DNA of 64,000 bases from Tubiluchus corallicola (lineage: Eukaryota > Animalia > Priapulida): positions 992,001-1,056,000 of the forward strand of contig JAQGDQ010000031.1 in assembly GCA_030141605.1 (NCBI GenBank), given 5' to 3'. The notes under the pieces are model-generated. The model was not told the DNA's origin, ran no database searches, and was given only the letters and a program-made list of their open reading frames with translations. Both the position numbers and the translations under genes were made by a program. Below, piece by piece: positions 1 through 64,000 of this stretch (position 1 is the first letter of the stretch; each line of letters begins with the position of its first letter).

Positions 1-597
1 CTATATTAAACATTGGAAGTGGAACACTGTTCTTGCCATGATTGAAGATTGTTTTTTCAGACAGATCTCACGAATATATTCTTTTCAGTTCAGACACACA
101 AAATAAAACAAATGGGTCTGTATGATTAATGACTTTTTCTAGATATTCCGATATGAGCAAGATCATCTCTGGTGTTTCCTTTTGTGGAATTCATCCGTTT
201 TTTTGCACAACGTGCGTGATATCATTGAGTGAGGTTCGCCGTGAGTTTGTAGTAATTGCAGGAATTTGTATTAATTTAGGACTATTTTTTCAAAAATCCG
301 CAACAATTTTAATGTTTCGGTGCTGACGTGTGTTGGCCTTATTGGAAACAAATTTGTTTCCAAACTGTCAATTTTTACCGCCTTTCCTGAACAGCCAGCT
401 ACCATTTGTAATGCCACGCATGCGCAGATAAGGTTTGCCAGCCAGCATATGGAGCAATAGGCCAACCTCAGAAGTGTGTGGCTCAAGGGCTGTGCTTGCC
501 TAATAAACGAATGTAGTTTTGTATCGTACAAGTATTAGAACACGGGTCTATTTACTCGAGCCTTGCAAGCTCTCTTTCCGCGCATGCGTGGCTTTAC

Positions 598-29653
<29,056 letters not shown>

Positions 29654-31930
29654 TTTCTGCGTGTATCTTTTTTGGGGGGAAATTGCACATAATAAAGCAC
29701 GAATCATTTATTTTCACCGATGTCAACCTTGTCAGGCAGAGTTTTCGAGAAATTTCTTTCGCTTTCGTACGTATGATGTGGTACAAATATGTTTCTGTGT
29801 CCTATTCATTGGGATAATGTATAGCTCTTGTTCAGTGAAACCATTCAGCTATATATGCTGTGCAAACAATTATGAGCGCGGGGCTGCTCGCAAAGAAAAG
29901 CGTTTCATGCGCGCAGCCTGGCACACAGCATGCGCTTGTTTGTTGCGTTATCGTGCCAATAAAAAAGTGAGCTTGAAATGTTCAAGAATCTAAATATTGC
30001 CTTTACTGTATTATTGTAGATGGTGTAGACAATACATCAATTTTCTTCTGGTCCTTTGCTTGTGTAATTTGTATATACCGCATTCACACTTCGTATTCAG
30101 TTTATTGGAGTGATTTTTAATAAGACCTATTATTTGACAATTTTTTATTTTGAAGCAGCTGTCCACTAATCTTATTTTGTGGTTAATCTGTGCAGCATGA
30201 TTATATTGCTATTAAAAGAAGAAAAGGCAAAATTGCTTACAGATGAAACAACTTCTTGCGTGAAAAGCTAGAATGCCAAGCTTCGTATGATGCCCTAAAT
30301 TTTTTAGACAGTTTAGTGACAAACATGAATACTGTTCTGAAGTGTTGTTGGGTAGGACAAGAGATAAAAAAATCGATATTACAGAATACAGACTTATACT
30401 ACCTTATTTTCACGGTTACGTGTGATTAACTTCGACGCATACGAAGCTTTATTTTGCTATCATCAGCATGAAATAAAAAGTTACGAAAAAGTAAATGTAG
30501 GGCCTACTTAATATCAATATTGCGGAATTGATGGCGGTCAGGCAATTTTGGCTTGAAATTAGTGTTGATTGTTAGACTGTACTGTAAAGTTTTACCCAAA
30601 ACAGACACAAAACTGAAGAAGAGATTGAAGTTAAACCTGTCAGCAATCTTGTCTTATGTTTCCCATATTGGTCTAAGGAACAGGTGTTGAAATACTGAGA
30701 TACACCTGCCCGTGTTAGCTACTGAATCACAGAACTTCTGCTTGCTAGACTACAAAGTTTTATCGGTGCTAGTATGCACAGGCTTCATAATGGACAGAAC
30801 CATTGTGATGTAGGGGTGTGGTGAAAATAAACAGTATTTAACCTACAATGTATTGCCCTCTCTCCTACAGATAATGGATTGTCTCAAACCAGAATGAAGA
30901 ACCACACAGGAGAAGAGCCGCTGTCTCCCAGCTTCCTGAATGATAGGAAAGCTGAAAGTGTTTTACAACCATTAGGTTCCACTAGAGGTGGTACTTTAGC
31001 TAAATTTCGAAAAAGAACACCAGGAAAGTGTGGCACGTTACGTAAGAAAGCTGCTGGGTGTGAGCATTATTCCATAGATTGTTATTAGTAAAAACTGGAA
31101 ACTCTGCCATATATCACCACACTTCAGCTCTAGTTTTGAAAAAGATCATCAGAACCACAAAGGCTACTAGAGAGAGAAAAAAAGCTGCTGATTGCCAATT
31201 ATGACATTCATCGACTTCATTCTACTAATGACACTAGTGAACTGATGATGGCCAAACAATCTTGGGCTGGAATTTGAGTTGGCGTATCATGCTGTATAGT
31301 TCAGATCTAAACTGCACAGAAGAGCCAAAAAACTGAAGAATGCCAATTGAAGTTAAATTTGCCAGTTGTGTGCATGTCATGTGTCTTCCACATTGGTCGA
31401 TAGAACAGGTGCTGAGATTGTAAGTGCACCAGCACACACTGATACTGATCCATGGAACCTCTACGTGCTAGACTACTTGCAGGTGTTAGACTGTGCATGC
31501 TTCGTAATGGATAGAACCATATCAATGTAGGGATAGGGGTGAAAATAAACAGCATTTCCACTACAGTATAATACAGTATAGCCATTGTGTAAAAAACATA
31601 AGCCGAACATATAGCACATTCTGCAGTAGACCTACATATTCTTGTCATGCGCTTTGTGATGTATGGTATCTAAATCTGTAAAAAGCTTAGCTTAGCTTAC
31701 ACCCTCACTGTAACTCAAGCTAATAAAATTCTAATTTTCAGACCAGGAGTGTGTAAACCACATAGATTACAGTTTCTATAATATATTATTAAGTTAGCAT
31801 GTTGCCGCTCTTCAGGCCTACCTCCCAGATAATCTCTGCCTGGTTCCGGTGGCGCCCATAGTGTTGGTTTTTGAAGGTATTTTCAGAGACATTCCTTAGA
31901 TGGCGCGCAAGTTCACCAGTTGTTTTAAAA

Positions 31931-34900
31931 ATGTCAGCGCCCCAGCAAGGACACATGTTTGCAAAGTGTTTGAAATATTTTTACCCATCTGCATCACGTT
32001 TCCTGTTTAAGATCAAGGTATATTTAACATGATGATGAAGTTTTATTGCTCTTCTATTAATTATTTGAAAACTTGGACTGTTACCTCTATCATTTATTTT
32101 GCTTAGAATGTTTCACCAGAGCTCTCAAGTAGAAAATAAATTTTCAGGAATTTAAATGGTAAATGTCACCGTTTACTAAACTAATGTAAATTATTGTAGG
32201 ACCAACAGAAGCTTCCGTACCGTTAGTGACTCACTATAAACATAATTTGTAGCATAAATTACTGTGTAACCACTTCTAATATCAGCACTAAACTCGTAGT
32301 CGTATATTACAGGACAGTGAATCAGATATTTTGCGGTTTAGACTATCGGGCGTACTCGATGATCTGTCGAGAAAATGAATGAGTGACATGCTTTCCAATA
32401 ACTGAAACATGCATGAATGACTGCTTTAAATGCTACTGATGAGGTTGAGCTTGTATGATTCTTGAGTGACGCATTTCGTCAGTGCGCTTTACCCGATAAG
32501 ATTGCCCAATCAAAAGCCCGCATTTTTGTGTGCAACTACTGACTTCGTTGCAGAACTTTAGCTTCCATCGAGAAAGCGGAATATTTCAAATGCACAACAT
32601 TCATCGCGGATACAGGATGTATAAGATTGACAACTTTGAGTGTCACTTAGATAAGATGAGGACCCTGATAGTCTGAACGGGGCTTACGGTACAGTGTTAC
32701 CTCCTGTAGCCTATCCATGCCGTCATCCTCTGGAATTCCTACCAGTGAGTACACTCTCACAGGTGTAGTCTGTGCCCACTGCCTTTATAGTATCTGGACA
32801 ACACTACTTCTCACTCTGAACATCAGCTACATAATTTAGCCTACACAGTACAGTATTTTGTTTGATTTCAAATGCATTGCTGGTATGATAATAGTTTACT
32901 ATATTACAGAAGAACAACTATATATAAGCTATAGTATTAATTATAAGTATTCATATAAAACATAAACTGCACATACTGCTGTTACATTTTATTAGAAGGT
33001 CTTTTTCTTCCTTTTTTGTCAACAAAATGCAAAGAAAATTTCGGAATAAATCAGCATTAGAGAATATCCCAAAATTTTTCTAGACTTCGCTGTAGAGAAA
33101 TTAGCAAAAAGGCTTTTGATCAGTTAGACACTATCTACCACAGCAGCATGTGTAGTTTGTGTTTTACATCAATTTTGTACCAATTGGGCATGGTAAATAT
33201 GCTTTTCTATAAATTATATCTAAAAGGTTATTGCAATTTACGATAAGATAAATGTAAATTACTGTCATTGTAATTATGCCAGTCTAAAGTTAAAATAAAA
33301 TTTTAAGTTCTCAGCTTTTATCATCTTTATTCAGTTATGCTTATGTTTATCCAATTACATCAAAAAATGCATACTTGGCAATATTTAGCAGTCCAACCTC
33401 TCAGCTTGTCTGTAAATTTAATCTGGTGTCTTTGTCTATAAGTTTATCTGTAAACTTATAAGCTAACACTACTTTATATCTCGTGCTGCAGTGTAGAGTT
33501 ATATTTAAAACAAGTTGCTGAACATTATTTCATTATGACATTAGCAATCTCATGTTTATTCTCATTCACCTCATTTCAGTAACCTAATCCTACTAAATCC
33601 CATCTCCTGCACTCTCCACTGTCATTCCATCATTTTTTACATTTCTTTTTTGCACCCTAACACCAGCTCCATTAATTGCATTATAGTCACACAAGTAATG
33701 CTTCTGACTATAATGCAAGCAACAATTTATATAGATATCATGTCCTGTAGATTTTATTATGGAATTAATGTAACTATGTATACCATGTTATCATAATATG
33801 TTTTGCTATATAGCATTGTTGTTTGGTGTTTTCATAATAAAATAAAAAATAATGATAAATTTCTTTTCTCTTTTGATGCAGGCAAATGGTAATACTGTTG
33901 TCTGTGTGAGAACAGTTGTTTGTCACACTGAAGATGCAAAAGCTGCCGATGATGTTCGAGATAACGTATCTTCACTTTCAGAGTCTGAATCACCTTCAGC
34001 TGGTGTTGTAGTTCGCAAAATCAGTAAGGCAATGAAAGCGTATATTGAGCGTGCTCAGCAGCATGGTAAGGAACAAATGTCAGCTATACAGAAGTACATC
34101 AGCGTTTACTACTGCAACTGTTTATGTTGTGTACATAATAATTTCATTTAAGACATAGTTCAGGAATAACACCTTAAGCACCTTATACTTATAAACCCAC
34201 GTGCTTGGTCGAAGAACCAGTGGTACCATTTTTTAAGTCTGGTATTACTCGGTTGGGAGTTGAACCAGCGACCTCCCGGGTGGGAAGCGAGAATGCTACC
34301 ATTGAGCTACGCCATCCAATTTAATCACTGATGATGGAATGCATGAACATGCTGGAATCTTATCAAACTATAGAAATTTAAAAATTTTAAAAAAGTCAAA
34401 GTCGCAGAGAATGTTGTTCAAGAGAGTAAACATTATTTTTGTATAAAAACCGAGAAGATAACATCCATGTTAAGCACAATGTGTGACATTTAATCTGGTT
34501 TATTGGTACCAAGCTTACTCATCATGCATTTCGCATATCTTTGAAAACTTCTCTATTTATAGTTTTTATAATAATTTACATTAAGGCATTTCTCTGTCAG
34601 GAGACCAATTAAATAGCAATCATTGCAGGTACTATTCCGAATCAAGGTATTGAATTTAAGCTGAGTCATGTATAATTATAATAAAATTACTTCATTCTAG
34701 AGAAGTTCATGCAAGAGCAATTAGTTGAGTATGAAATTGGCAAGCGCCATCTAGCTAACATAATGGGTTATGATGCTGAACTTATGACTCAAGATGATAT
34801 TGATGTAAGAACATTATTATTTCACTTTATTTTCACTTGAACTTTGAGCAATTACCAGTAGTGGTTTTTAATCATAGCTTGATGGCAATAGTTCTCTGAT

Positions 34901-37900
34901 TATTGCCTTTGGTAAAAGAAAGTTCTGAAATATCACTGCTTTTTAGGAAAATACATGAAAGAGCCGAGTGGATGTTCTAAAAATATTTATTTGAATCGCC
35001 ATCAAATATTTTTGACATCAATTAGCATAACAGTTTTATGGCATTCACTTCTGAATTCGATTTAAGATGAAAATCAGAAAGTTAATAGAATTCTATAGCC
35101 AGGTATATATAAAAATGTTTTCTAATTTAAATAAATTCTGCCAGTTGTGAAGTAACTACCATCATGTTATACTACTGTCAAAATGCAATTTTTTGTTACA
35201 TGCTAAAGCATATAAATGTAAGAGCTGTGACAACCGATTTCATATTTTTACAGAAAGCCATTGAATATCTTTTTCCTTCTGGGATATTTTCAAAGCGAGC
35301 ACGACCAATGATGAAGGTAAGATTAATAAAAATAATAAACTAATAGATATTTTTTGCAGTAGTTTTATTTTTGTGATGTCATATTTAACTTGCTTTTTTT
35401 GTTAATAAATTTCAGCACCCATCTGAAATATTTCCGAAGCAGAAGGCAGCTCAGTTCAGTTTAGATGGGCGACCGTTTCATTATCTGTTCTACACTGTAC
35501 AGCCAAATTACTACAGCATTATGCATGTAAGTTTGTTGATGTCACACTCTTACGCCTGCTTAACTTAGACGCTATATGATATTATTAGTTATTGTGTATT
35601 AAGAATGATGTCTATCAAGTCTTAATAGCATTGTTAGTGCTAAGACTAACAGTGATTCTTAATCTTTTTTTACTGTTAGATCACTATAACAAGCTCTGCT
35701 TTCAGAGTCGTGCCGTGCACGTGTTGAGAAAGATTGCTAGCCATACGCAAAAAGTGAGCCAAAGAATGGGCACCATGTTGTACAAACAGTACAGTACAAA
35801 AACTGAATTCAATTGTGAAGCAAAAGCAGTCCTTGAACAAAAGTTTTTTGATGTATGGTTCGATATGCACGCTAACAATCTTTCTCTGTGCACGTGTGTG
35901 CTTAAATCTATGATAGCGAAACAGTGGCATATTGTAAACTTGAATTAAAATTATAATTAATCAATAGACTAAATTTTTGTAATTCATAGTTTCTTGATAG
36001 TGTATTCAGCAATTATTAAAATGCTTTAATGTTATAAGTGACAAGGTAGTTTATGACTTAGTCATAAATTACTTTTTATAATCAAGGTGCTATAATGAGT
36101 AGTTTGTAGACTTATTGCATGTTCAGAGTAGCGAGTTTTCTGACGAGAATTTTCTCTCTGACTGCAAACTCGCAAGTGTAAACTGTTTCGCAAGTTACTG
36201 TCAATAAATTATTTCAAACTCTCCGACAGTTGCTGCGAGCTGATTTCCTGCGAGCTACTGTCTAGTGTAAACGCCTCTTCACTTCTGTCTACATTTCTCA
36301 CAGTGAGCAAAGAAGAGAGTGTTAGCTTGCATTTACTGTCAGTGAGTAACTTGCAGCAAGTTCTGTTCTCTAGTCTGAACATGCTTGTGAGTTACTTGGC
36401 GAGAAAACTAGTTAGTAATAACACGCCACTAGATTGTCTGCTTATGTTTTCATTTAAATACCTATTTTACCAACTGTAATATGCTGAACTACTTTAAGGC
36501 AGTTAGTTTCAGTGTTTATTACTGGATATTGCTTGTATTACGCTCCTGCTAGTCTCACCGTTCATACTATGTATCATCTTTATCTGATAGAATTTGTCAC
36601 ATCATCTACAAAAACTAGACAAGTTTGAAGATAGGATGATACAAAAAGGCATCATGAGACCGGAACCTGGAACTGAATTGTAAGTATACAGCCACCAGTG
36701 ATGAATGTATGAAATGATTACTGGTTACACTTAAAACACACAAACACATCTATATATATATATATATAGATATATATATATATATATATATAGCTACGCT
36801 TAAAAAGAGCCCTGTAGTTGTAGGGACGTGTTCCTATGTGCGTTGTTTGTTTAGTTTAAGACTTGTTAACTGTACTTGTGTTTATGTTTGTGAAATGAAC
36901 TGTTTATAAATAAATTATGTAAAGGCCTCAGGACACAATGCATACTGATTCATTTGAGAAGCTGTATTGCCTAAACCAGTGCTATTCAACCTTTTTCAGA
37001 CCAGTCCACCCTAAGAGCCCTAACTTCTGAATTTGTGTACAAAAATGTCTTGTTTTATTTTTAATTTAGCTTAGCCTTATTATTATTTATTTATTAAATA
37101 ACATAATATTTATTAAACTATTAAGGTGTGAATAATTATTAATAATCCACCATAAAGCAGAATTATGTGGAGCACAGAAAGAGTGTAATCAACTTTTTTT
37201 GGAAAAATTATAATGGCCATGTCACAGGATTATAGTACAGTGTTAGAGACCATATTCATTTTTGTATCATTGCCACTGTCATTGCCGTTGCCATTATCAT
37301 TTGAATAATTATATTACAGTTTGACGTGGTCTTATACTAGTACCTCAATAGTTAAGCTCTTCTGATTAAAAGCCAGATACACATGTGCATCCACAACTCA
37401 TAATTACTATTATTAATAAATTATTATATGTGAACTTTGGAAAATGAATTGCCAAATTGTAAGATAAGTGTTCTTTTCCAAAAATAACTTTCGTGTCTGC
37501 TATACAGTCATTTTTGGTGCGAAAGCAACATATTTCTTAACAACTTTTGGATGATATGCAACAATCAACGGTTGCCAAAGTAACGAAATGCCAGACATTA
37601 AATTTTTTTACTTGCAACTTGCTTATTTTATGTTAGGGATGTTGTAAGTGTGTATTCTTTTTCAATATTTGTTGGTCTTCAACCAGTATACAAGAAAAAC
37701 TCAATATTTCACGTTTTTTTTTCTGTGGGAAAATAGTACCCAAATAGTAATAGATTGGCCAAAATAGCACCAATCTGAATTCTGACTGTAATTCCGCATT
37801 GCTGGCCCACCCCATTTGAATAGCACTGGCCTACATGACAAAGTAAATGTAAAGCAAAACGTTAACACGTCACAAGCAGTTGACCATCACGGCTAAATTC

Positions 37901-40900
37901 TTTGGTTAGTCTTATTTCCACAGTGTTGCGTAGTACTTTATTTCAGGCCCCTAGAATATAAAATGGATTTTATGCACTTTTCATTAGGTAAATTTATATG
38001 TTTAAATGTTGGTGCATCTTAAAATTGAATACATACATAATTGTATACACAATACAATCGAGTCCAGTTAAGTAAAAAAAGACAAATTGCACTACATTAT
38101 ACATAAGCAAAACTTAAAATAATTTCAGAAAATTGAATTGAAATTTTTGAGAATTGACACTTTTCTAAATCTTCAAAGTTTTCTGTCCTTCATTAATTTT
38201 CCAACACATTTTTGCTGAAATGTCCAATTTAAAAGAAAACGAATTTGTAAAAGTTTATAAAGTTGTTGGTAGTACTAAATGAAATGTTATAATGTGATTG
38301 TTGTTATTGATCTGCTACACATTTTATGTTGGTTTTTATAATGATTTGTTGGTGCAGGGATCTGTCTGGAAGTGAATGGCAAGACCAAAAAACTTTGAGT
38401 CAAAAATTTTTAGAAGAAATTGATGAATTTCGTGTAAGTAATTAAAAGTGTGACAATTAAAATAAGCTAAGTTCGTTTGACAATTTGGCACTGTATTTAG
38501 TAAATACTTAAGAAGATAGTTTTGTGTTTGGCAAAAACACATTTTTTTTAAAGCTGTGTAAAAAAAATTTATGCAACTAGAAAGAAACAGTTTGAATATT
38601 CACTTTCTGCTTGCTATTAAGTAATTTTACTTATGTATTATCATCTTGTAGCTCATTAAGCCTTTTCACAGTGCAGTTTCTGCAAGCCAAAAGCTAAGTG
38701 AAACCGGCATGTCTACGCGACCTTATGTGCATAACTACATGTAGGTGAAATGCGTGGTTATTTTTATTATATACTACACGTGTATAGTTTAAACTAACAT
38801 GTTATTCTTATCTGAAAACAGCTAGCAAAGTAGCAGCAGCAAATCCATATGAAGTGAAATAAATGAAGCAAAAACTAATGCCAAAAACTGTTACTGTTAC
38901 AACAGCATGGGCTGAGAGGTGTTGTCAAGTGTAAACAAATGTGTTGTTTGGTTCAAATAACGTTGTTAGGTTCACTTGTCCTTTGAAATTTTTACGATTA
39001 TTATCAACCTCTGTGAAAAGACTTATTCTGCAATGATTTTCTTTATATTTGAAGTACAAACGATACATTGCATTACTGGATCGACTTTCAAAACATCCAT
39101 ATGCCTACAGAATAAAAGATATCATTACGGAACATCGAGTGTCCCTGGAGACAAAATCAAGGGCTATAGATATACTACCTGTAAGAATAAAGTTTCATAT
39201 GCTATTATTGTGCAGAAATTACATGGTACTTTCACTATCGCTTTCTCCTCGTTTCTATTTTTTATCTTTCACCACCTTTTATTTTTCTATGTTTTCAAAG
39301 TTTGCTCCCATATGATAACGTATGTGTAGCATGTGTCTTTCAAGTGAAAAATAGTAATGTGTACGTATTGTTTTGCATACATGACGTATGATGTTTGCAT
39401 ACTTGGATGCTCAGTGGTGTGCAGAGGTTTGGTGATGCCCGGGTCCATCTTCTTGATTCTATGCTCCTAAGACTCAAGTAGTGGGCCTAGAGGGCCTAGT
39501 ACTGAGAAATGTGAGAAAGTTAAATATGTAAAAACAGATGAAACATGAAATGAACACTTCATTCAAATTCATTATAATTTGACCCCATTTATTAAGCTTG
39601 GGTTCCCCCAAATGAGATCTCCTGCGAGAAAACACTTGAACTACTTCAAGTTTTTTTTCAATACTGATTAAGGCCAGGTTGGTCGGTTGCTCTGATGACA
39701 TGAAAGACTTCAGATGTGTTTTTATTAATTTCAGTTTTGAAAATGGCCTTTCACAACTTGCAATTGAAAATGCGATAGTAAGCAGTAATCTGCGTTCAAG
39801 GCACATCTACTTATGCTACTTTATGTTTTCTTAATCGGAATTATGTAGAATATTTTGATGTAACAGATTTTCTAAACCGACCTTGCTTATCGAAACATGG
39901 ATTACACCAGCTCATGGGATTGTAAGGCGTTAGTACAACAAAGTTAACAGGGTAATTTCGAATTTGAAAAACTAAATTTTTATTTCACTCTTTGATTAGA
40001 TATCCTCCTGATATTGATACCCGCGGTCATCGTGCTGTTTGCTCCTGTCTGCATGCTACTGTAAATGCTACATGATAATGCAAACAAAATTGTGTATTGC
40101 ATAACAGAAATTTTCTAATTTTAGCTTTTAGAAGATGAAAGCGGAACTCGATATGTAGAAACAACATGTAAGTGGTACAAGTTTTTAGTTGTTTTTGTAA
40201 TTCCCAATGTGAATTATTTTACTTAAGTGAATAGCCATGGGGCTGTGGAAGCCCCAAGCCAAGTGCCTGGTCTAGACTCTAAATAGACTGGACAATGAAC
40301 AAATTCGTAAATTAATTGTCTAAACTTGTATTTTATGTCTTACTTGATTCCATCACTGGACATTGGATGTTATGAATTATAACATTTGAAAACCTTAAAA
40401 ATTATTTTTTCTGCCACGAACTTAAATGAATAACAAAAGAGCACCATTAGTAGGTAGTCAACATTTTCACTTCTGACAGTTCGTACTCTATTTACATTCA
40501 TTAATTTACTTTCTAAGAGCAAAAAGAAAAGATTTCACAATCCCAGTAAAGGAATTTTTTAAATAACTGTAAAACAAAAATTTTTTTGCTTAAAATCACA
40601 CAACATTATGTATTAAAAGTTTTAAAAGTTTCACAGTATTTGGGCGAGATTTCAATTCTTAATAAAAATCGAATTCGAAATTGGTTCTGAATATCATTCA
40701 CACATTACATACATTTTGTCGCTTAGCACATAAAAATGGAATCATTTGGAAATTTTTAAGCAAAAGCCACAAAATCCATGAAACGAAACAAACCTAGGAG
40801 GCTGTGTTGTAGGAGCCCTAAATACATTTTTTCTGGGGCCATTTTACTGTAGCTGGTCACTAGAATGAGTGTTCCAAATGTACCCAATGCATCTAGTTTA

Positions 40901-43900
40901 TTAAAAATCTTTGTTGTTACTACGAGTGTACAAAACTATAAATAAAACATGTTGATATCTTGCATGGTGTTTATGTCAATGAATGTAACAATGGTATTGT
41001 AATTAGTGCATCGAGTCGTTCTTTCTTATTTACTGAAAAGGCGTGCTAAATTCTGATGGAAATTGTTAGAAATTTATAGTCTGTTTTCTTAGTGTCTGTG
41101 CTTTTGTCAGTGGTCAGTAAATTCATTAAAGTTTATCTTTGTTTTAGCCAAAAGAAAGACGAGTATTTCTAGAGTGATAGTAAAAGATGGTACTGGTGTG
41201 ATCACAATTAATGACGTACCATTTGAGCGTTATTTTAGTGACATGGAATCCTTGCAGCACAGGTATTCTTGCTGTACTGTATTGTGACAATCTTTGTCTG
41301 TTAAGCCAGGCTTTCACTGGGTTTGCGACTTCCGTGACTATCTGAAAATTTCTAAATCCAATAGTAGCTATAATGCACTAAACTTTCGCTAAACAGTCGC
41401 TGTACATTGTTGAGTGTTCGCCGTTGTCGCAAAAAGACTGCCAACTTCAGAAAAATTTAAATGTTTAAAATTAGTCATCAGAGTCGAAAAACTCGCCACT
41501 TTGCCAAAACTTTGCAAAACTGTCGTAAAGTTGTCGTAACATGAGCCAATCATTTGCATTTGCTTGCGCTGCACTCTGCGAAAATTCCATGAAATTGTCG
41601 TAAAATGAACACAAAATATTTGCGCGAATTTCGTTAAACATTCGCCTTGTTGCAGAAGTCACCAACTACGTGCAAACATGTCGTGCGACATTCTCACGAT
41701 TGTTGCTTGAGAAAAAAGCCCAAAATTTGCTAAAAATCAGGCGACAATTGTGCAAACAAAAATTTTTATTGTTTAAATTTTCAAAAGTCGCAGCCCTGTG
41801 AAACATGCAAGTGATTGAAGCGGTAAAGATTTTCCTTTTTGTAATTTTTTCCAAATTAGTTTCTTCACTTGATGTGTCTTAAACTAAAAAGATTAATATT
41901 TTCTTTTAGAGAGCAAGTTTTGTTTCCCCTGCAGTTCACGGATATGCTAGGAAAATTAGATGTACAAGCATACGTAACATTAGGTGGTCCCACCGGGCAG
42001 TCCGGAAGTATTCGTCACGCCCTGTCGCTAGCCTTGTGTAGTTTTGTGGATAAAGATGTAGTGGAACGAATGAGATTAGGTGAGTGCTGGCTAGCTGTCT
42101 AGCTCAGGCATGGTTTGAGATGTAGTCATTTATTTTGCCACCATGCCAAATATTATATTACCATAGTTTTTTAATTACAGTTAAAAAAAGCAAATAAAAG
42201 TATACTCATAAGACATAAACAATAGGAAACTATATAATTTGCAGTGAATCAAAATGCTACCATGTACTAGTTTCATGTGCACATTAACATGGCGACCAGA
42301 CGGGTACTCTACATTTACAACACTACAAACATTTGTGTATTTTTACAGTAAAACAATCATACTGTAATTCTATTAGTGTTGGATACAGTTGAGTTCAGAA
42401 GCTTGCTTTTGTTAAAACCAGTGTACATTAACTTAGATGAATTAATGGAAACATTTCACGGCCTTCCCACTGCTGTATTCTGCACAATTCGCAGATGCTT
42501 AGCAAAAAAACGTTATTCATCTAGCTAATTCTAGTATTGGTTAATTAATGTTTCGATGTGTGATAGTAGCTAAATCTGTGATTGTTCTGTAGGGCTTGGT
42601 TACGTCTCCATAATTAATTTCTATTGCCAGTGAATGATGAATTGTATGGGCAAACAATACTAGCAAAGTACTGAAGTATCTCTATTAAGCTTTCTCTGGA
42701 TCGTAACTGCATCAGTGCCGATAGATTGTCTTCCCTATTTTAAGGATAAGATTCCTATAGATTGAAGAGATCTGGTTTATCTTAATGTTTATTGGAGTGT
42801 TGCCGAGAAGTCACTAACTGCAATGTTTATTTGTGTGGAGAGAGGAATTTATTTTATTTTAGAATTCTGCCCTGCTCAACTTCCAGTAAACGCAATGAGC
42901 ATTTGATGATGATATTAACTTTTGTTGTAATTGTCAGAGTAACGCACACAATATAAGCGTGCTCGCTTATTAAAATCATCCATGTCGGCAATTAAGCCTT
43001 TCTAGTTATTCACATATTCTGAATCTCCATTTCATGAGGATTATTTTGATACCAAGCTCATCACTCTGTGTCATTTCTAAGCTGAGATAATCCCGAGTTG
43101 AAGTTTGGTACATGCTGCACACTAAAAAACATAATCTTGAGAAAATCTCTGTTAAAGTTAGCCATTGTTATTTGTCGCGTTTCTACGAAACACTTAGCAA
43201 CCGCACAAATGTTGGTTGCTACGGACTTTGCAAAAACACATTGATGTTATGTTTGAATCCAGTAGATGGTTCTTGCTGGTGAAAATCTGGGCTTGCAACA
43301 GAGAAAACCTGAAGCAAAATGAATGCTTCCATGAGTTACTACCAGAGTTTGAAAATGCAAGTTTTTCTCAATTGCAGTAGTGCTAACAATGCCGACTTAT
43401 GGATGGTTTTGGTTTGCAAGCACACACATGTGCAAGAATACATATTTTAAATTCTTGCTATTAGTTTCGGTTACTTTCTTGTCATGGTTTTCAAGTCAGA
43501 CATCGAGGCTTGTGAATGTGTGCAGTTCGGTGCTTTGTATTGTATATTTCAAGAAAGTGAAATGTGTTTTTTGCAGTCATGGTAACTGATTCATATTTAT
43601 TTTTGTAGTTGGGTTACTGACCCGGGACATACGTCGGAAAGAAAGGAACAAGCCTGGACAGCCTGGTGCAAGAAAGAAGGCAACATGGTAATTTTTATTT
43701 TCATACCTTTTGAGTGGCAAATTTGAATTAGCATAAGATAGGAAATATTGGCAGGTGGTTTCATTTTTGTTTAAAAAAAGAGAACAAAAACAATATTACG
43801 AATCAGAAGCAAAGATCACTTGTGATTATGAACTGGTCGGGCAGGAGATGGTTTGAATTTCTCCATTTGAATTCTTCAGAATTCCTCCAATGACAATTTT

Positions 43901-44666
43901 GTAGGAAACTAAATTTTCTTGACTGTACCAATTGCTATTTGACCAAAAAATCTCTGTAAAAGAAACAAAGAACAAATACAATATTTCAGATTAGTAAGCG
44001 TGCATGGTGTTTGAATGGGTGAATGGTTTTTGTTCAAATACAAATGTTTCGACACCCATTAGGGAGCCCTCGTCTGTGTAATTAATGCAATCTATAACTC
44101 AGAAGTTTAAAATTTAAAATATAAAATGAGACTTTAGAACCATGGCGACAATAGACTACAAAGAGAAGAAAACAATATATTATACTTTTATGCCAACGAG
44201 TACTTGACTATTTGTGCAATAAGTGGAACAAGCTGAACCAACGTTCACTCACATTATTAGTGTATTTACTAAAGTACCTTGATGAATGTAAAATTATGTA
44301 ATGTATGATGAAACATTTGTTTGAATTAAAACCATCCTTCAAAATCGTTTGCTAATTTTCAAGCATTGTGCCAAGTGTTGGAATAAAACTACCAACTGAA
44401 ATTAGATAATGCTCAAATTTATAATTCCGTTAAAAGGAAACTGAAAGCTCACCTTTTTAAGCATTGAAAGAGCATTTTATGTATTTATCATTATTATTAT
44501 TAATCACTGTTTATAGAGTGTATGGCAAGTTTTTGTTTTGGTTAGAGCACTGTTAGGGTTTTTGTTTGTAATAAGCATTTTAGCTACCGTGTGTCAACTT
44601 ATACAGCAAAGTTTGATACAACTGTTTTAAAGAAAGCTTTGAATTTCTTTCAGGAAAAAAAGATAA
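31931..44666 (+). CDS. MRPS9: Mitochondrial small-subunit ribosomal protein S9 (uS9m), 13 exons, about 419 aa
   Basis: Exons 31931-32017, 33882-34065, 34701-34804, 35254-35316, 35416-35526, 36591-36679, 38358-38433, 39055-39180, 40125-40167, 41148-41262, 41910-42079, 43609-43687, 44654-44666; total 1260 nt, all GT-AG, phases consistent. Motifs [94 protein letters not shown] near 44906. Confidence 0.95.
34185..34313 (-). mobile_element. tRNA-derived SINE
   Basis: Minus strand GGCGTAGCTCAATGGTAGC (A box)..GGTTCAACTCC (B box), then GAGTAATACCAGACTTAAAAAATGGTACC core shared with copies at ~26.3 kb and ~10.1 kb. Confidence 0.75.
36117..36384. mobile_element. MITE (PIF/Harbinger-like termini)
   Basis: TIR GCATGTTCAGAGTAG / CTAGTCTGAACATGC. 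Confidence 0.6.
36977..37828. mobile_element. hAT-type MITE
   Basis: TIR CAGTGCTATTCAA / TTGAATAGCACTG; degenerate 8-bp TSD GCCTAAAC / GCCTACAT. Confidence 0.75.
39412..40061 (-). mobile_element. Non-autonomous hAT element in an MRPS9 intron
   Basis: Imperfect TIRs CAGTGGTGTGCAGA / TCTGCATGCTACTG; degenerate 8-bp TSD TGGATGCT / TAAATGCT; hAT dimerisation-domain remnant [24 protein letters not shown]. Confidence 0.85.
41305..41808. mobile_element. MITE (Harbinger-like) with GTCGC-rich interior
   Basis: Imperfect TIRs ..TTTCACTGGGTTTGCGACTT / AAGTCGCAGCCCTGTGAAA.. Confidence 0.5.
44330..44500 (+). mobile_element. LINE (L2/CR1) extreme 3' fragment
   Basis: [18 protein letters not shown] followed by a short (TTA)n. 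Confidence 0.55.
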
Positions 44667-45222
44667 CGTCACTTATTTTCTCCATGTTTGTGACACGATT
44701 ATTCACATAATGTCGTGGTCTTGTTACAACTTAGTTTTGAGATGGAAAAGTGTGTAAGAAAGCAGACATGGTATTGTAGGAACTGCTAGACAGGACGTCG
44801 CTAAACTCACATTATCTAAAGATTGTACTAAATTGTTCTACATACATACTTACCGAGAGCATATTTATAGAGAGAAGTGATGCAAATTCATCAATTTTAT
44901 AATTGAATAAATTTGATTACAAACAGTTAATGAAGTATTTTATATTCACACAATATTCATAAATAGCAAACAAACATACATTAAGAACACTTTTTTATAA
45001 TTGTACGCTTATCTTTTAATAATAAAACATAAATCATATTATATCGACAAATTTTCAAACTTTTTATTGAAATTACTGCATAATACTTTATTATTAATAA
45101 TGCATTTTACAGCAGTTATCGCACACTTCTATTTATCTCAAATTTGTAATCCAAAATGTGTGCCTATTTCTTTTGTCAGTTCCTTTGGATGATGTCACAA
45201 GTAAATGTATGGGGAACCACTC

Positions 45223-45626
45223 ATAAGCCTTTTTACAGTTCCAGCGATTGATGATGATCGTGAAAAGGTCAAAGGTTAGGTAAACCTAACAACGTTATCT
45301 GAATCAAAAAATGTATTTATTTACACTTGACAATACTTTAAGGTCTGTTATTGTATTTAGTATCAGTTCTTGGAATTAATTATTGCTTCAGTTATTTCAT
45401 TTTACATGCATTGCTGATGGTAGCCGTTGTTTCCGAGTAAGAATAACATGTCAGTTTAAAACTAAATACATAAGTATTGTAATAAAAATAACCACATTTG
45501 TTTCACATACATGTAGTTACGTGCATAAAGGCACGTGACTGTTGTTATGTAAGATGCCCTGGGTTTAGTTAACCTTTGACCTACAACAACTACGAGTGCG
45601 CATAGCGAAACCATGAAAGGGCTTAT
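45223..45626. mobile_element. MITE
   Basis: ATAAGCC..AGGTCAAAGGTTA..TAAACC at the left end is inverted at the right end (GGTTTAGTTAACCTTTGACCT..GGCTTAT). Confidence 0.55.
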
Positions 45627-47795
45627 TTATAAAACTTGATATTAATCTTCAGTATCAAAGGCACACAAAGTACATCAGAAAATCCTGATCCTATTTTGTC
45701 AAAGTTGTAGTAATAACATGTTACTTGCCCCTTTTACCGCAACCTCAACCCTCACTTGCTGGTACAATCTGTGTATTCATTCCCAGTATTACTGCCGCAT
45801 TGATAGTCCCATAGGAACGTGTGTTGAATACCCATTGCGTCTCCTTGGCGATGTTGTGAATGGTCATGTCTTCAAGTTATTGACACTGGTACCGTACATG
45901 TGAACTAAAATTAGAAAATTTTGATTACTGAATATTAATTTCAAAAATTAGGAAAAAGCAAAAAAAAAGAAATTTAAAAGATAGGATGTTTGAATGCAAC
46001 ACTGCATACTATTTGAGATGAAAGAAGACAATATCAGTAAATATTAATTGCCTACATCATGGAATTCTCATCTGCAACATTACAGGAACATTCTGCATTT
46101 AAGTTTTGAATGAATTAAAAATAATTCTAATAATTATCCAATTTCAGCACCACATTCGACACTACCTTCTACTCGTTTAGCGACTCTTGTGAAATACCGC
46201 ATCTTGATTGCCAAAGCAAAATAAGATCGTTTCCTGTTTGTCTTGATCTCTCTGTCTGTCATGCCACGTTCTGTTCTTCCTTATCCCATTTGACTTGTCT
46301 CGTTTTATCTCATGCTAAATTGGTTTTCCCAGCCTGCCCAATCTTGATTCTGTCTTTTCTATTTATTCTGCCCTTCTCAGTCCTGCCACGGCCTTCTTTC
46401 CTTGTCCTGTTGCATCACATTGATGTCAGTCTAAAAAACCAATGCGACAAATAAAAAAGTCTGCTATTCTTTTATCTCCCTTACATTTTGTTGTCTCACT
46501 AAATAAAATTTTGCTTGTCCATTTGTTAATGGCATTAATTTTTGTTGTTCATGCTCCTTTCTGGCACCACTTTTCCTAGTCCTCATCTTGCATCATCACT
46601 TTCATTGATATTCGATTACTTTGCTTTTAATATTTAACTGCATTATTTTCTTCCTTTTTTCCATTATTACATTCATAATTTAACTGCATTGTATTTTGTT
46701 CATTTGCTACTCTTAAGATCTAACTACATATTATCCACCTAACCATGTACTCTGCAGTCCTTTATACTATTCCTAAGTTATATAGGGGTGACTGACTCGA
46801 TGGCCTCGTGGTCTTTTGTGGTCTTTTTGTCACTTTACATAATTTGTTGTAATTGTGTTATAAATATTATATTGGGGATAAATAAACTTTTGAATTGAAA
46901 AAAATGAATTGAATTGGATAATGCACTGACGAGACCAGTTGGCCATTGTGCTTGACAAATGGGGAAGATTCCTTGATATGATGGTAGAACCTGCCCTATC
47001 CTTTGAAGTACCTACCGTAAAATTGCAATGAGTAACAGTTACTGGAAATCTCTGTTATAACAGAGCTCGTTATAAAGGACTTTGTGTATACAGTCAAGCC
47101 GCTTCATACTGCTTATTCTGTAGCATTAACAGAATAAGTTAGCATCAAGTGAGTTTGGCAGTATAATGAGGTGTATTAATAAATGGCTGTCATTGCAAAT
47201 ACAATCATTTTGTTTTGCTAAAAATCTGGGCATTAAAGGCGACATTTGAGTGTAACAGACTGTTTCTATTTGAGACGTTTGTAGATGGAATTTTGCAAGG
47301 TGAAGACATGTTTATTAGCTATATAGTCACCTCATTTCAGAAGCAAGCTGAAGAGAAATCGTGTAGCATGATAAAAACAAGCAGCCGCATTCGCTGGGCT
47401 TAAAATAAGATTATCGTGGATTAGTGTCGGGGAGCCTGGCAAAGAATGACTGTTCTATTCATTCATTCATTCATTCATTTGTTTATTCAGTTCAGAATAG
47501 CTCAACCATTTTAATTATTGCTAGAAAAGTTTAATTTACGATTACTGTCACACTTCTTTCGTCCCCTCTTCTCTCTCTTTGTTCTTTCTTCATTCGAATG
47601 CACGTTTTTTCGATGCCTGATATACAAGAAGAACAAACAATAAAAAAGATGGAATGTTACCATCTGTACATCGAAGTAACATTGAAGAACGCGCGCCTTT
47701 TATGATTTCCGGTGTGAGCAAGCAAAATTCTCTCCATCAAGAAACCACCCAATGTTCCAATAAAAGTACATGTATGTACTTAAACAGTACTTTAC

Positions 47796-48383
47796 TATAA
47801 TAATATTCCAAAAGTGAACTGTTTGCCCAGTTGCCTCGCTTGACTGGACTATAAGGATCTCTTAGAACTGCGAGTTTAACAGGTTCCTGATGCAGCATCT
47901 CATACATAACATGAACAGCTCTCCCAGGTGTACACTAAAAACAAAAAAGATCAAAGGAATATACAACAGCGCAAAGTGGCTGCCAGTAGGTACTATAGGG
48001 ATAGTTCGTCACAAAAATTCCTTATTCACATCATACCATGATTTGAAATGCAAACATACTTTTTCATATTTGGGTTACAGCAGCTAGACTATTTTATTTT
48101 TTAGTTCTAGACATTTATACAACATAGAAGAGGTAAATACTACCGGGTGGCTCAGAAAAAAATTGCCAAAGTTTAGACTACAATAATTAACGGTTATAAT
48201 TAAGGCCTTACCAGCTTTGAAGAGACCTTCCATGGGAAACAACGCCATAATGTATAAATCTTTCAATTGTTTGTCATCTTTGTTCAAAGCATTTGTGATG
48301 TTTAAACTTTGTGGAAAGCAGAAATTACTCTGAAGCAGCAACAGTAACAACAACACAAACGTTTGAATAGGACTTCGCCACAT
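47796..48383 (-). pseudogene. Decayed Venus-flytrap/ANF-domain receptor gene (GABA-B-receptor-like N-terminus)
   Basis: Signal peptide MWRSPIQTFVLLLLLLL and LYIMALFPMEG..AGKALI (48383-~48190). Second exon 47934-47796 reads CTPGRAVHVMYEMLHQEPVKLAVL..SPV, then needs a +1 frameshift to give SEATGQTVHFWNIII before a GT donor. The intervening conserved segment is missing; a TACCGGGTG transposon-end-like motif lies at 48141. Confidence 0.65.
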
Positions 48384-49759
48384 AACCGTAATTCAGCCTT
48401 TACCTTTACTGTTTTAAATGAAAATGTGTTGTCGAGAATCAGTTAAGTATTCGCGAGAAACGTAGGGAACAACAATTTTCTTCTTTTTTTGTTAATGTGG
48501 AATTATTTGACAAGTAGGCGGAGGACTTGGAAACTACTTTTTAGCAGACGGAAAGAAAACCGCTTTTGTGTTAATTTTTTTACAGTTTGGTGTCATTTTG
48601 TATCTTTATAAGTTTTTATAAAAGCATTTAGAGTTCCGATTAATCCACGTGTCTGAAGCACTTGTTTTCGCCTGCCTGCCTTTATTATTTGCACGTTGTC
48701 TGTTTTGTTTGAAACAAGCGCTTACCTGGATATCAGAGGGGGGACACGCCCATTTCCCCCTCGTAAAGGTAAAGTTTTTGTTAAATTTAATCATCAATTA
48801 CCAATGGTAGAAGTGCTACTCGGAAATATATTGGAGAAAATAAATGTTCTATGTCCATGCATGTCTATCTCTATGTCGTTTTTAAAGCAAAATCGCACCC
48901 AATCTTAAACTGTAGGTCAAAGCAACATAGTTCTTAAAATATTGAAAGAAAACGTACTGTTTTTTAAATAATAAATTACATGAAAGAATTATTACCACAC
49001 AAACACAATTTCATGTTTATGCCACTAGTTTTCCGTTGTTGCATGCATTTCGTCATTTGCTGGAAAGACAGGTGTCGCGAACGCGAGGCATGTGACACCA
49101 AGAAAGGTTTGGATTAGCCATGAGCATCTGGCGAGTGGAAAATTTTTTGTTCTAGTTTTACCAGACGAGGTGATGGAGTGTGTTTGTGTTTTCTGTCTTT
49201 GCTGTATTTTTGTCAATTTTGCGTTTATATGTTATAATAAACAGTTGTCTTTTTAAATCATCTATTGAGAAGGAAAATATGTCAGTGTTCGCTATTTCAC
49301 ATTTATGGATTGCTGAAATCGGATGGTTTCCGAAATGTGGTGCACGAAAACTGGGAGCAATCATGGACAGTCGTGTAAAGATTGTTATTTTTCGTCAGTC
49401 AGCAGCTTAAGAAGTACGAGAGTCTCAGATGATACAACCAGGTATAGGACGAGATTTATGCTTCATTCCCACATTTAGCTGCTTACAGATGTCATCAGGA
49501 CGTTCTGAAAATTCAGTTCACGTTTCCATCGGTACAGTTGGTCAACACAAGTAGCATTTTACAGTTCCTTTCTTTCGTGAAGAAGAGGTCAAGTCTGTGA
49601 TACTGCAGCTTCAGTAGAGCGAAAAGACGTCTTCGATTGTGTAAGCAAATCATATTACAGTTACATTTCAAGTTAAATTTGTATTTGCTTAAAATTTTTG
49701 CCTTATATTTGTCAGTTGAACTTCATATTGTATTCGGTCACGTCAGTATTATCAGTAGA

Positions 49760-49920
49760 CCTATTACTATCAGTTACATAGTGTAGGCCTTTCAGTATTA
49801 CAGTTTCGTTGTGTAAATTGAATATTTACACTCAGTCTTTATACCTGTTACTATCAGTTATATAGTATAGGCCTTTCAGTATTACAGTTTCGTTGTGTAA
49901 ATTGAATATTTACACCCAGT
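49760..49920 (+). repeat. ~83-bp tandem duplication
   Basis: TTACTATCAGTTA..AGGCCTTTCAGTATTACAGTTTCGTTGTGTAAATTGAATATTTACAC occurs twice. Confidence 0.85.
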
Positions 49921-49928
49921 GTTTAGAC

Positions 49929-52900
49929 CAGTCATTTGCAAAAGTTTAAGACGAAGCTCGAGTTTTCGGGATTTTCATCATACTGTACCCCGATTGCATC
50001 AGATTCTTTGTTGATTGCATCATACTGTGGTTTGAAACAGTATGTCTAGTGAGTACCGTAAAACGGGGTGAGTTCCCCACGCCTTACTTAATGGATGACG
50101 TAATGGCCATTGTAGGTTTGCTGTAACTATTGTTCAGTGTTTAATGAACAGATATCATGATCACCGTCATTATAAACAGTTATCTTCTTTCAATTTGCAC
50201 TAGAAGTATTCCATTCTGCGCTACATATTATTTGTCTACTATTTCTTGCTAATTAACATGCCACGCACCTACACCCCTGTACCGGGTCATAGATACCAAA
50301 ATTTTACCCCAGAAGCTGCCCTACATGCCGTCAAGAATACCAACAGGACAATCAGCGCAACGGCAAGGCAATTCGGAGTTCCAAGAAAGACCCTTTCTGA
50401 CAAACTCTCAGGAAGTCATCCGTGGAAGACCGGAGGTCAGCCAGTGTTCTCCGCCGCCGAGGAGCACGAAATTGCCAACACACTCCAAGTGGCCGCTGAG
50501 TGAGGGTTCCCAATGACTGCCATCGATCTCTGACTACTGATTAAGAGTGTTCTTGACGCGAAGGGAATCCAGGAACGACGATTCAAGGCAAACACCCCTG
50601 GAATAGATTTTGTCAAATCATTCGCCCGAAGGAACAATCTGGTTTTCAGAGTGGCTGGCAACATCAAGGGCGCCCGTGCGAAGATCAGTGCACAAGACGT
50701 TCAAGCCTTATTCAAAACGTCCCACCATCGAACATTTTCAACTTCGACGAGACCAACGACGACAACCCCAGTGCCAAAGTAATCCTTACTCGTCTGAGAA
50801 CAAGACGCATCGAGAACATCAAGGACCACTCCAAGGTCGCCGTTTCCCTGATGGCTTGCGGGGCCGCCGACGGGACGATGCTACCACCTATGGTAGTATA
50901 CAAAGCCAAGAACATTTACGAAAACTGGACAAAAGGAGGTCCACGAGGCACTGTCTATGATTGCACAACAAGTGGGTGGTACAACATGGAGACCTTTGAG
51001 CGGTGGTTCACCTCCTTATTTCTTCCTCATGCCAACCAACTTCTTGGGAAAAAAGTTCTCCTTGGCGATAACTTGGCTTCACACTTTTCTCCAGAGGTAA
51101 TCAGGCTGTGCCGAGAACATGACATCCATTTCATAAGCTTGATCCCCAATGCCACGCATCTTCATCAACCGCTTGACGTGGCAGTCTTCAAGGGCCTGAA
51201 AGTCAGATGGAGGCGAATCCTGGACAAGTGGCGGATGGAGACAAAAAGGAATGGGGTCATACCAAAAGAGACTTTCCCGCAACTTCTCAATAGCCTCTGG
51301 GATCAGTCCTCCCAAGCCTTTCGCGAAAGCTTACCATCTGGCTTCCGGGCGTGTGGCTACGTGCCCTTCAGGCCTGATGAAGTGACCAAGAGGTTGCCAG
51401 ATGCCGGTAACTCAAACATTGGCAGGGACTTGGATGACCCTTTGATTGCTCTTTTGAAAGCACAACGACGAAGCCCAAGATAGGGAAGAAGGTTAGCCAT
51501 AAACCAGGAGTTGATTTAGCAGCTGCCGCTTTCCATGGACATGATGGAGCTGGTCCTTCGACTTCGACTAACGCTGCAGGAAATCCAGAAGTGGATATTC
51601 CCGATGAGAACACGGACATCTGCTTTCAATGTGGAATGAATTACCGGGGATATACGGGGCCCAACTGGGTGCAGTGCCTGAACAGCGTAGACATTTAAGA
51701 CTTTATCGGTGTTGATCTACATGTACATGCACCTTGTTATTTTATTGTCATACAAGAAATATAGTTCATGAAGCAAATTTCTGTTATACAGTTTCTAACT
51801 TTTTTTTATTACACTGTACTTTAAATCCTACAAATATTTACAGGTACATTGTTATTTTAAAATTTTAAATACTACTTTGCACGTAATTCGGCTAAAACTA
51901 GATATTTTTCATAATTTTTTCATAGGGTGGCGAACTCACCCCCAACCAAACAATCACAACCAGTTAACTTCAACTGCCTAGAATGGCATTAAACAGTGTT
52001 AAATTGTTAGTGGCGAATTCACCCCACGATAGTGTTTCATTCGAAAGACAATATAAAGCTTGAACTAAGAAAATCGGTTGGGTAATTCTCTTGCTATGGC
52101 AGGAAACATAAAAAATACCCATAAAAAGTGGCGAACTCACCCCGTTTTACGGTATGAGTGACTCATTTGCCTGCCGCTATCCATACAGATCGGCCGTTTT
52201 TGCATGTTTCTTGTGATCCAAAAAATGGGCAAAAAAAATCGTCATTGAGTGAGACTCAGAGGGTTAAAATCGTGACTTTACATCAAGAAGGATATACTGA
52301 AAGGGAGATAGGTGCTAGATTACAGTTTTCCAAGACAGCCGTGCACCAAGCTATTGTCAAATTCGAGACTGATGGCACTTACAGCGATAGGAAACTGTCT
52401 GGCCGTCCGCGGAAGACTACCCAAGGAGACGACCACATCATGAGACGCATGGTGGTATGCTCGCCTATGAGCTCCTGCAAGAAGATGCGGGCTCAGATGC
52501 GCTTGACAGGCTTGGAATTGAGTGCCAGTACAGTTTCTAGGCGTTTGAGCAAGGAGTTTAGCCTTAAAGCCAGAAAGCCGGCCCGTAAGCCACGCCTAAT
52601 GCCAGTAATGAATCGGAAGAGACTGAACTTTGCAAAACGACATTGAGATTAGACCATCCAGGATTGGAACAAAGTCTTGTTCTCGGATGAATCAACCATA
52701 CAGCAGGTTGTAGCTCGAAAGAGGCACGTTAGGAGGCCAGTAGGCAAGCGATTCGATGAGAGATACACTGTAGCCACCATGAAACACCCTCCAAGTCAGA
52801 TGATCTGGAGTGCCATGTCGTGTTCTGGGACAGCTGGACTCTACTTCCTCCCACCCAATACCACTATGAATGGTCCTAGGTATGCCTAATTTCCAGTATG
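49929..52900 (+). mobile_element. Tc1-family transposon, interrupted by the pogo element and 3'-truncated
   Basis: Tc1-like left end CAGTCATTTGCAAAAGTTTAAGAC at 49929. Transposase remnant ~52225-52889: GRPRKTT, STVSRRL, ARKPARKP, DWNKVLFSDES, KHPPSQMIWSAM, NTTMNGPRY, with an A-run frameshift and stops. Confidence 0.85.
50056..52152 (+). mobile_element. pogo/Tigger-like DNA transposon, full length, defective transposase
   Basis: TIRs CCGTAAAACGGGGTGAGTTC(C/G)CCAC at both ends, TA on each side. Transposase from ATG 50258 (psq-type HTH: ISATARQFGVPRKTLSD) with stops/frameshifts, NIFNFDET, LLGDNLASH, HQPLDVAVF. Subterminal GTGGCGAA(C/T)TCACCCC copies near 51927 and 52010. Confidence 0.93.
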
Positions 52901-52936
52901 CCTCTTAGAATGAAGGCAGTATTGACAACTTCGGCG

Positions 52937-54154
52937 GCAGGGGCTGAACTGGGGGGGGGGGGGCGAGGGGGCGCGCCCCCGGTCAAAATTTGCGCCCCCC
53001 TGCCAAATCGGACAAATAACTTTTTTGCAGTGAAAATTGCAGTTCGCATGTAATCATTTTCAATATGAATTAGAATTAGGTAAAAAATGTTTGGTAGCTT
53101 CAATGTGTGTGCAGTCAAAACTCAGTGTGCATAGAGGTGCCTATCACAGTGTAGGCCTACAGGGACCACACACAGTCACAGTTTCTACACACAGGCCAAC
53201 AGGTCTGTGTGCACAGCTATAGGAGTAGCAGCGGTACTATGCTGAAATTTGAGAGTGCCCCTGTGCGTATAGGTACCATGGTGTAGCAGCGTTACGGCAC
53301 TGAACTTGGAATAGGCCTAAACCTTTTGTACGGTACAGCACGCCAAAAACAAATTTGGTAAGTACACTATAGTAATAATTTCATTTTATTGTTTCATATA
53401 ATTTCATTGTTGAACTGTATTTGTATAATTTGGGCTACTTGGCAAAATGTATATCAACGTGCCTTTATAGAATGTGGACTTTACAGAGTGTCGAATATCA
53501 TGTGATATTGAATGGTTTGTGATAGAACAAAAATTAATCAAAATTGTTTCAGAAACCTGCGCAACATGTCTGGGAATAGGGAAGACGACAAAGTTGTACC
53601 ACCTAGAAAACGGCAGAAAACTTTTGCTTTAGACTTTTTTGTCCAAGGAAGTAAAAAGGAATCAGCATATAAAGATGCACTGCAGAAGTCCAAAAAGATA
53701 ATCCTGCCTCTGCCAGTGGAAAGGATCAATCAGTTTCAAAAGTTACAGAAGACGAGAAACAACCGGAGTAATCTACTCAGAAATGAACACAAGAGCAAAT
53801 GACTTAGGGCCTGTGTCTGAGAAACCACGACAACCACATATGACGAAGTATCCGAAAACTGGCCAAGGAAAGAATGCTCGTTCTTTTCAGTATAGTTGGT
53901 TCGGGAAACACTCATGGCTGGAGTACTTGAAGCAGACAGACGCAGCATTTTGTTTTGCATGCAGGCATTTTGGTAAACAAAGACAGATTACTTGGACTGA
54001 AGTCAGATTTAAAAAATGGAAAGACGCAATGCATGATATGCAAAAGCACGAAGAGACGGAATCACACAAGAACAGCATGTCAATGTGGACCCTCTTCAAA
54101 AGCAGTAGTAAAACAGGTGACGTTCAAAAACGGATGGAAAGTTTTCGCGTGTAA
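52937..54154 (+). mobile_element. hAT transposon 5' remnant with TTF-type zinc finger (ZMYM1-like transposase N-terminus)
   Basis: CAGGGGCTGAAC plus G-rich GCGCCCCC left end. ORF 53783-54154: RSFQYSWFGKHSWLEY..DAAFCFACRHF..FKKWK..KHEETESH. Confidence 0.8.
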
Positions 54155-54884
54155 AAATTTATGAGCCAAATTTTTCAGCTTACGATCAGCTTTCTCCGTG
54201 TCAATACTTTTGTGTGGGAGTAAAATATATTTTACCCACGTAAAATTTATATAATTTGCTCACAATTTGTGCTAATTTTCCAGAATTTGTTTAAATAGCT
54301 CAAGGCACAGCTGCGTCAGTGTTCTTACTCTGAAGACAATTAGTTAGTGGAATTTCATTTGCTAATTTGATCGAGATCAGTTGACCATATTTTAGTAGAT
54401 AGCATTCATGATACATTTTCCCATGATGGATAACTGTTAGTGGTATCTTGTTGAGGAAAGAGATAGAAGTAACTTGGAAAGAATTAAGTGAATCACTGCA
54501 AGATGCTTATGAACTTACAAGTTGTACTCAGTCTCTTTCATTGGAATTAGAAAGTATGGTAATTCAAAACATACAAAACCTAATAGACAAATATAATCAG
54601 CTTATAGCACACTAGACCAACTTCATGGAAGCAAAAGGCTTTCCTGAAGAAAATGTTGAACAGCTTGCAGAAATTTCACTCAACTTATTTACAACATGTT
54701 GTGATTGTTGTTTTTCTGCCATTTTTAAAATTTTGCTCTTTTCTCCTGACTTTTTAACTAGAGACTTGGGCAAATGAGGGAGTGCTGCTACCAGCTCTAA
54801 TAGGTCCTGGGCAACAGCTGAGTTTCTATGACGTTCACACTACGTGACTCTATTAGTTTTGATGAAAGCAAGCAGGACAGCATT

Positions 54885-55248
54885 TTACCTTTCAAAGAAT
54901 TAAACAAAAATGTTACCGAGACACATACAAATCAAATACCAATTGCTTTTACCGCTCCGAAGTTTAGCCAAAAATTATGTCAATTTAAATTCTTCCTTAG
55001 TATTTAACAGGCCTATCTTTCGAAGAATTAAACAAAAATGTTGCCAAGACAAATACAAATCGAACTACCAGAAGCTTTTACCTCTCCGAAGTTTAGCAGA
55101 AATGATCAGTAAATTATGTCGATTTAAATTCTTTTTTTAGTATTTAACAGGCCTATCTTTCGAAGAATCAAACGAAAATGTTGCCAAGACAAATACAAAT
55201 CGAAGTACCTCAGGCTTATACTGCTCCGAAGTTTAACAGAAATGATCA
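54885..55248 (+). repeat. ~3 tandem copies of a ~125-135-bp unit
   Basis: CTTTC(A/G)AAGAAT(T/C)AAAC(A/G)AAAATGTT..CTCCGAAGTTTA recurs three times. Confidence 0.85.
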
Positions 55249-55924
55249 TGAGTAACGCCAGGCTTCACAGAGATTGATCAGTAGCTTTCTCGAGCCAGTT
55301 AGCATAGGACGGCAACGCCACCTGTACGGGAGCTTATCTATATATGGAGTAATTTTGAGTTGCTATGACTTACGACGTTGTGCAGTTAAATATTTAACCT
55401 TATGTATTTAATCCTGTATAGTAAGTACAACGTGTATGTATAGCCAAATATTTATCTGTACAATATACATGTACTAACGAATGCTCTGATTTAGGTAGGA
55501 CCAGCCCTAACGTAGGGAGCTTTCTTTATTAGAAAGAAAGGAGTAAAAGAAAGCCGTTTAAAATAATGATTTAAGATCAAATTATCGTCTTGGCTAGAAG
55601 CCCAGTTAGGTGTGGCATATCACGTGATGATCAGTTGATATTCGACAGGCTTAGTCAGAAGTAAAGATTGATTATGTAATCTTTATGCGCAGAAGCTCTG
55701 GGCGCATTAGGTAGTTAGGCAAAAGGAATTTGAGGCCTCCATCTCGGGCAGATTTGGAGCTGTCTTGAAGACGGATGGCTGGCATTGCTATCCTCTTATG
55801 TATACCGTGTTTGTGCTTGATGTTTAATAAACATGCAGTTTGCTAAACAAGGTCTCGATAGTTTGGAGTAAGGAAAGCGAGATTCAGATGCTTGGATCGG
55901 CCAGGAGCGATGCTGCTATACTCA
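55249..55924 (+). mobile_element. Possible solo LTR
   Basis: TGAGTA...TACTCA termini, internal AATAAA near 55826; interrupts a local tandem-repeat unit. No clean TSD. Confidence 0.35.
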
Positions 55925-56191
55925 CCAGTTAAAGTATGCAGAATAATAATTGCATCAGCTGTACTGCACAATATCGCGAGCATAAACAGCATTCCCTTGC
56001 CTTGCAAAGTTAATCTAGCACTGCGACAACTAGAAATTGGAGAGGAAGAGTACGAACAAGATGATATTTAACAATTACAGCAGTACAGGGATGATCGTGA
56101 AGCACGAGGTCACCTAGCTGAACAGAGATTTCAGTAGAACTGTTCTAGTTTCTTTCCCATATTGTAAAATTTCGTTTAATTTTGTTTCCAA

Positions 56192-58527
56192 CATTTATAT
56201 GCTTAATTAAATTATAAAAGCTTTGCATAATTACTAAAGCATGTTTATTTGAACAATTATGGGTGATTCTCCGAAAATAGGCCGTTTTGTGTCCTCATGT
56301 TTTTTCTCCCGTAGATTTGTTACTTCTGTAATAGTATTTCTAAAATTGTCAAAATAAGTATGTGATTGTGCTAAAAATTAGGTATAATGTACATAACCTG
56401 TGGAATGAATGTCATTTTGAAAACAAAATTGTGACAAAAAATCATTACCATCACTGTTCCCAGCAATGAATTTTTATATATCCGGACCTCTTTTCTTTAA
56501 ATGTTACCTTATCTTGACTTGATAGATATTGTGTACTTCTTGCTGTATGTCCTAGTTATCGATTAGATAATCCGATATACAAAGAAAAGCACATTTAGTT
56601 GCAAATACGGACACTTATTGACATGTCCCTCATTTCAACCTTCATTACTCTAAAAATGTTTGCTAAGCGATCGTGTGAAGCTTTCTGTGAAATTTATTTT
56701 TTCTTGGGGAATTATTATAAGAATCACACCAGATGAACAAATAAACGTAATCTTTTTTTTAATTATTACCATGTGCACTGCAAATGCGTAAAAACCTGAT
56801 AATGTATATTATTTATCAGAATTCGGTGTAGGTCAAAGGACCACCAGTCAAATATCCACAGGTAAATGGAACATCACAAAGAAAGGGCCACCAGTCAAAG
56901 AGCCACCAGATGAAGGACAACTGGTCAAACATTCATCTGAAAAGACAAAGGACCACAAAATAAAAATTAGCAGACGAGGTGAATGTGTGATTCATGTGAA
57001 AAATTATGTGATATACACTGTGCTCTGACCTGATCTGTTCATCAACATACTAAATTGTTATTGTTAAGCCAAGAAACTGGTCACCATTTTCTAAGTTGAG
57101 GTTGATGTCTGCTCAAGCCAGGGTTGTCCATGCGGTTCACAAGAGCTCTGTGTGCAAGCATACATTACCAAGCAAGAAGAACCAGCACTACCAATCCCAA
57201 TAGTGACTATTGTCAAGTCAGTATTGGAATGTTATCAAGTGAAAAGTTTTGGGGAAATAATTACATTCAACCTTACAATTCTAATATGAGATCAATTCCC
57301 ATATCAGGGGCACAAATTTGAGTTGCACTGCGTTAGGCTCATGCTATTTAGAGGCAGCAAGCACGGAACATGTGTCCAATAGAGGAGACGAACAAATTAA
57401 TCATGAGCTGAACTGGAAAATGAATTATGCCTGTAGTAAACATGATAATAGCGGTTCTGCTATTATAACATGATAAAGTTGACTTGTGAGTTGAAGAAGC
57501 CAACAATAAAATTAATGCAGAAAGTTCAAATAACCAATTTTTTCTTTACTGCAGACGACTGCTTTTGAACATGACAGATTAATCATTGAAATGATGATTA
57601 CACCACAAACTGATGAGCAATACTAACCCAAGTCAGGATCACTCTCACAAAGCCATAGCTGCACAAAAATTCTCGAGGATTTTACATCGTAACAGTGATT
57701 TTCTAGCATCACAACAACTGTTGTGATAACATTCATTTCAAAGAAAAAGTAGCAGAGAAGATCGCCAATGCTTAAAGCAGTATGTCTATGAACACCTGAA
57801 TGAATTTCGTGATTATTCTATTAGTGAATATTTCTTTTTATTCAATTTTATATTTATAATATAGTTTTGTTGAATCTCTGTTAAATACCTTAATTGTTAA
57901 AACCACTTCAAGTAAATAAAACTCAATTAATGAGATTCTTTTGCGCCTCAACTACTTTCATTAAAGCAAGTTCCTAACATTATTTCAGGCTTCAACGGAA
58001 TCGCTCAGAACTCACAATCATTTTGAAACTCTGTTAAGAAAACTTTGGTTGAAATGAATCAAACTCTAGTAATGACGTTATGATGTCATTCCTTAACTTT
58101 GTGCAACTTTACGTTTTAACGTTTTACGATTTAAGATATAGGTGTTTCATATAAAATAAATGAATGTATGGTTTTTATTAGAAATGTTTGAAAATTACAT
58201 CACAAATAAATAGGGAAATGACTGGCAAAGTGACTTTAAATGCAATATAGTGAAACAGCCACAAAAATGTTTCTTTTGTGCATGACAAATTTTCTCATAA
58301 CATCTACTTGCACATAATTGCTACATCAGTGATCATACGTAATGTCGTACATTCGAATAGTGTAAAATGACACAAAAGTCGCTGATAGAAAACCTGCTGA
58401 ATCATTTAGTTACTGCTACCGAAATGTTTCAATGCAGTGTCGAACTCAGAAGACCGTACATAATGAACAGATTCCAAATTCTTCAAGCAATACTAATGAC
58501 AGTTCTTTTTGTGGTAGTTTTTATGGA
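56192..58527 (+). repeat. Large direct duplication, copy 1
   Basis: Colinear, highly similar match to 61622-64000 starting CATTTATATGCTTAATTAAATTAT; small indels shift the offset from 5430 to 5473. Confidence 0.95.
56261..56729. mobile_element. Probable MITE inside the duplicated block (second copy ~61691-62206)
   Basis: GGGTGATTCT.. / ..AGAATCACAC imperfect termini. Confidence 0.35.
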
Positions 58528-58925
58528 CTAAATAGTAATATAGATTGTTCAACGACTTTGCAAAAACTTTTAGCATAAAAGACAAACAGAAATTTTGTGC
58601 AAACAAAAGTGATTGACTTTTTTGAATCTCAACGACTTTGCACATAAAATACATGAACAGTTACATGGCGGGTCGCATTTTTAACACAGCAACGCGGCAC
58701 ATCAAGTCGTCCCTAACCTCATTAAATACTGTACTGTAACGGCAGACACTTGGGACACTTCAGTACTTACTATTTTTAGGAAACTTTGTACGTCATGATT
58801 GACGTTTAGCGCGAATGTTTACACAAGTCACGCCACTAGTCATGCGTTGTACTTTGGACTAACTGTTTAACCGTCACTTCTTTGTTCGTTATGAGAGAGT
58901 ATAGACCTGTCTTTATACCGTTCGT

Positions 58926-59530
58926 ATGGCTTACCGTCGGTATCGTCGTTTTGGTAGACGTTTTTCATTGCGTAAAAGATTATTTCACACGGACTTAGAA
59001 GAATAGGTTATGGTCCGGCTAAAACAGCAGTTTCCCGTGCGTACTGGAGACACCGTGCGGCTTATCGTAGAATGGGGCGAAAAAGAGAGTGGAGTGCCCA
59101 GTCGGGTCGCCAGAAGTCGCATAATGCGTTTCTTCGGAGAAGAGGATGGCGGAGATCTAAGAGAAATCAGGACCATAGTAAGATACGCTTTAACAAAAAG
59201 GTATCTGTCGAAGCGATTGTACGGTATAATGGTACGGACTTTAATCCCTCTAATATCCAATTTGGCGAAGGACCTTTTTTACCTGCCCAGTATGAAGACC
59301 CTGTTAACTGGGATAAATGGGATATGTATCAGCAGAAAAGATTTGACCGTATATCATGGAAGGTTAGTAATGTCCGTCTCTTTACCCGTAACATCCATGG
59401 TGGAGATCCTGATACGACATGGAACCAAGACCGAACGCTGCCAATTTACTGGTACCACGATAAATATGAGGAAACCAATCGTTCGGTATTCCCTAAACTG
59501 TGCAATTCTGATGCCAGCAGCGATTGTTGA
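58926..59530 (+). pseudogene. Endogenous CRESS-DNA-virus (circovirus-like) capsid gene fragment, frameshifted and 3'-truncated
   Basis: ATG 58926: MAYRRYRRFGRRFSLRKRLF; a -1 shift between 58976 and 59003 continues GLRRIGYGPAKTAVSRAYWRHRAAYRRMGRKREW...FLRRRGWRRSKRNQDHSKIRFNKKVSV...WDKWDMYQQKRFDRISWKVSNV...PIYWYHD. Long Arg/Tyr-rich arm followed by a beta-type core; intronless; GC-richer than flanks. Confidence 0.65.
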
Positions 59531-59733
59531 TGGTAAAGCTTTCTTGCTGATGTGCATGCTATGGTCTGCATGCTTTTTCATCAGTAGCTATCTACAAAAT
59601 CACCAGGCAGTGCCCAGACTCGGGCTGGACCCCGGCACGGGCGTAAAATGATCAAATAATTAGTCGAAAATTTTTATGCTTAACAGTTCGGGCTCAAAGT
59701 TAAGGCCGAAAGTCTTCAGCTGAGCCTCGGGTT

Positions 59734-60029
59734 GTAAGGTCTTCATTTTTTCCACCATCAGGGGGCTGCAGGTGCACCCCAAATTTAGCTATTTGGGGGG
59801 CTCGTGTTGTAAGGCCTTCATTTTTTCCAACAGCTGGGGAATGCAGGTGGACCCCAAAATTAACTATTTGTGTAGGCAGGAATGCACCTGCAGGCACCCA
59901 GCTGGTGGCATGCCAGCATTGCATGTCTTTACATGTTTGTCACTTTTTAACGTGCATTTTACAAAATCTGCATTGCTTGTAACCCTCCTTAGAAGCACTC
60001 ATCCAAATCTTTCTCTTTTTCTCTTCATC
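59734..60029 (+). repeat. ~295-bp direct repeat, copy 1 (contains an internal ~72-bp repeat)
   Basis: GTAAGGTCTTCATTTTTTCCACCATCAGGGGG...CTCTTCATC recurs at 60863-61153. Confidence 0.9.
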
Positions 60030-60364
60030 TCTTGATTTTCGGCAGACATTACTTCGACCTTATCAGCTGGTTTCGTAGCTTGAATTTTATTGACGACGTC
60101 ACCATTGCAACCGAATTCGGACAACTGCTTTGTAGTAAACGTTCCCGATTTCACCAGCTGAATTAGTAAATTATTGTCGCAACATTTCTCGCATGCCCAT
60201 TGAAATTCGCCCAGCTGACTTAATGCCTCATAAAGTTTCTCTGTTAGTACATGATCTTGCTTTAGGTTTAAACAGTTTATGCACCACCAACGTTCACAGC
60301 TGTCACAAATCAACCCACTTGCAACACGTTGACGACAATTTATGCATTTGTTATCTTTAGCCAT
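59999..60364 (-). CDS. PHD-finger ORF, resembling ORF1 of CR1/L2-type non-LTR retrotransposons; probably a decayed element gene
   Basis: C-x2-C..CDSCERWWCINC..LYEAL..QWACEKC pattern in the 121-aa ORF; intronless; coding-like sequence continues past the stop with frameshifts (59924-59700). Confidence 0.55.
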   Translation of the reverse strand: MAKDNKCINCRQRVASGLICDSCERWWCINCLNLKQDHVLTEKLYEALSQLGEFQWACEKCCDNNLLIQLVKSGTFTTKQLSEFGCNGDVVNKIQATKPADKVEVMSAENQEMKRKRERFG

Positions 60365-60862
60365 AATTAGTCATTACGAAAATGTTCGAAAATTATTTAC
60401 CGGTAGGCAGACGTCCTAGCGAGTAGACGATCGCTCTTTCTTGGTAAACGTAGACTGCATACAAGTATCGTCGCCCACTGATTAGCAAAAAACTACTCTC
60501 TGCTACCAATTTTTGTCGTGTTGACAAAAGGTATAACAGTTAAAATCTTCATCAAACTTTTATTTATAACAGTGAATTATGACATACAGCTACAGCTTTC
60601 ACATTACTGCAGCCATGCAGTCCTGCTTCACACACACTACACTGTATCACACACACTAATACAAATCAGACAACAATTCAATAGTGCTGCCATCTATTAG
60701 TGGCAATGCATACTTTACAGCAACGAAGACCAGTTGAGGTAAAGTCTACACTTAAGTAACAATAGTACAGATTAAATGATTGAATAAGATTATCGCGGCT
60801 TGACGAACTCCATATCCGAGCCTAAGCACTACAGACAAAATCTTCGGTCGTTCACAACGACA

Positions 60863-61153
60863 GTAAGGTCTTCATTTTTTCCACCATCAGGGGGCTGCAG
60901 GTGCACCCCAAATCTAGCTATTTGGGGGGCTCGTGTTGTAAGGCCTTCGTTTTTTCCAACGGCTGGGGAATGCAGGTGGACCCCAAAATTAACTATTTGT
61001 GTAGGCAGGGGTGCACCTGCAGGCAATGGTGGCATGCCAGCATTGCATGTCTTTACATATTTGTCACTTTTTAACGTGCATTTTACAGAATCTGCATTGC
61101 TTGTAACCCTCCTTAGAAGCACTCATCCAAATCTTTCTCTTTTTCTCTTCATC
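60863..61153 (+). repeat. ~290-bp direct repeat, copy 2
   Basis: Near-identical to 59734-60029. Confidence 0.9.
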
Positions 61154-61621
61154 CCTCAACTCTCATGCATGCCATGCACCTTTATCAGTTGATATGTTGG
61201 ATTAATATCACATATTATTACTATACCACAAATATTATGTTTAAAAAGTATTCTGAATGTAAATAGAACTGAATTTGTTCAATGCATAATGCAAATAGAA
61301 CTGAATTTATTCAGTAAGTTTGACAACTACTCTAATGACTAATTTGTCAACGGTTTTTGTTGGTACAACATATGAGTACAATAACAGATCAGTTTTGGTC
61401 GCACTATCTTAGGCTAATACTTTTTGGAGGAAGCACTGAACATGTGTGCAAAAGAGAATACGAGCAAAATGATCATGAATTCCCTGCTAGAAAATGACCA
61501 TAATAATATTATAGTTGCTATGATATTACCATGAATTTATTATTATCTGATGTTATTACCGTGGTAATACCATATTTTGCCTCTGTTACCATACTATGGT
61601 TAGAACATGGTTTAGGCGAAC

Positions 61622-64000
61622 CATTTATATGCTTAATTAAATTATGAAAGCTTTGCATAATTACTAAAGCATGTTTATTTGAACAATTATGGGTGATTTT
61701 CTGAAAATAGGCCGTTTTGTGTCCTCATGTTTTTTCTCCCGTAAATTTGTTACTTCTGTAATAGTATTTCTAAAATTGTCAAAATAAGTACGTCATTGTG
61801 CTAAAAATTTGGTATAATGTACATAACCTGCGGAATGAATGTAATTTTGAAAACAAAATTGTGACAAAAAATCATTACCATCACTGTTCCCAGCAATTAA
61901 TTTTATATATTCGGACCTCTTTTCTTTAAATGTTACCTTATCTTGACTTGATAGATATTGTGTACTTCTTGCTGTATGTCCTAGCTATCGATTAGATAAT
62001 CCGATATACAAAGAAAAGAATATTTAGTTGCAAATACGGACACTTATTGACATGTCCCTCATTTCAACCATCATTACCAAACTGCTATTGAAACACTCAA
62101 CTTTTTGCGTTCATGTGACTGCTACTCAAAAAATGTTTGCTAAGAGATCGTGTGAAGCTTTGTGTGAAATTTATTTTTTCTTGGGGAATTATTATAAGAA
62201 TCACACGAGATGAACAAATAAACGTAAGCTTTTTTTAATTATTACCATGTGCACTGCAAATTTGTAAAAACCTGATAATGTACATTATTTATCAGAATTC
62301 GGTGTAGGTCAAGGGATCACCAGTCAAATATCCACAGGTCAAAGGACCACTGGTAAAAGGATCATCAGAAAGAAAGGGCCACCAGATAAAGGACCACTGG
62401 TCAAACATCTGAAAAGACAAAGGACCACGCGTTAAAGGACCACGAAATAAAAATTAGCAGACGAGGTGAATGTGTGATTCATGTGAAAAATTATGTGAGA
62501 TACACTCTGCTCTGACCTGATCTATTCATCAACATACTAAATTGTTATTGTTAAGCGAAGAAACTGGTCACCATTTTCTAAGTTGAGGTTGATGTCTGCT
62601 CAAACCAGGGTTGTCCATGCGGTTCATAAGAGCTCTGTGTGCAAGCATACATTACCAAGCAAAAAAATCAGCACTACTAATCCCAATAGTGACTATTATC
62701 AAGTCAGTATTGGAATGCTATCAAGTGAAAAGTTTTGGGGAAATAATTACATTCAACCTTACAATTCTAATATGAGATCATATCCCATATCAGGGGCACA
62801 AAATTGAGTTGCACTGCGTTAGGCTCATGCTATTTAGAGGCAGCAAGCATGGAGCATGTGTCCAATAGAGGAGACAAACAAATTAATCATGAGCTGAACT
62901 GGAAAATGAATTATGCCTGTAGTAAACATGATAATAGCGGTTCTGCTATTATAACATGATAAAGTTGACTTATGAGTTGAAGAAGCCAACAATAAAATTA
63001 ATGCAGAAAGTTCAAATAACCAATTTTTTCTTTACTGCAGACGACTGCTTTTGAACATGACAGATTAATCATTGAAATGATGATTACACCACAAACTGAT
63101 GAGCAATACTAACCCAAGTCAGGATCACTCTCACAAAGCCATAGCTGCACAAAAATTCTCGAGGATTTTACATCGTAACAGTGATTTTCTTGCATCACAA
63201 CAACTGTTGCGATAACATTCATTTCAAAGAAAAAGTAGTAGGGAAGATCGCCAATGCTTAAAGCAGTATGTCTATGAACATCTGAATGAATTTCGTGATG
63301 ATTCTATTAGTAAATATTTCTTTTTATTCAATTTTATATTTATAATAATATAATTTTGTTGAGTCTCTGTTAAATACCTTAACTGTTAAAACCACTTCAA
63401 GTAAATAAAACTCAATTAATGAGATTCTTAGTTGCACCTCAACTACTTTCATTAAAGCAAGTTCCTAACATTATTTCAGGCTTCAACGGCATCGCTCAGA
63501 ACTCACAATAATTTTGAAACTCTGTTAAGAAAACTTTGGTTGAAATGAATCAAACTCTAGTAATGACGTTATGATGTCATTCCTTAACTTTGTGTAACTT
63601 TACGTTTTAACGTTTTAAGATAAAGGTGTTTCATATAAAATAAATGAATGTATGGTTTTTATTAGAAATGTTTGAAAATTACATAACAAATAAATGGGGA
63701 AATGACTGGCAAAGTGACTTTAGGTGCAATATAGTGAAACAGCCACAAAAATGTTTGACGAATTTTCTCATAACATCTACTTGCGCATAATTGCTACATC
63801 AGTGATCATACGTAATGTCGTACATTCGAATAGTGTAAAATGACATAAAAATCGCTGATAGAAAACCTGCTGAATCATTTAGTTACTGCTACCGAAATGT
63901 TTCAACGCAGTGTCGAACTCAGAAGACCGTACATAATGAACAGATTCCAAATTCTTCAAGCGATACTAATGACAGTTCTTTTTGTGGTAGTTTTTATGGA
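61622..64000 (+). repeat. Large direct duplication, copy 2 (runs off window end)
   Basis: Matches 56192-58527; paired ORF-track entries 57124-57321 and 62583-62807 are near-identical. Confidence 0.95.

What the first reader, a model, noticed from the sequence alone, without database searches (positions are those of the whole stretch)
58926..59530. Endogenised CRESS/circovirus-like capsid gene in an invertebrate-type genome, with no Rep in view
Seen: an ATG the ORF track missed (58926) encodes MAYRRYRRFGRRFSLRKRLF. One -1 shift joins it to the 59072 ORF, giving ~200 aa: a ~80-aa Arg/Tyr-rich arm, then a core with WDMYQQKRFDRISWKVS. It is intronless and GC-richer than its flanks. Knowledge: Circoviridae-type capsids have an N-terminal Arg-rich DNA-binding/NLS arm followed by a jelly-roll with a (F/Y)xxY(R/K)IxKVxV-like strand, and reported CRESS endogenous elements are mostly Rep-derived. 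Inference: a cap-derived endogenous viral element from a divergent, possibly undescribed ssDNA virus that infected this host's germline.
Basis: partly seen in the sequence, partly recalled or inferred. Interest (0 to 1): 0.85.

Follow-up and report, generated by a model that had tools for sequence, protein, structure and literature searches.

The report
Young viral capsid fossil in invertebrate
A 700-base insert in an invertebrate's chromosome carries a broken, cut-short gene predicted to be the coat protein of a small DNA virus, likely an undescribed circular single-stranded one, and because the same sample also holds the site without the insert it is likely a recent viral fossil that would name this animal as the virus's host.

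Summary
Observation largely confirmed. ATG 58926 opens an Arg-rich start that stops at 59004. An overlapping frame (58976-59530) carries the rest of the arm and a core. That core has one relative among 1.84 billion proteins (E 8e-4), whose cluster-mate is a 330-aa Arg-armed protein on a 2.4-kb contig. Language-model neighbours of both proteins are Cressdnaviricota clusters. Fold support is weak (pLDDT 34).

Public contigs show the frame break and both junctions are real. They also show a version of the site lacking 58796-59525, so the insert is about 700 bp, with no duplication or poly(A), and is probably unfixed. It covers only residues 85-190 of the relative's core, so the gene is truncated. 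There is no Rep or origin in the window.

A second, ~86%-identical fragment forms a closed 219-nt cycle at high depth (tandem array or minicircle). 'Circovirus' is not supported: no PF02443 hit. The scan holds no look-alike of this DNA but noted CRESS fossils in other genomes.

Verdict: a new, cap-only member of a known kind, from an apparently undescribed virus lineage.

The parts
58796..59499 (+). Virus-derived insert (about 704 bp; right edge lies between 59499 and 59525)
   Evidence: X2 contig joins 58795 to 59526 with 28 other letters, of which 8 match 59500-59507; highest CpG count in the window
58796..58925 (+). 130-nt non-coding leader in front of the capsid-like ATG; no nonanucleotide, no strong stem-loop
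   Evidence: absent from the empty version; no NANTATTAC match here; fold z-scores +0.86 and -0.36; CpG o/e 1.6
58926..59006 (+). Start of the capsid-like gene: 26 codons, 8 Arg, then a stop
58976..59182 (+). Remainder of the basic arm in the second frame; the frame break lies in 58976-59003
   Evidence: 16 Arg + 5 Lys in the first 65 residues; break crossed by gap-free contigs
59183..59482 (+). N-terminal part of the capsid core, matching residues 85-190 of the 330-aa free relative P0003; the part matching 191-330 is missing
   Evidence: phmmer E 8e-4 in 1.84 billion proteins; tblastn E 4.7e-8, next best in window E 1.1
59500..59530 (+). Junction zone and chance stop of the truncated frame
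   Evidence: differs between filled and empty versions; no similarity to P0003
58790..58805 (.). 6-bp inverted repeat with 4-nt loop straddling the left junction (possible fold-back at the break; may be chance)
   Evidence: centroid hairpin; junction at 58795/58796
59261..59466 (+). Stretch matched by a second, about 86% identical sequence elsewhere in sample X2 that closes into a 219-nt cycle
   Evidence: 249-nt contig, depth 852, 16 other letters and 1 gap over 59261-59377, joint back from 59466 to 59261 with 14 letters between; 219 + 30 = 249
58581..58631 (.). High-copy host repeat just left of the insert
   Evidence: depth 6,000-10,000 in X2 with many loose ends, also in X4, X5, X6
59734..60032 (.). 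Host repeat right of the insert, repeated at 60863-61156 (95%)

Best explanation
This is a 700-bp insert in an invertebrate chromosome that holds a frame-broken, 3'-truncated gene predicted to be the capsid of a small ssDNA virus, likely an undescribed CRESS-DNA lineage, likely captured recently when a host DNA break was repaired by end-joining. Shown: the insert's edges, the version of the site without it, the absence of target-site duplication, poly(A), Rep and origin, the frame break, the loss of the C-terminal part, and one free relative. Inferred: that the virus replicated in this animal's nuclei, that a piece of its DNA (130-nt leader plus the 5' part of cap) was patched in while about 19-28 host bases were lost, that it entered the germline, and that it is not yet fixed. 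It likely makes no capsid; the default expectation is a neutral fossil. A second, about 86% identical capsid fragment in the same sample likely records another capture from a related strain and is likely amplified head to tail.
For: Homology: 1 hit in 1,835,955,588 proteins, E 8e-4, 29% identity, found with a query that left out most of the arm; its cluster has 2 members, on contigs of 2,366 and 2,512 nt; P0003 has an MAY-led Arg/Tyr arm like the window's. Atlas: window frame 0.91, 175 of 256 features, cluster 29% Circo_capsid; P0003 0.95, 205 of 256, cluster 14% Circo_capsid, 92% viruses. Fold of P0003: the top 8 of 48,161 chains are all ssDNA-virus capsids (Z 5.0-5.4); named CRESS capsids at E 5.5e-3 and 8.7e-3 in BFVD. 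Integration: animal genes and transposons around it; X1 contig 58707-59679 bridges both junctions; X2 holds a path 58795 to 59526 at depth 106.6, about half the 184-217 of long contigs; a second sample, X4, holds 59162-59312 with no difference. Youth: top CpG count of the window. Precedent: cap-derived elements in vertebrates and insects.
Against: The homology rests on one cluster at E 8e-4; the pairwise shuffle test (118 against a maximum of 62 in 5,000) is not independent because that hit was picked as best. Atlas recognition values (1942, 1945) are under the tool's 2300 mark, so the scores are weak evidence. Both models are low confidence (pLDDT 38.8, 34.2) and Z under 8 may be only a common arrangement; the best structural rows are parvoviruses, not CRESS viruses. 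No Pfam hit. No match to sampled CRESS capsids: best E 0.12 and 0.05 among 254 ORFs, best hhalign probability 0.95% over 7 clusters. The Rep of the relative's contig could not be seen. The empty path appears in X2 only (1 of the 6 runs laid over), with 30 letters on its shorter side; depth is no copy number; filled depth (167-197) exceeds its own left flank (129), and X2 differs from the window at 2 places where X1 does not, so more than one filled copy may exist. X1-X3 may be the sample the window came from, and X4's relation to it is not known.
Confidence: 0.75

Rival explanations
1. It is a capsid fossil, but from another ssDNA group with a single jelly-roll capsid: an anellovirus/gyrovirus-like or a parvovirus/densovirus-like virus.
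For: Atlas ranks 2-3 for P0003 are Gyro_capsid clusters at 0.93 and an IHHNV-capsid-containing cluster scores 0.89; rank 3 for the window frame is a Cossaviricota-rich cluster at 0.91; VIA-align's top rows are parvoviruses; no CRESS capsid of my sample matches.
Against: The first Atlas hit is a Cressdnaviricota cluster for both proteins; P0003 is 330 aa against 445-449 aa for the gyrovirus clusters; contigs of 2.4-2.5 kb are CRESS-sized and short for parvoviruses (own knowledge; they may be incomplete); an MAY/MPR-type start is found in 22 of 63 capsid-like ORFs of Rep-bearing genomes.
Confidence: 0.15
2. The element is an older, larger viral insertion or part of a host repeat unit; the 'empty' path is a later deletion or a paralogous copy, for example the second unit of the 5.4-kb duplication just past the window's end, so it says nothing about youth.
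For: 56192-58527 is repeated at 61622-64000 at 92% and runs off the window before the insert's position; filled depth is above one-haplotype depth and two variants exist; the left flank 58640-58795 is itself CpG-rich (o/e 1.05).
Against: The empty path carries 28 letters not found in the filled version, 8 of which match the right junction (chance about 1%), which fits loss of host bases at insertion better than a clean deletion; its depth and that of the linked flank variants (99.6-106.6) are about half of long-contig depth; the left flank is multi-copy in X2.
Confidence: 0.25
3. It is not viral: a host protamine-like or transposon-derived frame, or chance, that resembles a capsid through Arg richness.
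For: No Pfam, PDB, IMG/VR or JGI hit; weak folds.
Against: The only relative was found through the non-basic core; the stretch is a discrete insert with foreign CpG content; every named family in the Atlas lists is a viral capsid; no transposon family hits it.
Confidence: 0.05
4. It is an assembly chimera with a free virus present in the sample.
For: The bridging runs may be the source sample; all evidence is contigs, not raw reads.
Against: Both junctions are bridged in one contig, depth is like that of the flanks, the gene is broken and truncated, no Rep is near, and no high-depth contig covers the 5' part of the gene.
Confidence: 0.03

Closest known systems
Endogenous circoviral / CRESS elements (CVe) of animals (PMC6069186, PMC6372831; passages read)
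   Same: Fragment of a small ssDNA virus inside long host DNA, degraded by a frame break; cap-only cases exist (sloth CVe-Choloepus); tandem copies exist (cyprinid fish).
   Different: In PMC6069186 all newly found sequences from 675 animal genomes were rep-derived and none cap-derived; this one is cap-only, in an invertebrate, and too divergent for Circo_capsid. A version of the site without the insert is seen here.
Krikovirus (Draupnirviridae) Cap-like EVEs (PMC10193959; passages read)
   Same: [quoted passage not shown]
   Different: Those are described as often ancient, with many stops and lower GC than free relatives; no krikovirus Cap was compared directly here.
Naryaviridae/Nenyaviridae/Vilyaviridae EVEs of Entamoeba and Giardia (PMC7493932; passages read)
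   Same: EVEs used to name the host of an orphan CRESS lineage; a tandemly repeated element (10 kb) and small-RNA peaks on EVEs are reported.
   Different: Protist hosts, whole genomes with Rep and Cap; here an animal, a cap fragment, and a putative repeat unit of only 219 nt.
Unnamed Logan proteins P0002/P0003
   Same: MAY-led Arg/Tyr arm, 25-29% identity over about 100 core residues, shared W..W..YQ.K, WK.SN.R and IY.YH blocks.
   Different: P0003 is full length (330 aa) on a 2.4-kb contig; host and Rep not seen.

Membership tests
Circoviridae | Capsid matching Circo_capsid (PF02443) | tested here: not met
   0 Pfam families at E<=10 for the window frame, P0002 and P0003; BFDV capsid matches only the basic arm, E 0.16-0.17
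Circoviridae | Circovirus-type Rep in ambisense layout | not testable with these tools
   the insert holds no Rep; the relative's contig could not be fetched
Circoviridae / CRESS-DNA viruses | Nonanucleotide at the top of a stem-loop origin | tested here: inconclusive
   none in the insert, but only 130 nt of non-coding DNA were captured
CRESS-DNA viruses (Cressdnaviricota) | HUH + SF3 Rep on a small circular genome | not testable with these tools
   fragment lacks it; relative's contigs are 2,366 and 2,512 nt
CRESS-DNA viruses (Cressdnaviricota) | Capsid with N-terminal basic arm | tested here: met
CRESS-DNA viruses (Cressdnaviricota) | Single jelly-roll capsid core | tested here: inconclusive
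   strand-helix-strand order predicted; best structural rows are ssDNA capsids but Z<=5.4 at pLDDT 34; window core alone gives nothing at E<=0.001; first Atlas hits are Cressdnaviricota clusters
Endogenous viral element | Embedded in long host DNA with read-supported junctions | tested here: met
   host genes and transposons in the window; X1 contig bridges both junctions
Endogenous viral element | Inherited in the germline / present in more than one individual | tested here: inconclusive
   151 nt of the core in a second sample X4, no junction covered; X5 and X6 cover neither insert nor unique flanks
LINE-retroposed viral mRNA | 3' poly(A) and target-site duplication | tested here: not met
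   3' truncation, no poly(A), host bases replaced rather than duplicated
Anelloviridae (gyrovirus VP1 / ORF1) | Capsid matching Gyro_capsid or TT_ORF1 | tested here: not met
   0 Pfam families at E<=10; Atlas ranks such clusters below the CRESS cluster

The most novel reading that the evidence does not exclude
An undescribed ssDNA virus lineage is colonising this animal's germline now: at least two strains have left capsid pieces, one still segregating and one amplified into a 219-bp (73-codon) capsid-derived tandem array that serves as a small-RNA template against the virus.
Probability: 0.12. Interest if true: 0.65.

Novelty: new member of a known kind. Interest (0 to 1): 0.38.

Why it matters
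Most CRESS-DNA viruses are known only from metagenomes with no host, and endogenous copies are the main way to name one. Screens use known Rep and Cap probes and recover almost only Rep in invertebrates (PMC6069186); this element has no Pfam, PDB or IMG/VR match and would be missed, which fits that paper's suggestion that divergent caps go undetected. If right, it ties the orphan P0002/P0003 capsid lineage to an invertebrate host, and the filled and empty versions give a base-level view of how such DNA is captured. The 219-nt cycle offers a direct test of whether capsid fragments get amplified and feed small-RNA immunity. The phenomenon itself is known and the element is probably a dead fragment.

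Tried and rejected
No whole genome is held, so copy number and Rep elsewhere in the assembly could not be searched. Word-indexed protein searches: 0 of 27 candidates for P0001; only P0002 itself among 16 and 211 candidates for P0002 and P0003. PDB sequences: 0 hits for P0001; arm-only BFDV hits for P0003 and A2, plus a glutathione S-transferase at E 0.25. IMG/VR: 0 confirmed of 3, 0 and 172 pattern matches. JGI metagenomes: 0 of 238 and 0 of 191. Phage records: no match. Single-sequence model of the window core was uninformative. Profile comparison with CRESS capsids from 78 of 122 fetched loci (those of 1,500 nt or more; a small part of about 1,800 matching stretches): nothing significant; 41 of 58 cores fell in the 7 clusters tested. 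Origin search: no nonanucleotide, fold z-scores from +0.86 to -1.16 over 7 stretches. Programmed frameshifting: I saw no canonical slippery heptamer in the overlap (read; not computed). Purifying selection between the window copy and the 219-nt copy: not seen; 4 of the 10 listed differences (of 16) are at third codon positions. The overlapping 214-codon frame 59007-59651 has no Pfam hit. No RNA holder listed; X5 and X6 do not cover the insert; these blanks are no evidence. The empty-site letters are not found elsewhere in the window. Literature: two searches for an endogenous cressdnavirus capsid in invertebrates or a polymorphic tandem cap element gave 0 papers and 8 unrelated listings; a priapulid search listed 3 papers, none on ssDNA viruses by title or abstract start; a tandem/piRNA search listed 12 general papers. 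Supplementary tables of the EVE screens were not opened and may list comparable cap-only elements.

Full report
Observation. ATG 58926 opens 26 codons (8 Arg) and stops at 59004-59006. A second + frame is open from 58976 to 59530 and carries the rest of a basic arm (16 Arg, 5 Lys in 65 residues) and a non-basic core with WDMYQQKRFDRISWKVS. Such an Arg-rich start is rare here: 2 of 778 ATG-led open stretches, the other a microsatellite. The frame break lies in the overlap 58976-59003 and is crossed without gaps by contigs of three runs of one sample. GC is 44.0% against 33.1% on the left but 44.9% on the right; CpG is the clearer mark, the highest count of 1266 windows.

Context. The window is animal DNA: a minus-strand receptor guanylyl cyclase (ANF_receptor, kinase and cyclase exons), ribosomal protein S9/S16 exons, and LINE, DDE_1, Tc3 and hAT remnants. 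The element lies between two copies of a duplication (56192-58527 and 61622-64000, 92%), among high-copy repeats. No Rep family hits any of 355 ORFs, and a profile of 69 Reps from IMG/VR genomes gives best E 0.78. No genome is held. An earlier unchecked note on this genome suggests a priapulid host (e1-10418063); I did not test that.

What the protein is. Pfam, PDB sequences, the word-indexed database, IMG/VR, JGI metagenomes and phage records gave nothing. An exhaustive phmmer search with the core found 1 protein in 1.84 billion: P0002, E 8e-4, 29% identity. Its cluster-mate P0003 is 330 aa with an MAY-led Arg/Tyr arm; both come from contigs of 2.4-2.5 kb. The match covers P0003 residues 85-190 against 59183-59482 and nothing in the window matches residues 191-330, so the window copy is truncated. 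The Atlas puts both proteins first beside Cressdnaviricota clusters that contain Circo_capsid members (0.91 with 29%; 0.95 with 14%), followed by gyrovirus, parvovirus and other capsid clusters, though recognition values are under the tool's mark. The AlphaFold model of P0003 is poor (pLDDT 34); its top 8 matches among 48,161 chains are parvovirus capsids at Z 5.0-5.4, with BFDV capsid at Z 4.2, rmsd 3.3 over 102 residues and ribosomal proteins interleaved from rank 9; in BFVD two unnamed proteins pass E 0.001 and named CRESS capsids follow. Direct comparison with capsid-like ORFs of 78 Rep-bearing genomes was not significant. Each line is weak; all point to an ssDNA-virus capsid, most to a CRESS one. 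Membership of Circoviridae is not supported.

Anatomy of the insertion. One X1 contig (58707-59679, 1 difference) bridges both ends. Run X2 of the same sample holds a path from 58795 to 59526 that skips 730 nt and has 28 other letters, at depth 106.6, beside flank variants at 99.6; long contigs of that run sit at 184-217. Eight of the 28 letters match 59500-59507 (chance about 1%), so the insert is most likely 58796-59499: a 130-nt leader plus the 5' part of the gene, replacing about 19-28 host bases, with no duplication and no poly(A). That pattern fits capture at a break by end-joining (inference from general knowledge), not retroposition of an mRNA and not Rep-mediated insertion at an origin, since no nonanucleotide is present. 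Half depth fits one haplotype, but depth is no copy number, the empty path is seen in X2 alone, filled depth (167-197) exceeds its left flank (129), and X2 differs from the window at 59453 and 59481 where X1 does not; more than one filled copy, or an empty paralogue past 64000, remains possible. A second sample, X4, which also holds host flank DNA, has 59162-59312 with no difference at depth 4.7 against about 9-10 for several other contigs.

A second copy. At 80% likeness X2 shows a 249-nt contig at depth 852 that matches 59261-59377 (16 differences, 1 gap) and goes back from 59466 to 59261 with 14 letters between. The unit is 219 nt and 219 + 30 equals the contig length, as expected for a closed cycle: a head-to-tail array of a capsid fragment or a small circle. 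No high-depth contig covers the 5' part of the gene, which argues against a whole free virus. It was laid in X2 only of the 4 runs tried at that setting. Four of the 10 listed differences are at third positions, so no selection signal.

Mechanism, with basis. Shown: discrete insert, empty version, broken and truncated frame, no Rep or origin, one free relative. Inferred: nuclear infection by a CRESS-like virus, capture by end-joining, germline entry, recent age, no protein function. Confidence 0.75 for the whole; about 0.9 that it is an ssDNA-virus capsid fossil of some kind.

Comparison. Endogenous CRESS elements are well known. PMC6069186 (passages) found only rep-derived new elements in 675 animal genomes and suggested divergent caps escape detection; PMC3198968 (passages) tabulates 302 Rep against 3 capsid sequences; PMC6372831 (passages) lists a cap-only case in sloth and tandem genomes in cyprinids; PMC10193959 (passages) reports 38 Cap-like EVEs, some in insects; PMC7493932 (passages) reports a tandem element and small-RNA peaks; PMC6186406 (passages) reports a cyclovirus element with Rep and capsid in a nematode. 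The scan has no look-alike of this DNA but noted CRESS fossils in other genomes. So this is a new member of a known kind, less common for being cap-only, very divergent, apparently young and accompanied by an amplified fragment. Interest 0.38.

Noticed in passing
run X2, matching window 59261-59466: A second capsid-related sequence, about 86% identical, closes into a 219-nt (73-codon) cycle at depth 852: tandem array or minicircle elsewhere in the sample.
   Followed up: partly
window 56192-58527 and 61622-64000: Duplication at 92% identity with a period of about 5.4 kb; the second unit leaves the window about 270 bp before the position of the insert.
   Followed up: partly
window 1431-29707 (-): Receptor guanylyl cyclase gene: ANF_receptor exon at 28973-29707, kinase-like exons 9.6-13.5 kb, cyclase exons 1.4-8.0 kb, with a LINE RT remnant at 14030-15349 in an intron.
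   Followed up: no
window 48087-48392 (-): Frame with a signal-peptide-like start that looks by eye like the first exon of another receptor; no Pfam hit.
   Followed up: no
window 41093-42099 (+): Exons of ribosomal protein S9/S16 (PF00380).
   Followed up: no
window 59999-60370 (-): 123-codon Cys-rich frame with a weak PHD-finger match (E 0.022) inside a high-copy repeat (depth over 1,000 in X2), probably part of a mobile element; X4 shows a weakly supported joint 58420 to 59973.
   Followed up: no
window 50204-54151: GC-rich transposon cluster: DDE_1 (pogo-like) frame 50557-51483, Tc3-type transposase 52158-52646, and an unclassified frame 53702-54154.
   Followed up: no
window 27875-27982: Perfect 108-nt palindrome.
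   Followed up: no
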